Shown here piece by piece: positions 1 through 64,000 of a stretch of DNA of 64,000 nucleotides. This stretch comes from Longimicrobiales bacterium. Its GTDB lineage: Bacteria; Gemmatimonadota; Gemmatimonadetes; Longimicrobiales; Gaopeijiaceae. The position numbers and the translations under genes are program-made. Each line of letters opens with the position of its first letter. The first letter of the stretch is position 1. The DNA is taken from positions 3,904,001 to 3,968,000 of the forward strand of contig OZ250165.1 in NCBI GenBank assembly GCA_965238005.1. The letters run 5' to 3'. The notes below the pieces were generated by a model, which saw nothing but the letters and a program-made list of their open reading frames with translations, did no database searches and was not told where the DNA came from.

Positions 1-1198
1 CGGCGCCGGACCGGTGGTGCATGCCCGTGGCCACGACGGCGGCCACGCCACCTCCCGCGAAGATCTTGTCGCCGAAGGCGTCCCTGGTAACCGTCTCCGT
101 TAGGCGGATCCGGCGGGGGGCGTCGAGCCCGTACGTATCTTCCTGGCCGCGATATACGTACACCGTCCCCATGTCGTTCCCCCGGGGAGCCGGCGCGCCC
201 ACCCAGACGTCGTTACCGTCGAGGGCTACGGCATCGCCGAAGCGATCGCCAGCGACGCTGCTGAACGCCGCGAGCCGCGACTGCTGGGACCATGCTCCCG
301 TACCGGGGTCACGGCGGAAGAGGAAGGCGGCTCCGTGGCCCTCCCCACTGCCTGGAGAGCCGATCGCCGCAACGTCGCCCTGCATTGCGATGGAAATCCC
401 GAAGTTGGCGCCCCGCTCGATTCTGGAATCGAGCATTCCGGTCTCTCGCCACTGGCCGTCCTCCAGGCGGAACTCGTAGACGCGGCCCGCGCCCTCGATC
501 TTGTCGTCACCGGTGACGCTCCAATTCGGTGCGCCGATGAGCGCTCGCCCGTCCGCGAGGACGATGGTGGCGCCGAAGCGGTCACTCTCCACGCCGTCGG
601 CAGGCCGTAGGCTCCCCCGCTGGGTCCAGGTACCATCTGCGCCCTTTTGAAACGCATGGACGACGCCGGGCGGAATTTCGGGCAGGGGCTCCGCGGGGGT
701 ACCTGGGCGACGCCGTCGAGGTGTGGGAATCGTGCCCGGCTCGCCCACCAGCAGCCAGTCGCCATGCGTGGCAAGCTCGATTCCGAACTCGGTGCCGCAG
801 TACCCGTACTCGTTGCACCCCGGATCCGTGCCGTTCACGCCGTCCCCGGAGACGGTGCCGGTGTGGCGCCAGCGCTGGCCGTCCCTCTCATAGGTGTGGA
901 GCGGGCCACCCCGCTGACCCACGATGAGCGTGTTCCCGGTGGCGGCCAGGACGGTACCGAAGCCGTCGGCCCGCTCCGTGTCGGGCGCGTGGATCTGCGC
1001 CGCCTCCTGCCAGTCATCGCCCACCTTGCGGTATACGTAGACGGCGCCCGCCCGGAAGTTGGTGTTGGGCTCTGCGATAATCAGCTCGTCATCGCCGACG
1101 ACGATGGCATGCCCAAACGAGCCCGACTGGGCGAGGGTGGGCACTCCCGCCACCGCGAGCAGAGCCAGGGACATCAGAAGTGGGCGCAGTGAACGCAT
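1..1198 (-). CDS. Secreted FG-GAP/beta-propeller repeat protein (3' end outside window)
   Basis: ATG at 1198 after GGAGG; signal peptide MRSLRPLLMSLALLAVAG; repeated FGxAV(A)L...VGAP motifs (e.g. GDRFGDAVALDGNDVWVGAP). Absent from the ORF track because it runs off the window. Confidence 0.8.
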   Translation of the reverse strand, partial: MRSLRPLLMSLALLAVAGVPTLAQSGSFGHAIVVGDDELIIAEPNTNFRAGAVYVYRKVGDDWQEAAQIHAPDTERADGFGTVLAATGNTLIVGQRGGPLHTYERDGQRWRHTGTVSGDGVNGTDPGCNEYGYCGTEFGIELATHGDWLLVGEPGTIPTPRRRRPGTPAEPLPEIPPGVVHAFQKGADGTWTQRGSLRPADGVESDRFGATIVLADGRALIGAPNWSVTGDDKIEGAGRVYEFRLEDGQWRETGMLDSRIERGANFGISIAMQGDVAAIGSPGSGEGHGAAFLFRRDPGTGAWSQQSRLAAFSSVAGDRFGDAVALDGNDVWVGAPAPRGNDMGTVYVYRGQEDTYGLDAPRRIRLTETVTRDAFGDKIFAGGGVAAVVATGMHHRSGA

Positions 1199-1317
1199 GG
1201 TACCTCCAGGATGGCAAACGTGATGTCGACGGCTTACGGGTGGAGACCTACGTCCCCGCCGAGCATCGGTCGATGCGCAAGGTACGGTTGCGTGCCGAAG
1301 ACGGCTAGAACGGCCAC

Positions 1318-1503
1318 TCACGATTTCCGCATCGTGGGGCGAAGGCGCTCAACCACCTCCGACGTGTAGACCGTGCGGAACTCGGCGACGGCTCCCGTGA
1401 GCAGCTTGGCGTTCTGCAGCGCCTGCGTTCTCACGAGCTGGGTCTGGAGTCCCTGGACATGTGCCACGGTGACGGCAATCGCCGCCAGGAAGAGGGGCGC
1501 CGC
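1318..1503 (-). pseudogene. Remnant of the N-terminus of a membrane sensor (DUF3365/Tll0287-like)
   Basis: Startless frame reading LFLAAIAVTVAHVQGLQTQLVRTQALQNAKLLTGAVAEFRTVYTSEVVERLRP. Confidence 0.4.
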
Positions 1504-1509
1504 TCATGA

Positions 1510-1944
1510 TCAGCCACCCGCCTCAGGGAATCGCACCCCGTACTCGGCGCCGATCTCGACGTACCTCTCCGGATCTGCGGCCATCTGAGAGAACATCTTC
1601 TCGATCCCGGCCGGCGCGAACAGAATCAGCATGCGTACGATCTGCTCGGTGCGGTTCTTGAAGTTGTGAACTGCCCCGCGTGGGACATTCAGGAAGGTGC
1701 CAGGGCCGGCCTCGACCTCTTCACCGTCCACCCAGAACGTTACGGTCCCCTCAACGATGAAGAAGCCCTCGTCTTCCCGGGTCTGGACATGCGGCGGCGG
1801 ACCCGCGTCAGGTGGCACAACCGCCTCCATCATGAAGTAGCTGCCGGACGTGTCGCGCCCGGTAGCCAGGTACCGGTACTCGTCTCCCGCGCCCCGAGTG
1901 GTCGTCGCCTGGTCGCCTGGACGTACGACCTTGGCGGTGCTCAC
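1510..1944 (-). CDS. Cupin domain protein
   Basis: PPPHVQTREDEGFFIVEG and VPRGAVHNFKN cupin motifs. Confidence 0.85.
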   Translation of the reverse strand: MSTAKVVRPGDQATTTRGAGDEYRYLATGRDTSGSYFMMEAVVPPDAGPPPHVQTREDEGFFIVEGTVTFWVDGEEVEAGPGTFLNVPRGAVHNFKNRTEQIVRMLILFAPAGIEKMFSQMAADPERYVEIGAEYGVRFPEAGG

Positions 1945-2031
1945 GCCCCCACCTGTGCAGTTCCGCATTGGGCGTCAGCCCAAGCTTCGGAGCGCCTCCA
2001 CGGACCGGACGGCATCGTGTCCTCCTTTCTA

Positions 2032-2384
2032 GAGGCCTGTTGAAGAAGTGGGGCGAGCCGCGTTAGGAGCGCCGACAAGCGCTAGCGCGCTTGTTACCGG
2101 CCAGATCCTAGGCGGTGCCCCGAAGGCATAGCAATAGCTACGTCGAGGGGCGCCAACAACGGAGATGGCCCCGTGCCGCCCTAACCCGAAGGGCGAAGGG
2201 GGGTTGCGGGCCCATAGCGCGTCTCTCTTCCTCGCCGTAGCCATGCTACGCCTCGTCATCGTTCGTTCTTCGCCTTCGGCTCAGGTGTCGCGGGTCCGCG
2301 ACGTTCTCTGGTCACCGCAAGACCGGGGTACCCGCGCCGAAGGCGTGGGTCGCGCGGCCGCACCCCACTTCTTCAACAGGCCTC
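2032..2384. mobile_element. MITE family A (353 bp, non-coding)
   Basis: Perfect 22-bp terminal inverted repeats GAGGCCTGTTGAAGAAGTGGGG at 2032-2053 and 2363-2384; one end recurs at 40366. Confidence 0.8.
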
Positions 2385-2415
2385 GAGACATGCCAATAGT
2401 TGGCATGCCGACTCT

Positions 2416-3099
2416 TTGGGGAAAGGGCGCCTATTCGAGCAGTCGCTCGCGCACCGCGATCGCTTGCAATTTGCGGGGGCGGGCCTAGCACGCCCGGATC
2501 TCGCATTCGGTGTCGTTTTCTTCGGTAGCCGGCTACCACATCGCCCGAGTATCCGCCAAGCCATCCGCTTCATCGTCCCCTCCCGTGTCGTCTTGTTGAA
2601 TGGACCAGGTCGTTCGCTAGGCGCCACATGGTCCTTCCGGATAGCGCCCTCACGTCCACACCTCGACGTTACCGCGGTCGCCGGGTCGGCCTGCGCGGTC
2701 CTTTCGCTGAGTGGAGCCGGGGTGGTCAAGGCCTTGCGGGGCTCGCCAGCCACGTTCACAACCCTACTGGCCAGTTATGATCGCGACCTGGCGATCGCCC
2801 GTCGCATCGCCGGCTCCTCCGGCTCTTCATCGAGAGCTCGCATTGCCGATGTTCTCCTCGACCTGGCGTATCGCCTCGGCGACGACGACGGCCGTCGGAT
2901 CCGACTCGAGCACTGGTTCACTCACCAGGAGATTGCCGAGCTTGCCGGAGTACACCGCTCGACGGTGACGACGGCCCTGAATAGCTGGATCTACGAGGGT
3001 GTTCTGGTGCAACGGCCCCGGGCACTCATCGCTGCCAAGCGGGGAGCCCTACGCAAAGTGGGAACGGAGGCATCCAGAAAGCGCGCATCCAAGACCTGA
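2416..3099 (+). CDS. Crp/Fnr-family HTH protein, N-terminus degenerate or uncertain
   Basis: C-terminal RARIADVLLDLA...FTHQEIAELAGVHRSTVTTAL Crp-type HTH; weak start next to the MITE. Confidence 0.6.
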   Translation: MGKGRLFEQSLAHRDRLQFAGAGLARPDLAFGVVFFGSRLPHRPSIRQAIRFIVPSRVVLLNGPGRSLGATWSFRIAPSRPHLDVTAVAGSACAVLSLSGAGVVKALRGSPATFTTLLASYDRDLAIARRIAGSSGSSSRARIADVLLDLAYRLGDDDGRRIRLEHWFTHQEIAELAGVHRSTVTTALNSWIYEGVLVQRPRALIAAKRGALRKVGTEASRKRASKT

Positions 3100-3122
3100 C
3101 TCTCACGAGCCGATCGAGCGGG

Positions 3123-3419
3123 ATGTGTGCGAGCGCGCCGCTGTCAGCCCGCGAGCAGGAGTATCTTCGGGCGATGGCAGAGCTTGGGGCGGGCCCACAC
3201 CGGTCAGGTGACATCGCGGCAACTCTTGGGGTCCCTGTTACCACGGCAGCGCCCATCCGGACGGGCCTAATTCGTAAGGGGATGGTCTGGAGTCCAGCGC
3301 ATGGAGACACCGCCTTCACGGTTCCGATGTTCCATGAGTACCTACTACGGGCAATGCCGAACTGGACATCACAAGACGGGGATGACGAGCCCGCGGTGAA
3401 CTGTGCCGCTGCCGCATAA
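3123..3419 (+). pseudogene. C-terminal winged-helix fragment of an AAA ATPase
   Basis: EQEYLRAMAELG...RSGDIA...LIRKGMVWSPAHGDTAFTVPMF resembles the tail of AAA-ATPase proteins; no P-loop upstream. Confidence 0.55.
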
Positions 3420-3797
3420 CAAGGAATTGTAGCTGTCGCGGTGAACATCAGGGTCGCGTGCCGCGTTGCGCGAGGCGGATAGCCGCTTCACGCCCTTGCT
3501 TGTTCGGTCGAAGCCATGGCATGATATCCGCGGGTTCCCGGCTCTCCAGAGGAGTGATACTCCGTTGGACGTTTTCCGACACAGAGTCATGACAGAGGGA
3601 GGTTAGAAATGAGCTGTCTCTTCTGTGGGCAGATGGCGGTGGCGGTTTGTTCACACTGCAGCGTTGCTCTCTGCAGGGAGCACTTGGCGGAGAGAAAACG
3701 GCATCAGATAGGAGGGATGACCTATGGGTGTCCGCACACGGTCCCATCAACCCGTCCTCAGAGCGAATGAGTAGTCATTCCAGCCAAGACATGAACG

Positions 3798-3847
3798 GTC
3801 GTCACCTCTGCAATTCTCAGTAGTCGTCACGCCTGCAATTCTCAGTA
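3798..3847 (+). repeat. 25-bp tandem duplication just upstream of the Dps-like gene RBS
   Basis: GTCGTCACCTCTGCAATTCTCAGTA followed by GTCGTCACGCCTGCAATTCTCAGTA, then AAGGAG. Confidence 0.85.
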
Positions 3848-3859
3848 AAGGAGAGGCAA

Positions 3860-4498
3860 ATGGGTAAGGTTGCACGACAGATGGTCGAGGAAGCCGGGCT
3901 CAACGTCGATGAGCTGCTAGATAAGCTCGTTGCCGCCGCTAGTGCTGAATTCACAACGTTTTACTACTACACGATCTTACGCGTGAATTCGATCGGCCAC
4001 GAGGGAGAAGGCATGAAGGAGATCATCGAGGACGCCCGTATTGAGGACCGAAACCACTTTGAGGCGCTCGTACCCCGGATCTACGAGCTCGGGGGCAAGC
4101 TTCCAGACGACATCCGGACCTTCGCCGATCGCGCTGGCTGTCCGGATGCCTATCTCCCCGACACCCTTGGAGGTGTGCCCACCGAACGGCACGGCTCTGG
4201 CGAGACGGCTTTTGGTGCCTACCCGGGTGCCCAGGCCACCGCTATTCAAGACCTGCTCACAGTGTTAGTGGAGGCGGAGCGCTGCGCCGTCCGCACGTAC
4301 ACTGATCTCTGCAACTACACCTTCGGCAAGGACCACCGGACATATGCGCTTTGCCTCGCAATCCTGCATGAGGAGATTGAGCATGAGGGCTGGTTCGGTG
4401 AGTTCCTCAACGAAGGCCCTTCTGGTCACTTCCGACGGGGCGCGCCGGGGGAGTCACCGTACGTGCGTACCTTCATGACCGCCGACGTTGGGAAGTAG
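3860..4498 (+). CDS. dps: Dps-like (DPSL) ferritin-superfamily protein
   Basis: AEFTTFYYYTILR, EDARIEDRNHFEALVPRIYELGG, EAERCA, HEEIEHE di-iron motifs; strong RBS. Confidence 0.9.
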   Translation: MGKVARQMVEEAGLNVDELLDKLVAAASAEFTTFYYYTILRVNSIGHEGEGMKEIIEDARIEDRNHFEALVPRIYELGGKLPDDIRTFADRAGCPDAYLPDTLGGVPTERHGSGETAFGAYPGAQATAIQDLLTVLVEAERCAVRTYTDLCNYTFGKDHRTYALCLAILHEEIEHEGWFGEFLNEGPSGHFRRGAPGESPYVRTFMTADVGK

Positions 4499-4585
4499 TC
4501 GTAGGGGGATGGTGTCGAAAGGGACGTGAGTCTGATTAAGCGCCCTCGATAGCCTCCTCGTCCCTCCTCCGTCCGGAGCGCAGTT

Positions 4586-4960
4586 GTGGAGCACTCACCG
4601 GGTGACAGGTATCTAAACGTGCTTGCGTCCGGAGACTTGACGCCAGGCCAAATGCGGGAAGTCTTGGCGGGCACTCATCGCGTTGTCGTTGGACGCCTCT
4701 ACGACGGTACGGTGGTTGCCTTCGCGTCTCGCTGTCCGCACGAGGCGGCTCCACTGGTCCAGGGCACTATCCGTGGTGGTTCCATCGACTGTGCTCGGCA
4801 TCATTACATGTTCGATGTGTGCACCGGGGAGAACACCTTTCCGCTACCTATCTACCCAGGCTGGAAGCGTGCTCAGGTCGGTGACCTGAGACTGCCCATC
4901 TTTCCGGTCATCGAGCGAGATGGCTGGATTGCTGTCGAACCTAGGTGTACGCCGAGTTAG
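4586..4960 (+). CDS. Rieske [2Fe-2S] ferredoxin
   Basis: CPH...CARH Rieske ligands. Confidence 0.85.
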   Translation: MEHSPGDRYLNVLASGDLTPGQMREVLAGTHRVVVGRLYDGTVVAFASRCPHEAAPLVQGTIRGGSIDCARHHYMFDVCTGENTFPLPIYPGWKRAQVGDLRLPIFPVIERDGWIAVEPRCTPS

Positions 4961-5175
4961 TGAGGCCGTCTCCCCGCTCATCCTCGTCACCAACTTCTTC
5001 GAGGAATTGAAGGAGCGGGTGGGGAATTGACCCGTCAGATCCCCTGGCTTCGCGTCTTCGTGGAAGGCGTGGTGATCGTCGGCAAACCCGCTCCGCGACA
5101 ACTTGTTCTTCGAGCCCCCGTGTGCATAAGGTCGGCATACGACGACACAAGGATATTCAGCGTAGAGACTCCATC

Positions 5176-5495
5176 ATGAGCGCATCCTCGACTTGGCGGC
5201 TCTTCAGGCGGACGGTGCTCGTCGCTCTGCTTGCCGGCACCTCCTCGTGCGCGGCACCGCCGATGCGGCTTCCGCTCGCGGTGCCGCTCGCGGCAGTCGG
5301 TGGAAGTCGGTCGGCAACCCCGCAAGGCTTGTGGGCGTTGGCCGAATTCGGGGACGGCGTGTGGGGGCAGGAGCAGGAGCGAGTCGAGGTTTACGGCGTT
5401 GGCGTCGGCTTCGCCATGCGGGACCGGTTCGAGTTCAACGTCTCGGGCTACCAGCCCACCGTGATGCAGACGATCACGCAAAGCCCGTGGGAGTC
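5176..5495 (+). pseudogene. Lipoprotein gene truncated by IS3 end
   Basis: Signal peptide ending in Cys (VLVALLAGTSSC); frame runs into the IS inverted repeat at 5496. Confidence 0.5.
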
Positions 5496-6484
5496 TGGGC
5501 CTACCCCGGTTCGGTGGACAGGTGAACGCTTGTGTGTTTTCTCTCTCTTCAAAGGCCGATGGAGTCAGAGGCTTCCGCAGCGCCAGCGGCGCTGGGGAGT
5601 AGAAGCAAGCCGGGCTCCGCGGAGGTTGTCGTAGGGCCGATGTCCTGGGGAGCCCAGGTGTTCTCGGCCGCGCGCTCGCGGTTGTTTTCGAAGTTGATGG
5701 GCGACTCGTACCCGAGGGCTGAGTGGCGCCGATGCGGGTTGTACCAGCCCTCGATGTAGCGGAATAGCTCCATCCTCGCCTCGGCCGGAGTCCGGAACGT
5801 ACGGCGGTCGATGAGCTCACATTCGAGGCTCGCGAAAAACGATTCGCACATCGCATTGTCGAGGGCGTCTCCGACTGAGCCCATCGAGGGCCGGACACCC
5901 ACCTCATCGCACCGACGTCCGAAGGCTACCGACGTGTACTGGCTCCCCTGGTCGGAGTGGTGGATGACCGCCTCGGGCTTCCTCTGCCACAGGGCCATGT
6001 TGAGCGCCTCGAGCACGAGCTCGGTTCTCAGGTGCGTCGCCATCGCCCAGCCCACGATCCGCCGGCTCCACACGTCCAACACCACGGCCAGGTACAGGAA
6101 GCCCGCCCACGTCCCGACGTACGTGATGTCCGCGACCCAGAGCTGGTCAGGACCGCTCGCCGTGAAGTCTCGATCCACCAGGTCCGGTGCCGGTCGCCGA
6201 TCCTTGCCTCGTACCGTCGTCTTCGCCCCACGTCGTCGACTCACGCCCTGAATCTCCGCCTCCCTCATCACGCGAGCCACCCGATTCTCGCTCGCCGCGG
6301 GGCCTCGCGCCTTCAGCTCCTCCGTCATCCTCGGAGCTCCGTACGTCCCGTCGCTCTCGGCGTGGATCTCATGGATCTCCTCAAGCAACGCAGCATTCGC
6401 CTTCTCACACTCCGAAGGCTCACGCTCGAGCCACGCATAGTATCCGCTGGTGGAGACGCCCAGCACCCGACAGGTGGTCGTTAC
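5496..6484 (-). mobile_element. Truncated IS3-family element (orfB and right end only)
   Basis: WVADITYV, HHSDQGSQYTS, DNAMCESFF DDE motifs; end TGGGCCTACCCCGGTTCGGTGGACA resembles the ends of the IS at 11221-12565; orfA missing. Confidence 0.9.
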
Positions 6485-6586
6485 TGAAGATTCTTGTCGG
6501 GTGATCACCGGATCATGAATTCATCCGGTGGTCACCTGCACCTTGTCCTGCCTTCTGCTTGGATGAGAGCCCAGCACCCGAACCGC

Positions 6587-8134
6587 TCAATAGGAAATGA
6601 ACCCAACCTTCCGCACATTCCCATCCCTATCAACCGAATATCCATCGGGCTCACCATCCTCCCAGGTCAGATCCGGCAACATACCCTCGAGCACCTGCCG
6701 GTGATCCTGGATGATCTCCTTGTTCACCTTCTTGTATGCCACGTTGTCCCACTCGTTTGGATCGTTATCGTGATCGTAGAGTTCCTCCAGATTGATATCA
6801 GGATAATAGATGTAGCGGTACCGTTTACTTCTCACGGTATGCCCGATGACCGGTTCATCGGTCCAACTGAACTGATAGCTGGTCACTACCGGTGGAGTTG
6901 TTCTTTCCGGATCCTCGAGTTGAGGTACCAGGCTTCTTCCATCCAGGTGTGAAGGCAGATCATATCCAGCGAGGTCAACCAGGGTTGGATAGAGATCCAT
7001 CAAGCTCACCGGCTGGTCGCTTTTCGCTCCAGTCTGGGTCATCCCGGGAGCTGAAATGATCAGCGGTACCCGAGTCGATCTTTCCCAAAGAGTGAATTTC
7101 TCGATATTTTCCTTTTCACCCATATGCATGCCGTGGTCAGACCACAACACCAAGATGGTGTTGTGGGCATGCTCCGAATGCTCAAAGGCATCCAACAATC
7201 TACCCAGTATGGCGTCGGTAAACGTTATCGACGCAGCGTATGCTTGGACCACTTTGTCCCATTGCTGGTTATCCACCACCCACTGGTGGATCCAGCGGCG
7301 ACCATGGTCAAAGGCGTCCTCGAGATCATCCTCTTTGATCTCGGGCAGTACGATGTCCTCCAAGGGATACATGTCGAAATACTTCTGCGGCACCTCCCAG
7401 GGGTCATGCGGTTTCCAGGTTCCCACCGCCAAGAAAAAAGGTTGGTCGTGTTCTTGGCTGAGCTGGTAACGGGCCCAGTCGACGACATGATAGTCAGCCA
7501 TTTTTTCGTCCTGGACCGCCACCGGACCCCAGGTCCACCAGCCGTCTTCTCCACCGGGCCGGGTCGTGTTGTCCACCTCGGGCGGGTAAATCACCTCCTT
7601 GGGAGCCCGGATCTGGTAGGGGTGGGAGATGTAGGAACTCGGGTAATAAAAGTCCCAGTTGGCCGGTTCGACCTGGCTGGTGGGTGCCCATGGTGGGGCC
7701 TGGCTGTGATAGATCTTCCCAGCTCCCAAGGTCTTGTAACCACGGTTTTTGAAAAACTGCTCGAGGGTTTCCACCTCCCTCAGAGCCTCGAATTCCCGCC
7801 ACCTGGGTCCGTCTCCCCAGAAGACGTTCTCCGCCCCTGACCTGGCGTGATGGACTCCGCTGAGAATGGCAGCCCTGGTGGGGGCACAGGCCGGGGCCGG
7901 GGTGTGAGCGTTGGTGAAGACCATGGAGGACGCTGCAAGGCGATCCAGGTTGGGGGTATGGATCGTCATGCCCGGATGACCCTTCATAAACCCAACCCAG
8001 TCGTTCAAGTCGTCCACTGCGATAAATAGGATGTTGGGCTTCGACTCAGTACTTGGGTTCTGAGCGTTTCCGAGGTGGGTATCTACAAGGACCAGGCCAG
8101 CCAGCACGAATAATTTGAGAATACGGAACGTCAT
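6587..8134 (-). CDS. Sulfatase (iduronate/choline sulfatase-like), secreted
   Basis: PNILFIAVDDLN, CAPTR (CxPxR), GKIYH, WSDHG motifs; signal peptide. Confidence 0.92.
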   Translation of the reverse strand: MTFRILKLFVLAGLVLVDTHLGNAQNPSTESKPNILFIAVDDLNDWVGFMKGHPGMTIHTPNLDRLAASSMVFTNAHTPAPACAPTRAAILSGVHHARSGAENVFWGDGPRWREFEALREVETLEQFFKNRGYKTLGAGKIYHSQAPPWAPTSQVEPANWDFYYPSSYISHPYQIRAPKEVIYPPEVDNTTRPGGEDGWWTWGPVAVQDEKMADYHVVDWARYQLSQEHDQPFFLAVGTWKPHDPWEVPQKYFDMYPLEDIVLPEIKEDDLEDAFDHGRRWIHQWVVDNQQWDKVVQAYAASITFTDAILGRLLDAFEHSEHAHNTILVLWSDHGMHMGEKENIEKFTLWERSTRVPLIISAPGMTQTGAKSDQPVSLMDLYPTLVDLAGYDLPSHLDGRSLVPQLEDPERTTPPVVTSYQFSWTDEPVIGHTVRSKRYRYIYYPDINLEELYDHDNDPNEWDNVAYKKVNKEIIQDHRQVLEGMLPDLTWEDGEPDGYSVDRDGNVRKVGFISY

Positions 8135-8696
8135 TGGTTTGAGCTCATCGCGCGCGACGGCTGAGCGCCTACTGGCCGCCGAGTCCCAGGAGGTCGTCCA
8201 TCCGGTACGATGCACATGAGCCGGTTGAGATGCAAGCCGAACTCTACTCCACCCTCACCCTCTTCACAGTCTCACTAGAGAGAGGCAAAGGCCACCCCCC
8301 AGGGCTCATCCGTCCCCACCTCGAACTCCTCATGCACCCACATCATTGCGAGAAACCAATCATGGGCCTCACGAGCAGTGCGGATGCCGTAGGATGGGGA
8401 GAGTCTGAACGAGACGCATGTGGGCTCTATGCAGTTGTCCGGATACTCGCAGTGGATGGTGATACAAGGAGTGGGAGCCGATTGCTGGACTGAGCCAAAC
8501 CCGAAGCTGCTTCGAGGAAGCTATGCCCATGCGCTCAAGCTATGGGTGATGCTGAGGTTGGGCGATGGCTGGATGGGACTACGACTCAGCGCCCGCGGCT
8601 TGAACCAAGGCGTGAGACCCTATGTTGACCGGCCTGGTCCTCCCCTGATGCAATCGCGACCCGTCAAGGGGCTTTTGTCTTGCCTATCCTTACAGC

Positions 8697-9137
8697 CTAG
8701 TTTGGCTGTGCATCGACCACCACCGACGCCGTCCCAGACTCCCTGACGGTGATGGAATCAGGAAAGGTAGTAACTACACCAAAGAACGTTGCCGTGATCG
8801 TCGCACTCCCCACCTCCACGCCCGTGACCAGACCTCCCCAGCCTCCCTCTGCTGTCCCGACGCTCACTGTAGCTACCAAGTCGTCGCTTGATGACCAGGT
8901 GACCGTTTGGTTGAAAATGCTGCCGGGCACACCCTGCACCGTCGCGAGCAGCTCTACCGTCTGGCCCACCATTATCGTGTCGCTCGACGGGCTTACCTCC
9001 ACGGTCACCCCCACCAAAGGCACAGACTCAGACTCAGACTCAGGCTCAGGCTCAGGCTCTGTTGTGCCCCCTCCACAGGAGAACAGTCCTAGCGCAAACA
9101 CCACAGCCGCAACACGCGGCAACACGGAACGTCTCAT
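8697..9137 (-). CDS. Ig-like (Big_2) domain lipoprotein
   Basis: Lipobox LFSC; VTWSSSD..VATV, G.ATITAT motifs; (EP)n(ES)n linker from a hexamer repeat near 9022-9059. Confidence 0.8.
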   Translation of the reverse strand: MRRSVLPRVAAVVFALGLFSCGGGTTEPEPEPESESESVPLVGVTVEVSPSSDTIMVGQTVELLATVQGVPGSIFNQTVTWSSSDDLVATVSVGTAEGGWGGLVTGVEVGSATITATFFGVVTTFPDSITVRESGTASVVVDAQPN

Positions 9138-9424
9138 TGACTTGGTCCCAGTTGCGGTGCCAACTGCTGTGTTGGTGCACCCCCTCCCTGGCCCTGGGGA
9201 TGAGGCCCCCGGATGGCAGGGAGATTTGGTAACAGCGACAGCTTGGACGCCGCTTCGATGGCTCCGGCAGTCAGGCCGCGCACCCAGCCCTCGTGATCGA
9301 TTCCTTGGGTCGTCCGGAAACGCACCCGATCATCGATCCGGATTGGGACCGCCTCCTGCGCGCGTGGTGGCGTACCATAGGCCAGGAAGAGCATCCCCAG
9401 ATGAACTGCTTTACGCATGGTCAC
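9134..9424 (-). CDS. Hypothetical protein, possibly degenerate
   Basis: Signal-like N-terminus; stop overlaps next start (ATGA). Confidence 0.4.
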   Translation of the reverse strand: MTMRKAVHLGMLFLAYGTPPRAQEAVPIRIDDRVRFRTTQGIDHEGWVRGLTAGAIEAASKLSLLPNLPAIRGPHPQGQGGGAPTQQLAPQLGPSQ

Positions 9425-9635
9425 GTCCGACAGCCTTCTTCTTTACGTACCCTCAACATCCGAGAGCAGTCCAGTATGCGCAAGCAGAAGCCCGTCAGAC
9501 GCTTGCAAATGCGATCTGAGCGTCTTCGGGCTTTATTCCGTATCCTGGGTAGGCTGGAGCGTTCGCGATTCTGCTGCTCGACCAAGATGTCGGCCGCAAG
9601 CGAAGCGCGCACCTGCCGGCCTACTGCCACAGCCG

Positions 9636-9926
9636 CTACGGATCGCGCCGGTCGGAATGACCGAGGTCCTTTTCTGGGGCGATACGGTCGCGGATGAGCT
9701 GCTTGAGTTCCTTCAGCTCGGGGAAGCGGCCGCGCTCCTTTCGCGACCATAGTACGTCGCCGTCAGCTCGGACCTCAAAGATCCCGCCAGTTCGTGGGAC
9801 GAGCACCAGTTGGCCGATCTCGGCCTCGAATGTGGTGAGGAGTTCCTGTGCGATCCACGCCGCTCGCATGAGCCAGCGACATTGGGTGCAATAGTGAATC
9901 TCGACTCGGCTCTTCACGGATGACAT
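9636..9926 (-). CDS. SelT/SelW/SelH (Rdx) family protein
   Basis: YCTQCRWLMRAAWIAQELL, GGIFEV, RFPELKELKQLIRD. Confidence 0.92.
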   Translation of the reverse strand: MSSVKSRVEIHYCTQCRWLMRAAWIAQELLTTFEAEIGQLVLVPRTGGIFEVRADGDVLWSRKERGRFPELKELKQLIRDRIAPEKDLGHSDRRDP

Positions 9927-10013
9927 CGCACGGGTTCTCCAGCGTCGCCCAAGGGATCGCGATTCTGCTGTCTGACCACTATGCCGACCAGCGGCGTGAG
10001 CTGGCGCGCGACG

Positions 10014-10214
10014 TTATCGATTCCCTCGTTTGGGTCCTTCCGCCGTTCCGATCACAAACGCGGCGAGTTCAGCCCAACGGACGGGAGACGGCTTCAATTC
10101 TTCGAGAACCTCGTCGGCAGTCGTGCCTCTGAATGGCCCCTCGTGCCCCTTCTTCGCCTTGTACGCCGCCACAGCACGACGGACGACGGGTTGCTCATCA
10201 GGCGTCAAGTCCAT
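10014..10214 (-). CDS. Hypothetical protein (66 aa)
   Basis: Short ORF, no recognisable motif. Confidence 0.35.
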   Translation of the reverse strand: MDLTPDEQPVVRRAVAAYKAKKGHEGPFRGTTADEVLEELKPSPVRWAELAAFVIGTAEGPKRGNR

Positions 10215-11344
10215 GACCGTAAACCTAACGGTACTCGCCTGTGCCGATGCTGACAGCGACCAGAGTCGAACTCACGGCCTCATGCTTCAGCGGCATGAAT
10301 CTTCTCAGCCTGATTCCTCTGCCGGATCTCCAAAACAATATCCACCGAACATTCTTTTCAGTCGCCCAGGGAGCCTCGCAAGGTCTATGCATATCTAAAG
10401 GGTGCGTATGGGACCCTTTTGGGGGGCATCGGTTGGATTTGAGGAGCGGGATGAGGTTCGGAAGCTTCCCATGCAACCAGACCGAACACACTGCTGAAGA
10501 GGGCTGAGCAGATGCTGCGGTAACCGTCTATGAAGCTTCCTGAGGCTCCCTGCCTCCCCTGCTCTACTCTTGATCGATCCGATACTCCACTACCTCACCT
10601 CTCGGACGATAGTGGCTCGCATGGCCATACGTGTCCTCGATGCGCGCCACGCTCTTGTGCCCCATCTCCTTCGCGACGGTCCAGAGCGCGATTTGCCTCC
10701 CGCCATCTGTGGCCTGGAGACGTGCCGTGGCGTAGGTGTGGCGGAACTTGGTGAGTCGAGGCTCGGGCATTCCGGCTTTGGAAGCGATGATGCCCAACGA
10801 CTTCCGTAGATCGGTGATCATCTCTCCGGTGCGGCTGGGGAAGAGAAGCTCATCGGGACTCTGGCCTAGTTCCTCGACGTATGGCCGAAGAATCTCCTCA
10901 AGCTGTGGCCACAGCGGCACGGCTCGCTCACTCCACACACGCTTGAGCCCGCGATACCGGTTGGGCTGGATGCGAACCAGCTTGTTCTCTAATTCCATAT
11001 CGCTCACCAGCAGCCCGAGCACCTCACTCCGCCTGCCACCGGTAAGCAGGAACGTGGCTATCAACTCGTAATGGAGATCGAGTCTCCGGGCTGCATCAAG
11101 GAACTGGCCAGCCGCATCGATTTCATAGAACTCATCTGTCCGCTGCCGCGTCGGGGCGATGGAGGGCAAGCCGTGTAGCCCCCTGACGGGATTGTATCCG
11201 AGGGGGACAACCTCCATCTCTGGAGCTGTCCCGTTTCAGTGGACGGGTGAACACTGAGGTTTATAGTCTGTCCCCCTCGCTGGGGAGAGGAAAGCTTCCC
11301 CCGCGCAGCGGGGGAGTAAAGGGCAACTTGGCCACGCAGGTTTC

Positions 11345-12196
11345 TCATGCTGCCGCTCCGTGGCGACGCTCGAAGTTGATGGGCGACAGCTGACCCAGTG
11401 CCGAGTGTCGCCTCCGGGGGTTGTAGAAGCCCTCGATGAAGTCGAACACGGCCATCTTCGCCTCGGCCTGGGTCCGGAAGCGCTGCCGGTCGAGTAGCTC
11501 GCACTCGAGCGTCGCGAAGAAGCTCTCGCACATCGCGTTGTCGTAGGCGTCGCCCACGGAGCCCATCGAGGGCCGCACACCGACATCGTTGCAGCGTAGG
11601 CCGAAGGCGATCGAGGTGTACTGGGTTCCCTGATCACTGTGATGGATGACGCATTCGGGCCGGCGCTGCCAGGTCGCCATGTTCAGCGCGTCCAGGACGA
11701 GCTCGGTGCGCAGGTGCGTAGCCATCGACCACCCGACCACCCGCCTGCTCCAGACGTCGAGCACAACCGCGAGGTACAAGAACCCCGCCCAGGTCGGGAT
11801 GTAGGTGATGTCGGCCACCCACAACTGGTCTGGCCCGTCTGCGCTGAAGTCCCGCTCGATGAGATCCGGCGCGGGACGGGCGTCCTCGTTGCGCCTGGTC
11901 GTCTTCGGGCCGCGCCGCCTCCGGCTAGCTCCCACAATCTCGGCCTGCTTCATGAGCCGGCCCACCCGCTTCTCACCGACCCGCTCGCCAGCTTCCTTGA
12001 GGTCCGCGTAGATGCGGGGCCGGCCATAGACCCTTCGGTTCTCGCGCCAGACCGTCTCGATCCGCTCTGTGAGCTCCTCATCTCGCTTCGCCCGAGCCGA
12101 AGGCTCGCGATCCAACCAGGCGTAGTAGCCGCTGGGGGAGAGATCCAGCACACGGCACATCGCCCGCACAGGGAAGTCGGCCTGATTCGTCTTCAT
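11345..12196 (-). CDS. IS3 transposase OrfB
   Basis: rve DDE motifs. Confidence 0.95.
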   Translation of the reverse strand: MKTNQADFPVRAMCRVLDLSPSGYYAWLDREPSARAKRDEELTERIETVWRENRRVYGRPRIYADLKEAGERVGEKRVGRLMKQAEIVGASRRRRGPKTTRRNEDARPAPDLIERDFSADGPDQLWVADITYIPTWAGFLYLAVVLDVWSRRVVGWSMATHLRTELVLDALNMATWQRRPECVIHHSDQGTQYTSIAFGLRCNDVGVRPSMGSVGDAYDNAMCESFFATLECELLDRQRFRTQAEAKMAVFDFIEGFYNPRRRHSALGQLSPINFERRHGAAA

Positions 12197-12507
12197 GAAC
12201 TCGAACCCCGTTCCGGGATCGAGTTGCTCTCCCGAGCAAACCAGGCGGCGGCTTTTTTTAGAATCTCCTGCTCCATGCGCAGACGCTTGTTGTCACGCCG
12301 AAGCTGCCTGAGTTCCCCACGCTCCTCCGTCGTCAGCCCGTCACTGCGACGGCCTTCATCCAAGTCAGCTTGTTTGACCCAGTTCCGTATCGCCCCGTTT
12401 GAGGGCTCGAACTCCCGGGCCAGCTCCTCCACGGAGCGGCCCGACCTGACCAACTCGACCATCTGCCGCCGAAACTCCGGCGGGTACGGCGCATGTGTTC
12501 TTGGCAT
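12193..12507 (-). CDS. IS3 transposase OrfA
   Basis: YPPEFRRQMVELV HTH; EILKKAAAWFA. Confidence 0.95.
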   Translation of the reverse strand: MPRTHAPYPPEFRRQMVELVRSGRSVEELAREFEPSNGAIRNWVKQADLDEGRRSDGLTTEERGELRQLRRDNKRLRMEQEILKKAAAWFARESNSIPERGSSS

Positions 12508-13089
12508 CGTGGACTCCTCCTGTCTCCCTCACTACTGAGGTGTCCACCAAAGCGGGTCAACTCCACTCCTGTGCGTAACCGTAGAGTCCTGAGAGGGCGT
12601 GGAGGTGGTGACGCTGATTGCTCGTCGAGAGGTGTAAGAACCGATTCAGCCACTGGCGGACATCCCTTGGTCGAATCGTCGTCATGGATCGATCCACACC
12701 AAAGTACTCTACAGCCCGCCGAAGCCTGAGCCTGGTCTCCTTCAGCCACCTCTCGGTGACACCCTTGGGGTTGTCTCGAACGAACTGTTCGACGAACGCA
12801 CCCAGCGGCGTCCCGAAGCCTGTGCCCACGGCCCCGCCGAGTGCTCTAATTCGATCAGCGAAGAGTTGAGCGGCTTCGTCGTGGTTGGTGGTTGCCCGAC
12901 TCGATCCGGGCCTCCTCAGCGCCACTTGTCCGCCTCCAAGGTCACGCAAGTCGGCGTAGTAGCGATCCTCCCCGCCCTGATTCCTGGTGTATATTTTCGG
13001 CATCTGGGGCTCCTGTCGTTACTGTCGGATGACCCAAACGCGCAATGGTAAAGGCGGAAGCCCTTTGTATTAAAAGACTTTCAGCAATG

Positions 13090-13131
13090 CCCCGCCAGGG
13101 ACTCGAACCCCGAACCTACTGATTAAGAGTC
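13090..13131 (-). repeat. att site: copy of the tRNA-Lys 3' half
   Basis: 42 bp identical to 20062-20103; a degenerate copy of the downstream terminator follows at 13050-13087. Confidence 0.95.
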
Positions 13132-13248
13132 CGCTAGCAACATATACGCAGAGTGCCCGTGAGGTCCTCTAAGTTGTGGCGAGTTAGGGCGTTAGGGGGT
13201 CGGTTGTTCTCTCGAGCGGCCCGGAGATTCGACCAGTTTCGGGGAGTT

Positions 13249-13269
13249 TGGGGTCCCGGTTGGGGTCCC
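13249..13269 (+). repeat. TGGGGTCCC-N3-TGGGGTCCC site, copy 1 (putative integrase arm site)
   Basis: Same motif and orientation at 16518 and 19964. Confidence 0.75.
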
Positions 13270-13491
13270 ATCACGCTGATTATGGCATGGGCTTCCGCCA
13301 CGGTTTCGGAGAGCAGCGGATGGCTGAAAAGGCCTCTTGTCGCGGTGGTAGATTGAGACCAGGTTTCGTCAGCCTTTCTTCGATCTCCTAGCCTTGTGGC
13401 TCGCGCACTACGCCCGCGGTCACCACATTAGCCGCGCAGCAGAAGCGCAAGGCTGTGGGCGGCCCGCGGAGCCGGTGGGGTAAGTGGTGCA

Positions 13492-14355
13492 ATGGCCAAA
13501 ACGATCGCGAGCGCTTTCAGCCAGTTAAAGGCCAACTTGGAGATAACCGGACTACAAACCGCGACGGTGTCTACTCGCCAGAAGTACGTTCGGGAGGCTA
13601 TGGTGGATGGATTTGATATTCTCTCATCCTTCCTTTCAGGCTCGTACTCTAGGGCCACCATGATCGCGCCGCTGAAGCGCAGCGATGTCGACATATTTTT
13701 CGTTCTGCGTTCCAAGTACTTTGAGAAATATACTCCCGCGCAGATTCTCGATCGTGTACGGACTGTTCTTCTTCGGACCTACAGCCAGACGCCCAAGATC
13801 AGCCGCAACGGTCAAGCGGTAACGATCACGTTCAGAGACTTCAAGGTGGATGTGGTGCCCGGATTCAATCGCAGGGGTGGGGGCTATCTGATCCCGGACT
13901 CGATCGCAGGGGAGTGCATTCCGACCGATCCGAAGGTGCACGACACGACGCTCTCCGCAGCCAACAAGACGCATGGAGGCGATCTGGTGCCCCTGGTGAA
14001 GATGCTCAAGGGGTGGAACCGCGGGATCAACGACGGCTTCGTCGGTTTCTACTTAGAACTCCTGGCAAAGAAGGTGCTCACCAATGTCACGATCAGCGAC
14101 CTCTCGAGCGGAGTGCGTTTCGTCCTGGACAAGGGTCAAGACGACGTTCGGTACCAGATCACGGATCCTGCTGGCTATGGCTCTCACATCAACCCTCTGG
14201 CCAACGTCTCAACCGTCGAGGCTGCAGTGAGTCGTTTTGGTACCGCCTGTAATCGGGCCCGGAAGGCGGAGAATTTCGCGGAATCGGGTAAGATACCAGC
14301 TGCGTTTGAAGAGTGGCGCAAGATTTTCCCGCATTACTTCCCTAAATACGGCTAG
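13492..14355 (+). CDS. SMODS/CD-NTase nucleotidyltransferase (CBASS-type cyclase)
   Basis: SGSYSRATMI...SDVDIF, NGQAVTITF, VDVVPGF, YLIPD, TDPK, LVKMLKGWN, DPAG, WRKIF. Confidence 0.9.
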   Translation: MAKTIASAFSQLKANLEITGLQTATVSTRQKYVREAMVDGFDILSSFLSGSYSRATMIAPLKRSDVDIFFVLRSKYFEKYTPAQILDRVRTVLLRTYSQTPKISRNGQAVTITFRDFKVDVVPGFNRRGGGYLIPDSIAGECIPTDPKVHDTTLSAANKTHGGDLVPLVKMLKGWNRGINDGFVGFYLELLAKKVLTNVTISDLSSGVRFVLDKGQDDVRYQITDPAGYGSHINPLANVSTVEAAVSRFGTACNRARKAENFAESGKIPAAFEEWRKIFPHYFPKYG

Positions 14356-14359
14356 CTCG

Positions 14360-14872
14360 ATGTCCGAATCGGATGCGCTACAGCCCCTCTCCGTGGAGGC
14401 CTCCAGGGTTGAGGAGGATTCGCTCTACTCTGCCCGTGGCCATTTCGAGACCGCTCGATCGTGGTCCAAGACTCACTTGTCGCTTGGAATTCCCACTGCC
14501 GTGATTGCGGGGCTGTCCGGTGTCTCAGCACTGCAAGACGCACCCCTCCTCGCTGGCGGGCTAGCGATCATTGCTGCGGCTCTGGCGTCAGTGGCGACTT
14601 TCGTAAACCCGTCAGAACGTGCGGCCGCACACCACACCGCGGGCACGAAGTTCAACTCTCTTCGAAATCGAGCTCGCATCTTCCGCGAAATTGATCTCCC
14701 CGGTCCACTCTCCATCGGGGAGAAGACGGAACAGCTGAGGACGCTCAGTCAAGAGCGAGACGAAGCCAACGAGACGAGCCCTCAGATTACCCGACGCGCG
14801 TTTAAGAGAGCAAGAAAGGGAATCGAGGCAGGTGAGGCACGTTACGCGATAGACGAAGAGCCAGCGTCGTGA
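14360..14872 (+). CDS. SLATT-domain two-TM effector
   Basis: YSARGHF..A..W, LGIP, two hydrophobic helices, NPSERAAAHHTAG; 4 bp after the cyclase stop. Confidence 0.85.
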   Translation: MSESDALQPLSVEASRVEEDSLYSARGHFETARSWSKTHLSLGIPTAVIAGLSGVSALQDAPLLAGGLAIIAAALASVATFVNPSERAAAHHTAGTKFNSLRNRARIFREIDLPGPLSIGEKTEQLRTLSQERDEANETSPQITRRAFKRARKGIEAGEARYAIDEEPAS

Positions 14873-15756
14873 ACCCAGTTGCGGTCTCGTTCCAACGCTT
14901 GATCCTTAGGATCCAGCCACCCTCAAGGGCCGTAGCCGCTGCGCGTGGCCAAATCGAGTCTGTTCGGGCGTCGGTCGTCAGACATCTCCGAGCACCAGTA
15001 CGCCGCTTCGTCAACCTAGGAAGCTACCAGAAAGGCACCGGAATTCGCGGGCGCTCTGACGTCGATCTGCTGTTTGTGATTTCTCCGGAACACGTCTCTT
15101 GGGGCGGAGGGCACATCACTTCGACCGTTTAGCTCTTAGAGCGATTCCGTCGAGCGATCTCAGCGACCTACCCTACTACCTCCATCGGTCGGGATGGTCA
15201 GTCGGTGACAGTCCGATTCGCTCGAACCGGTGTGGACCTCGACATCGTGCCAGCAGTCGAAGCCGGAAAGGTCAAGAACGCCAACCTCTATTCCATCCCC
15301 GATGGCTCCGGAGGTTGGATGAATGTCGCGCCTTTGGCAGAACTGAGGCGCTTTAAGGTGGCGGATGGGGGTAGTGGCGGGAAGCTCAGAAGGGCGGTCC
15401 AACTCTTGAAGTGGTGGAAGCATTCTCGTGCAGATGAGGTGCGGATTAGGTCGTATTACGTCGAGCTCGTCCTGACGGTCGCCGGTGTCGCGAACGGTCC
15501 GAAACCGTATTCACATATCCTTTTGGATTCGCTCGGAGTACTTGCCGACCGGGGAGCTGCGGGAATGCGTGACCCTGACGGTCGAGTGGGGGTTACTGCT
15601 GCAGTGCCGCCACGAGGGAGTGCGGACCGGGTCGTTGAATCCTTACGCCGGGCTCGGGATTACGCGGCCGAAGCCGTATGGTACGAAGAACACGGCTCTA
15701 TGGAACGGGCGGTGACCAGGTGGAGGGTATTTTTCAACGGTAAGTTTCCAGCCTAG
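14869..15756 (+). pseudogene. Second SMODS/CD-NTase with an in-frame TAG at 15130-15132
   Basis: GSYQKGTGIRGRSDVDLL before the stop; same frame continues LLERFRRAISATYPTTSIGRDGQSVTVRF, DLDIVPA, YSIPDG, LLKWWK, RSYYVE, WRVFFNGKFP; GTGA overlap with SLATT gene. Confidence 0.88.
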
Positions 15757-15837
15757 ACCGCCGTCCATCTAACCTCGGGACATGTCCGGGGCCCACCATT
15801 CGAGTACGGAATCTTGGAACAGGACGGGGACTTGCTC

Positions 15838-16386
15838 ATGACGAATTCGGATGACATCAACTTCCTAACGAGACCCCTGATCGACGCGTACCTGGAGACC
15901 TGCGTTGCCCTCATGGTTCTCAAAATACCCCAGGTACAGGACTTGGTCGGCGCCAGTATTCCCGAAGAGGCGGTAGTGTCCACGTCATATGCGGCGGATC
16001 ACGAGAACCTGGTCATCAACGTCAGGGGGATGCTCGAGTCCATGAGGGCCGAGGGGCTGGACGACGTCAGGACCCTTCAACACTCGTTCCGTCAAACGAA
16101 CCGCATCTTCCTCGGCGCAATGTGGGATGCGCTGAAGCAGCATCGGCGTTTCGATGAGATCAAGACGGAACCGGTAGTGGAGTTCCTTAGACATGTTCGC
16201 AACGCGTCCTCGCACGGTGGGCGGCTGAACTTCGGGAAGCTGAAGCGTCCAGCGAATTGGCGAGACAAGGAGATAACCGAGTCGATGAGCGGGACGCCGG
16301 TGTTTCCTGACCTACTGCAAGACGGAGACCCCATCCTACTTGTGGTCGACATCAACAACGACTTCTTCGAGCCGATCAACATATGA
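15838..16386 (+). CDS. Hypothetical protein with HEPN-like RxxxxH motif
   Basis: EFLRHVRNASSHGG in a helical-looking context. Confidence 0.65.
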   Translation: MTNSDDINFLTRPLIDAYLETCVALMVLKIPQVQDLVGASIPEEAVVSTSYAADHENLVINVRGMLESMRAEGLDDVRTLQHSFRQTNRIFLGAMWDALKQHRRFDEIKTEPVVEFLRHVRNASSHGGRLNFGKLKRPANWRDKEITESMSGTPVFPDLLQDGDPILLVVDINNDFFEPINI

Positions 16387-16517
16387 GGGGGCTGAAGGCG
16401 GTGGGCGCGACCGAGGGCCTCATTCGCGACATGACCTCTCGAGCCGTTCGGAGGCGTGGTCAGGTCACACGAGTTCGCCTCCCATCCGCCGAGTTCCTCT
16501 CACGTAACCCGAGTTTT

Positions 16518-16538
16518 TGGGGTCCCACTTGGGGTCCC
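16518..16538 (+). repeat. TGGGGTCCC-N3-TGGGGTCCC site, copy 2
   Basis: Between the two convergent operons; similarity to copy 3 extends back to 16462. Confidence 0.8.
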
Positions 16539-16916
16539 ATAGGACACGGGATCGAGCCAGGGAGATCATGACCCGACGGTCCGCGGGCTAAGGTCAGGAA
16601 GTCAACGCCGGCAAGGCGGATGGGGTTTTCGCGGAGCACGGGCCCCCCAAAGCCTCAAATGTCATCCTCAACTTGCCAGATCTCGCAATACAAGCCGCAG
16701 TCCTGACAGCACCTGCCCATCATGGCCTCAAGGCGTACTACAAGTTGATCTGATGCCGCGGTTTCTCCCGGGACGGGCCGGGATCCTTGGAACATCCCGA
16801 ATTGGGATGGTCGCCTTCGCACAAGCTGGCCCAATTCTGGAAAGCCGGTGCGGACTCGCACGGAGTTGTGGGTGCGGCACAAGCCGTCGGCAAGGACGGC
16901 TTGACGACCCACGAAT

Positions 16917-17666
16917 CTACGCGTCGAGCAGCACCTCCAGCAGCTGTGCCTGTTCATGTTCCGAAGCGACGCTCTCCAGAACAACCACCGAGAGGGTTGC
17001 CCATCGCGCCGAGTACAGCCCGAGGCGAGTCACCTCTCCTTCAAGGAACCCGTCGACGCCGTACCGGTTAGCTAGCACCGCGTAAGCCAGCAGTTGGTGG
17101 ACATGGCGATCGGTTGTTCGCGCATCTGTGGAGGTCTTGAAGTCTACGAGCATGTCGTCGATCACGAGGTCAGCGTCGGCTCCCCCGACAGCGTTCGATC
17201 CATCGCCGAAGCTGGGACCGATCACCATCCGTTCATTGTACGAGAAAAGGTTCAGGTCGGTGATCGCCACGAGGGCAGCTACCTCACGACACACGGCCAA
17301 CGCCGAGGTTCTTCTTCCATCCGAGGGGGCATGCCCCCGGGCCCGGTGGTCGTGGTCGGTGAGTGTCATCAGCGCCCGACAGGCAGAGGCCGACCAATTG
17401 TCGGACGCCCAGGCCGTTTCCACGATCGCGATGTCGGGACTCGGATCGGTCTCACAATACCGTTCGAAGGGCAGCGGCCTTACCGGGAGGTCGTGTCGTC
17501 GACCAAGACCGATTCGGAGGGCGTAGTCAAACGCCGTACCTACGCACCGGGGTGGGGCAGTACTCTCAACCCGCAAGGGTTCCGACATGGGCGCAAATGG
17601 GTTGTTAGACAAGGCCTTGAAGGCCTCTTCCACAGCTTCAGTCCGGAGTAGCGCCGTGAGGCTCAT
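16917..17666 (-). CDS. PD-(D/E)XK nuclease-family protein
   Basis: VGTAFDY, GGADADLVIDDMLVDFKT, QLLAY (RecB/Cas4-like QxxxY). Confidence 0.75.
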   Translation of the reverse strand: MSLTALLRTEAVEEAFKALSNNPFAPMSEPLRVESTAPPRCVGTAFDYALRIGLGRRHDLPVRPLPFERYCETDPSPDIAIVETAWASDNWSASACRALMTLTDHDHRARGHAPSDGRRTSALAVCREVAALVAITDLNLFSYNERMVIGPSFGDGSNAVGGADADLVIDDMLVDFKTSTDARTTDRHVHQLLAYAVLANRYGVDGFLEGEVTRLGLYSARWATLSVVVLESVASEHEQAQLLEVLLDA

Positions 17667-18010
17667 CAGAGATCCATGCCCAGCGCCAAGGAGTAGACCA
17701 ACTCCACCAATTCCTCGATCCTCTCGTCCATATCGGGGATCTCACGCCTCTCGGGCGGCGGAACCCCGCGATGGGACGCCGAGCCGTGCCAGCGCAAGAG
17801 GGCCGAGAGGTCCAGCAGGGCTCGCCTCAGTGCCGCCCGGCGCTCGCGTGGCACCGCCTCGTGCAGATCCCGTTCGATCCAGGCTTCGATGGCCGCAGGG
17901 CCCAGGCCGGGTAGTGCGTTCCGAGCGAGTCCAGACGGCTTGTTTACGGCTCGGACGATTCGCCGTTCAAGTCGGACCCGCTCGACGAACGGGTGCCCGG
18001 CGCTAGGCAA
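17666..18010 (-). CDS. Hypothetical protein (114 aa)
   Basis: Overlaps both neighbours (TGATG with downstream gene); GGAGG RBS inside upstream gene. Confidence 0.7.
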   Translation of the reverse strand: MPSAGHPFVERVRLERRIVRAVNKPSGLARNALPGLGPAAIEAWIERDLHEAVPRERRAALRRALLDLSALLRWHGSASHRGVPPPERREIPDMDERIEELVELVYSLALGMDL

Positions 18011-18716
18011 CTGGCACTACCTCCAGAGATCGATCCAGCCAAGCCTGAATCCGCTCGCACAAGGACAACAGGGACTTGTAGTCGACGGCTGGCCCATGCG
18101 ATCCACGCTCCGAGGCTCGGCGACTCGTCACGAGCGCCTCGTATTCAGCCTCGCTAAGCGGACAACACAGGTGGGAACCTCCCTGGAGTCTAAGTGGAGC
18201 CCAGGGAGAGAAGTCCGGACGGCCCAGGTGGTCCGACAGCACGATTCCGGCATTACGTACTACCGTGCCCAGCACGCCAGTATCGTACTCGCCGCTGAGG
18301 TCGTCCAGGGTCAGAGACTCGACAATGTCCCTCAAGAGATCGCGCAGGGTCGCGAGGTCTCGATGGTGGTGCCGGTATGGTTGAAGCGAGGTGAGGCGAG
18401 TCTTGAGCCAACCGTTTCGGCTCAAGAGCTCCACACCCTCGAGCTTGAGATGAAGAGCAAACAGCGACGGCGGCTCCAGGATCGACTCGATGCCTTCCAA
18501 AGTGTACGTGGAAAAATCCACCGCAGTCGCGGATTCGGGGATCGATCGGCGCAGCGTCTCGACCAGTTCCAGATCGCCCTCGTCGGCCACCACCACCAGG
18601 ACGTCGATGTCGCTGCCGCTATCGCGTGTCCCGCGCGCGTGGGACCCGAACAGCCACACCTCCCATACTTTGTTGGGGAGTCCGAGGCCGCTCAGCTCTG
18701 TCGGATCGAAATCCAT
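18003..18716 (-). CDS. halB: Pol-beta-type nucleotidyltransferase, HalB-like
   Basis: LFGSHARG...SDIDVL, SLFALHLKLEG; overlaps the pentapeptide/channel gene. Confidence 0.75.
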   Translation of the reverse strand: MDFDPTELSGLGLPNKVWEVWLFGSHARGTRDSGSDIDVLVVVADEGDLELVETLRRSIPESATAVDFSTYTLEGIESILEPPSLFALHLKLEGVELLSRNGWLKTRLTSLQPYRHHHRDLATLRDLLRDIVESLTLDDLSGEYDTGVLGTVVRNAGIVLSDHLGRPDFSPWAPLRLQGGSHLCCPLSEAEYEALVTSRRASERGSHGPAVDYKSLLSLCERIQAWLDRSLEVVPVA

Positions 18717-19600
18717 CGATAAACGACGGCAGCCAGGACGCCCGTGTAGACGATGCCGAGAACGGCCTGAATCGTGCTTGGGATTTGGAAGTCGCTCGAC
18801 CCTCCATACGTGGCCGACGTCCCGGCGAATCCCCTCGCGCTGTGGAGGAGAGCCTCAGTCGCCGCCCCTACGATCGATGCTGCACTACCGTCAAAACCGA
18901 ACGCGCCAGCGTCGACGCCCAGATACCAACCAGCGAACGCGACCACCAGGACGAGGCCCAGCAAACCAATTTGCAGTAGGCTTTCGCCGTAGCCCCACAT
19001 CCAGCGTTCCATGTGGGAGACCACCAGGCGAAAGAAGGCTCCCACCCGGTCGAAATGACTGAATCGCGTCTTGAAGTAATCTTCCTTGTACCGAACCGTC
19101 GCCCACAACTGGCGCCGTCTCTGGTTCATTGATTCGAACAGGATCGACCGGGCCGAGGTCCCGTCTCCCTGCGTGATCGCATTCGTCCGGAGAGACTCCA
19201 GAACTTCGTGGCATACGTTAGGCCACTCGTATGGTAAGTGTGGACTCAGGGTGGCAAAGGGAATGGCGGTGTCTGACCATCTGGAGTAAGCAAACTTGCA
19301 TGCCGTGAACTGAACTTTGCGGAACTCGCAACCGGTGAACCTGCAGTCCTTGAAGTCGCAATGATCGAACGTCGTATGGCGGAAGTAACAGTCGACGAAC
19401 ACGCTGTGCGAAAAGTCGACGTGCTCGATCTCGCAATCTTCGAAGCGGACCCCCGTGAACAGGGCATACCTTAGAAGGCGGTTCTCTCCCTTCAATTGCA
19501 GCTCGACGTACCGCTCGTCTACAATGGCCGAGTTTTCCGATTCAGCGCCGAAGGGGCTCAGCGAGCCCTCGACCTTCTTCCGGGATCCCAGGTTGATCAC
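18692..19600 (-). CDS. halA: Pentapeptide-repeat plus two-TM ion-channel-like effector, HalA-like
   Basis: F-x4 repeats (FEDCE..DFSHSVFVDCYFRHTTFDHCDF), SLRTN...GD, WGYGES, TM-pore-TM C-terminus; GGAGG RBS. Confidence 0.75.
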   Translation of the reverse strand: MINLGSRKKVEGSLSPFGAESENSAIVDERYVELQLKGENRLLRYALFTGVRFEDCEIEHVDFSHSVFVDCYFRHTTFDHCDFKDCRFTGCEFRKVQFTACKFAYSRWSDTAIPFATLSPHLPYEWPNVCHEVLESLRTNAITQGDGTSARSILFESMNQRRRQLWATVRYKEDYFKTRFSHFDRVGAFFRLVVSHMERWMWGYGESLLQIGLLGLVLVVAFAGWYLGVDAGAFGFDGSAASIVGAATEALLHSARGFAGTSATYGGSSDFQIPSTIQAVLGIVYTGVLAAVVYRWISIRQS

Positions 19601-19963
19601 GCCGCACCCTCCGTCCGGTGACCCTCGCTGGCGTCAGTCCGCATCGTCGAGACCCATGCTATACGCGGCTCATGATCGCATGCGCATTCCCCCACTCGCA
19701 AGGAGGGCGCTTCGCTCGTCATTCGGCAATGCTCTTCACGATCACCACGCCCCTGGCCATTGGTCGCTGTGGGGCGAACGGGGCAGCGCCCAGAGCGGCC
19801 GCATACCGATCATCCAATCCGCCCTCACCCTCGACGGCAGGTCGTTGCCGCCCTGGGGTGGGCGGCGTGTCTCAAAGGGCAACCACCCGTGCCCGCCAGT
19901 AGCCATGAGGTCACCCGAGTCCCCTCCCGTGCCGACCAGTCCCCGCCAGGTAACCGGAATTTT

Positions 19964-19984
19964 TGGGGTCCCATGTGGGGTACC
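19964..19984 (+). repeat. TGGGGTCCC-N3-TGGGGTACC site, copy 3
   Basis: About 75 bp inside the tRNA-proximal att. Confidence 0.8.
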
Positions 19985-20019
19985 AAAGCCCCCTTTTCGG
20001 GCCCTAACTCATCGGTACG

Positions 20020-20057
20020 AAAAGGCGGAAGCCCCTGTATTCCAAGGACTTCCGCCT
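20020..20057 (-). terminator. Intrinsic terminator after tRNA-Lys
   Basis: Stem AGGCGGAAG/CTTCCGCCT followed by a T run on the minus strand. Confidence 0.75.
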
Positions 20058-20059
20058 AG

Positions 20060-20133
20060 TACCCCGCCAGGGACTCGAACCCCGAACCTACTGATTAAGA
20101 GTCAGTTGCTCTAGCCAGTTGAGCTAGCGGGGC
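20060..20133 (-). tRNA. tRNA-Lys (CTT)
   Basis: GCCCCGCTAGCTCAACTGGCTAGAGCA ACTGACT-CTT-AATCAGT AGGTTCGGGGTTCGAGTCCCTGGCGGGGTA folds as a cloverleaf; CCA not encoded. Confidence 0.97.
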
Positions 20134-20318
20134 AAAACCTTGTTACACAATCACTTAAGGTACTCGTAACACCATTCTCTATCCTACTGTATGTCCAATC
20201 GTATGTCCTAGTTCCGAGCCTTCCTCGTTTTTGTTGTGAATTTGCATGAGTTGTTTCAACTCTCCGAGTCCCCCGACATCGTGTCAGTTGGGTACCGCCA
20301 TGCCCTTTCGACTTGGGC

Positions 20319-20377
20319 GACTAACGTGCAGCTCAGCGGCGCGGCTTGTCCGCGTCCGCTGAAGTGCTTGGTTCGGC
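20319..20377 (-). other. Integron attC site (59 bp)
   Basis: GCCGAAC-caagc-ACTTCAGCGGACGCGG..CCGCGCCGCTGAGCT-GTTAGTC; imperfect palindrome with extrahelical bases. Confidence 0.88.
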
Positions 20378-20593
20378 TTCGAATCTCTTCCTTTCCTGTT
20401 TCCAGGATTTCTGTAGAAGGCGGTCCATAAAGGGAGAGACGGCGATTCCGACTCCTGCACCCCAACCGAGCAGAAATCCAGCCGCCGCAGTACCGATAGT
20501 CCACCAAGCAAGCCCGAAGATGAGGCCAAGAGCAATCCCGAGGATTGTTCCTAGGAAAGCCCCCAGGAGACCCAGCATCTCAGGCAACGTCAT
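20333..20593 (-). CDS. Integron cassette gene: small two-TM Gly-rich membrane protein
   Basis: RBS AGAGG shortly after the upstream GTTCGGC; stop lies inside its attC. Confidence 0.75.
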   Translation of the reverse strand: MTLPEMLGLLGAFLGTILGIALGLIFGLAWWTIGTAAAGFLLGWGAGVGIAVSPFMDRLLQKSWKQERKRFEAEPSTSADADKPRR

Positions 20594-20621
20594 GTCAAGA
20601 CACCTCTAATCATTCTGTGAG

Positions 20622-20681
20622 GCCGAACGCCTTGGCGATCAGCGGCCGCCGAAGCCGGTCCGCTGAAGCAGTTCGTTAGAC
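20622..20681 (-). other. Integron attC site (60 bp)
   Basis: GTCTAAC-gaact-GCTTCAGCGGACCGG..CGGCCGCTGATC-GTTCGGC. Confidence 0.88.
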
Positions 20682-20738
20682 GGAGCTCGCACGCCCGTTG
20701 CGACCACTCCGTGATAGCACCGGACGATCTTTTGAGTC

Positions 20739-20945
20739 TCACGCCTCAGCTTCGATTCCCCGTGTTCTCGCCCAATCGAGAACGGCAGCCCAAGCGCTCC
20801 TCACAGCCTCCCCTTCCGTCGGTGTCGGCTGCTTTCCCGCATACTCGGCAGCATTCCGCGCCTCGGTGACGACGATCATGAGCGCCACGGTCTCTCGCGG
20901 GATCACGTTCTCATTCTTAAGCCTCGTAATTATCGCCATAGGATA
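20739..20945 (-). pseudogene. 5'-truncated cassette gene, HEPN/DUF4145-like C-terminus
   Basis: IITRLKNENVIP...EARNAAEY; followed by attC. Confidence 0.45.
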
Positions 20946-21052
20946 ACATGGAGTACGACCCACGGTCCGTCTAGGGTGGTACAATGACGGTGTGTTTCAG
21001 TGGGGTGGGTGGTGAGTGGTCCCCCCATCTGTCATCACATCGCCCGTAACAA

Positions 21053-21664
21053 TCACTTGAAGTTCAAACGCATCGTGAGCCGTCTCACCTTTGAGATCGT
21101 ATTTGGTGAGCAACCCATTAATTTCTGGATCTCTACCCCCTTGTAGCCTCGCTGGAGGTAATCGGTAATCCGCTGGATTCGGGGCTTCCGTAGAAACTTG
21201 GCCCTTCCCTCAACACTTCCGGGTTTCCGACCGACATAGGCCCCTTTCGCCTTCGCAATCGCTATCCCTTCCAGCTGTCTCTCACGGATCTGTGATCGCT
21301 CCATTTCGGCGACGACACCGAGTACACTGATCACGAGTCGAGAAGTAGAGTTCTGACGGCCATCGTCATCGAGAGTACGAAGTCCCTCCTTTTGAATACG
21401 AATGGGGACCTGGTGTTCGGTGAAGAGTTCGATGGTCTTTAGGATGTCGAGCAGATCCCGACCCAACCGGTCCAAGGAATGGACGACCAGTTCCTCTAAA
21501 TCTCCGGTGTTTATCGTGTCCACGACCATTCGTCCAGCTGGACGCTCTTGAAACGGTATTGATCCCGAACACCGATCTTCGAAAACCTTCATGCCCTCGA
21601 TCGACGTGAGTTGCCGATCAGTCTTCTGATCCAGTGAACTGACCCTAGCGTAGAATGCGATCAT
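21053..21664 (-). CDS. Serine recombinase (resolvase/invertase)
   Basis: YARVSS, SLDRLGR, AEMERSQIRERQLEGI, C-terminal HTH; RBS GAGG. Confidence 0.93.
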   Translation of the reverse strand: MIAFYARVSSLDQKTDRQLTSIEGMKVFEDRCSGSIPFQERPAGRMVVDTINTGDLEELVVHSLDRLGRDLLDILKTIELFTEHQVPIRIQKEGLRTLDDDGRQNSTSRLVISVLGVVAEMERSQIRERQLEGIAIAKAKGAYVGRKPGSVEGRAKFLRKPRIQRITDYLQRGYKGVEIQKLMGCSPNTISKVRRLTMRLNFK

Positions 21665-21685
21665 CCAATGTACCTCGTGAATCAT

Positions 21686-21724
21686 TACTATTTTAGGATA
21701 TACGGCCAAAACTCTAAAATAGTA
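21686..21724. promoter_or_regulatory. Putative res subsite / operator
   Basis: Perfect 11-bp IR TACTATTTTAG...CTAAAATAGTA in an AT-rich tract upstream of the resolvase. Confidence 0.6.
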
Positions 21725-22146
21725 TATTTTCGACCATATTCCAAGACAATTTTCCTTGGTGGTTTGGTACGACGTTCTATCCTCGGAGGCCCCACGGTCC
21801 CTTGTAGGGGGGAGCTTCAACTCAGTTCATCACTGAATTCTCTACAGGTCGGTCCTGTGGAATTCCCCGAACACCTCGACTCGACAACCAAGCATCCACG
21901 AGATCTTGGTTCACGTTCTCATACCAGAGGGTGGTCTTCTCAAGTTTCTTCCCCTTCTTGAGACTACGACACCGTCCAATCGCCTTTTCCTTCCACCAGT
22001 CCACGACCTCCGGTCGAGGCCCCCTTCCGAGCCCTGTCTCACTGGGAGCGATAGCTCCTAATCCTGGCGCTCGACTGGTGGAAGACCCATGGTATGATCC
22101 GGCTGGTCTCCTTTTCGAGAGCCCGAGTCAGCTCGCGTTGCGACTC

Positions 22147-22224
22147 TACGGGGCCATGGGCGGCGCCCTTCAGCCCCAGCAGCACGTGCAGATCTTCCTG
22201 AACCTCGTCGAATTCGGAATGAAC
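22147..22224 (+). pseudogene. Tiny gamma-glutamyltransferase remnant
   Basis: YGAMGGALQPQQHVQIFLNLVEFGMN matches the GGT small-subunit motif. Confidence 0.6.
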
Positions 22225-22322
22225 GAAACCAGACGTTCGTACGTCAGTACATGCGCGCGCGATCCGGTCAGGTGGGATTCAGCTGTGGATCCGCAGGTTG
22301 ACCAACTCGACTATGCTTTCGC

Positions 22323-23871
22323 CTATGACTCGGGCTCCGACGGCTTCGCCGCCCGGTGTAGCATCATGTTCAGCATGCGCACGGTCGCACCGACACCGGC
22401 GAGCACCTGATTGGCGCTGACGCCGCGCGTTCTCACGGTGCGCGGGCCGTCCCGCCAGGTGATGAACACCTCGGTCAGCGCGCTGGTGCTACCCCCCTTT
22501 GGGATGCGCAGCTCATAGTCCAGCAGCGTCGGGAATTCGAACCCTGGGGGGAATACCTTGCGGATCGCATCGATGAAGGCGTCGAATCCACCGTTTCCCG
22601 ACCCTGACGCTTCGTGGACCTCGCCGTTCACCTGGACCCCGATGCTCGCCGTTGACGCGTGGTCCAGCTCACTGGTGATGGAGCAGGTCAACACCTCGAT
22701 GTGGCGGAAATCCTTGCGCTCCAACACCGTCGGCGATGATGAACGGGAGGTCCTCCACGGTGATGGTGTGTTTGGAGTCGCCGAGGCTCACGATGCGTTT
22801 CAGCACCTCCGCCTGGTCCTCGGGGGAGAGGCTGATGTCCAGCTCGTCCAGATTCTTCTTCAGCGACGCCTTGCCGCTCATCTTGCCGAGCGCGTAGCTG
22901 CGCTTGCGGTCGAAACGCTCCGGGCTCAATGGCGTGTGATACAGGTCGCCCTTGTAATCGCCGTCGGCGTGGATGCCGCTGGTCTGGGTGAACACGTCGC
23001 TGCCGATCACGGGCGCGTTGTCGGCGACCCGCTTCCCCGAGAAGTTCTCCACCATACGGCTCAGCGCGAGGATCTTGGTCTCGTCAACCGCCAGCGTCAT
23101 TCCCATCTTGTCGCGCAGCGCGACCACTACCTCGGCCAGAGACACGTTGCCCGCCCGCTCCCCAAGGCAGTTGACCGTGCAGTGAATGGTGCGGATGCCG
23201 GCCTCGACCGCCCTCATGGCGTTGGCCGTGGCTAGCCCGTAGTCGTTGTGCGGATGAAAGTCGAACGTCTGTTCGGGAAACCTCGCGATCATGTCCGAAA
23301 CGCTCGCCTGGACGTCATCCGGCGTCATCACGCCCAACGTGTCGGGCAGCATGAGATGCGCGACTCCCGTCTTCCGCAGTCCCTCCACGAGGGCGTAGAC
23401 GTAATCACGACTGTCCCGGTACCCGTTCGACCAGTCCTCCAGGTACACGTTGACCTTGAGCCCCCGCTCGCGCGCGTACTCTACCGTGCGACGAATGTCT
23501 TCTAGATGCTGTTCGAGGGTTCGCCGCAACTGCATACGGCAGTGACGCTCGCTGCCCTTGGTGAGCAGGTTCATCACCCGCCCGCCGGTGGATACGATCC
23601 AGTCCGCACTGCGACGTTCGTCTACGAACCCAAGGATCTCGACCCACCCCAGGTAGCCTCCGGAAGCCGCCCACTCCGCAATCTGGGTGACCGCTTCTTT
23701 CTCACCCGCGGAGACGGCGGCCGAGGCAACCTCGATCCGATCGACACACAGGGAGCTGAGTAAAGCCCTGGCGATACTGATCTTTTCCGAGGTGGAGAAC
23801 GACACGTCGCGAGTCTGTTCGCCGTCCCGCAGCGTGGTGTCCATCAACTGAACGTGATCGCTCGTATTCAT
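22323..23871 (-). pseudogene. cimA: Citramalate synthase (LeuA family), frameshifted
   Basis: DTTLRDGEQ, HPHNDYG, GERAGN, regulatory GNGGFDAF; extra G near 22729 (IIAD|VLE). Confidence 0.8.
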
Positions 23872-23969
23872 ACGTCGCTTTTCGCCACCCGGTCGGTCAC
23901 TCCACGTCACTGAGATTCACCGAAGAAACGCACGCGATGTCCGATCCCATCACCCGCCTGAATGTTTCC

Positions 23970-25530
23970 CTAGAAGACCGTCACAGGCATCGTCAGAAGC
24001 GCCCCGTATAGGTCGATGGCGTACCAGAGATTCGCGATCCGCAGGTTTTCGTCCGGGGCGTGCTTTGTTGTCGTGATTCGCCACTGGAACGATGATCGCC
24101 GGCTTTTGGGCGACTTCCGTGAAGAGGCTCAGCGGGAGCGTACCACCCATGCCGGGAGCGATCACTAATGACCCGGGCCCAAACGCACGGTCCGCCGCCG
24201 CGCTCGCGGCGGCCATGATGTTCTGAGCGAACGGATTCGCCATGGAGGTTCTCGCCGCAACCGATCCGCCTCCACCGGTAACCTTCGCGATCCTGGGATA
24301 GAGCAGCCGGGTCTCCATTTCGGGATCCTCGGTCACGACGTGGAAGCCCTGCCGCCGGATGTGGTCGATCACGAGCCCACGCATGTGCGCCGGGTCGTTC
24401 CCCTTCACGAGTCGAACGCCCAGCGCAGCCACAGCCGTATTGGGAATCACGTTGCGCGCGAGCGCACCGGTGTTTCCGCTCGTGATCCCGCGCACGTTAA
24501 GGGCCGGCACCAAGAGCCGCTCGGGGAGCGCCTCGGGCTCCCCTTCGGTCCACACGAGGCCAAGCTCTCGCTTGAGCTCCTCGTCCCAAGCGGGCATGCC
24601 CTCCAGGGCGGCACGCTCCTCCTCACCGATGGGCTCCACCGTGTCGTACCAGCCCTCAATGAGGACACTCCCCGTGTCATCCTTCATGGAGGAGAGAAGT
24701 CGAGCGAGGATGTTGCCGGTATCGGGTGCCCAGTTCCCGTAGTGCCCGGAGTGGAGATTCCTGCTCGCACCGTAGACCGTGACCTCCATCCCCATCGAGC
24801 CCCGGACGCCGAATACGATCTGAGGCCGGCCACTCGGATGCGCGGGGCCATCGAAGAAGAGCCAGATGTCGATATCCTCGATGCGGTCCTTCCAACGCTC
24901 CATGTACTCACCCAGATGCGGTGATCCCGCCTCCTCCTCTCCGTCCAGGAAGAAGATCAGGTTGGACGTCGGCGCGATGCCCGCCTCGCGAAGGGAGCGG
25001 AGCACCGGAAGGATCGCGGCGATGGGAGCCTTGTCGTCCCCAGCCGAGCGCGCGTAGATCCTCCACTCCGGATCGACCGCCTCCCCTTCCTCGGGAAGCA
25101 TCCGCGGCTCCCCTCCGGCCTCCATCCCCGCCGTATAGAGCGTCGGTTCGAAGGGGGGATGGGTCCAGTTGGTCGGATCCACCGCCTGGCCATCGTAGTG
25201 GACATAGATCCCGAGCGTTCGCACGGCTCCGGGCACCATCAACTCGCCGTACACGATCGGAGGGGCACCCTCGATCTCGAGAAGGTCCGAGTCTACTCCC
25301 TCGGCCAGCAGCTCATCGCGGATGTAGGCGGCGGCGCGGATATCCTCCGTGTCACGAGCGCGGTTCGGATAGGAGAGCAGCTCGGTGAAGTCCCGTAGGA
25401 TCGATACCTCATTGGCCTCACGGAAAGCGCGGGCGACCGCAGGCCCGGATTGGGCCGAGAGCGGAACCTCAATGAGGGTGAACAGCGTCACGAAGACGAT
25501 GAACCTGAAAGGGGAGACAAGAGCTGTCAT
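23970..25530 (-). pseudogene. M20/M25/M40 metallopeptidase, frameshifted near the C-terminus
   Basis: HYDGQ, DDKAP, GEEEAGS; NHDN|QHAPDENLR split across frames near 24065. Confidence 0.8.
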
Positions 25531-25623
25531 CGATTTACGGCATTTGATCCGATAGGCGCTGCCAAGCCGCCGAGGTGGCCCGGGATCGAACCATACGCCG
25601 GAGTCGGCCTGCACGCGCCGAGC

Positions 25624-26535
25624 TCAGCGCAACGTCCGGTTGAAGAAGTCGACGGTCCGCTGCCAGGCCAACGTTGCCGCTGCTTCGTCGTAACGGGGCG
25701 TCGTGTCGTTGTGGAACCCGTGATTGACGCCCTCGTACATGTGCATCGTGTAGGTCTTGCCGTTGGCCTCTAGCGCGGCCTCGTAGGCCGGCCATCCGGC
25801 GTTGATGCGCTGGTCCAGACCCGCGTAATGAATGAGCAGAGGCGCGTTGATTCTGGGTACGTCCTCTACCGCGGGTTGACCCCCGTAAAAGGGAACGGAG
25901 GCGCCCAGATCAGGGATGCGCACAGCCATCATGTTGCAGATCCCTCCACCGTAGCAAAAGCCTACCACGCCCACTGCCCCGCTGCATTCCTCGTGGGATT
26001 TCAGGAAGCCTCCGGCCGCGACGAAATCCTCCTCCATCTCCTCGCGATCCCGCTGGCCCTGAAGGGTACGGCCGTCGTCATCGTTGCCGGGGTAGCCGCC
26101 GAGCGGCGTAAGCGCGTCGGGCGCGAATGCCAGGAATCCAGCGATCGCAGTACGGCGCGCGACATCCTCGATGTGCAAGTTGAGGCCGCGGTTCTCATGA
26201 ACCACGACGACACCCGGCAGGTCGCCGTTCGAATCCGCCGGTCGCACCAAGTATCCGCGCATCGTGCCGGCGCCCTGCGGTGAAGCGTACTCGACGTACT
26301 CTCCGCTTACCTGTGCGTCGTCACTCCTCACCTGCTGCCGTTCGGCGTATTTAGGGCTCAGGCTCTCCAACAGGGCGGTGGCGGAAACACCCCCGACGGC
26401 CAAGAACGCCGCTCCGTCGAGAAACTCACGGCGGTTGATGAAACCGTGAACGTAGCGGTCGAAAAGATCGAGAAGTCCCTGATCGAAGTCGCTTGCCTGT
26501 TTGCGTGTCAAGTCGGTCCTCACTTTTCGCTCCAT
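25624..26535 (-). CDS. Dienelactone hydrolase family (YghX-like)
   Basis: [24 protein letters not shown]. Confidence 0.92.
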
Positions 26536-27058
26536 GGGCGGGTCCCACGCTCGGCGCAATTCACGGCGACTGGCCCGGGCTGGTTCTTTCCGCCGCAAAA
26601 GTAGCTGGGAAGGCCGGAGGGAGCCACACGAGTTACCTGTCGGGCGGGCCCGGCCGCCCCGACGGTTTCGTTCGCCGTGGCGTGGACGGTATGGTTGGCT
26701 CCGATGCCTATCCGGATCCGGACCGGGTCGTTCGCCTCTACGAGATCGCTCCCCCCGAATTGAGGACTGCAGTCTCTCAGGTGGTCACTGAGCCGGAGCG
26801 ACACCAGCTTTCCCCGCCACTTCTCGAGGATTTCAGAACCCACTCCTGGCGCACGATCGAGGTAGTATCGGCCTGGGCTACACTCCAGCCGGTCGAATCC
26901 ATAGTTGTCGCGCAGGTGGACCCCGATCTCCGCTGGTCTCCCCTGCGGGTGGTATGGCCATGGCCCTGGTCGGCGGCGGCTCTGGTCTCTTCGCGACGCT
27001 CGTCCCGGCACTCAGGGCCTCTTTCCCGTCCACGGGTGGACCAGAGCTCCGAAGTCGG

Positions 27059-28243
27059 CTAGAAGGCCGAAAGGCCGGTCACGGCCTGACCCAGGATCAG
27101 CCCGTGGATGTCGTGGGTCCCTTCGTAGGTATACACGGACTCGAGATTCGCCATGTGCCGCATGGAGTGGTACTCCACCAGGATCCCGTTGGCGCCCAGA
27201 AGCCGGCGGGCCTCCCGCGCGATGTCGCACGCCATGTCGCAATTCGCCCGCTTCGCCAGCGATACCTGTTGCGGGGTCACCGTTCCGGCGTCCTTCAGCC
27301 GTCCGAGCTGAAGGCACAGCAGCTGGCCCTGCGTGATCTTGGTCAGCATGTCGGCGAGCCGGACCTGCTGGATCTGCTTGCCCCCGATGGGCCCTCCGAA
27401 CATCACCCGCTCGGTAGCGTAACTCCGGGCTTCGTCGAAGCAGGCCATGGCGGCCCCCACGGCTCCGAAGGCGATGCTATAGCGGGCCTGGGTGAGGCAC
27501 TTGAGGGGGTTCTTGAGCCCCGTGGTCTCGGGCAGGAGTGCGCTGTCCGAAAGATGGACTTCCTCCATGTGTAGCTCGCTCGTGTCGGACGCCAGGAGCG
27601 AGAGCTTGCCCTTCTGGTCGCGGGCCGAGAAGCCGGGCGTGTCCGTGGGCACGATGAACCCTCGAATTCCATCGAGATCGCCGATCTCGCCGATCTGGGC
27701 CCAGACGATGGCCACGTCGGCCATGGAGCCGTTGGTGATCCACATCTTGGTGCCGTTCAGGAGCCACCCGTCGTCGGTCCTCTTGGCCGTGGTGATCATC
27801 CCGCCCGGGTTCGACCCGTAGTCGGGCTCGGTGAGGCCGAAGCACCCGATCTTCTCCGCAGACGCCAGCTTGGGAAGCCACTCCCGCTTCTGCTCCTCGC
27901 TTCCGAACGCGTAGATCGGGTACATGACCAGGGCGCCCTGCACGGACGCGAAGGAGCGGATGCCCGAGTCGCCCCGCTCGAGCTCCTGATTGATGAGCCC
28001 GTAAGCCACGTTGTTGAGTCCGGCGCAGCCGTACTCCTCGGGAAGGTTGGCGCCGATCATCCCCAGCTCGGCGAGCTCGGGGATGATCTCCTTCGGGAAG
28101 CGGCGTTCGATGTACGCTTCAGCGATGAGGGGGATGACCCGGTCTTCCACCCACTCCCGCACGGTGTCCCGGATCATGCGCTCCTCCTCACTGAGGAGGC
28201 TGTCGACGTCGTAGAAATCTATCCCCTGGTACTTGCCTGCCAT
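27059..28243 (-). CDS. Acyl-CoA dehydrogenase (glutaryl-CoA DH-like)
   Basis: ELERGDSG, CFGLTEPDYGS, TYEGTHDIH. Confidence 0.92.
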   Translation of the reverse strand: MAGKYQGIDFYDVDSLLSEEERMIRDTVREWVEDRVIPLIAEAYIERRFPKEIIPELAELGMIGANLPEEYGCAGLNNVAYGLINQELERGDSGIRSFASVQGALVMYPIYAFGSEEQKREWLPKLASAEKIGCFGLTEPDYGSNPGGMITTAKRTDDGWLLNGTKMWITNGSMADVAIVWAQIGEIGDLDGIRGFIVPTDTPGFSARDQKGKLSLLASDTSELHMEEVHLSDSALLPETTGLKNPLKCLTQARYSIAFGAVGAAMACFDEARSYATERVMFGGPIGGKQIQQVRLADMLTKITQGQLLCLQLGRLKDAGTVTPQQVSLAKRANCDMACDIAREARRLLGANGILVEYHSMRHMANLESVYTYEGTHDIHGLILGQAVTGLSAF

Positions 28244-28292
28244 GGGTTTGCCTCGCAGCTGCGTTTGGTCGGTGGGAACCCGCAGGCTGAAA

Positions 28293-28643
28293 CTAGTGGG
28301 GATCCTGCCCTGGTGGAACGGCCTCAACGGCGTGGCGGTTGCCGATGCGCGCCGTGGCGTAGAGAACCTCCCGCGCCACCCGTGCGCCGACGTAGAAGGC
28401 GGCCAAGACCGTCCCGACCCATCCGCCGATCACGAGGTTGGAGGGTACAACGTAAAGCCAGATCCAGAGGGAGACGATGACGGCGATGACCAAGCCCACG
28501 ACCCAGCTCTGTGAGGTGGCCCGGGCCCGGGCGGCTTCGCGGCAAGCCTCGCACCACAGCATTCGGTCGAGATCCGGCCGTCGCTTCATCTCGAGGCAGC
28601 GGACACAGGCCACCTCGTCCGGGTCACTCGTTCCCCAAGTCAC
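28293..28643 (-). CDS. Membrane protein with two CxxC motifs
   Basis: CVRC...CEAC plus two TM helices; overlaps upstream stop. Confidence 0.7.
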   Translation of the reverse strand: MTWGTSDPDEVACVRCLEMKRRPDLDRMLWCEACREAARARATSQSWVVGLVIAVIVSLWIWLYVVPSNLVIGGWVGTVLAAFYVGARVAREVLYATARIGNRHAVEAVPPGQDPH

Positions 28644-29653
28644 GCCAGAGCCCCCACTACGGCATCGGTGAACTCAGCGGTGGAGGACTCCCCGCCCATG
28701 TCGCGGGTCCGGGCCTCGCCCGAGCGCACTACCCCGTCGAGCGCGGCCCGGATACGGTCGGACACGTCGGGCTGCCCTACGTGGTCGAGGAGCAGGCACG
28801 CCGACAGGAGAAGCCCGGTCGGGTTCGCGACGCCCTGCCCGGTGATGTCCGGAGCGGAGCCGTGCACCGCCTCGAACATGGCGGCGTCCTCGCCGATGTT
28901 GCCGGCGGGAGCGAATCCGAGGCCACCCACGAGCCCCGCCATCAGATCGCTCAGGATGTCACCGAACATGTTCTCCATCACCAGGACGTCGAAGCGGTAC
29001 GGATCCAACACCAGCGCCATGGCCGTGGCGTCGATGATGCGGTCCTCCCACTCGATCTCGGGATAGTCGGCGGCCATCTCGCGCCCGACGTCGAGGAAGA
29101 GCCCCTGGGTGTACTTCAGGATGTTGGCCTTGTGGGCAAGGGTCACCTTCTTGCGACCGTGCTTCCGGGCGTATTCGAAGGCGTAGCGGAGGATGCGCTC
29201 GGCACCGAAGCGCGTCACGATCATCACCGACTCGGCCGCCGCTTTGGGATCTCCCTCCATACCGATGTAGTGCTCGACGCCCACGTAGAGGCCTTCCGTG
29301 TTCTCACGGATGAGGACGAGGTCGATGTCCTCGTAACGGCCGCCCGGCACGATGGTGAGGGCCGGGCGCACGTTGGCGTAGAGGTCGAACTCCTTGCGGA
29401 GCGCCACGTTGATGGAGCGGAAGCCCGAGCCCGAAGGAGTCGTGAGCGGGCCCTTGAGCGCCAACCCGCTCTGGCGCATGGAGTCCAGGGTGGCGTCCGG
29501 GAGAGGGGTGTGCGCGATGTCGAGAGCGGCGATCCCCGCCAGCTGCATGTCGTACTCGAGGTCCGCGTCGGCGGCTCGCAGGATATCGAGGGTGGCGTTG
29601 GTGACCTCCGGCCCGATCCCATCTCCGGGGATGACGGTGACGGTCTTGGTCAT
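28640..29653 (-). CDS. Isocitrate/isopropylmalate dehydrogenase family (NAD-IDH-like)
   Basis: GDGIGPE, RENTEG, HKANI, NMFGDILSD, EAVHGSAPD. Confidence 0.93.
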   Translation of the reverse strand: MTKTVTVIPGDGIGPEVTNATLDILRAADADLEYDMQLAGIAALDIAHTPLPDATLDSMRQSGLALKGPLTTPSGSGFRSINVALRKEFDLYANVRPALTIVPGGRYEDIDLVLIRENTEGLYVGVEHYIGMEGDPKAAAESVMIVTRFGAERILRYAFEYARKHGRKKVTLAHKANILKYTQGLFLDVGREMAADYPEIEWEDRIIDATAMALVLDPYRFDVLVMENMFGDILSDLMAGLVGGLGFAPAGNIGEDAAMFEAVHGSAPDITGQGVANPTGLLLSACLLLDHVGQPDVSDRIRAALDGVVRSGEARTRDMGGESSTAEFTDAVVGALA

Positions 29654-29730
29654 GCGACGGATCGTCCTTCAAGCGGAGGCATGCAGCAATGTAATGTGAA
29701 GTCGCAGGGCGGGCGCCGTACTCCGGGCGA

Positions 29731-30258
29731 TCAGCGTCCCACGAACTCGCTGCTGTATTCGAACTCCGTGTGATCCTCACCCCACTTGACGAGATCCTCG
29801 AGGAACGTGGGGAGCCTGGTGCCGTCGCGTCGCGCCTTGCCCGAGATGTTCCTGGCCCGCTTCCAGGTCAGCCCGTTGAGCTGGCTCCGTCGTAGGAACG
29901 CGCGTGCGACCTCGGTGTCCCGCCGACTCGTCTGGGTGATAACACGAACGCCCGAGAGACCGGGGTAGTCCCGGAGCAAGGTCTCGGTCTCTTCGGTGAA
30001 GAGGTAGATGTAGGGTCCGACCTTGGCCCACAGGCTGCCGCCGCGACGGACCTCCTGGAGCGGCTGGCTCACGGTGATCTCCAACACGTTGCCGCTCACG
30101 TGGAAGCTCAACGCCGACGACGATACGTAACGGGCACGCGCCTCGGCCTCGGAGGGCATCGGGAGGTCCGAGACCTCGCACGCCGCACCACCGAGGACCA
30201 TGATGGAGGTCAAGGCCAGGCCGACTTTCGAGAATCTATTCGCAAGCATGCTCTTCAT
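29731..30258 (-). CDS. Hypothetical lipoprotein
   Basis: Signal peptide ending AAC; operon context. Confidence 0.65.
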   Translation of the reverse strand: MKSMLANRFSKVGLALTSIMVLGGAACEVSDLPMPSEAEARARYVSSSALSFHVSGNVLEITVSQPLQEVRRGGSLWAKVGPYIYLFTEETETLLRDYPGLSGVRVITQTSRRDTEVARAFLRRSQLNGLTWKRARNISGKARRDGTRLPTFLEDLVKWGEDHTEFEYSSEFVGR

Positions 30259-30262
30259 TCCG

Positions 30263-30907
30263 CTATCGCATGTACCAAAACAGCATCTCCGCCAGCCTCT
30301 CCACGGCCGAGGCCACTGATCCAAAGTCGGCTACCTGGCCGGGCTGACCGGCCACCACCCCGAACCAAATCACCCGTCCGGTCGTCACGTCAATGATGGT
30401 GGAGACGATCTCTACCACCGAGACTCCTGCCGCCCCTTCGGCTCCCCTGCGCAGAGCCACGGGGATGAACGCCACATCGGCGTTGGCCAGCTCTCCCAGG
30501 CGGCGAACCTGGCCGTAAAGCGGATCCCCCACCCGGTCCACCTCGGCGGCAAGGAACATGCCCACACCCAGCCGGTCCACCGTGCTCTGGACGGCCGGGG
30601 CGCGCCGGAGGGTCGCTCGGAGCTCCTCCGGAAAAACCCAATCGACCTCCCTGCCTTGAGCCCGGAAGGCGAAAGCGATCTCCGGATCCACATCTCCCGG
30701 TACACCCTGCCGGGTCTGCGTCGGGTATACCATGACCCGTCTCCCCCGCAGATCCGGTACGAAGCCGCGGGTGCTTCCAGCCTCGGGAGGCGCCCCGGTG
30801 CCCCGTCCTCCGCACCCCTGTACGAGCAGAGTTGCAAGCACCGTGCCCACCACAGCTACGACGAGAGGGAAGCGAGCGACGTGCTCGAAGGTCTGCTGCG
30901 AATCCAT
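30263..30907 (-). CDS. Hypothetical lipoprotein
   Basis: Lipobox-like VQGC; operon context. Confidence 0.65.
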   Translation of the reverse strand: MDSQQTFEHVARFPLVVAVVGTVLATLLVQGCGGRGTGAPPEAGSTRGFVPDLRGRRVMVYPTQTRQGVPGDVDPEIAFAFRAQGREVDWVFPEELRATLRRAPAVQSTVDRLGVGMFLAAEVDRVGDPLYGQVRRLGELANADVAFIPVALRRGAEGAAGVSVVEIVSTIIDVTTGRVIWFGVVAGQPGQVADFGSVASAVERLAEMLFWYMR

Positions 30908-31027
30908 CGGCCTCCCTGTCACGGTCACGAGGGGCGTGAGCACCCCGCTGGCTGAACCGTGAAAAGTATGCAAAGCGCGGAGGACGGTACACCCCGCCCG
31001 CCTGAGGAGAATTCGGGAGGGGTACCG

Positions 31028-31459
31028 TCAGGACTTCGGCTCCGGCTCCCCGGACTCCCGATCCTCTTCCGGCTCCAGAGTCAGGGCAGCGGAGTTGATG
31101 CAGTAGCGGAGGCCCGTGGGCTCCGGGCCATCGGGGAATACGTGACCGAGGTGACCGTCGCACGAGGCGCACAAAACCTCTGTGCGACGCGTGAAGAGGC
31201 CCCGGTCCTCCTCTGTGCCCACGGACTCGCCCTCCACGACGTCGTAGAAGCTCGGCCAGCCGGTGCCCGAGTCGAACTTGGTGTCGGAGTGGAAGAGGGG
31301 GGTGCCGCAGCCGGCACACACGTACGTTCCAGATTCCTTGCTGTCCCAGTACTCACCGGTGAAGGCCCGTTCGGTCCCCTTCTCTCTCAGGATCTGGAAC
31401 TGTTCGGGAGTGAGGGCCTCCCGCCACTCGGTTTCCGTCTTCTCCCGTTTGTGTGACAC
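31028..31459 (-). CDS. msrB: Peptide-methionine (R)-S-oxide reductase
   Basis: [32 protein letters not shown]. Confidence 0.96.
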
Positions 31460-31507
31460 GATCGTCTCCTGGACGGCGGGGGTCGTGATGCGCTCTTTAA
31501 ACTAGCT

Positions 31508-31552
31508 AGTGTGGTGTTACAGAAGTTCGCGAGCCACCGAGAGTGCCGAGGC
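31508..31552 (+). repeat. Partial left end of MITE family B
   Basis: AGTGTGGTGTTACAGAAGTTCGCGAGCCACCGAGAG resembles 49446 and 61675; begins within CTAG. Confidence 0.6.
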
Positions 31553-31573
31553 GAGCGCGGTTCGCGGCCTCGG

Positions 31574-32752
31574 CTATTTCCCGCGCCAGATCTCGGTGTC
31601 GGGGCGGAACACGCCCCACGCGAACCAGAAGTGGTTGCCGTGAACGATCTCGGCGAGCTGCGTGCCCTCCAGCTCGCCCTTGACGGCCCGGCCCGAGAGA
31701 TTCCACTCCGATCCGGTCTCCCGGTCCCGGAATCGACCGTTGCCGCGGGGTTCGAAGGTCAGCACCCGCCCGTCGACCCGCGGGGAGAACGACGTGGACG
31801 AGCCCACGTCGCGGCCTCTCGCGATGGACGAGTTGTCGACGGCACTCGCGGTGCCGGAAGCCCAGAAGACCACCACGTCCAGGCTCCCCACCTTCACCTG
31901 GGCCACCCGCTCGTCCTTCAGGAGGGAGAACGGCAGGGCCAGGTACTCCCCGTCGCTCTCAAGGGCGACCACGCGCTCCATGGCCGGGAGTCGATCGTCT
32001 TTGCGCCCATGCCGGAAGAACCGATCCCAGGGTCCGTCTCCCCGGTCATACCCCTGATACGGATTGCTCCCGTACCGCTTCCTCAAGTCGGCCGGGAAGC
32101 CCGTGTCCCTGGAAAGAACCAGGGCATCCTCCAACTGCTCCTTCACACTCCGCCAATTCATGACCGTGGCGGGGATGAAGGTCAGCCGGTCTCCCGCGTA
32201 CTGCCCCACCAGCCCCTCACCCGTCGCCTGCTGCCACCACGTCTCCGACTGCCGGTCGTACATGACCAGGTCCGAGTGCCGAAGCCGGCCCGTGGTACCG
32301 AACTCGAGCACCTGCCCGTCGAAGTTGCGGTCGAACGCGATGGTCGTGTTGCAGAGGGGGCAGTAGGTGACGGTCACCGGCGCGCCCCCGATCTCGTCAT
32401 TCACGATCTCGTGCCAGATGAGGATCGACAGCGGGTACGCCTTGGTCACCCCGTTCACCCTCACTACGGCAACTGGCTCGCGGTCCTTCAGCCAGTCGTC
32501 GGCCTCCCGCACCGTCACGAAGCTCGGGCGATCGATGGAGCGAATCCCATCCTTGGGCGGTCCGCCCGACGTGAACTCCTCCAGGGGGACCGTGTGCTTG
32601 CTGAAGTCCGTGGACCAGTCGTCCCGCCCGGCGATGGCCGGCCGCTGCTGGCCGGACGCCTCAAGTGGCGACGACGTGAATGCCGCGAGCATGCTCAGCA
32701 ACAGGATCTGGAGGGGATGGGCGCGGGCGCGGATCATGGGTCTTCCTTTCAT
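31574..32752 (-). CDS. DUF3179 family protein
   Basis: GGPPKDGI, HEIVND, TYCPLC, MYDRQSETWWQQ, FWFAW. Confidence 0.9.
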   Translation of the reverse strand: MKGRPMIRARAHPLQILLLSMLAAFTSSPLEASGQQRPAIAGRDDWSTDFSKHTVPLEEFTSGGPPKDGIRSIDRPSFVTVREADDWLKDREPVAVVRVNGVTKAYPLSILIWHEIVNDEIGGAPVTVTYCPLCNTTIAFDRNFDGQVLEFGTTGRLRHSDLVMYDRQSETWWQQATGEGLVGQYAGDRLTFIPATVMNWRSVKEQLEDALVLSRDTGFPADLRKRYGSNPYQGYDRGDGPWDRFFRHGRKDDRLPAMERVVALESDGEYLALPFSLLKDERVAQVKVGSLDVVVFWASGTASAVDNSSIARGRDVGSSTSFSPRVDGRVLTFEPRGNGRFRDRETGSEWNLSGRAVKGELEGTQLAEIVHGNHFWFAWGVFRPDTEIWRGK

Positions 32753-32896
32753 CTGGGGAGGCCTCTCTGTTACTCAACCCGCCGGGACGGACGGCCGTTC
32801 CCCCCGGCGACCCGCCGCCATCTTGCTCGCCTGGGGTCCACATGGTCTCTTGCAGTGTCTTGCAGTCACACCGCACACGAGATCGAGCCCAGACCG

Positions 32897-33268
32897 ATGA
32901 ACGATGCCTCCGTTCGACATATCCCTTGGGACAGCATTCCCGAGGAGGAGCTGAATCCCCTCCTGCGCCGGCGCCTCATCACCGGCGAGAAGGGCATGCT
33001 GGCCCACGTATACCTCGACAAGGGCGCCGTCGTCCCTCTCCACTCACACCATAACGAGCAGTTCACGTACGTCCTCGAGGGAGTCTTGCACTTCTGGATC
33101 GGAGACGACGAGTCGGAAGAAATCGTCGTGCACGCCGGCGAGGTGCTCCACATCCCGGCCCATGTGCCACACAAAGCCGAGGCACTGGAGGACACGCTGG
33201 ACCTGGACATCTTCGTTCCGCCCCGGGAGGACTGGCTGGCGGGGACAGACGACTATCTCCGGAGGTAG
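32897..33268 (+). CDS. Cupin domain protein
   Basis: HSHHNEQ, IPAHVPH, DIFVPPREDW. Confidence 0.9.
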   Translation: MNDASVRHIPWDSIPEEELNPLLRRRLITGEKGMLAHVYLDKGAVVPLHSHHNEQFTYVLEGVLHFWIGDDESEEIVVHAGEVLHIPAHVPHKAEALEDTLDLDIFVPPREDWLAGTDDYLRR

Positions 33269-33273
33269 CGGGG

Positions 33274-34065
33274 ATGGATCTGGGATTGAAAGGGAAGGCC
33301 GCCCTGGTGGCGGCATCGAGCAGGGGCCTGGGGCGAGCCGTCGCCGACGAGCTGGCGAGGGAAGGCGCCAACCTGGTCATCTGCGCCCGCAGGGTCCGGC
33401 CCCTCGAGAAGGCCCGGCAGGCGATCTTCGACGAGACCGGGGCCGAGGTGGTGGCGGTCCCGGCGGACCTGAGCGAGCCCGGCGACATCGACCGCCTCAT
33501 GGCGGCGGCGAGAGCCGAATTCGGCCGCGTCGACATCCTGGTCACGAACACGGGCGGGCCGCCCTTCGGACCCTTCGAGAGCCACTCCCGGGAAGACTGG
33601 AGCGTAGCCGTCCGTCAGAACCTCTACAGTGTCCTGAACCTGACGCGGGAAGTCCTACCGGACATGCGGGAGGCGGGGTGGGGAAGAATCATCAACATCA
33701 CGTCGGTGGCCGTAAAGCAGCCCATCGACGGCCTGATCCTCTCGAACAGCGTTCGGGCGGCCGTAACCGGATTCGCCAAGACCCTGGCCAACGAGGAGGC
33801 CCATTTCGGCATCACCGTAAACAATGTCATGCCGGGGTATACGAAGACGAAGCGGCTTGAGCAGCTGGCGGCCGACGCGGCGGATCGCTCCGGGTTGATG
33901 TTGGAGGAGGCGTACGCGCGCTGGGAGAGCCAGATCCCCATGGGGCGTACAGGCTCGCCGAACGAGTTCGCCGCACTCGTGGCGTTCCTGGCCTCCGAGC
34001 GAGCCAGCTACATCACGGGAGTCTCCATTCCCGTCGACGGAGGCGCCGTCCGCTCCCTTCTGTAG
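33274..34065 (+). CDS. SDR oxidoreductase
   Basis: AASSRGLG, NTGGPP, YITGVSIPVDGG. Confidence 0.92.
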   Translation: MDLGLKGKAALVAASSRGLGRAVADELAREGANLVICARRVRPLEKARQAIFDETGAEVVAVPADLSEPGDIDRLMAAARAEFGRVDILVTNTGGPPFGPFESHSREDWSVAVRQNLYSVLNLTREVLPDMREAGWGRIINITSVAVKQPIDGLILSNSVRAAVTGFAKTLANEEAHFGITVNNVMPGYTKTKRLEQLAADAADRSGLMLEEAYARWESQIPMGRTGSPNEFAALVAFLASERASYITGVSIPVDGGAVRSLL

Positions 34066-34168
34066 CGGGCCGATGGCACACCGGGAAGTGAGCAATGGTA
34101 TCAGCGGAGCGCCCGGCCGCAATCGATAGGGCGCTCGGCACGACCGATAAAGACGACTGGAGAAAAGC

Positions 34169-35107
34169 ATGTCGGGGAAGTTCGTAGAAGCTGAATTCAT
34201 ATGGCGAGATGGGGAGTTTATCCGTTGGGAGGACGCCACGGTCCATCTCTTGAGCACGGCGGTCCAGTTCGGGACCTCCATGTTCGAGGGCATTCGATGC
34301 TACGACACGCCCAAGGGGCCCTGCGTCTTCAGGCTGGACGCACACATCCTGAGGCTCGTCCACTCGTGTAGGATCTACCGGATGGAGCCGTCGTACTCCG
34401 AGCAGGAGCTCATCGATGCGTGCCGAGCCACGGTCGAGCGCAACGGGCTCAAGGACTGCTACATCCGGCCAATGGTCCTGCGGGGATACGGATCGGCCGG
34501 CCTGGATCCCTCCCAGAGCCCGATCGAGACGTACGTCACCGCGTGGCCGTGGGGCGCCTACCTGGGTGAAGGAGCTCTCGAGAACGGCGTCGACGTCGGC
34601 GTCTCATCGTGGAACCGGCCGGCGCCCAACACCTTCCCGGTCCAGGCCAAGGCCGCTGGGCACTACAACAACGCCCAGCTCGTCAAGATGGAGGCTGTCG
34701 CCAACGGCTATGCGGAAGGGCTGGTGTTGTCGCCCGACGGTCGTCTGAGCGAAGGCGGCGGACAGAACGTGTTCCTGGTGCGGGGTGGAATCCTGGTGAC
34801 GCCCGAGCTCGACGGAACGCTTCTGCGGGGAGTCACCCGGGACGCGGTCATGGTCATGGCCGCCGACCTCCGCCTGGAGGTGCAGGAACGACCCGTCCCC
34901 CGCGAGGATCTCTACACGGCCGACGAGCTGTTCTTCACGGGCACCGCCACCGAGGTCACGCCCATCCGGAGCGTGGACCGCATCACCATCGGTGAGGGGC
35001 GGGCGGGTCCGGTTACCCGCGCTGTCCAGAACCACTTCATGGCGGTCGTCAAGGCTGAGGAGGAGGACTTACACGGGTGGCTCACACCCGTGTGCCAGGG
35101 CGGCTGA
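34169..35107 (+). CDS. ilvE: Branched-chain amino acid aminotransferase
   Basis: FEGIRCY, YIRP, AKAAGHY, LRGVTR, FTGTATEV. Confidence 0.92.
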   Translation: MSGKFVEAEFIWRDGEFIRWEDATVHLLSTAVQFGTSMFEGIRCYDTPKGPCVFRLDAHILRLVHSCRIYRMEPSYSEQELIDACRATVERNGLKDCYIRPMVLRGYGSAGLDPSQSPIETYVTAWPWGAYLGEGALENGVDVGVSSWNRPAPNTFPVQAKAAGHYNNAQLVKMEAVANGYAEGLVLSPDGRLSEGGGQNVFLVRGGILVTPELDGTLLRGVTRDAVMVMAADLRLEVQERPVPREDLYTADELFFTGTATEVTPIRSVDRITIGEGRAGPVTRAVQNHFMAVVKAEEEDLHGWLTPVCQGG

Positions 35108-35184
35108 CCGCCCCTTTCCGGGGCGGCTGACCCTGCGCGGTCGGTCCCTCGCCGACGGCCGCCCGCCCCGGCCTCGAGGGGCGG

Positions 35185-36930
35185 TCAGTTCCCCACCGCC
35201 CCCGCGTCGACATTCCTGGGATCGGCGGCCCCCAGGCGGTCACCGTTCTCGGGATCGATCATGATGGAGTGGGCGAGGCCCTGCCCTCCCTGGACCGACA
35301 GCGTGTAGCCCCGCCGCTCGAGCTCGGCGACCGTGGCTGGGGGCAGCCCATCCCGCTCGAAGCGGACGTTGTCCGGTAGCCACTGGTGGTGTAGCCGAGG
35401 CGCGTTGACGGCCTCCTGGATGTTCATCTCGAACTCGACGAAGTTCAGGATCACCTGCATTACGGTGTTGATGATCGTCCGGCCTCCCGGGCTCCCCACC
35501 ACCGCAACCAGCTCTCCGTCCTTGGTCACGATGCTCGGCGTCATGCTGGAGAGCATGCGCTGCTCCGGACGCGCGAGATTCGGCCGGGTACCGATGAGCC
35601 CACCGTCGTCGGTGAGGCCGGGCCCCGCGTTGAAGTCGCCCATCTCGTTGTTGAGCAGAAAGCCCGCCCCGGGAACGGTGATCGCAGAGCCGTAGCCGGA
35701 CTCGAGGGTGTAGGTGACGGAGACCGCCATGCCGTTCCGGTCCACCACGGAGTAGTGCGTGGTCTCGGGGCTCTCGTAGGGCTCCGTGACGTCCGACGGC
35801 GCCGACACGCTAGCGTTGAGCGGGTCGATGTCGGCACGGAGGTGTTCGGCATATGCCTTGCTGGTCAGCCGGTGGACAGGCACGTCCACGAAGTCGACGT
35901 CGGCGACGAAACGGGCCCGGTCCCGGTAGGCTCTCCGCATGGCCTCCGTCAGGTGGTGGATGTAGTCCGCCGAGTTGTGACCCATGGAGGCGAGGTCGTA
36001 GCCCTCGAGGATGTTGAGCATCTCAACCATGGCGACGCCCCCGCTGGACGGAGGCGGCATGGAGATGATGTCGTAGCCTCGGTACGTGCCCTTGATGGGG
36101 GTACGCTCCTTGGCCTGGTAGCGGGCGAGATCCTCCAGGGTGATGATGCCGCCGCCGCGCTCCATCTCCGCCGCCAGCAGGCTGGCGGTCTCTCCCTTAT
36201 AGAACCCGTCGCGCCCGTCGTTGGTGATGCGCTCCAGGGTCCGCGCCAGGTCGGTTTGCACGAGCCGGTAGCCGGGCTCGAAGGGACGGCCGTCCATGGA
36301 GAACGACGCCACGGTGCCCACATAGGCGGCCCCCCGGCCTTCCACGAGACGCTGCAGCCCCCGAGCCAGCCGCTCGGCGATCTCGAAGCCGTCGCGGGCC
36401 AGGCCCACTGCCGGGCTCACCAGCCGCCGCCACTCCTGACCGCCGTACAGCCGGTGCGCCTTCCAGAATCCGGCTACGGTGCCGGGAACGCCCACGGCCA
36501 TGTGGCTGTTGTGATGCTTGGTGCGCGAATACTCGCCGGACTCGTCGAGCCACATCTCGGGGTGGGACGCCAGCGGCGCCTTCTCCCGGAAGTCGAGGGC
36601 CGTGGTGGCCCCGTCGGAGAAGCGGATCACCATGAAGCCGCCGCCGCCGATGTTGCCGGCCGACGGATGCGTGACGGCCAGCGCGAGGCCCGTTGCGATG
36701 GCCGCGTCCACGGCGTTGCCACCGGCAGCCAGCACGTCGGCGCCCGCCTTGCTGGCGTGTACGCTCTCGGACACCACCATGCCATGGGGCGCCCGAACGG
36801 GCTGAACCGTGTCGGCCTGGACGCTCGTCGGAGCGAGCGGGGCGAGGGACTGGGGGGCGGTAAGTCCCGTCGTACCCAGCCACAGTACGGCCAAGGTCGA
36901 GAACGTGAAGAAATGACGGCGGTCGATCAT
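35185..36930 (-). CDS. ggt: Gamma-glutamyltransferase
   Basis: GGNAVDAA, DFREKAP, ETTHYS, NNEMGDF, SSMTP, GSPGG. Confidence 0.95.
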   Translation of the reverse strand: MIDRRHFFTFSTLAVLWLGTTGLTAPQSLAPLAPTSVQADTVQPVRAPHGMVVSESVHASKAGADVLAAGGNAVDAAIATGLALAVTHPSAGNIGGGGFMVIRFSDGATTALDFREKAPLASHPEMWLDESGEYSRTKHHNSHMAVGVPGTVAGFWKAHRLYGGQEWRRLVSPAVGLARDGFEIAERLARGLQRLVEGRGAAYVGTVASFSMDGRPFEPGYRLVQTDLARTLERITNDGRDGFYKGETASLLAAEMERGGGIITLEDLARYQAKERTPIKGTYRGYDIISMPPPSSGGVAMVEMLNILEGYDLASMGHNSADYIHHLTEAMRRAYRDRARFVADVDFVDVPVHRLTSKAYAEHLRADIDPLNASVSAPSDVTEPYESPETTHYSVVDRNGMAVSVTYTLESGYGSAITVPGAGFLLNNEMGDFNAGPGLTDDGGLIGTRPNLARPEQRMLSSMTPSIVTKDGELVAVVGSPGGRTIINTVMQVILNFVEFEMNIQEAVNAPRLHHQWLPDNVRFERDGLPPATVAELERRGYTLSVQGGQGLAHSIMIDPENGDRLGAADPRNVDAGAVGN

Positions 36931-36987
36931 GTAGCTCTCCCTACCTGTTGGCTCGTGCCTCGAAGTTTGGTCTTCTTCGACCGAAAG

Positions 36988-37422
36988 TCACGCCTCGGAG
37001 TTCCGGTCGTAGTCAACGATGTTCTCCCACTCGCTGGCATCCGAGCGCGCCACGACCGCTGTCACCGGCTCCGTGTCGCTCATGTTGAACACCTCGTGGG
37101 GAACGCCAGGCTCGATGAAGATGAAGTCACCCGCCTTGCTTTCCAAGACGAGCTCGAGTCCCGCCCCATACTCATGCCGCACATTCCCTTGGAGTATGTA
37201 CAGCATGACCTCGAAATCCACGTGGATGTGGGCGTACGCGACGCCCCCCGGCGGAATGGTGGCCACGTTCATGGAGAGCTTGCGGGCTCCGACGTTCTTG
37301 GCCGAGAGACCGGCCTTCTAGCGGATGTTGTTCCAACCGCGGAACGTGTCGCTTCCACGCACGGTGGAGATCCCCCCGCCACCTTCAACCATCGCCGTGA
37401 GATCCACAGCTTCTTCAGACAT
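36988..37422 (-). pseudogene. Cupin protein with an in-frame TAG (codon 35, 37318-37320)
   Basis: WNNIR*KAGLSAKNVG reads through in frame to AHIHVDFE and GVPHE. Confidence 0.75.
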
Positions 37423-37488
37423 TCCGCCTAGCCCTCTAGTCGACGCCTCCGGTCGGCTGCGCGCGCCGTTCACCGGTGACACACATCG

Positions 37489-38193
37489 TCAGTTCGATTC
37501 CACTTCCTTCACAAAGAGATCGGCCAGGACGGGACCCGCGCCCTCATCCTCGTGCTTGAAGAACACGAAGACATCGTCCCAGCCCTGATCCTTGAAGGTC
37601 CCGGCCCAGCGGGTCAGCTCTCCGGGCTCGTACGCCTCCTTGCGGAGACGAGCATATCCGTAGGAAGCCGTCGCCACCACCGGGGGATCGTCGTCCTTCC
37701 CCGTATCGGCCGCCACCAGGGCTGCGCCGGCATCACATAGAACCTGGTAGACCGCGTCGTCGAACCACGAGGAGTTACGGAACTCGAAGGCGGCCCGGAA
37801 GCCCTGGGGAAAGAGGGCCACGAAGTCCCGCAAACGCTCCACGTCCTTCTTCAGATACGGTGGAAGCTGAAAGAGGATGGGTCCCCGGCGCCCGCCGAGC
37901 TCCTCCGAGACGTCCAGGAGGTAGCCGAGCTCGTCCTCGGCCTCCTTGAGCCTCTTATGGTGCGTGATCTTGCGGGAGGCCTTGAGCACGAACGAGAAGG
38001 CGTCGGGCACCTTCCCGGCCCAGTCGGTCAACACCTTCCGCGACGGCATGCGATAGAAGGTGTTGTTAATCTCCACCGCGTTGAGCCGCTCGCCGTAGTA
38101 CGAGAGCATCTGATCATTGGGCAGATCCTCCGGATAGAAGCCTCCCTTCCACTCCTTGTATGAGAATCCGCTGGTGCCGACCCAAAACGTCAT
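37489..38193 (-). CDS. DUF72 family protein
   Basis: VGTSGFSY, VEINNTFY, FQLPP, EFRNSSW. Confidence 0.92.
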   Translation of the reverse strand: MTFWVGTSGFSYKEWKGGFYPEDLPNDQMLSYYGERLNAVEINNTFYRMPSRKVLTDWAGKVPDAFSFVLKASRKITHHKRLKEAEDELGYLLDVSEELGGRRGPILFQLPPYLKKDVERLRDFVALFPQGFRAAFEFRNSSWFDDAVYQVLCDAGAALVAADTGKDDDPPVVATASYGYARLRKEAYEPGELTRWAGTFKDQGWDDVFVFFKHEDEGAGPVLADLFVKEVESN

Positions 38194-38249
38194 CGTCTCA
38201 CCCTCCCCGACAGGGATCTGAACCTCCATGAACATTGGCCCGAGAGGGC

Positions 38250-39170
38250 CTACAGTAGATAGCCACCGTCGATGGGAATCACGGTCCCCGTGATATGCCT
38301 CGCCGCCTCGGAGCAAAGGAAGAGGACCACGCTGGCCACGTCCTGTGGATCTCCCAGCCTGCCTAGCACGCTGCGCTCACGAGCCATGTCCAGAATTTCG
38401 GCAGGCACCCCCGCCGTGAGCCGCGTGGTTCGGATGTAGCCGGGAGCGACGGCGTTTACATTGATGTTCTTGGGGCCGAGCTCCACGGCGGCGCTTCGGG
38501 TGAAACCGATGATCCCCGCCTTGGATGCAGCGTAGTTGGCGATCCCGAACTCGCTTCGAAGCCCGTGGACGGACGTAATGTTGACGATCTTGCCCCACTC
38601 CTGCGCCCGGAGGTACGGCGCCACCGCCCGGGTGAAATAAAAAGCCCCCGTAAGATTCGTGTTCAGGACCGTGGACCACTGCTCGTCGTCCATCCGCCAG
38701 AGCGCCCGATCGCGTCCCACCCCTGCGTTGCTCACCAGGATGTGGACGCCCCCGAGACGCTCTACGGTCTTCTCGACAAATGCGTTAACCTGCTCAGCCT
38801 CCCGAACGTCGCATGCCTCGCAAAAAACCCTGACCTCCAACTCCCGGATGACGCCCGCCACCTCCTGGGCCTCGGCCCTGGACTCCTCGCCGGTGTCCAG
38901 GAAGCAGAACGCCACATCGGCGCCTGCCCGGGCGAAGTCCATGGCGATGGCCCGGCCGATTCCGCTCGATCCGCCACTGACGACGGCCACCTTGCTCCTG
39001 AGGCCCTCGAGGTTGCGAAGCGGTCGGGGCTGGGTCTGGATCCCCACCTCGTCGAGAAGCTGCTCCACAACGTCCTCCACAGCCGTGGGCTCCGCCGTGC
39101 CGATCCGCTCCTGCTCGGACGGCTCGTCACCCAGGGATGATATGGTCCTCTCGTGTCGTTGGTCGGACAT
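38250..39170 (-). CDS. SDR oxidoreductase (FabG-like)
   Basis: GGSSGIG, NAG, YAASK. Confidence 0.9.
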   Translation of the reverse strand: MSDQRHERTISSLGDEPSEQERIGTAEPTAVEDVVEQLLDEVGIQTQPRPLRNLEGLRSKVAVVSGGSSGIGRAIAMDFARAGADVAFCFLDTGEESRAEAQEVAGVIRELEVRVFCEACDVREAEQVNAFVEKTVERLGGVHILVSNAGVGRDRALWRMDDEQWSTVLNTNLTGAFYFTRAVAPYLRAQEWGKIVNITSVHGLRSEFGIANYAASKAGIIGFTRSAAVELGPKNINVNAVAPGYIRTTRLTAGVPAEILDMARERSVLGRLGDPQDVASVVLFLCSEAARHITGTVIPIDGGYLL

Positions 39171-39287
39171 GCGTCGAGGGGAATGCTACACGGCCACGCC
39201 ATCCGGGATCGGAATGTCTCGACGTGGCAGGTAAACGCCCGTTTACGGCATGTTACCGATCGAACCGTGTGTTTCGCAACGGAAGGC

Positions 39288-40271
39288 TCAGGATCCGTTG
39301 AGGAGTCCCACGATCTCCCCGTCGGTCAGGGTATGGTCCGTGGCCTTGGCGGCTTCGAAGAGGATGCGGCAGGCCTTCTCATCGTCGGGGTCGTACCCGT
39401 GGGCGGCGAGCCAGGCTTTTACGTTCGAGAGCCCGGACATGGGGCCTATCTCGATCTCCTGGACCCTCCCCACCATGGAGGCGGGCACGCCCGAGTAGAT
39501 GCGGTCGGCGACCCAGGCGTCCCCTTTGGCCGCGGCCTTCACGATGGCGGCGGCATGCACCCCCGTGCCGGTGCGGAACGCGTCGCGACCCACCACGGGG
39601 TAGCTGCTGGCGAGGGGCACCTGACAGGCCTCGGCCGCCGTGCTGCAGTACTCGGGCAATCGCGTGAGATCGGCTTCATGGAGCCCGAGTAGCTTGAGGT
39701 TCACCAGAAGGACGTCCATCTCCACGTTACCCACGCGCTCGCCGATGCCGAGGGCCGTGCCGTGGATGCGGGTGGCGCCGGCCTCGATGGCCGCGAGGGC
39801 GTTGGCCAGGCCGAGACCGCGGTCGCGGTGGCCGTGCCAATCCACGCCCACGTCCTCCCCCGAAGGCTCGACGATCTCTTCGATCACGAAGCGGACGAGG
39901 GCCCGCACGCGGTCAGGTATGGCATGCCCCACGGTGTCGGTAAGGCAGAGCCGGTGGGCGCCCCATCCGATGGCGTGTCCGTAAAGGGCCTTGAGCGTCT
40001 CGGGCTTGGCCCGCGCGGTGTCCTCGGTCACGAACATCACCGGCAGACAAGGGCCCGTGCCGGGGAGGCCGATGTCGGCCGTATGGATGCCCAGTTCGTC
40101 CATGAGATGGAGGAGCCGGATCTTCCCTTCGATGGGAGGATCCACCACGGACGGATTCTGAAGCCCGTCCCGTAGAGTCTCGTCATCGAGCTGGATGCCA
40201 GACACCGAGCCCCAGTCGAACGCGTCGCTACCGGCCGAGTTCCAGTCGTGAATGAGGTCCTGCTCCTCCAT
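39288..40271 (-). pseudogene. LeuA/homocitrate synthase family protein with an apparent in-frame internal deletion
   Basis: DETLRDGLQ, HGHRDRG, GERVGN present; IGLPGTGP joins directly to LPVMFVTED near 40050, skipping mid-barrel segments. Confidence 0.7.
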
Positions 40272-40365
40272 GGCCGTTGGGTTGAGTTGCCGCTGAAGTG
40301 AGACCCCGGGGCCCAGCCGTTGCTCGCACGCAAGATAGCCGGGGGCATGCGAATCCTACAGGTAA

Positions 40366-40404
40366 AGGCCTGTTGAAGAAGTGGGGCGAGCCGCGTGAGG
40401 AGCG
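40366..40404 (+). repeat. Solo end of MITE family A
   Basis: 38/39 identical to 2033-2071. Confidence 0.85.
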
Positions 40405-40465
40405 TCTCGCAGAAATCGGGTGGGCACAGTTTGACGCGTCAGCCGTGGGCGCCGAGCTTGGACCC

Positions 40466-41722
40466 ATGTCTCATCCCGCGCTGCCCGCCGTGACCGAGCT
40501 CCTGGACCATCTAGGGGTCCGAGCCGCCCGTGACCACATCATGGCCACCGACGAGCGCACGCTCGAAGATCAGGTGGAGCTCACGGAGATTCCCTCCCCG
40601 CCGTTCGGCGAGGAGGCCCGCGGTCGGCGGATGGCGGAGCTCCTCGAGGAGGCCGGGCTGATCGATCTCCGCACGGACAGCACCGGCAACGTCGTGGGGA
40701 TGCGGCACGGCCTGGAAGCCGGGAGTCCGGTCGTGGTGTCGGCTCACCTGGACACCGTATTCCCCGCCGGAACGGACCTTACGGTGCGTAGCGATGACGG
40801 TGTCCTCCGGGCCCCGGGGATCTCCGACGATGGGCGGGGCCTGGCCGCGCTGCTTGCGGTGGTGAGAGCTCTCTCCGAGGCCGATGTGCCGACCCTGAGG
40901 CCCATCCTCTTCGTGGCCACCGTGGGCGAGGAGGGGAGCGGAGACCTGAGGGGCGTAAAGCACCTCTTCCGTGACGGGGGACCCGCCCACGACGCGTCCG
41001 CGTTCATCTCACTCGATGGCGCAGGCGCCCGGACGGTGGTAAACCGGGGACTCGGCGCTCGGCGTTTCCGGGTCACACTCCGCGGCCGAGGAGGGCATTC
41101 ATGGGTGGACTGGGGCATCCCCAACCCGATTCACGCCCTCGGGCGGGCCGTGGGAGCCTTGGCGGCCTGGCCCCCGCCGACCCGCCCGTCTGTGAGCCTC
41201 ACCATCTCGCGTTTCGGGGGTGGCACAAGCGTGAACACGATCCCCGTCGAGGCCTGGGCGGAGCTCGACGTGCGGAGCGAGTCGGAGCAGCACCTGGCGG
41301 TGGCCGAGAAGCGGGTCCGGGCCATTCTGAGACGCTCCGTGGAGGAGGAGAATTCGGGCGCAGCCGAAGAGTCGTACCGGCTCGATCTGCAGATCACGCT
41401 CATCGGCGATCGGCCTGCGGGGGCCACGGCCACCGACTCCCCACTTGTGGAGGCGGCGCTGGCCGCGACGCGGGCCCTCGATATGGAGCCTGAGCTGGTG
41501 GCCTCGTCCACGGACGCCAACCTCCCCATGTCACTGGGAATCCCGGCCATCACCCTTGGAGCCGGAGGCGAGGCCGGCGAGGCCCACACACTGGAAGAGT
41601 GGTATCGAAACACGGGAGGACCGGAGGGAGTGTGCCGCGCGCTCAACACGGTGCTCCTGATGGCGGGGTGTGCCCTGACCGGACGCGCCGCGCGCGGCCC
41701 CTCCTCTATTGACCGCCGATGA
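40466..41722 (+). CDS. M20/M25/M40 metallohydrolase
   Basis: SAHLDTVF, DDGRG, VGEEG, GGHSW, STDAN. Confidence 0.9.
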   Translation: MSHPALPAVTELLDHLGVRAARDHIMATDERTLEDQVELTEIPSPPFGEEARGRRMAELLEEAGLIDLRTDSTGNVVGMRHGLEAGSPVVVSAHLDTVFPAGTDLTVRSDDGVLRAPGISDDGRGLAALLAVVRALSEADVPTLRPILFVATVGEEGSGDLRGVKHLFRDGGPAHDASAFISLDGAGARTVVNRGLGARRFRVTLRGRGGHSWVDWGIPNPIHALGRAVGALAAWPPPTRPSVSLTISRFGGGTSVNTIPVEAWAELDVRSESEQHLAVAEKRVRAILRRSVEEENSGAAEESYRLDLQITLIGDRPAGATATDSPLVEAALAATRALDMEPELVASSTDANLPMSLGIPAITLGAGGEAGEAHTLEEWYRNTGGPEGVCRALNTVLLMAGCALTGRAARGPSSIDRR

Positions 41723-42707
41723 TCTCCGAGTGATCGACGACGCTGAGCTGGCCCCGGAACGCCCGCACCCGGGAGTGAGACCCCACCAGCGAGCCCCGCA
41801 GGTCGGACCACTCGATGACGGCGTCGCTTCCGACCATGGTGTCGACCAGCGTGGAGCCCTCTATCCGGGCGCCGGACTCGACCGTGACGTTGGGCCCGAG
41901 CGTGCAACCCATGACCAACGCACCGTCCTCTACACGAACCGGCTCGATGAGGTTGGAGCCCTCGACCGTGGCGGAGTCGTCGACGCCTGCCCGGCCTCTC
42001 TCCAACAGGTACCGATTGGTGTCGAGCAGGGTCTCCTGCTTACCGCAGTCGTACCAGCCATCGACGGGAGCCACCTGGATCTTGGCTCCCTGGTCCACCA
42101 TGTACTGGAAAGCGTCGGTGAGGTAGAACTCGCCGGACGGCCCCGGCTCTGAGGCCAGCGTATGGGCGATCCCCTCGAACAAAAGCCCCCAGTCTCTCAT
42201 GTAGTAGAGCCCGATGTTGGCGAGCTTGGAGATGGGCTCGGAGGGCTTCTCTACGATGCGGACCATGTGGCCGTCCTCGTCGGTGAGGATGACCCCGTAG
42301 CGCTGGTAGTCCTCCACTTCCTTGGCCCAGACGACGCCCCCGACGGTCTCCTCGACACGGTGCACGAGAGTGAGATCGGCGTCGAAGAGGGTGTCGACGA
42401 AGAGGATCAGCACCTCGTCGTCCACAAAGGGCTCGGCCAGCGCCACGGCTCCGGCCGTTCCGTCCTGGACCTCCTGAACGACGTAGTGGGCGGTGATCTG
42501 CGGATAGGTCTCGGCGATATACGCCTCGATAACCCCCCGGAGATAGCCCACAATGAACACGATTTCCAGCACCCCGAGGTCGGCGAGATCGTCCAGGATG
42601 TAGCTCATCACCGGTCGACCGGCCACGCGTATCAGGGGCTTGGGCGTGACGTGAGTGTGGGGACGAAGGCGAGTACCCTTTCCAGCCAGTGGAATTATAG
42701 CTTTCAT
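41706..42707 (-). CDS. Sugar-phosphate nucleotidyltransferase
   Basis: LAGKGTRLRP...PK, EKP, WYDCG, beta-helix tail. Confidence 0.92.
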   Translation of the reverse strand: MKAIIPLAGKGTRLRPHTHVTPKPLIRVAGRPVMSYILDDLADLGVLEIVFIVGYLRGVIEAYIAETYPQITAHYVVQEVQDGTAGAVALAEPFVDDEVLILFVDTLFDADLTLVHRVEETVGGVVWAKEVEDYQRYGVILTDEDGHMVRIVEKPSEPISKLANIGLYYMRDWGLLFEGIAHTLASEPGPSGEFYLTDAFQYMVDQGAKIQVAPVDGWYDCGKQETLLDTNRYLLERGRAGVDDSATVEGSNLIEPVRVEDGALVMGCTLGPNVTVESGARIEGSTLVDTMVGSDAVIEWSDLRGSLVGSHSRVRAFRGQLSVVDHSEIIGGQ

Positions 42708-42826
42708 GTGGGCGGACATTATGGGGCGCAGGTATCCGGGGCAATCGCCGAAAGGGGAACACTGGTGCGGAGTGCGGGTCAAGACATCCGCTGTCGAACG
42801 ACCCCTTCCATGAATCGAGAGGGAAC

Positions 42827-43609
42827 GTGATTCGCTGCCTCCTCGCCACCTGGGCGATCGCGGGATGCGCCTCGGCTCCCGCTCCGGAGGGACCCAACCT
42901 CGACAATCCCGGTGACCCGAGCCGAATCTACCTGTACCAGGTGGATCCTCAGGCCGTGGCGGGCGTACCCGCCGATACGGTTGGTACAGTGGAGGTCACG
43001 GGGTACGGGGAGGTCACCGTCGACCCCGACCGGGTAGAGATCAGCTTCGCCGTGGAGACCGAAGCCGAGTCTGCCCGCGCGGCCACCACCGAGAACGCGG
43101 AGCGCATGGAGGCCGTGATCGCGGCCCTCCGGGACACGGAGCTGGAGGGTCTGCGAATCGAGACGCACGGCTACAACCTCCAGCCGAGGTATCGCAGAGC
43201 CAACTCGAACGAGCCCCAGGCAAACCGGATCATGGGCTATCAGGCGCTGAATAACGTTCGCGTGAGCGTGGCCGACGTCTCGACCGCGGGTCCTCTCATC
43301 GACGCGGCCATCGATGCCGGCGCCAACCGGGTCGCGAGCCTCGTGTTCCTGGCCACTGAGACAGAACAGGCTCGTCTGGAAGCCTTACGTATGGCCGTGG
43401 AAAATGCCCGCCGAGAGGCCGAGATCATCGCCCAGGCCATCGGCGTGCCCCTGGGGCCACCCCTCGAGGTCAGGGGCACACCCGCCCCCGTTCCACGCTT
43501 GCAGGCCCGGGCCAGTCTGGCCATGGCCGCCGAAGCGCTGACACCGGTGGAGCTGACACGGCAGACGATCCGAGCCACCGTCACCATACGATATCGCCTT
43601 GGAGGCTAA
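42827..43609 (+). CDS. SIMPL (DUF541) lipoprotein
   Basis: VTGYGEVTVDPD, AIDAGAN. Confidence 0.88.
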   Translation: MIRCLLATWAIAGCASAPAPEGPNLDNPGDPSRIYLYQVDPQAVAGVPADTVGTVEVTGYGEVTVDPDRVEISFAVETEAESARAATTENAERMEAVIAALRDTELEGLRIETHGYNLQPRYRRANSNEPQANRIMGYQALNNVRVSVADVSTAGPLIDAAIDAGANRVASLVFLATETEQARLEALRMAVENARREAEIIAQAIGVPLGPPLEVRGTPAPVPRLQARASLAMAAEALTPVELTRQTIRATVTIRYRLGG

Positions 43610-44051
43610 CCGGTTGCTGAGAGAACGCCTCGGGCGAGCCCTCACCACGAATCGGGCCGCAACCCACCCCCGGTCCGACGATCCCCGACTTCTGGGGCGA
43701 ACCTACGCCATTCCCTTTGATCGGGTCTGGACCGCGTGTCTCGTTCTGGTCGAGCGGCCTCGACGCTGGACCCTGCTCCAGGCCAACGATCTGGACGGCT
43801 ACCTCAGGGTCAAGTGCCAGACCCTGGTCTTCAAGTTCATCGACGATTTCGAAATCCGGATCGGCCTGGACGAGCACGCCATGACGCGGGTCGACGTCAA
43901 ATCCCGGTCCCGCAGGGGTAGAGCGGATCTGGGGACCAACGCCCGCCGCATCGGCCGCTTCTTGCGGCGTCTCGATCGGATTCTGGATGCCGAAGACGGG
44001 GCGATCCTGGATTCCACCCACCTGGAGACATGGCGCGCGGAAGCTGGATGA
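43599..44051 (+). CDS. DUF1499 family protein
   Basis: FKFIDD, VDVKSRSR.G.ADLGTNARRI. Confidence 0.88.
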   Translation: MEANRLLRERLGRALTTNRAATHPRSDDPRLLGRTYAIPFDRVWTACLVLVERPRRWTLLQANDLDGYLRVKCQTLVFKFIDDFEIRIGLDEHAMTRVDVKSRSRRGRADLGTNARRIGRFLRRLDRILDAEDGAILDSTHLETWRAEAG

Positions 44052-44995
44052 CGGGCGGAAGCTCCGTTCGATCCCGGGCCCTCCTCGTCGTGTGCTTCCT
44101 CCTGACCGGATGTGGTCAGGATGCTCCCCCACCTCAGGCGGCGGCTCAGGGAACGACACCCGACGCCGATCCCGATCCGAACCTCGACGACCGGGTTTAC
44201 GAACGGAACGTCGTGTTCATGACAGTGGGCGCCGACAGCGCCATCATCGTCCCGTGGCTCTTCCGATCCTCTGCCTCCGAGCGGGGCGTCGCGCGAATCG
44301 CGGAAGGGTGGCTCGCACGAGCCGGGCTCTGGGAGCCCTTCTTCAACGACCGATGGGACTCTCCATTGACGCGGTCCCCGTTTCGCATCCACCCGCGCGG
44401 CGCCATGGATCTGGTGGTGGGCCCGGAGGATGTCCTGGAGGAGATTCTCTACGAGGAGGGCCCCAGGCAGCTGGAGGTCATCATTGACGAGAGGATGTCG
44501 GACTGGAGCGGAGGTCGGGGGGAGACCTTCCGCATTCATCAAGGCGCCGTTCACTTCGGGAATCTGCGGATCGAAGGCATGGTCCTCGACATGAGCCGGG
44601 CTCACCTTCGGGAGGGCCCGTTTCCCGGCGAGTGGATGTTCCTCACGGGGCCCGGGCGTCTGGCTCTCATGATCGAGGAGACAGGCGGATCCCCGCGCTA
44701 CACGGCCTGGGGCAGACGAGGTGAGGAGGAGTATCGCTGGCCGGAGATGGAGGTGGAGTGGATCTCGGTGCGATCGTTCGAGGAGGCGCGGCGTGACGTT
44801 CCGGTGGCTTGGGAGATCCGGTCCACCGACGGGGAGATGGAGCTCTCGCTCTTCAGCACCGGCATGGAGCTACGCTCCGTGGCGGGAGAGGGACCGCTCC
44901 TTCCTGTGGAGGGCCTCCATCAGGTCTCCGGCCCCCTCGTCATAGCAGGGGATTCCCTGGAGGTGTGGGGGCTCGTGCGCCACGTACAGCGTTAG
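44048..44995 (+). CDS. Hypothetical lipoprotein
   Basis: Lipobox LTGC; ATGA overlap. Confidence 0.7.
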   Translation: MTGGSSVRSRALLVVCFLLTGCGQDAPPPQAAAQGTTPDADPDPNLDDRVYERNVVFMTVGADSAIIVPWLFRSSASERGVARIAEGWLARAGLWEPFFNDRWDSPLTRSPFRIHPRGAMDLVVGPEDVLEEILYEEGPRQLEVIIDERMSDWSGGRGETFRIHQGAVHFGNLRIEGMVLDMSRAHLREGPFPGEWMFLTGPGRLALMIEETGGSPRYTAWGRRGEEEYRWPEMEVEWISVRSFEEARRDVPVAWEIRSTDGEMELSLFSTGMELRSVAGEGPLLPVEGLHQVSGPLVIAGDSLEVWGLVRHVQR

Positions 44996-45009
44996 AAAAA
45001 GGTAGCTGC

Positions 45010-46578
45010 GTGCCCGACGAGCTGATCCGCGCGCTGATCACCATCGCCTTCGGAGCCCTCGCAGGAGGGCTCACCAACTCGGTGGCGATCTGGATGCTCT
45101 TCCATCCCTACGAGCCCCCGCGTGTCGGGAGCCGGAACCTCAAGATGCTCCAGGGGGCCATTCCCAAGAACCAGCCTCGCCTGGCGGCTGCCGTGGGACG
45201 TACCGTGGGCACGCGCCTCCTCACCGAAGAGGATCTGGGAGAGATCTTCAGCGATCAGGAGTTCCGGGCCGCCTTCGACGGCCACCTCTCCGGCTTCCTG
45301 GATGCCCTCCTCCATAGGGAGAGGGGCTCGGTGCGTGACCTCTTTCCCGAGGACATGCACAAGCAGGTTGAGGGGATCGTGGACGACGTGGCGACGTTCG
45401 GACTCGAGCGCCTGCACGAGTACCTGCAGTCGGATCGCTTCACCGAGACGGTCTCGGCGCGAGCCGGGGACATCGTCCACTCCATCGCTGACGAACCGGT
45501 GGCGGGCATCCTGACGCCCGCCCGCGAGGGGGCCATCTCGGAGGCCGTAGACGACTGGATTACGGGAGCGGTCGAAAGCGAGGACTTCAGCCGGGCCATC
45601 GACGAATACCTGGATCGCGCGGCCCGGAGGCTCCTCGAGCCGCGACGCACCTTCGAAGAGATCCTTCCGCTGGGCCTGGTGGGGGCCGTCGAGAAGGGCA
45701 TCGCCGCCTACCTCCCGCTCGCGATCCAGCGCCTGGGGTCACTGCTGGAGGACAAGGAAGCGCGCGCGAAGTTCGAGACCTTCATCCACGACCTCCTCCA
45801 TCGCTTCCTGAGCGACCTCAAGTTCCATCAGAGGGTGGTCGCCAAGCTCATCATCACCGAGTCCACTGTGGACATGGTCCTGAACACCATTGAGGCCGAA
45901 GGGGCGGAGCGCTTAGCTGAGATACTCCAGGAGGAGGCCATGCAGGATGCCATGGCCCGGGGGATCAACGACGCCATCGTGGACTTCCTGAGGCGGCCCG
46001 TAACGTCGGTGCTCGGAGAGCCAGACGACCCCAGCGTGGTGGAGGCTCGGACGACGGTTGTGGGATGGTTCGTCGGTCTGGCACAGGACCCCACGTCGCG
46101 CAGCTTCGTGGTCGAGAAGCTCGAGGTGGCACTGGAAAAGATGGGTGCTCGGACGTGGGGCGAGGTGTTTGAAAAGCTGCCGCCCGACCGGGTGGCCGAG
46201 TGGCTGGTGGCCGGGGCACGGAGTGAGGCGGCGGCGACCCTCTACCGGGAGGCCGCGAGCCGGCTCTCGAAGAACATCCTAGAGCGCCCCATCGGGACTC
46301 CCGCCAACTGGCTCCCCGAGGGAGCCTCTCAAACCGCCGAAGAGACCCTCGGCGACCCGATCTGGGAGTGGCTTCAGACCCAGGTGCCCGACGTGATACA
46401 GCAGATCGACGTTGCCGGACGTGTGGAGGAGAAGGTCCTGGCCTTCCCGCCCGCCAAAGTGGAAGAGCTCGTCAAAAAGGTGACGCACAAGGAGCTCAAG
46501 ATCATCGTGCGGCTGGGTTATCTGCTGGGGGGCTTCATCGGGATCGCTCTGGTGATCCTGAACAGCCTCTGGGGCTGA
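45010..46578 (+). CDS. DUF445 family membrane protein
   Basis: GGLTNSVAIWMLFHP, QGAIPK, ELKIIVRLGYLLGGFIG. Confidence 0.9.
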   Translation: MPDELIRALITIAFGALAGGLTNSVAIWMLFHPYEPPRVGSRNLKMLQGAIPKNQPRLAAAVGRTVGTRLLTEEDLGEIFSDQEFRAAFDGHLSGFLDALLHRERGSVRDLFPEDMHKQVEGIVDDVATFGLERLHEYLQSDRFTETVSARAGDIVHSIADEPVAGILTPAREGAISEAVDDWITGAVESEDFSRAIDEYLDRAARRLLEPRRTFEEILPLGLVGAVEKGIAAYLPLAIQRLGSLLEDKEARAKFETFIHDLLHRFLSDLKFHQRVVAKLIITESTVDMVLNTIEAEGAERLAEILQEEAMQDAMARGINDAIVDFLRRPVTSVLGEPDDPSVVEARTTVVGWFVGLAQDPTSRSFVVEKLEVALEKMGARTWGEVFEKLPPDRVAEWLVAGARSEAAATLYREAASRLSKNILERPIGTPANWLPEGASQTAEETLGDPIWEWLQTQVPDVIQQIDVAGRVEEKVLAFPPAKVEELVKKVTHKELKIIVRLGYLLGGFIGIALVILNSLWG

Positions 46579-46616
46579 TGAGCGAGCGGGCTTCACGCCC
46601 TAGGGGCCTCAGGCCC

Positions 46617-46874
46617 CTAGTCTTCCGAGCGCTTCTGCGACGGGTCCCGGGCGACGGCCGTCTTGAAGCGCCGGCGCTCACGCCGGCGCTGGGAGGCCCG
46701 CTCTCCTACCTTGAGGTAGTTGAGCCACATGAAGTGGCGCTTGGCCTGCCGGGGCCGCCCTTTGCCCATACGGGCGGAGACTTCTTCGGGTGATTGGGTG
46801 TAGCGAGTGCCCCCCAGGTAGATCCCCAGGGCGAGCGCCGCCACACCCACCAGGATCTTGAGAAAGAGGACCAA
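46617..46874 (-). CDS. Small hypothetical membrane protein
   Basis: N-terminal TM helix, basic tail. Confidence 0.55.
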   Translation of the reverse strand: MVLFLKILVGVAALALGIYLGGTRYTQSPEEVSARMGKGRPRQAKRHFMWLNYLKVGERASQRRRERRRFKTAVARDPSQKRSED

Positions 46875-47148
46875 CTTTGTCTCCGGTTGGGTCTGGTCGC
46901 TTCGACCGCCCTCAGGCCCGTCCGATGGACTCCAAGAGGAGGAGGGCCAGACCCGTTGCCAGAATGATGGCCACGGCCGTGGTGCCTACCGACACCAATC
47001 CCACGACCGTCCAGAACACGATGTGGATGAAGTTGTAGCCACCCGGAAGAAGATGCATCGCTCTGTGCGTTGAGGTTCCAGTCGCCTACGCCTCTGGAAT
47101 ATGCGGAAGGCGCGATCGGTCTTCAATGGGCCGTCGTCAGTCCAGCCT

Positions 47149-47637
47149 TTACCCGTGCGGGTGGGCATCGTGACCGGCCGAATCCCTGCCGACCTCCACC
47201 CTCTTCTTCACGTCCGCCAGGTAGCCCGGAGACAGGTCCAGAAGGTTGCAGACCTTCCTCAGAAGAGACTCCTCGTGGCTCGACAGCTCGCCATCGGCGT
47301 AGACGAGCCCCCACATGACCTCCATCAGGACCATCTTTTGCCCCAGGGAGTAGTTGGCCTTGATGAGCTTGGTGAACTGATAGAGGTCCACGGCCTCCCC
47401 CCGGGCCAGCTCGGCCAGCTTGATGAGCGCCTCGGCGTGATCTTCGTCGAGTCCGTACTGCCTCCGCACAGCCGAGGTCACGTGCCGCCTCTCGTCCTCC
47501 GTGAACTCGTCGTCCGCGTAGGCGAGCTCGATGAGGAGGGCGCACGCGGCCAGGCGTATGTCCTCGTCACCCAACTCCTCCACGCTGGCCGGAGGGGTCA
47601 TGGAAGAGCCGAAAAATGACTTTATGGCATCAAGCAT
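47149..47637 (-). CDS. TerB family protein
   Basis: ALLIELAYAD, DLYQFT, VYADGELSSHE; RBS AAGGAG. Confidence 0.9.
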   Translation of the reverse strand: MLDAIKSFFGSSMTPPASVEELGDEDIRLAACALLIELAYADDEFTEDERRHVTSAVRRQYGLDEDHAEALIKLAELARGEAVDLYQFTKLIKANYSLGQKMVLMEVMWGLVYADGELSSHEESLLRKVCNLLDLSPGYLADVKKRVEVGRDSAGHDAHPHG

Positions 47638-47744
47638 CGATCGCTCCTTGCCTCGATCGCTGATGCGGTGGCCGCAGTGTCCGATTCAACTCGGGGATGA
47701 TGCTAACGCGGCGCCGGAGTCTGGGCCAGGTGGCCGGCCCCGCA

Positions 47745-49444
47745 CTAGAGCTCCAGCGCTCGCACCTTCCGCACTCCGGCCCTGAGGGGAAGGGCAATGG
47801 AGATGGCTGTCAAAACGAGGGCGCCCGAGGCCCCCAAGACGAGGGGCAGGATCCCCGCCGACCCGCCCTCCGCCTGGAAGCGAACCAGCAGGAGGCGGTC
47901 AACGGGCCACGCAAGGAGGACCACGATACCGGTCAGGTAGCTGACAGCCGCCATCATGAACATGAGACCCCCGAACGACGTGGGAATCTCGGCCATGTTG
48001 TCGGTGTCGTAGTTCGGATAGAGGGCCCCGAACCCGAGGGCCAGAGCCGTCATGGCCAGGGTGATGCCGATCATGGCCACGGTGGTGATCACCAGGATCA
48101 GCGTCGTCGCCTCGAGGATGATGTTCGTGATCACGATGAGGGGGAGAGCCACAAGAAGAAGGGGGATGGTTCCCACCCAGTACTTCGTCAGGAACAGGGT
48201 ACGTATATCGATGGGCGACGACCTCAACAGCCACGCCATCCTACCTTCCAGGGAAATACCCGGGAATACGAACCGGGCAGCGATGGCGGCAACCACGAAT
48301 CCCGCGAGCCCCAGGTTCAGGAAGGAAACGGCGTTGATGAGGAAGAAGGAGACCTGCTCACCGGTGTAGAGCGGGAGCACCTTGATGTTGTAGACGTACA
48401 CCACCACCAGGACGCCCAAGAGTATCAGCTGCGACCACTGAGTAGCGTCCGGAAGAAGACCCGGATCTCCTTGGTCACGAGCTGGCGGGTCGCGGGAGCG
48501 GTCCAGGCGAAGCACCTCTCCAGCTTGGTCGTCCGGACCCGGCCCTCCTTGCGCTCGGCACCCTCCTGGGCCCGGGTGAATCCCGACCGAAAGAAGCGAT
48601 GGTGGAGCCAGGCGCCCCCTACGAAGACGGCCGCGGCCGTGCTCCACAGGAACCAGAACGGGAACGGATCGAACACCCCGTTGAGGTGGGACATGAGCGT
48701 GCCCGCTACCCACTCGTTGGGGAGCCAGGGAGACGTCGGCGACCTCAGCACTGCCATGAAGTCCACCAGGTCGCGGAACTCCTCAGGACTCACGAGGCGC
48801 TCCGGCCGGAGGAACCGGAAGAGGACCACCACGCCCGCCGCAGCAAAAAGCCCGATGAGAGCCAGGAGCTCTCTGGTGCGCCGGGCCGGGAACACGTTCA
48901 CGAGCATGAGCGTGAAAGCCGTCCCGAGAACGGCTGGAATCACCAGGTACGGGATCAGGGTGACGACGGCGAGACCATAGAAGGACCATCCGGCTCCGTA
49001 CACCATTCCGTAGGCCGCCAGGAGCGGAATCGCAAGGAGCGCCACCATCCAAGAGGAGTCCACGATCGTCTCCACGAGCCGGGCCCCGTAGAGCTTCACG
49101 GAGTCCACGGGCGAAGCCACGAGGAGCTCCATGTCCCTCGAGAGGAAGTACGTGGAGAGCGCGGTGATGACGTTGGAGAGGAGTAGGATCATCAGGAAGG
49201 TCAGCAGCGCAAGCCCGAGCAGCTTCCCCGCCAGCAGGTCGCCGATGCCCTGGGTTCCCCGGAAGTACAGCAGCATCCGGAAGATGACCCCGAAGATGAA
49301 CGACCAGAAGAACAGCCCGACGAAGGCGAGCACGCCCCACTTGAAGAGGCGTCCCTCCTCGCTCTTGGTCCGGTGGAGCTTCGACCGGATCTTCGGCCAG
49401 AGCAGCCAGAGGATCCCGGGCCCGCCGAAAGTGGCGCCGTTCAC
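47745..49444 (-). pseudogene. Putative ABC exporter permease, frameshifted
   Basis: Multi-TM; KEIRVFFR|DATQWSQL split by a missing G near 48450; SLEG..WLLRSSP motif. Confidence 0.8.
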
Positions 49445-49445
49445 T

Positions 49446-49627
49446 AGTGTTCCGTTTCCGAGGTTCGCGAGCCACCAAGAGGGCCGGGACGCCGTGGGAT
49501 CAAGGCGGGACGACCCGGCGTAGCGCAAGCGGGCACCGCGCGAAGCGTGGTCGTAAGGAGTTCCAACGCCGAGCCCACGGATGCACCGCGCCCTCGACTG
49601 GCCGAGACACTTTGGTAACGGGACACT
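49446..49627. mobile_element. MITE family B, copy 1 (182 bp)
   Basis: Imperfect IRs AGTGTTCCGTTTCC / GGTAACGGGACACT, CTAG at both ends; highly similar same-length copy at 61675. Confidence 0.85.
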
Positions 49628-50453
49628 AGACTAGCTGGTCTCCTGAAGGCTGGCCACCACGTCCGCCATGTCCTCGTCCCCGGTGACCTTGAGGAAGATC
49701 TCTTCGAGGTGGGCCTCGCCGGAGTCGACCTGCCCGCGAAGATCCTCCATAGTGCCCTTCGCGATGATGTCGCCGTCACGGATGATGGCGATGCGGTCGC
49801 ACACGGCCTCTACAACCTCGAGGGTGTGGCTCGACAGAAAGACCGTCCCTCCCCGGTTCGCGAAGGCCCGGAACAGATCCTTCAGAATTCTGGCAGACCG
49901 GGGATCGAGGCCCACCATGGGCTCATCCACCACGATGAGCTCGGGTTGATGGATCAGAGCCGAGGTGATGAGGAGCTTCTGGCGCATCCCGTGGGAGTAG
50001 CTCTCGATGAGCTCGTCCTTCCATTCGGTGAGGCTGAAGATCTCGAGGAGTCCGTTCGCCCGTTCTTCCGACGCGTGCTCGTCCTTGCCCCAGAGGCCCG
50101 CCACAAAGCGCAGGAACTCACCTCCCGAGAGCTTTTCGTAGAGGTAGGGCCGGTCGGGGATGTATCCGATGCGGGACTTGGCGTGGACGGGATGGACCTC
50201 CAGGTTGTTCCCTCCGATGAGGATCGTGCCCTCAGTCGGCTCGAGCACACCGGCCACCATCCGAATCGTGGTCGTCTTTCCGGCACCGTTGGGACCGAGG
50301 AATCCGAAGATCTCGCCCCGGGGCACCGTGAGGTCGATGCCGTTGACGGCGGTGAAGCCCCCATAACGTTTGGGTATTATATACTAGACTTGACTTTTGG
50401 GCTAATCATGGTATCTTCTAAGTACAGCAAATCGTTGCCGCTTAGGAGGATAC

Positions 50454-51392
50454 ATGGCTCACAAGGCACCCGGCAAGGCGTACCGCGAGGGGATCACTCT
50501 CTTGCAGCTGGCAGACCTATTCCCGACCGAGGAATCGGCGGTGGGTTGGTTCGAGGGTGTGGTCTGGTCTGGCGAGCGGGCTTGCGGGCATTGCGGCTCT
50601 CTCGACACGTACGGTATCAAGAGCGGCAAGCCCATGCCGTATCGGTGCCGCGACTGCAAGCGGTACTTCAGCGTGAAGACGGGAACGCTCATGGCGTCGT
50701 CGCCTCTTCCCGTCCGCAAGTGGGTTTACGCGATCTATCTGGACGTGACGAGCCTCAAGGGTGTTGCGTCGATGAAACTGCACAGGGACCTAGGCGTCAC
50801 ACAGAAGACCGCTTGGTTCATGCAGCAGCGCATCCGCGAAGCGTTCCGTGCGGAAGGCCCCATGGTCTTCGCCGGGCCGGTCGAAGTGGACGAAACCTAT
50901 TTCGGCGGTCGGGAGAAGAACAAGCACGCGTCCAAGAAGCTGAGGGCTGGCCGTGGTCCGGTGGGCAAGACGGCGGTGGTCGGCGCGAAGGATCGGGCCA
51001 CGAATCAAGTAGCGGCCCGGGTGGTCGAGGGCACGGACAAGAAGACGCTCCAAGGCTTTGTGAAGACTCACGCGGCCAAGGGCGCGAAGGTCTACACGGA
51101 CGATGCGAGCGCCTACGATGGCCTAGAGAACCGCGAGGCGGTGAAGCACTCGGTAGCCGAGTACGTAAGGGGCCAAGCCCACACGAACGGGGTGGAGTCC
51201 TTCTGGAGCATGCTGAAGCGGGCGCACAAGGGCACGTTCCACAAGCTGAGCGCGAAGCACCTACAGCGGTATGTAGACGAGTTCGCGGGCCGTCACAACA
51301 TCCGCGACCTGGATACGATCCGGCAGATGGAGCACGTAGTCGCGGCGATGGTCGGGCGGCGGCTCATGTACCGGGATCTGATCGCCGAATAG
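50454..51392 (+). CDS. IS1595 transposase
   Basis: CGHC/CRDC Zn ribbon, VEVDETY, YTDD, HTNGVESFW. Confidence 0.95.
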   Translation: MAHKAPGKAYREGITLLQLADLFPTEESAVGWFEGVVWSGERACGHCGSLDTYGIKSGKPMPYRCRDCKRYFSVKTGTLMASSPLPVRKWVYAIYLDVTSLKGVASMKLHRDLGVTQKTAWFMQQRIREAFRAEGPMVFAGPVEVDETYFGGREKNKHASKKLRAGRGPVGKTAVVGAKDRATNQVAARVVEGTDKKTLQGFVKTHAAKGAKVYTDDASAYDGLENREAVKHSVAEYVRGQAHTNGVESFWSMLKRAHKGTFHKLSAKHLQRYVDEFAGRHNIRDLDTIRQMEHVVAAMVGRRLMYRDLIAE

Positions 51393-51454
51393 CTCCCGAA
51401 GGATTGCGGGGCCAAGGAAAGAATTGCACCCTTCTCCCCCCGAAGGGGGGGTGC

Positions 51455-53143
51455 ATGAGTCTTCCAACCAATACGCTCTACTACGGCGACTGCTTGGAGT
51501 GGTTGCCTCAGTTCCCATCCGAGAGCGTAGACCTGATCTACCTCGATCCTCCGTTCAACTCCAATCAGAGCTACAACCTGCTATTTGGAAACGGACAGCC
51601 CAAACCCAACGGGAGCCGGAGTGCACAGGTACGGGCGTTCGACGATATGTGGCGGTGGGACGATGCGGCGGCAAAGCGTGTAGATCAGCTATCCCGTGCC
51701 CGCGCGCACCCGGCACATAAGGCCGTAGTGGGCTTGCGCGCGATGCTGGGAGAAAGCGGAATGCTGGCCTATCTGTCCTACATGGCAGAGCGGCTGGCCG
51801 AGATGCCCCGTGTCTTGAAGCCCACAGGCTCAATCTACCTACATTGCGACCCTACGGCATCCCACGGCCTCAAGTTAGTGATGGATTGTGTCTGGGGTCC
51901 CGCAGCGTTCCGTAATGAGATCGTGTGGCGACGATCAAACGCCCACAATAAGCTGACGCGACAATATGGGCCAATCCATGATGTGATACTGTTTTACGCC
52001 CATGACAAGGCTACGTTTCATCCCGGCTATACGCCATACACGCAGGCATACGTCCATGACTATTTCTGCCATTCGGATGAACGAGGACCATATCAATCAA
52101 ACGTGTTGACGGGGCAGGGAGTTCGAAAGGGTGAGAGCGGGGAACCTTGGCGGGGGTACGATCCGACAGCAAGGGGACGGCATTGGGCAATCCCCAGGTC
52201 TCTAAAAGATGAGTTACCGGCTGAACAGCAGTCATTGGGACCCCTTAGACTGCTGGATATTTTAGCTTCCTCGAATGAGATAGTGTTTTCGCGAAACGGT
52301 GTGCCTCGTTACAAGCAACGCCGAGGACCGGGGGTTCTGTGCCAAGACATTTGGGCGTATCAGCCTGGTACCAAGGGGGTCCTATACAACGACGATGCTG
52401 AAATCGACCGTGATGTGAAGTGGTTGGATTCCGAAACCGAACGTCTCGGATATCCGACGCAAAAGCCGCTAGGGTTGTTGCAGCGGATCATGGAGGCTTC
52501 GAGCCGTCCTGGGGATATCGTACTGGACCCGTTCTGCGGCTGCGGCACGGCAGTAGTGGCGGCGCACAAGCTCAACAGACAGTGGGTGGGAATCGACATT
52601 TCGCCGTTCGCCATCGATCTGATTTGTAACCAAAGACTCCCAGAATATAAGGTTAAGACTGAGGGATATCCGTATGATTTATCCGGCGCTCGCAAGCTCG
52701 CCCGCGAAAAGCCATTCAAGTTTGAGAAATGGGCTGTGACCCGGATTCCAGGCCTTGCGCCGAATGACAAACAGGTAGGCGACGACGGCATAGACGGTGT
52801 CGGATACCTGTTGGCCAAGCCGGAGGACACAACCGATCAGGTGCTCGCGCAAGTCAAAGGTGGGAAATATCAGTTAGGGCAGTTGCGCGACTTTCTAGGC
52901 GTCATGGAACGGGAACAGGCCGCCATAGGCTTGTATACCACCGTTGAGCCGATCCGAGCGGCAGGAGCACGGACAGAGGCAACCCACAGGGGCTTCCTCA
53001 CGTTGGGCGCGTCGCAATATCCACGAGCCCAGCTGTGGTCGATTCAAGATTACTTCGACAACCGGATGCCGCTGCTGCCCGCGCTGGCCGATCCCTACAC
53101 CGGAAAGCCCGTGCAGGGCTCGCTGCAAATGTCTCTGTCCTAA
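51455..53143 (+). CDS. N4/N6 DNA methyltransferase fused to a PD-(D/E)XK/Mrr-like domain
   Basis: YLDPPF, YPTQKP, LDPFCGCGT; C-terminal DDGIDG...AQVKGG. Confidence 0.9.
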   Translation: MSLPTNTLYYGDCLEWLPQFPSESVDLIYLDPPFNSNQSYNLLFGNGQPKPNGSRSAQVRAFDDMWRWDDAAAKRVDQLSRARAHPAHKAVVGLRAMLGESGMLAYLSYMAERLAEMPRVLKPTGSIYLHCDPTASHGLKLVMDCVWGPAAFRNEIVWRRSNAHNKLTRQYGPIHDVILFYAHDKATFHPGYTPYTQAYVHDYFCHSDERGPYQSNVLTGQGVRKGESGEPWRGYDPTARGRHWAIPRSLKDELPAEQQSLGPLRLLDILASSNEIVFSRNGVPRYKQRRGPGVLCQDIWAYQPGTKGVLYNDDAEIDRDVKWLDSETERLGYPTQKPLGLLQRIMEASSRPGDIVLDPFCGCGTAVVAAHKLNRQWVGIDISPFAIDLICNQRLPEYKVKTEGYPYDLSGARKLAREKPFKFEKWAVTRIPGLAPNDKQVGDDGIDGVGYLLAKPEDTTDQVLAQVKGGKYQLGQLRDFLGVMEREQAAIGLYTTVEPIRAAGARTEATHRGFLTLGASQYPRAQLWSIQDYFDNRMPLLPALADPYTGKPVQGSLQMSLS

Positions 53144-53155
53144 GGAAACGAGCCG

Positions 53156-53311
53156 ATGAGCGAGAAGCGGAAGCCGTACAAGAAGGGGTTAAAGGCCGAC
53201 TATCGGGGTGCGAAGCCGGAGCAGGTAGCCGAGGCGCTACATCGGCACCGTCCCGATAAGGTGGAGCAGCGGGACGCCAAGGCCGGGAAGCCTCCGGGCA
53301 AATCAAGTTAG
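53156..53311 (+). CDS. Small basic passenger ORF (51 aa)
   Basis: MSEKRKPYKKGLKADYRGAKPEQVAEALHRHRP...; AAGGA upstream; stop inside the right IR. Confidence 0.5.
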   Translation: MSEKRKPYKKGLKADYRGAKPEQVAEALHRHRPDKVEQRDAKAGKPPGKSS

Positions 53312-53585
53312 GTATATAATCCCCTAACGTTTCACGACTCCCTCGAGCTGGAGCATTTCCGGGGTCGCGTCTTCCCCCGGCCCCACACCGTCCATGAGTT
53401 GGGCGAGGCGGGCCTCGAGGCCGGAGCTTGTTCGGGGGACTTCGGTCATTGAGAATCCTCTGGAAGGTTGTCGTACATCGTTAGCGATCAGCCGCAGCCC
53501 GTCGCTCGGCCAGGCCCTAGGGAGGCCCACCAGACTGGTGCAGAGGCTCGCTAGGGGAGACTCACCAGACTTTTGCAGAGGCTAG

Positions 53586-55112
53586 CTAGATCACCTCGAT
53601 GTTGAGACGGCCGATGAGGCGGATGATCTCGACCTGCTGGGCGAGCCCTCCGATCACGAACCTGATATGTGCGGCATCGGCCGGGTACTGGCCGAAGGTC
53701 GGGTCGACCGCCACCCACTCTCCCAACCACACCTCGGGCCAGGCATGGTAGAAGAACGAGTTGTTGAGGTAGACGAGACCGACGGCCGTCCGGGCGGGAA
53801 GGCCGAGGGCCCTGGCCATGGCCACATACAGGACCGTGTGTTCGTTGCAGTCTCCCTGCCTCGACTCGAGCACCTGTAGGGCGCTGGGCACGGAGAAGGT
53901 CACGCTCTTCTCGAGCATGCGATCTACACGGGTGGTGAGCCGCTGAGCGGCCGCCTTGGGGTCTCGGAGCCAGCGCCCCACCGCCTGGCGGGCCTCCCGC
54001 TGGATTCGCGGGTCGTCGCTCTGGATCAGCGGCTCCGCCTCAAGCTCCTCGCGCATATCCATGAGCTTGTAGGGGAGCGAGAAGTCGGGCTCCACGGCCG
54101 CCCAGTTCTCGCGGCGCACGATGAGCGTGTCGCCTCGAAGCGTCTGGCGTCCCCCGTCGAGCTGGAAACCCGCCAGCTCCACTCCCGTGAGACGGAAGCG
54201 GAGCACGTCGTACTCCTCCACCGACCCTAGGTCGGCCTTGCTCCGGATGGCCGTCGACAGGATCACGTCCTGGTCGATGGCCAACGTGGCCACCCCTCGG
54301 GAGTCCTCCTGCGCCTGCCTCGCCAGCTCGTATTCGGTCTTCTCCATGGTGAAGCCGAGGGCGCTCGAGGCGCTGATGACCCGCCCGTCGTGATCCACCC
54401 AGCTCACCACCTGCACGCCACCATGGACCTCGGCGATCTTCCACACCGGAATGGAGTCGTAGCGGGCCGGCTCCCAGCGATTCGTGCTGGGATTCAGGTA
54501 TGCGCTGTCCGGAACCACGAGCGTGTCGTGCTCTAGCACATGGACCTCCACCGCCCTCGTGGCCAGCGTGGACGGATCGAAGACCGGAAGTCGCAGGGTG
54601 TTTCCAACCTCCAGCTCGCCAGCCATGGCGATCCGAATGGGGAGAGCGGCCGAAAAGATGGGTGGCTCGGCCAGCCGGTAGGAGATCTCCTGCTCCGAGC
54701 CACCGGCATCTATGGTGACGTGGAGCGTGGAGTCGGCCCCAAGAGTCCCGTCGGCCCGAAACGTCCCGACCTCGGAGTCCAGGGAGAAGGAAAAGGATTC
54801 CATGATGAGAGCGGGGCTGAGGCGGACCAGCGTTCGGACCACGGCGGAGCCCGTCTGGCCCAGGGCCGGGAGGTCGAGGACCATGACGTCCTCCAGCTCG
54901 AACCCCTCTGGGATCGTGTCCAGGCGCGATGTGGCCTGGCCCACGTTGCGCTCGCCCATGCGGAGCGTGTAGAAGCTCATCCCCGGAGCCAGCGCGAGCG
55001 CAGCCTCTGCCAGCCGTGTGAGCTCGGGCTGGAAGTACTCCCGCCGGGCCTGCCATCCCACCATAGCGACCCAGATCGCCACGATCGTGACGGCCAACAC
55101 CTTCCAGCTCAC
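53586..55112 (-). CDS. Transglutaminase-like domain protein
   Basis: GDCNEH, HAWPEV, VDPT triad. Confidence 0.88.
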   Translation of the reverse strand: MSWKVLAVTIVAIWVAMVGWQARREYFQPELTRLAEAALALAPGMSFYTLRMGERNVGQATSRLDTIPEGFELEDVMVLDLPALGQTGSAVVRTLVRLSPALIMESFSFSLDSEVGTFRADGTLGADSTLHVTIDAGGSEQEISYRLAEPPIFSAALPIRIAMAGELEVGNTLRLPVFDPSTLATRAVEVHVLEHDTLVVPDSAYLNPSTNRWEPARYDSIPVWKIAEVHGGVQVVSWVDHDGRVISASSALGFTMEKTEYELARQAQEDSRGVATLAIDQDVILSTAIRSKADLGSVEEYDVLRFRLTGVELAGFQLDGGRQTLRGDTLIVRRENWAAVEPDFSLPYKLMDMREELEAEPLIQSDDPRIQREARQAVGRWLRDPKAAAQRLTTRVDRMLEKSVTFSVPSALQVLESRQGDCNEHTVLYVAMARALGLPARTAVGLVYLNNSFFYHAWPEVWLGEWVAVDPTFGQYPADAAHIRFVIGGLAQQVEIIRLIGRLNIEVI

Positions 55113-55115
55113 GTG

Positions 55116-55688
55116 CTACGCTCCATCGCCACTCAACGCTCCATCGCCGTTCGGCACTCCATCGTCGCTCGACTCCTCACGGTCATCGTCGAACTCCTTG
55201 AGACGGGTAGCGAACACCTGCAGCTCGTAGTCCGTCGTCACCATGACGACGACCCGCTTCGGGTATTCCTCGCGCTCCAGGTGCTCCCGCAGCACCTGTG
55301 CCATGACGTCCGCCGCCGCCTCGGCGTCCAGATTTCCCGCTCCTGTGCCGAGAGGAGGGAGGGCCAGGGTCTCGACTCCGAGTCGACAAGCATGCCGCAG
55401 GCCGTTCAGGAACGCCCTTCGTACACCAGATGCCGTCACGGGCTCGTCGTCGGACTGAACCACCACGTGCACCATAAACGCCGCCTGCAACGCCCCGCCC
55501 GGTGTGATCACCGCTCCACCCACGGGGAGCTCACCCATGCGCTCGATGCGCTCCTCGAGCTCGGCGCCGGCCGCGGCGCCCACCGCCCGTCCCAGACTCG
55601 TCACCGGCTCCATTCTCGAGCTGACGGCCCGAAGGACGCACTCGACCTCGGCCGTCACCAGATCGTCGCGACGAACTTCGATCATCAC
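55116..55688 (-). CDS. Macro domain protein
   Basis: GGAVITPGG, VHVV, LPPLGTGAG. Confidence 0.85.
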   Translation of the reverse strand: MMIEVRRDDLVTAEVECVLRAVSSRMEPVTSLGRAVGAAAGAELEERIERMGELPVGGAVITPGGALQAAFMVHVVVQSDDEPVTASGVRRAFLNGLRHACRLGVETLALPPLGTGAGNLDAEAAADVMAQVLREHLEREEYPKRVVVMVTTDYELQVFATRLKEFDDDREESSDDGVPNGDGALSGDGA

Positions 55689-56641
55689 ACGTTCAGCGCC
55701 TGGGCCCGCCGATACATCTCGGCCGCTCTCTCCCGTTCGTGCTTCTTGTCGTAGAGCATCCCCAGTGTGTGATACGCACGCCAGTTGTGTGGCTGGAGCT
55801 GGATCACCCGCTCCATCACCTGGAGGGCCTCATCCACGCGACCAAGCCTGTTGAGGGCCTCGCCCCGGTAGAAGTGAGCTGGGCCATGGTCGGGATCGTG
55901 CTTGCACACCCCGCGGAAGCCCGCCTCGGCGTCGGCGTAAAGCCCTTTCCGAAACGCCAGGAGCCCTTCTTTGGCGCGGACCTCCACGCTCTCCGGCTCG
56001 AGGCGGAGGGCTCGCTTCAACTCGACGTCGGCATCCTCGAATCGGCCCCCCGCTCCATAGGCGGCCCCTAGGCTGGCCCGCACTTGGGCGTTGTCGGGGT
56101 CCACCTCACTGGCTGCGAGGAACCGCTCGATAGCCAGCTCATGGCGGCCGAGATCATCGTACAGGGTTCCGAGACCGAACTGTGCCTGGGGGTGTGTGGG
56201 GCTCTCGTCGAGGATCTCCATGAAAAGCAGCACGGCCTCCTGCACGCGGCCCTCGCGGGACACGCGGATGGCAGTGCTCACCCGGTCCTCCTCGGAAGCG
56301 GCCGCATCCGGAACGTCGCCGCCGCCGGGGCCGCCAGAGGGCACGTCGTCCCGCATGATCTCCTCGGGAAGGTCGGCGTCCGCAGTGACGACCTCCCCGG
56401 AGAACGCCGTTTCAGCGAGGTCGGGGGCAGTCTCGGCGGTGGCGTTGGCTTTCCCCTCCGCCGCCTCGTCGGCGAGGTCGCTCACAAAAACGACGGGGAT
56501 GACCTCGACTTCCCCTCGGTCGATGTCGGCTCCTCCGTGGTCCACCTCCCCCAACAGGTCTCCCTGTATCGGCAGGCCTTTCGGCTCCGCCTCGGCCCTC
56601 GCCTTTCGCCTTCGGGTCGGCCTACGATTCTTACTGGTCAT
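55685..56641 (-). CDS. TPR protein
   Basis: Acidic N-terminus and several TPR repeats. Confidence 0.85.
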   Translation of the reverse strand: MTSKNRRPTRRRKARAEAEPKGLPIQGDLLGEVDHGGADIDRGEVEVIPVVFVSDLADEAAEGKANATAETAPDLAETAFSGEVVTADADLPEEIMRDDVPSGGPGGGDVPDAAASEEDRVSTAIRVSREGRVQEAVLLFMEILDESPTHPQAQFGLGTLYDDLGRHELAIERFLAASEVDPDNAQVRASLGAAYGAGGRFEDADVELKRALRLEPESVEVRAKEGLLAFRKGLYADAEAGFRGVCKHDPDHGPAHFYRGEALNRLGRVDEALQVMERVIQLQPHNWRAYHTLGMLYDKKHERERAAEMYRRAQALNV

Positions 56642-56969
56642 GGGAAGACTCCGCCCGTGTGCACTCGCGCACCCACTCGAGGTAGGGCTCGTGCCCTCCC
56701 TCGACCGCCAACGTCAGGATCTCGGGAACGTCATACGTATGCAGCTCCGCAACCCTCTCGACGAGTCGCGAAGCTCGGTCTGCACTCGTCTTCAAGATAA
56801 GCAGAACCTCCGCCTCCTCCTGCATGCTTCCGTCCCACTCGAAAACGGAGGTGACGTCTGGAAGAAGGTTTCCACAGGCGGCGAGCCCCTCCTCCACGAC
56901 CTGGCGAGCCAGGGCGAGGCCCGTCTCCTTGTCTCCGGCGGTGACGAAGACGACTCGTACGTCCGACAT
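56631..56969 (-). CDS. cutA: Divalent-cation tolerance protein CutA
   Basis: LAACGN, SVFEWDG, LKT, HTYDVPEI. Confidence 0.92.
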   Translation of the reverse strand: MSDVRVVFVTAGDKETGLALARQVVEEGLAACGNLLPDVTSVFEWDGSMQEEAEVLLILKTSADRASRLVERVAELHTYDVPEILTLAVEGGHEPYLEWVRECTRAESSHDQ

Positions 56970-56974
56970 CTCGG

Positions 56975-58831
56975 TCACGGCTCCGAGAAGACGGTCTGGT
57001 CCAGGTTGTCTTCCAGATAGAACGCCTCGATGAGCTCGCGGTATCGTGCCTCCACCGCCCTCCGCTTGACCTTCTGGGTGGGTGTGAGGGTGCCCTCCTC
57101 GATGGTGAACTGCGACTCGATCAACCCGATCTTCTTGGGCGTCTCGAAGCGCGCCAGCCCCCTCAGCGCTCCGAAAACCTGCTCCTCTATGAGCTCTTGG
57201 ACTTCCGGTCGAGCCAGAAGCGCCTTCGCGTCCGAAGCCTGGATACCGGTCTTCCGTGCCCAGGCCTCCAGGTTCGGAAAGCTGGGAACAACCAGGATCA
57301 CGCAGAAGCTCCGGCGATCGCCGATCATCACCGCCTGCTCCACAAACTCGTTGGTCTTCAGACGATTCTCGATGGGTTGGGGCGCCACGTTCTTCCCCCC
57401 CGCCGTGACGATGATGTCCTTGATGCGGTCCGTGATCCGGAGGAAGCCGTCCTCGTCGATCTCGCCCACGTCCCCCGTGTGGAACCACCCTTCGGAATCG
57501 ATAGCCTCGGTGGTGGCCTCCGGCAGATTGTAGTAGCCCTTCATCACCTGCGGGCCCCGGATCAGGATCTCGCCTTCCTCTCCGATCCGGATCTCGGTCC
57601 CGGGGATGGGCTTGCCGACGGTCCCGATCCTGAAGCCCTCGAACGAGTTCACGTTGGTGACCGGGCTGGTCTCCGTGAGGCCGTAGCCCTCCAGAATCCA
57701 GATTCCGGCTGAGAAGAAGAAGCGATTGATGTCCGGGGCGAGGGGCGCCCCACCGCTGATGAAGTAACGGATCCGCCCCCCCATGGCCGCCCGGATCTTC
57801 TTGAAGACGAGGGCATCCGCGAGACGGTATACAAGTTTGAGAACACCGCTGGGCTCACGGCCTGCCAGCTTCTCTTCGGCCCAGGCCTCACCCACTTCCC
57901 TGGCCCACTGCACGAGCTTCTTCTTCAGGCCCTCTGCCTCCATCACGGCGTTGTAGACCTTCTCGTACAACCGTGGAACGGAGACCACGATGGAGGGCCG
58001 AACCACCTTGATATCGTCGGCCACTTTGTGGATGGAGTGTGCGTAGGCCGCCGTGTCGCCCCGTGAGAAGTACAGATAGCTGACCATGCGCTGAAGGACG
58101 TGTGACAAGGGGAGGAAGACCAGCGCCGTATCACCCTCCTTTCGGGGAAGCATTCGCCCCGCCGCCGTCACGTTGCTCCACAGGTTGTTGTGGGTGAGCA
58201 TCACCCCCTTGGGGTTCCCCGTCGTGCCTGACGTATAGAGGAGAGTGGCCAGACCGTCTGGCTCGGCTTCCAGGGCCATGGCACGGAAGCTCTCGTCGTC
58301 CATCTCGGCGTCGAATTCGCGCCCCTTCTCCAGGAAGTCTTCCCACGCCAGAGCGCCCTCGGGGAGGGAGTCGGACGCGTCGAAGACCACAATCTGGATG
58401 TCCCGTACCATCTCCCGGCTCGCGGCCTCGACCTTCTCCGCTTGGTCGGGAGTCGACGCGAAGACCAGCGACGCAGCCGAGTTCTCCAGAATGTACGCCA
58501 CCTGGGGGCCGGTCAGGGTGCTGTAGATGGGCACGTTCAGAACACCAGTGCAGATACAGGCGTAGTCGCAGACGGACCACTCCATACGGGTCTCAGAGAG
58601 GATCGCCGCCCGGTCTCCCCGCTTCATGCCGAGGGCCTGGAGCCCACCGGAAACGGCCCGAACGAGGTCGTATACCGCACTGTAGCTCATATCCTCCAGG
58701 TGGTCGCCGTCGCCCGGGAAGTACCGGAACGCCAACTCCTCGCTGCGATCCTCCACGGCCGTGAGGAAGAGCTGACTCAGCGTCCCGGGCGGGAGGTCCG
58801 CGGGATTGGACACGTAGTCGAGAGAGCCCAT
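56975..58831 (-). CDS. Long-chain fatty acid-CoA ligase
   Basis: YTSGTTGNPKG, GYGLTE, TGDVG, LTPTQKVKR. Confidence 0.93.
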   Translation of the reverse strand: MGSLDYVSNPADLPPGTLSQLFLTAVEDRSEELAFRYFPGDGDHLEDMSYSAVYDLVRAVSGGLQALGMKRGDRAAILSETRMEWSVCDYACICTGVLNVPIYSTLTGPQVAYILENSAASLVFASTPDQAEKVEAASREMVRDIQIVVFDASDSLPEGALAWEDFLEKGREFDAEMDDESFRAMALEAEPDGLATLLYTSGTTGNPKGVMLTHNNLWSNVTAAGRMLPRKEGDTALVFLPLSHVLQRMVSYLYFSRGDTAAYAHSIHKVADDIKVVRPSIVVSVPRLYEKVYNAVMEAEGLKKKLVQWAREVGEAWAEEKLAGREPSGVLKLVYRLADALVFKKIRAAMGGRIRYFISGGAPLAPDINRFFFSAGIWILEGYGLTETSPVTNVNSFEGFRIGTVGKPIPGTEIRIGEEGEILIRGPQVMKGYYNLPEATTEAIDSEGWFHTGDVGEIDEDGFLRITDRIKDIIVTAGGKNVAPQPIENRLKTNEFVEQAVMIGDRRSFCVILVVPSFPNLEAWARKTGIQASDAKALLARPEVQELIEEQVFGALRGLARFETPKKIGLIESQFTIEEGTLTPTQKVKRRAVEARYRELIEAFYLEDNLDQTVFSEP

Positions 58832-58880
58832 CCGGTTCTCCTGTGGCCTTACCGGAACACTAGGAACAGGCCGACGGTGC

Positions 58881-59294
58881 TCAGACGCCCTCGACCACCG
58901 TCTCGAAGTCGAGGTCCTGGCGAAGCGAGTGGAGCACGCTGCAGTACTTGTCGCGGGAGAGCTGGATCGCGCGATCCACCTTGGGCCGCGCCTCGGCAGC
59001 CACGCCTCCCAATACGAAGGTCAGACGTATTCGTTTGAAGTAGCGGGGAGGGTCGGGGTTCCGGTCGGCATCGGCGTGAATCTCGAGGGAGCTCACATCG
59101 ACGCGGGACTTCTCGAGAATCATGAGCACGTCGATGCCCATGCAGCCCATGAGCCCCAGGAGCAGAGAATCCATCGCTGAGGCGCCGGCCTCGCCGTCCC
59201 CGTCGATGGTCACCTCGGGTCCTGACCCCGAGCGGCCCTTGAACACGTCGCCCTGCCCGGTCCAAAACAGGATCGTCTGTTTAGAAGAGCTCAT
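58881..59294 (-). CDS. OsmC family protein
   Basis: GCMGID, KYCSV. Confidence 0.88.
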   Translation of the reverse strand: MSSSKQTILFWTGQGDVFKGRSGSGPEVTIDGDGEAGASAMDSLLLGLMGCMGIDVLMILEKSRVDVSSLEIHADADRNPDPPRYFKRIRLTFVLGGVAAEARPKVDRAIQLSRDKYCSVLHSLRQDLDFETVVEGV

Positions 59295-59745
59295 CCTGCG
59301 TGGGTTGAGGACCCTCGGTAGCAGGGTTCGATCCACCCTCTCCGGTGAGCTTGGCGAGGGTTCCCCGGGCATGGGACACGTGCTCGCCAGCCTCCTCGGT
59401 AGGTGCGTTCTCGAGAAAGGCGCGGAGGTGCGGGATGGCGTCCGGCTCCTGGCCGGCCCTCACGAGGAGGAACGCCAGACCGTAGTGGGCGCCGGCGGCA
59501 TCGGGGTTCTTCTGGAGCACGTGCCGATACGTCTTCGCGGCCTCCTCGGTCATCCCGATGCGGGTGTACGAGATTGCGATCTGCTGCAGCACCACGGAGT
59601 CCCCGGGTGACTCCTTGAGGGCCAGGCGAAACGAGGTGAGGGCTTCGTGGAACTTGCCCTCCGCCATCAAGGCGACGCCCTCGTCATAGTAGGCGACGCG
59701 CCCGGTGTCCCTGGATCCGCCGAAAACCTTATTCCACCACGCCAT
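59281..59745 (-). CDS. TPR protein
   Basis: TPR repeats. Confidence 0.8.
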   Translation of the reverse strand: MAWWNKVFGGSRDTGRVAYYDEGVALMAEGKFHEALTSFRLALKESPGDSVVLQQIAISYTRIGMTEEAAKTYRHVLQKNPDAAGAHYGLAFLLVRAGQEPDAIPHLRAFLENAPTEEAGEHVSHARGTLAKLTGEGGSNPATEGPQPTQDELF

Positions 59746-59863
59746 GGAGAGAAAGCTCGGCCGCGAGAAATGGTACGGCGCGACGGGCGAGCGGTCAGCC
59801 GCGAAACGCCGGAGTGGGTGGTGACGAAAGTAGAGAAGGCCCAAATGCGACGCAACGACAAGG

Positions 59864-60487
59864 TTATTGTCGTGCCGCCACCACCGCCGCCGTCTCCGAA
59901 ACCAGAACCTTCATTCCCGCGGTCTCGAGGGCGGAATCCCAGCCGTCGACGCCACCCCAGACGACCACGCGACCCAATCGCGCCACGACGCGTGCAACCT
60001 CGTGGGCGTCGAGCGGCCCCTCGTCTCCGAAGAGGGCCGCGCCGCGAAGGCTCTGAGCCTGGAACGGAAGCCGGGAGCCCGCGATCAGCCGGCTGACACC
60101 CTCGGCTTCGTGCCAACTCCGTAGCCCCGAAGCGATCCCCACGACCTCCACGACCTCCAACTTCTCGGCAAGAGCATCGGCGTGGCCCGCCATGCGGCCC
60201 AAGAGGGCCACATGACCGACGCCCTCCGTGATCCCCAGAAGACCCGCCACCTCCATGAGCGTTGGAGAGTCGGGCGCCGCGAGCGTATCCTCGTCGTGGA
60301 GGCTGATCCGGGGTGGAGGCCGCAGGTCCCCGAATCCCTCCCGGATCGGGTAGCGATCCCGGCAGTTCGGACAGCCCAGTGCTCCCTCCAGAACGCGCCG
60401 GTCCTCCAGCCGGTCCGCAAGGAGGATCAGCCCAAACTCGGGCCCACAGCGGGAACAGGTGAGGCGGTCGGTGAGGAGCAGATGCAT
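59864..60487 (-). CDS. Trm112-like Zn-ribbon protein
   Basis: LTCSRC...LGCPNC..YPIREG. Confidence 0.7.
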   Translation of the reverse strand: MHLLLTDRLTCSRCGPEFGLILLADRLEDRRVLEGALGCPNCRDRYPIREGFGDLRPPPRISLHDEDTLAAPDSPTLMEVAGLLGITEGVGHVALLGRMAGHADALAEKLEVVEVVGIASGLRSWHEAEGVSRLIAGSRLPFQAQSLRGAALFGDEGPLDAHEVARVVARLGRVVVWGGVDGWDSALETAGMKVLVSETAAVVAARQ

Positions 60488-60520
60488 GGGCCCTGGGCCG
60501 GGCCTTCGCTCACTGGGAGG

Positions 60521-60591
60521 GCGGGCTGTGGTCGGTCACCGCGAGGGCGGGCTGTGGTCGGTCACTAGGAAAGCGGGCTGTGGTCGGTCAC
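60521..60591. repeat. Three copies of GCGGGCTGTGGTCGGTCAC, period 26
   Basis: At 60521, 60547 and 60573; the last encodes the folE C-terminus. Confidence 0.9.
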
Positions 60592-61152
60592 GCACAGGCG
60601 GAGGAACTCGTCCCGGGTCCTCTGATCCGCGAGGAACGAACCGCGCATGGCCGAGGTGATCGTCTTCGAGTTCTGCTTCTGGACCCCCCGCATCATCATG
60701 CACAAGTGATACGCCTCTACGACCACCCCGGCGCCTTCGGGTTCCACCAGCTCCCAGAGCACCTGAGCGATCTGCTCTGTCAAGCGCTCCTGCACCTGAA
60801 GGCGGCGGGCGAAGACCTCGACCAAGCGAGCCGTCTTGGACAACCCGATGATCTTTCCGTTCGGAATATACGCGACGTGCACCTTCCCGAAAAAAGGCAG
60901 GAGATGATGCTCGCAGAGCGAGTACATCTCGATATCCTTCACCATCACCATGTTCCGGTGACAGTCTTCGAAGATGGCGCCGTTGATCACGTCCTCCGGT
61001 GTCATCCGGTACCCGCGGGTGAGGAAGGTCATGGACTTCGAGACCCTCTCCGGGGTTTGCTTCAGCCCCTGACGGTCGGGGTCATCGCCGAGGCGACGGA
61101 TCATCTCGGCTACCAGGTCCTCGAACGAGGCTCCCGAAAGCTCACTACTCAC
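60565..61152 (-). CDS. folE: GTP cyclohydrolase I
   Basis: [24 protein letters not shown]. Confidence 0.96.
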
Positions 61153-61561
61153 CGGTGTACTCCACGTAGCTTCGGGGGGTCTCCCAAAGCGTCAGCTTGC
61201 TGAGCTTCACTTCGTTGGGCAGGCCGTCAGCGAGACGGCTCCAGATCGCGACGACCATGTTCTCGGCGGAGGGGATGAGCCCCGCCAGCCAGGGTACATC
61301 GAGGTTCACGTTCTGGTGATCGAGGTCCTGGATCACGCGTGACTCCACGAGCGACTTCAGATCCCTGAAGTCCATGACGAACCCGGTCTCCGGATCCAAT
61401 TCCCCCTCGACCGTCACGTGGAGCTCATAGTTGTGGCCGTGCCAGTTGGGGTTTGCGCACCCCCCGAACACCTCTTGGTTGCGCTCGTCGGTCCACTCTG
61501 GATTGAACACCCGATGCGCGGCGCTGAACTCGAGCTCCGTCGTGACTGTCACCCGGGGCAT
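61145..61561 (-). CDS. queD: 6-carboxytetrahydropterin / 6-pyruvoyltetrahydropterin synthase
   Basis: FSAAHR, C..WHGHNY, LDH, SAEN, WETP. Confidence 0.88.
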
Positions 61562-61674
61562 GGACTCCTCGTCGGCGATTCAAGTCGTACTCGGTGGACT
61601 CGGCGGGCAACCTAGCATCCTGTTGCCAATGTGTCTCGGCCAGTCGAGCTACCCTCGTCCCAGGCTTTGGTTCG

Positions 61675-61856
61675 AGTGTTCGGTTTCCGAAGTTCCCGAG
61701 CCACCGAGCGGGTCGGGGCGCCGTGGGATCAAGGCGGGACGACGCGGCGTAGCGCAAGCGGGCACCGCGCGAAGCGTGGTCGCAAGGAGTCCCAACGCTG
61801 AGCCCACGGATGCACCGTGCCCTCGACTGGCCGAGACACTTTGGTAACGAGACACT
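61675..61856. mobile_element. MITE family B, copy 2
   Basis: Same length and sequence family as 49446-49627; an extra inverted right end at 61612-61648. Confidence 0.85.
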
Positions 61857-62041
61857 GGTAGGAGCCCGGGTGCGACCGTGCGTGCTGGTTCACCGAAGCG
61901 GCCTCGTCCCACACCGTTCGTGTCGCCCCGCCGGTGTTGCGTGCCCGAGCGGTGGAAGGCGAAGCTAAAGAACCGGCCACAGCGGCGGAGGACCAAGGCA
62001 GCGAAGTGCGTGTGACCACACGTCAGCAGAGTGGGGCGACT

Positions 62042-62809
62042 ATGGGGAACGCAGATTCGAAGGGGAACGCAGATTCGAAGGTGGCGCTGGTGACAGGCGG
62101 TGCCCAACGCATCGGCGCCCAGCTGTGCCGAGCCCTCCACGAAGCCGGCTATGACGTTGCGCTGCAATACCGGAGCTCCGCCGACGCCGCCGGGGCTCTT
62201 GCCGCCGAGCTCAACGGTCTGAGGGATGGATCAGTGACGTGTTTCCACGCGACGCTGGGGGATCGTAGCGCCGCCGAAGAGTTGGCGGGCGAGGTCATCG
62301 ACCAATTCGGCGGCGTGAACCTGCTGGTCAACAATGCTTCGAGCTTCTACCCCACGCCCATCGGCAGCGTGCGCGAGGAGGACTGGAACTCGCTCGTCGG
62401 TAGCAACCTCAAGGGGCCGTTCTTTCTCAGCCAGGCGCTGGCGGATAGCCTCGGGCAAAATCGGGGAAGCATCGTCAATCTGATCGACATCTACGCTGAG
62501 AGGCCGCTGGCCGATCATTCCGTGTACAGCATGACCAAGGCCGGGCTAGCCATGTTGACCAAGTCCATGGCCCGAGATCTGGCGCCGGCGGTTCGCGTGA
62601 ACGGCATTTCCCCCGGGGTGATCCTGTGGCCCGAAAGCGATGCCGTGGAGGACAGCGAGGAGAGGAGGCGGCGCTTGCTGGAGCGGGTGCCGCTCGGGTC
62701 CCAAGGAGATCCTCGGGATATCGCGGAGGCGCTGCTGTTCCTAGCCGAGCGAGCCCCGTATGTCACGGGTCAGATCATCGCGGTCGACGGCGGTCGCAGC
62801 CTGACCTGA
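62042..62809 (+). CDS. Pteridine reductase (FolM/PTR1-like SDR)
   Basis: TGGAQRIG, NNASSFYPTP, YSMTK; 18-bp duplication near the start (GNADSK x2). Confidence 0.88.
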   Translation: MGNADSKGNADSKVALVTGGAQRIGAQLCRALHEAGYDVALQYRSSADAAGALAAELNGLRDGSVTCFHATLGDRSAAEELAGEVIDQFGGVNLLVNNASSFYPTPIGSVREEDWNSLVGSNLKGPFFLSQALADSLGQNRGSIVNLIDIYAERPLADHSVYSMTKAGLAMLTKSMARDLAPAVRVNGISPGVILWPESDAVEDSEERRRRLLERVPLGSQGDPRDIAEALLFLAERAPYVTGQIIAVDGGRSLT

Positions 62810-62905
62810 CTGGACTTGGTCGTGCCGCCCGGCAAGGGGCAGATGGGGACCCGAGTACCTCTAGTGCGTTGGCCCTTCTGAGGCTTCCCTCAGCGTACGT
62901 ATCTT

Positions 62906-63475
62906 TTGATTTGCCGGCGCTCAGGCGGGCGCTCGAGTCCAGGGACCGTGGATGCCGCTTTCCGGGCTGTGGACTCCGCTTCACATGCTCATCACGTGAG
63001 GCACTGGGCCGACGGCGGTGAGACGAAGCTGGACAACCTCGTGTTACTGTGCCGTTTCCATCACCGTTTGGTGCACGAGGACGGGTACACGGTGCACTTC
63101 CCCCGGCGCCCACGGCCGAATTCCCCGGACCGGGCGCCGTACTCCCTAGAGGGGCAGCCCAACTCTCCGGACCGGCGGCCGAACTTCCTAGAGGGGCAGC
63201 CGAACTCCCTAGGCCAGAGGCTCTACTTCGTCGACCCGAGGATGAGGCCGATCCCAGATGCTCCGCCCCCTCCGCCGCCACTTCCGAGCGAGCCGGTCGA
63301 GGCGCTCGTAGAGCAGAACCGACTCCGGGGTGTCGAGCCCGTCTACGGCACCTGCTCGGCTCGCTACAAGCGCCAGGACGACATCCCCTCGGCCGTCTTC
63401 GTGCGGGCGTTCGAGGCTCTGGAGAGTTCGTCCGAAGCTCCCGAGCCCGCCGTGATGGGCCCCGCGACCCCCTGA
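62906..63475 (+). pseudogene. HNH endonuclease remnant (DUF222-type C-terminus)
   Basis: LRRALESRDRGCRFPGC in one frame and HAHHVRHWADGGET.LDNLVLLCRFHH in another; 21-bp repeats near 63116-63220. Confidence 0.75.
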
Positions 63476-63482
63476 ACCCCAT

Positions 63483-64000
63483 TCAGCTCCCCGCTCTGGA
63501 GATCCACACACCGTCCCAGATAAAGTCTACGGGCCACAACTTCTGTTTTCCCTTGTCGAAGCGCCGCCACAGATCGGCGTAGCTGCGCTGCGCCGTGGGG
63601 TGAATCTCGGCACCGGCAACCTCCGCCAGAGGACACAAGATAAAGGCGCTTTCGGTGATCTCCTTCCGAGGGAGCGAGACGCCATCGACCAAGCCCGTCG
63701 CGTCGGCATAGGTCAGCAGGTCCAGGTCCAGCGTGCGAGGGCTGAACCGCGGAGTGTCGCGGTTTCGCCCCCGGTCGTCCTCGATCTTCCGCAAGGTTTC
63801 AGCCAGCTCACCGACCGTCTGCCCGGTATCCACCCCCACCACCAGGTTGTAGAAGGGGTCGCCCTCGAATCCTACCGATTCGCCCTCGAAGACGGAGGAC
63901 AAACGGAGCTTTCCGTAGGCGGCGGACAGGGCGTCCAGGGAGGCCGTCACGTTGCGCTCGCGATGGATATTGCTGCCTACGCTGATATACGCACGGGCCA
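63483..64000 (-). CDS. folK: HPPK (start just outside window)
   Basis: AYISVGSNI, FYNLV, PRTLDLDLL. Confidence 0.92.
   Translation of the reverse strand, partial: ARAYISVGSNIHRERNVTASLDALSAAYGKLRLSSVFEGESVGFEGDPFYNLVVGVDTGQTVGELAETLRKIEDDRGRNRDTPRFSPRTLDLDLLTYADATGLVDGVSLPRKEITESAFILCPLAEVAGAEIHPTAQRSYADLWRRFDKGKQKLWPVDFIWDGVWISRAGS

Follow-up and report, generated by a model that had tools for sequence, protein, structure and literature searches.

The three copies of a 21-bp doublet, TGGGGTCCC-N3-TGGGGTCCC, in the window (the whole 64-kb stretch of DNA analysed here, from genome G000) are probably the outer ends of both arms of an attP-type site of ~345 bp shared by integrative units. Overall, we interpret the island that they punctuate as tandem accretion of integrase-less units at a tRNA-Lys gene, a variant of a known process. 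The layout of arrays in related genomes indicates that the 3′ half of tRNA-Lys(CTT) or tRNA-Lys(TTT) is the integration target of such units, which stack head to tail there. Nearly no unit carries a recombinase gene. The units are 1-15 kb in size and their hosts are Longimicrobiales (Gemmatimonadota), little-studied sediment bacteria.

A preliminary description of this DNA had reported three doublets in the same orientation at 13249, 16518 and 19964. When up to two mismatches were allowed, the pattern matched exactly three times in the window, always on the + strand, and in 0 of 100 dinucleotide-preserving shuffles; none is expected by chance. The lone 9-mer TGGGGTCCC was not enriched (30 matches versus 33 expected, with up to one mismatch). 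Therefore, the signal is the doublet and not the single 9-mer. The doublet is not a generic genome-wide repeat: G000 contains ten copies, every one in an A-arm or B-arm setting (see below). The reported likeness of copies 2 and 3 over ~78 bp was also reproduced (16462-16542 versus 19908-19988, 81 nt at 74%; by BLAST, 78% over 82 nt). Copy 1 had been regarded as an equivalent site, but its flank differs from those of copies 2 and 3, and ~185 nt there are common to other loci of the same genome. The three doublets represent two site types, one A (P-type) arm and two B (P′-type) arms. The features are listed in Table 1.

Table 1. Features of the island and of the neighbouring integrase element in the window.
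Feature	Position	Strand	Remarks
Split tyrosine integrase of neighbouring older element	10564-13003	-	N part 12557-13003, C part 10564-11217
IS3-family insertion splitting the integrase	orfA 12193-12507, orfB 11345-12196	-	Pfam rve, HTH_Tnp_1
P′ arm of integrase element	13004-13089	-	degenerate terminator-like hairpin 13050-13085; one ACAGTAAC upstream of int start
Core, far att junction of 6.9-kb composite	13090-13131	-	tRNA-Lys(CTT) anticodon loop to 3′ end
A arm (P-type)	13132-13270	+	ends in doublet 13249-13269; 82-88% identity to 5 other G000 loci
Doublet copy 1	13249	+	0 mismatches
Unit 1 cargo	13271-16461	+	CBASS-type operon 13492-16386
CD-NTase, unit 1	13492-14355	+	Pfam SMODS
2TM/SLATT effector, unit 1	14237-14872	+	Pfam SLATT_4
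Second CD-NTase, in two pieces, unit 1	14869-15132 + 15205-15756	+	
190-aa ORF, unit 1	15814-16386	+	
Truncated B arm	16462-16544	+	doublet 16518-16538
Doublet copy 2 (middle)	16518-16538	+	0 mismatches
'Midlike' segment	16547-16645	+	84% to G061 (L134), beside A arm
Unit 2 cargo	16646-19907	-	NTase/pentapeptide operon 19600-16917
249-aa ORF, unit 2	17666-16917	-	
114-aa ORF, unit 2	18010-17666	-	
Pol-beta-type NTase, unit 2	18716-18003	-	Pfam
Pentapeptide-repeat protein, unit 2	19600-18692	-	two C-terminal hydrophobic segments; Pfam, hydropathy
Full B arm (P′-type)	19908-20058	+	~55 nt, doublet 19964-19984, spacer, hairpin + U-run
Doublet copy 3	19964-19984	+	1 mismatch; second half TGGGGTACC
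tRNA-Lys(CTT), integration target	20059-20133	-	ARAGORN; Rfam tRNA 65.4 bits; 3′ 42 nt = second core copy

The repeat search gave two core copies (13090-13131 and 20062-20103), which are 100% identical over 42 nt; only four copies with up to eight substitutions are present in G000. The first is an exact copy of the tRNA-Lys(CTT) 3′ half, 117 nt to the left of copy 1; the A-arm region consists of this core copy and then 147 nt, and copy 1 is at its end. The geometry is fixed: the A doublet begins 117 nt from the core, and 74 nt separate the end of the B doublet from the 3′ end of the tRNA. The order B arm, hairpin, core and A arm makes an attP-like junction of ~345 bp, and G000 possesses two full junctions of this kind, 13 kb apart. 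At either end there is an identical core that overlaps with the 3′ half of the tRNA, and repeats that do not resemble the core are found on both arms, at a distance kept among the A arms (19 copies) and the B arms (27 copies). These arms are 80-95% conserved along their whole length, and the doublet is no better conserved than the remainder. We regard the doublets as candidate arm-type binding sites; the earlier proposal that they are att-arm elements is supported by the core repeat and by the A and B arms in the arrays of relatives.

The hairpin and U-run of the full B arm (20025-20057) are on the tRNA strand, and the tRNA-sense strand folds with -34.9 kcal/mol. This element would be a predicted terminator of the tRNA transcript. 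The loop of this hairpin is too long for a simple terminator scan, which did not call it; instead, we read the fold and the U-run directly. RNAalifold over all B rows yielded no consensus because truncated rows were taken in. An Rfam scan of the arms for structured RNA detected only the tRNA itself and a far sub-threshold match on its opposite strand. Because the CD-NTase starts 222 nt downstream of copy 1 and copy 3 is upstream of the divergent operon, the doublets might be operators or other signals that govern expression of the cargo or tRNA instead of recombination elements. However, copy 2 is downstream of both operons, the orientation of the doublets is fixed relative to the tRNA whichever way the cargo points, the cargo is unrelated between units, and no promoter-like site was predicted at the arms. 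Such a regulatory role is extremely unlikely.

In at least eight related genomes, among them G001, G002, G011 and G061-G064, arrays at tRNA-Lys(TTT) or tRNA-Lys(CTT) have B-core-A junctions between their cargo units. In these arrays the module boundaries coincide with the motif, and the junction cores agree with the local tRNA type, CTT or TTT. These arrays bear out the idea of an island built from integrase-less units with their own recombination ends. The idea that the cargo consists of defence modules was too narrow: elsewhere it is mixed and mostly not defence, with transporters, oxidoreductases, helicases, pilins and IS. On integration, the B arm takes the place of the DNA that followed the tRNA and brings a terminator, and the A arm comes to adjoin the displaced core copy. 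Repeated integration builds a head-to-tail stack with a B-core-A junction between units. We infer that a heterobivalent tyrosine integrase supplied in trans binds the doublets, and this is probably not the adjacent IS-split enzyme.

A different exchange point is conceivable, namely a swap at or between the 21-bp direct repeats, site-specific or homologous, and not at the tRNA core. A hybrid site at G000 351751 is flanked by A-type sequence on the left and by B-type sequence on the right, a triple repeat is present at 1073162, and in the 19-copy alignment A-arm conservation ends a few nt past the doublet. Against this, truncated B arms break at varied positions, from 6 to ~130 nt past the doublet, the junctions hold exact cores that match the local tRNA, and A-arm subfamilies have extra common sequence beyond the doublet. 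Exchange at the doublets is highly improbable.

Many junctions are truncated at varying points, which indicates that part of the system is decaying. Indeed, the arms could be functionless remnants of past integrations in static arrays, with their likeness due to common descent. The G000 arm copies are only 78-88% alike, many B arms are truncated (the window's middle copy among them), and no integrase is present in or beside the units save two unsuitable ones among 264 ORFs. However, cargo segments are 98-99% identical between genomes where the tRNA flanks are only 78-85% identical. For example, between G061 and G063 the cargo is 99.1% and the tRNA flanks are 84.6% identical. Moreover, the arm boundaries are constant across many genomes and unrelated cargo, and the arm depth in metagenomes is high: relative to the unique DNA of the strain, A-arm bins reached ~5-60x and the bin of the B arm and tRNA gene ~140-330x in four runs. 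We consider static remnants unlikely. In total, 38 metagenome loci or contigs contain an A-type doublet, and viral contigs matched neither arm pattern. No excision or circle joint attributable to this strain was seen in the four metagenome runs, all of them analysed as contigs. It should be mentioned that run X20 gave three long joints, which fit the arms of other organisms because they have short sides (30 nt), low depth or ~91% likeness, and that run X24 leaves parts of unit 2 uncovered, which is uninformative.

The cargo of the window agrees with the earlier placement of the middle copy between two defence operons (13492-16386 on the + strand and 19600-16917 on the - strand). Unit 1 contains a CD-NTase and an effector, the combination that defines CBASS (PADLOC Cyclase, E=3.7e-90; 2TM effector, E=3.3e-59). 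In the available part of its description, Hailong comprises a membrane effector, HalA, and an NTase, HalB (PMC13434031). Unit 2 scores below the NCBIfam cut-offs for both proteins (HalA, 46.6 versus 250 bits; HalB, 39.7 versus 190 bits). Its gene pair, with the two hydrophobic segments, would suit a distant Hailong relative. No relatives of the cargo proteins of the window occur in the other loci fetched.

The preliminary description had each module bracketed by sites, and this does not apply to the middle copy. Its likeness to full B arms ends 6 nt past the doublet (CATAGG), and alignment with the full B-core-A junction of G061 revealed no hairpin, core or A arm after the doublet, so that the site is not usable. 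The 'midlike' segment that follows is also found beside A arms in two metagenome loci, L153 and L169 (80-92%), with partial matches in L167 and L174. Because it occurs ~45 nt past the A-arm doublet in other genomes, this segment marks the former start of unit 2. The middle copy is a decayed junction, stripped of hairpin, core and A arm. A deletion exactly between two doublets was ruled out because B-type sequence runs 6 nt beyond the doublet. As a consequence of the decay, the CBASS and Hailong-like units are now parts of a single 6.9-kb composite that intact cores flank, two defence systems welded as one unit. Only the whole composite (13132-20061) still has intact cores and both arm types around it. 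In our proposal, two units would have stacked on an older integrase-bearing element, the CBASS-type unit first and the Hailong-like unit later; a deletion of ~0.3 kb (a size taken from the G061 junction) would then have cost the internal junction its hairpin, core and A arm.

The preliminary description had further suggested that every module is separately mobilisable and that the adjacent integrase, once its IS is removed, reads the doublets. The C part of this enzyme carries Pfam PF00589. In an intact paralog (G000 1776334-1777425), aa 146 of the N part is joined straight to aa 1 of the C part, and the IS has about 20 copies in G000. The integrase element abuts the core beside the A arm, its P′ arm has a hairpin region in common with B arms (31 nt at 74% to 20021-20051), and an intact ortholog in G013 adjoins and targets tRNA-Lys(CTT). 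However, the middle junction has no core, and the arms of the ortholog and paralog contain ACAGTAAC-type or AGTAAC doublets and no TGGGGTCCC. Furthermore, f1 is the only family with arm-positive relatives; integrase N-domain homologs are present in 7 of 36 f1 genomes, doublets in 6 of 60 relatives and A arms in 4 of 60. N-domain homologs meet doublets or A arms only in G011, as a 36%-identical match >1 Mb from the array. Because of the different arm repeats and this lack of co-occurrence, the adjacent integrase was rejected as the partner; even intact, it is unlikely to be the partner of the doublets, and the suggestion as a whole is highly improbable.

Among 264 ORFs scanned around the arms, only two encode tyrosine recombinases, neither suitable as a partner, and a cognate integrase with an arm-binding domain was not found. 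One of the two, a P4-like integrase, has its own repeats. The other, an Xer-like fragment beside a B arm in G062, is frameshifted, and none of the other arrays examined has a close copy of it nearby. The resolvase at 21053-21820 has no relative in the other fetched array loci; its one match, of 37 aa, is in an unrelated Xanthobacter locus. The arm-binding domain PF17293 (Arm-DNA-bind_5) was not found in G000, five array-bearing relatives or 401 Gemmatimonadota genomes.

In Dyadobacter soli and Mucilaginibacter pineti (Bacteroidota), the doublet is found upstream of integrases with the Pfam Arm-DNA-bind_5 domain. In M. pineti locus L184, the integrase is on one side of TGGGGTCCC-N3-TGGGGTCCC and a hairpin plus tRNA-Lys(TTT) on the other, and the doublet is oriented as in a B arm. 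In L183 just a short tRNA 3′-end core is left, and in L185 a doublet with one mismatch lies across a core from an integrase with AGTATACCGAA repeats of its own. The position of the doublet between arm-binding integrases and tRNA-Lys supports a role as an arm-type site. Other tRNA-targeting integrases of the group have tandem 9-11-mers at a similar distance from the core (4x CATTTGGACGC, 2x TTGGACGCCAC and 2x AACAGTAAC). The D. soli and M. pineti (L183-L185) elements resemble the units in the L184 order and orientation of doublet, hairpin and tRNA-Lys 3′ end; they differ in having an integrase 120-270 nt from the doublet. Tentatively, and with less than even probability, the units may be cassettes of an integron-like, tRNA-anchored system, carrying halves of the 345-bp attP and shuffled among Longimicrobiales by a trans-acting recombinase that reads TGGGGTCCC doublets, the same doublet used by the arm-binding integrases of Bacteroidota at tRNA-Lys.

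To our knowledge, almost no mobile-element biology has been described in Gemmatimonadota. If the units are mobilised in trans, they would provide a second route besides integrons by which single-function cassettes are pooled and stacked at one site of the chromosome; the cassettes here carry defence, transport and redox functions. The long conserved arms offer a simple sequence handle to catalogue the cassette pool in sediment metagenomes, and the doublet in common with Bacteroidota integrases is a concrete lead to the missing enzyme.

The arm-type sites of heterobivalent integrases (lambda P/P′ and mycobacteriophage L5) are tandem direct repeats distinct from the core. The doublets resemble them as tandem direct 9-11-bp repeats that occur on both arms, 60-140 bp away from the core; the difference is that the arm role proposed here is read from sequence. 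Integrons are arrays of promiscuous recombinase-less cassettes with adaptive cargo and a conserved recombination element between them. Our arrays are likewise recombinase-less and parted by a conserved element. In contrast to integrons, their junctions are 260-345 bp with a tRNA 3′ half instead of attC hairpins, the orientation of the cargo varies, and a unit may contain several genes. Neither intI nor attI was found beside the array, and no integron-type integrase was found at either array end; the window integrase scored 18 bits against the integron integrase model (cut-off, 265). Of the earlier comparison with an integron-like platform, the integrase-less stacking stands, whereas the tRNA 3′ end and the classical attP x attB logic are nearer to CIME-like tandem accretion.

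As far as the available part of the source describes them, Prochlorococcus tycheposons are defined by possession of an integrase (a tyrosine recombinase is present in 910 of 937) and often of replication genes as well. New integrations at tRNA genes push older ones inward, leaving partial tRNAs and degraded remnants (10.1101/2020.12.28.424599). In this account, tycheposons resemble our units as cargo elements that build islands at tRNA genes by successive integration; our units differ in having long conserved arms and no integrase or replication genes. CIMEs of the ICESt1/ICESt3 type in Streptococcus, as described in the available part of the source, have kept attL and attR, lack integration genes, occur in tandem with other elements at one target gene and form composites by site-specific accretion (PMC5704250). 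The composite at 13132-20061 is likewise att-flanked, with no recombinase and no integration or transfer genes. The integrase element shares its core, as a resident partner would, but its Int is IS-split and the arm repeats of its family differ. Compared with CIMEs as described there, the units share the tandem order of att-flanked, integrase-less elements at a single target gene. They differ in that a resident partner whose arm sites match was not seen here, that the host belongs to Gemmatimonadota, that arrays reach four or more units, and that being integrase-less is the rule, across dozens of units with unrelated cargo and no int remnants.

The window contains three copies of the 21-bp doublet TGGGGTCCC-N3-TGGGGTCCC, at 13249, 16518 and 19964 (copies 1, 2 and 3), all of them on the + strand and with 0, 0 and 1 mismatches, respectively. 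None of 100 shuffles of the window matched this pattern. The single 9-mer TGGGGTCCC is found at chance frequency (30 matches, 33 expected). Thus, the preliminary description of three same-strand doublets was correct. The extended likeness of copies 2 and 3 was also borne out, over 81 nt at 74% identity. As summarized in the table, copy 1 lies in an A arm (P-type att arm) and copy 3 in a B arm (P′-type), and the core is a copy of the tRNA-Lys 3′ half. Because the 3′ 42 nt of tRNA-Lys are exactly repeated at the distal core, the sequence 13132-20061 is a 6.9-kb island between two cores. The hairpin with U-run in the B arm (tRNA strand) has a folding energy of -34.9 kcal/mol.

Features of the tRNA-Lys island in the window and of arm sequences elsewhere in the genome of this strain
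Feature	Position	Strand	Description
tRNA-Lys(CTT)	20059-20133	-	
Distal core	13090-13131		Exact repeat of the 3′ 42 nt of tRNA-Lys(CTT)
Split tyrosine integrase	13003 down to 10564		Left of distal core; interrupted by IS3-family element
A arm			147 nt; begins directly at distal core; doublet copy 1 at its end
B arm with copy 3			~55 nt, doublet, spacer, hairpin and U-run on tRNA strand; abuts tRNA 3′ end
Copy 2			Left flank B-type; B-arm homology ends 6 nt past doublet
Unit 1	13271-16461		CD-NTase and 2TM effector (strong PADLOC matches); second, broken CD-NTase
Unit 2	16646-19907		Pentapeptide-repeat protein (two C-terminal hydrophobic segments); Pol-beta NTase
Complete B-hairpin-core-A junctions (genome; L009, L010)	4319269-4319548, 4332265-4332544		13 kb apart; CTT-type cores
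A-type arms without nearby partner B arm (genome)	351751, 1073162, 3662527		

Unit 1 carries CBASS-type cargo, and unit 2 had been called Hailong-like. Hailong is described as a two-gene HalA/HalB system (PMC13434031). The name is fair as a resemblance but not as membership, because the unit 2 proteins score 46.6 bits for HalA (cut-off 250) and 39.7 bits for HalB (cut-off 190) in NCBIfam, far under the cut-offs. The second CD-NTase of unit 1 (14869-15756) is in two pieces, an N-terminal one of 87 aa and a C-terminal one of 183 aa. Upstream of the CD-NTase gene, a motif of ~70 nt (13384-13455; fold, -26 kcal/mol) has many copies in related genomes, at least 25 in G061 alone, and a contig in four runs joins it 8 nt past an A doublet. 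On the 5′ side of tRNA-Lys, a low-GC stretch (0.51-0.56; 20134-21820) contains a 255-aa resolvase-domain gene, relatives of which were not found in the other array loci.

In the whole genome of this strain, ten doublets were found at ≤2 mismatches, all on the + strand; the reversed-pattern control gave one. All ten have A-type or B-type flanks. Therefore, the motif is not a generic genome-wide repeat. No tRNA is near the two complete junctions, and the 12.7-kb unit between them encodes a PycC-like cyclase, a GajB-like helicase fragment and a cyclase-kinase-WD40 protein. The A-type arm at 3662527 adjoins a 2OG-Fe(II) oxygenase gene, with tRNA-Lys(TTT) 18 kb off. At 351751 the doublet is a hybrid (left flank A-type, right flank B-type) and at 1073162 the repeat is triple; these two sites would be compatible with an exchange at the doublets themselves. 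The K-channel gene after the A arm at 1073 kb has a second copy at 4313 kb (97.9% identity). Dense tRNA arrays of 17 genes each are present at 1035994-1037821 and 4451264-4453598, and the former includes a second tRNA-Lys(CTT).

Among 60 relatives, the doublet (≤1 mismatch) was present in six and the A arm (DNA search) in four, many of the 60 being fragmented assemblies in which such repeats may be unassembled. Arrays of arms with a spacing of 1-15 kb lie beside tRNA-Lys(TTT) or (CTT) in the related genomes G001, G002, G011 and G061-G064. These arrays have arms between units, and the unit boundaries in relatives thus coincide with the motif. The junctions have the full B-hairpin-core-A form or B arms cut off at various points, and the core type is that of the local tRNA. 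When 19 A and 27 B copies from eight genomes were aligned, column identity was 80-95% across the whole arms; conservation stops a few nt past the doublet in the A arm and starts ~55 nt ahead of it in the B arm. A one-genome-per-species scan gave 87 exact doublets. The ones that have arm context come from records of Longimicrobiales and other Gemmatimonadota, which we therefore name as the host group, and those outside arm context are mostly coding WGP-type repeats or chance. In a metagenome scan, the A-type doublet was found at 38 loci. A group II intron ORF (RT and maturase) was seen in three ~99% identical copies (L132 8629-10131, L133 12717-14219 and L138 6539-8041 [G064]), and the three B arms adjoining them have a variant hairpin, with non-tRNA sequence replacing the usual hairpin and core.

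Each module had been proposed to be bracketed by its own site. The middle copy (copy 2) argues against this, because it is without hairpin, core and A arm. The order of a full junction in G061 is B, hairpin, core, A, 45 nt and a 99-nt segment ("midlike"), which is 84% identical to window 16547-16645. Several metagenome loci likewise have the midlike segment after an A arm (identity up to 92%). In the window, it begins 2 nt past the truncated B arm of the middle copy. The simplest reading of these sequences is that a deletion of ~0.3 kb removed the hairpin, core and A arm. Unit 2 would thus formerly have possessed its own A arm, and units 1 and 2 are predicted to be no longer separable by core recombination. 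In several genomes the midlike segment follows A arms with unrelated cargo, and in this strain a lone copy (3503306-3503392) is located upstream of a gene for a thioredoxin-like protein. It has no match in Rfam.

The doublets may act as arm-type sites. This putative role is supported by analogy with other integrases: tandem repeats comparable in size and position accompany tRNA-gene integrases elsewhere in this group, and the doublet itself is found in Bacteroidota. In Mucilaginibacter pineti (L184), a tyrosine integrase with the Pfam domain Arm-DNA-bind_5 has TGGGGTCCC-N3-TGGGGTCCC 122 nt upstream of it, and a hairpin and tRNA-Lys(TTT) follow the doublet in B-arm orientation. In Dyadobacter soli (L183), the doublet is likewise upstream of an Arm-DNA-bind_5 integrase, followed by just a short tRNA 3′-end core. 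M. pineti has another such locus (L185), in which a 1-mismatch doublet lies across a core from an integrase with its own AGTATACCGAA repeats; the separation by a core suggests that two element families stand in tandem there, as they do in the window. That integrase is a second Arm-DNA-bind_5 protein, with its AGTATACCGAA doublet (L185 5785-6100). The Arm-DNA-bind_5 domain was not found in the genome of this strain, five array-bearing relatives or 401 Gemmatimonadota genomes. The arms described here must be served by a different kind of recombinase or by a rare one.

The adjacent integrase, once repaired, had been suggested as the reader of the doublets. Its intact paralog in this genome belongs to a 22-kb island at tRNA-Arg(TCT) (L015, 1776164-1798341); the P′ arm of this island has AACAGTAAC-N4-AACAGTAAC and the P arm AGTAAC twice, 12 nt apart. 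The ortholog in G013 adjoins an intact tRNA-Lys(CTT) and has AGCAGTAAC-GT-AACAGTAAC upstream; no TGGGGTCCC doublet was found at ≤3 mismatches in the fetched locus. The window copy retains a single ACAGTAAC. Homologs of its N-terminal part are present in 16 of the 60 relatives; seven of these belong to f1, and arm-positive relatives are confined to this family. The only genome with both a homolog and a doublet or arm is G011, in which the match is 36% identical and more than 1 Mb from the array. Because this integrase family has AACAGTAAC-type arm repeats and its homologs overlap arm-positive genomes only in G011, we regard the window integrase as an unlikely partner of the doublets, and conclude that it is part of an older, different element using the same tRNA. 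The IS3-family element that splits it has ~20 copies in the genome; the inserted copy is at 11230-12560, and a second IS3-type copy (75% identical) is 5.7 kb to the left at 5035-6508. In L015, upstream of the far repeat, an ORF resembles, by eye, an excisionase-type HTH (candidate).

ORFs around arms were scanned with Pfam: 41 from other loci of this genome, 46 from G001, G002 and G011, 86 of 107 from metagenome loci (the 21 omitted are from loci ~99% identical to scanned ones) and 91 of 92 from G061-G064. The cargo includes DEAD-box helicases, Na/H exchangers, K channels, Mo-oxidoreductase with cytochrome c, MacB/FtsX pumps, NHL and TPR proteins, hydrolases, pilins, TIR and kinase proteins, and IS. 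Tyrosine recombinases account for only two of the 264 ORFs: a P4-like integrase (Arm-DNA-bind_3 domain) with its own 4x CATTTGGACGC repeats adjoining a CTT core, and a frameshifted Xer-like fragment in G062, ~370 nt from a B doublet, of which no close copy was found near other arrays. Among the 48 PF00589 matches in the genome of this strain, none except the split integrase of the window is <20 kb from a doublet.

Cargo segments are common to genomes at 98-99% identity, although the tRNA flanks are far more diverged. For example, a GT2-containing segment of G011 is 98.0-98.3% identical to those of G061, G063 and G064, and that of G061 is 99.0-99.1% identical to those of G063 and G064; the tRNA flanks are 84.6% identical between G061 and G063 and 78.3% between G001 and G062. 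The Na/H-exchanger gene of this strain is 91% identical to one on a metagenome contig, where it forms a single-gene unit with an A arm on one side and a B-core-A junction on the other. In four runs, A-arm bins reached ~5-60x the depth of the unique DNA of this strain and the bin of B arm plus tRNA gene ~140-330x, the latter being higher partly because the tRNA itself is conserved. The shared cargo identity and the arm depth are evidence for recent movement of units, as judged from sequence; no excision or integration event was seen.

The tRNA-Lys arm arrays are not integrons, because intI and attI are both absent and the junctions are tRNA-derived. By the definitions in PMC5704250, they match the pattern of tandem accretion and cis-mobilizable elements, and they resemble the Prochlorococcus tRNA islands formed by successive integrations (10.1101/2020.12.28.424599). 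In contrast to both, as they are described there, the arrays reported here contain no int remnants, integrase-less units dominate, and the arms are long and conserved.
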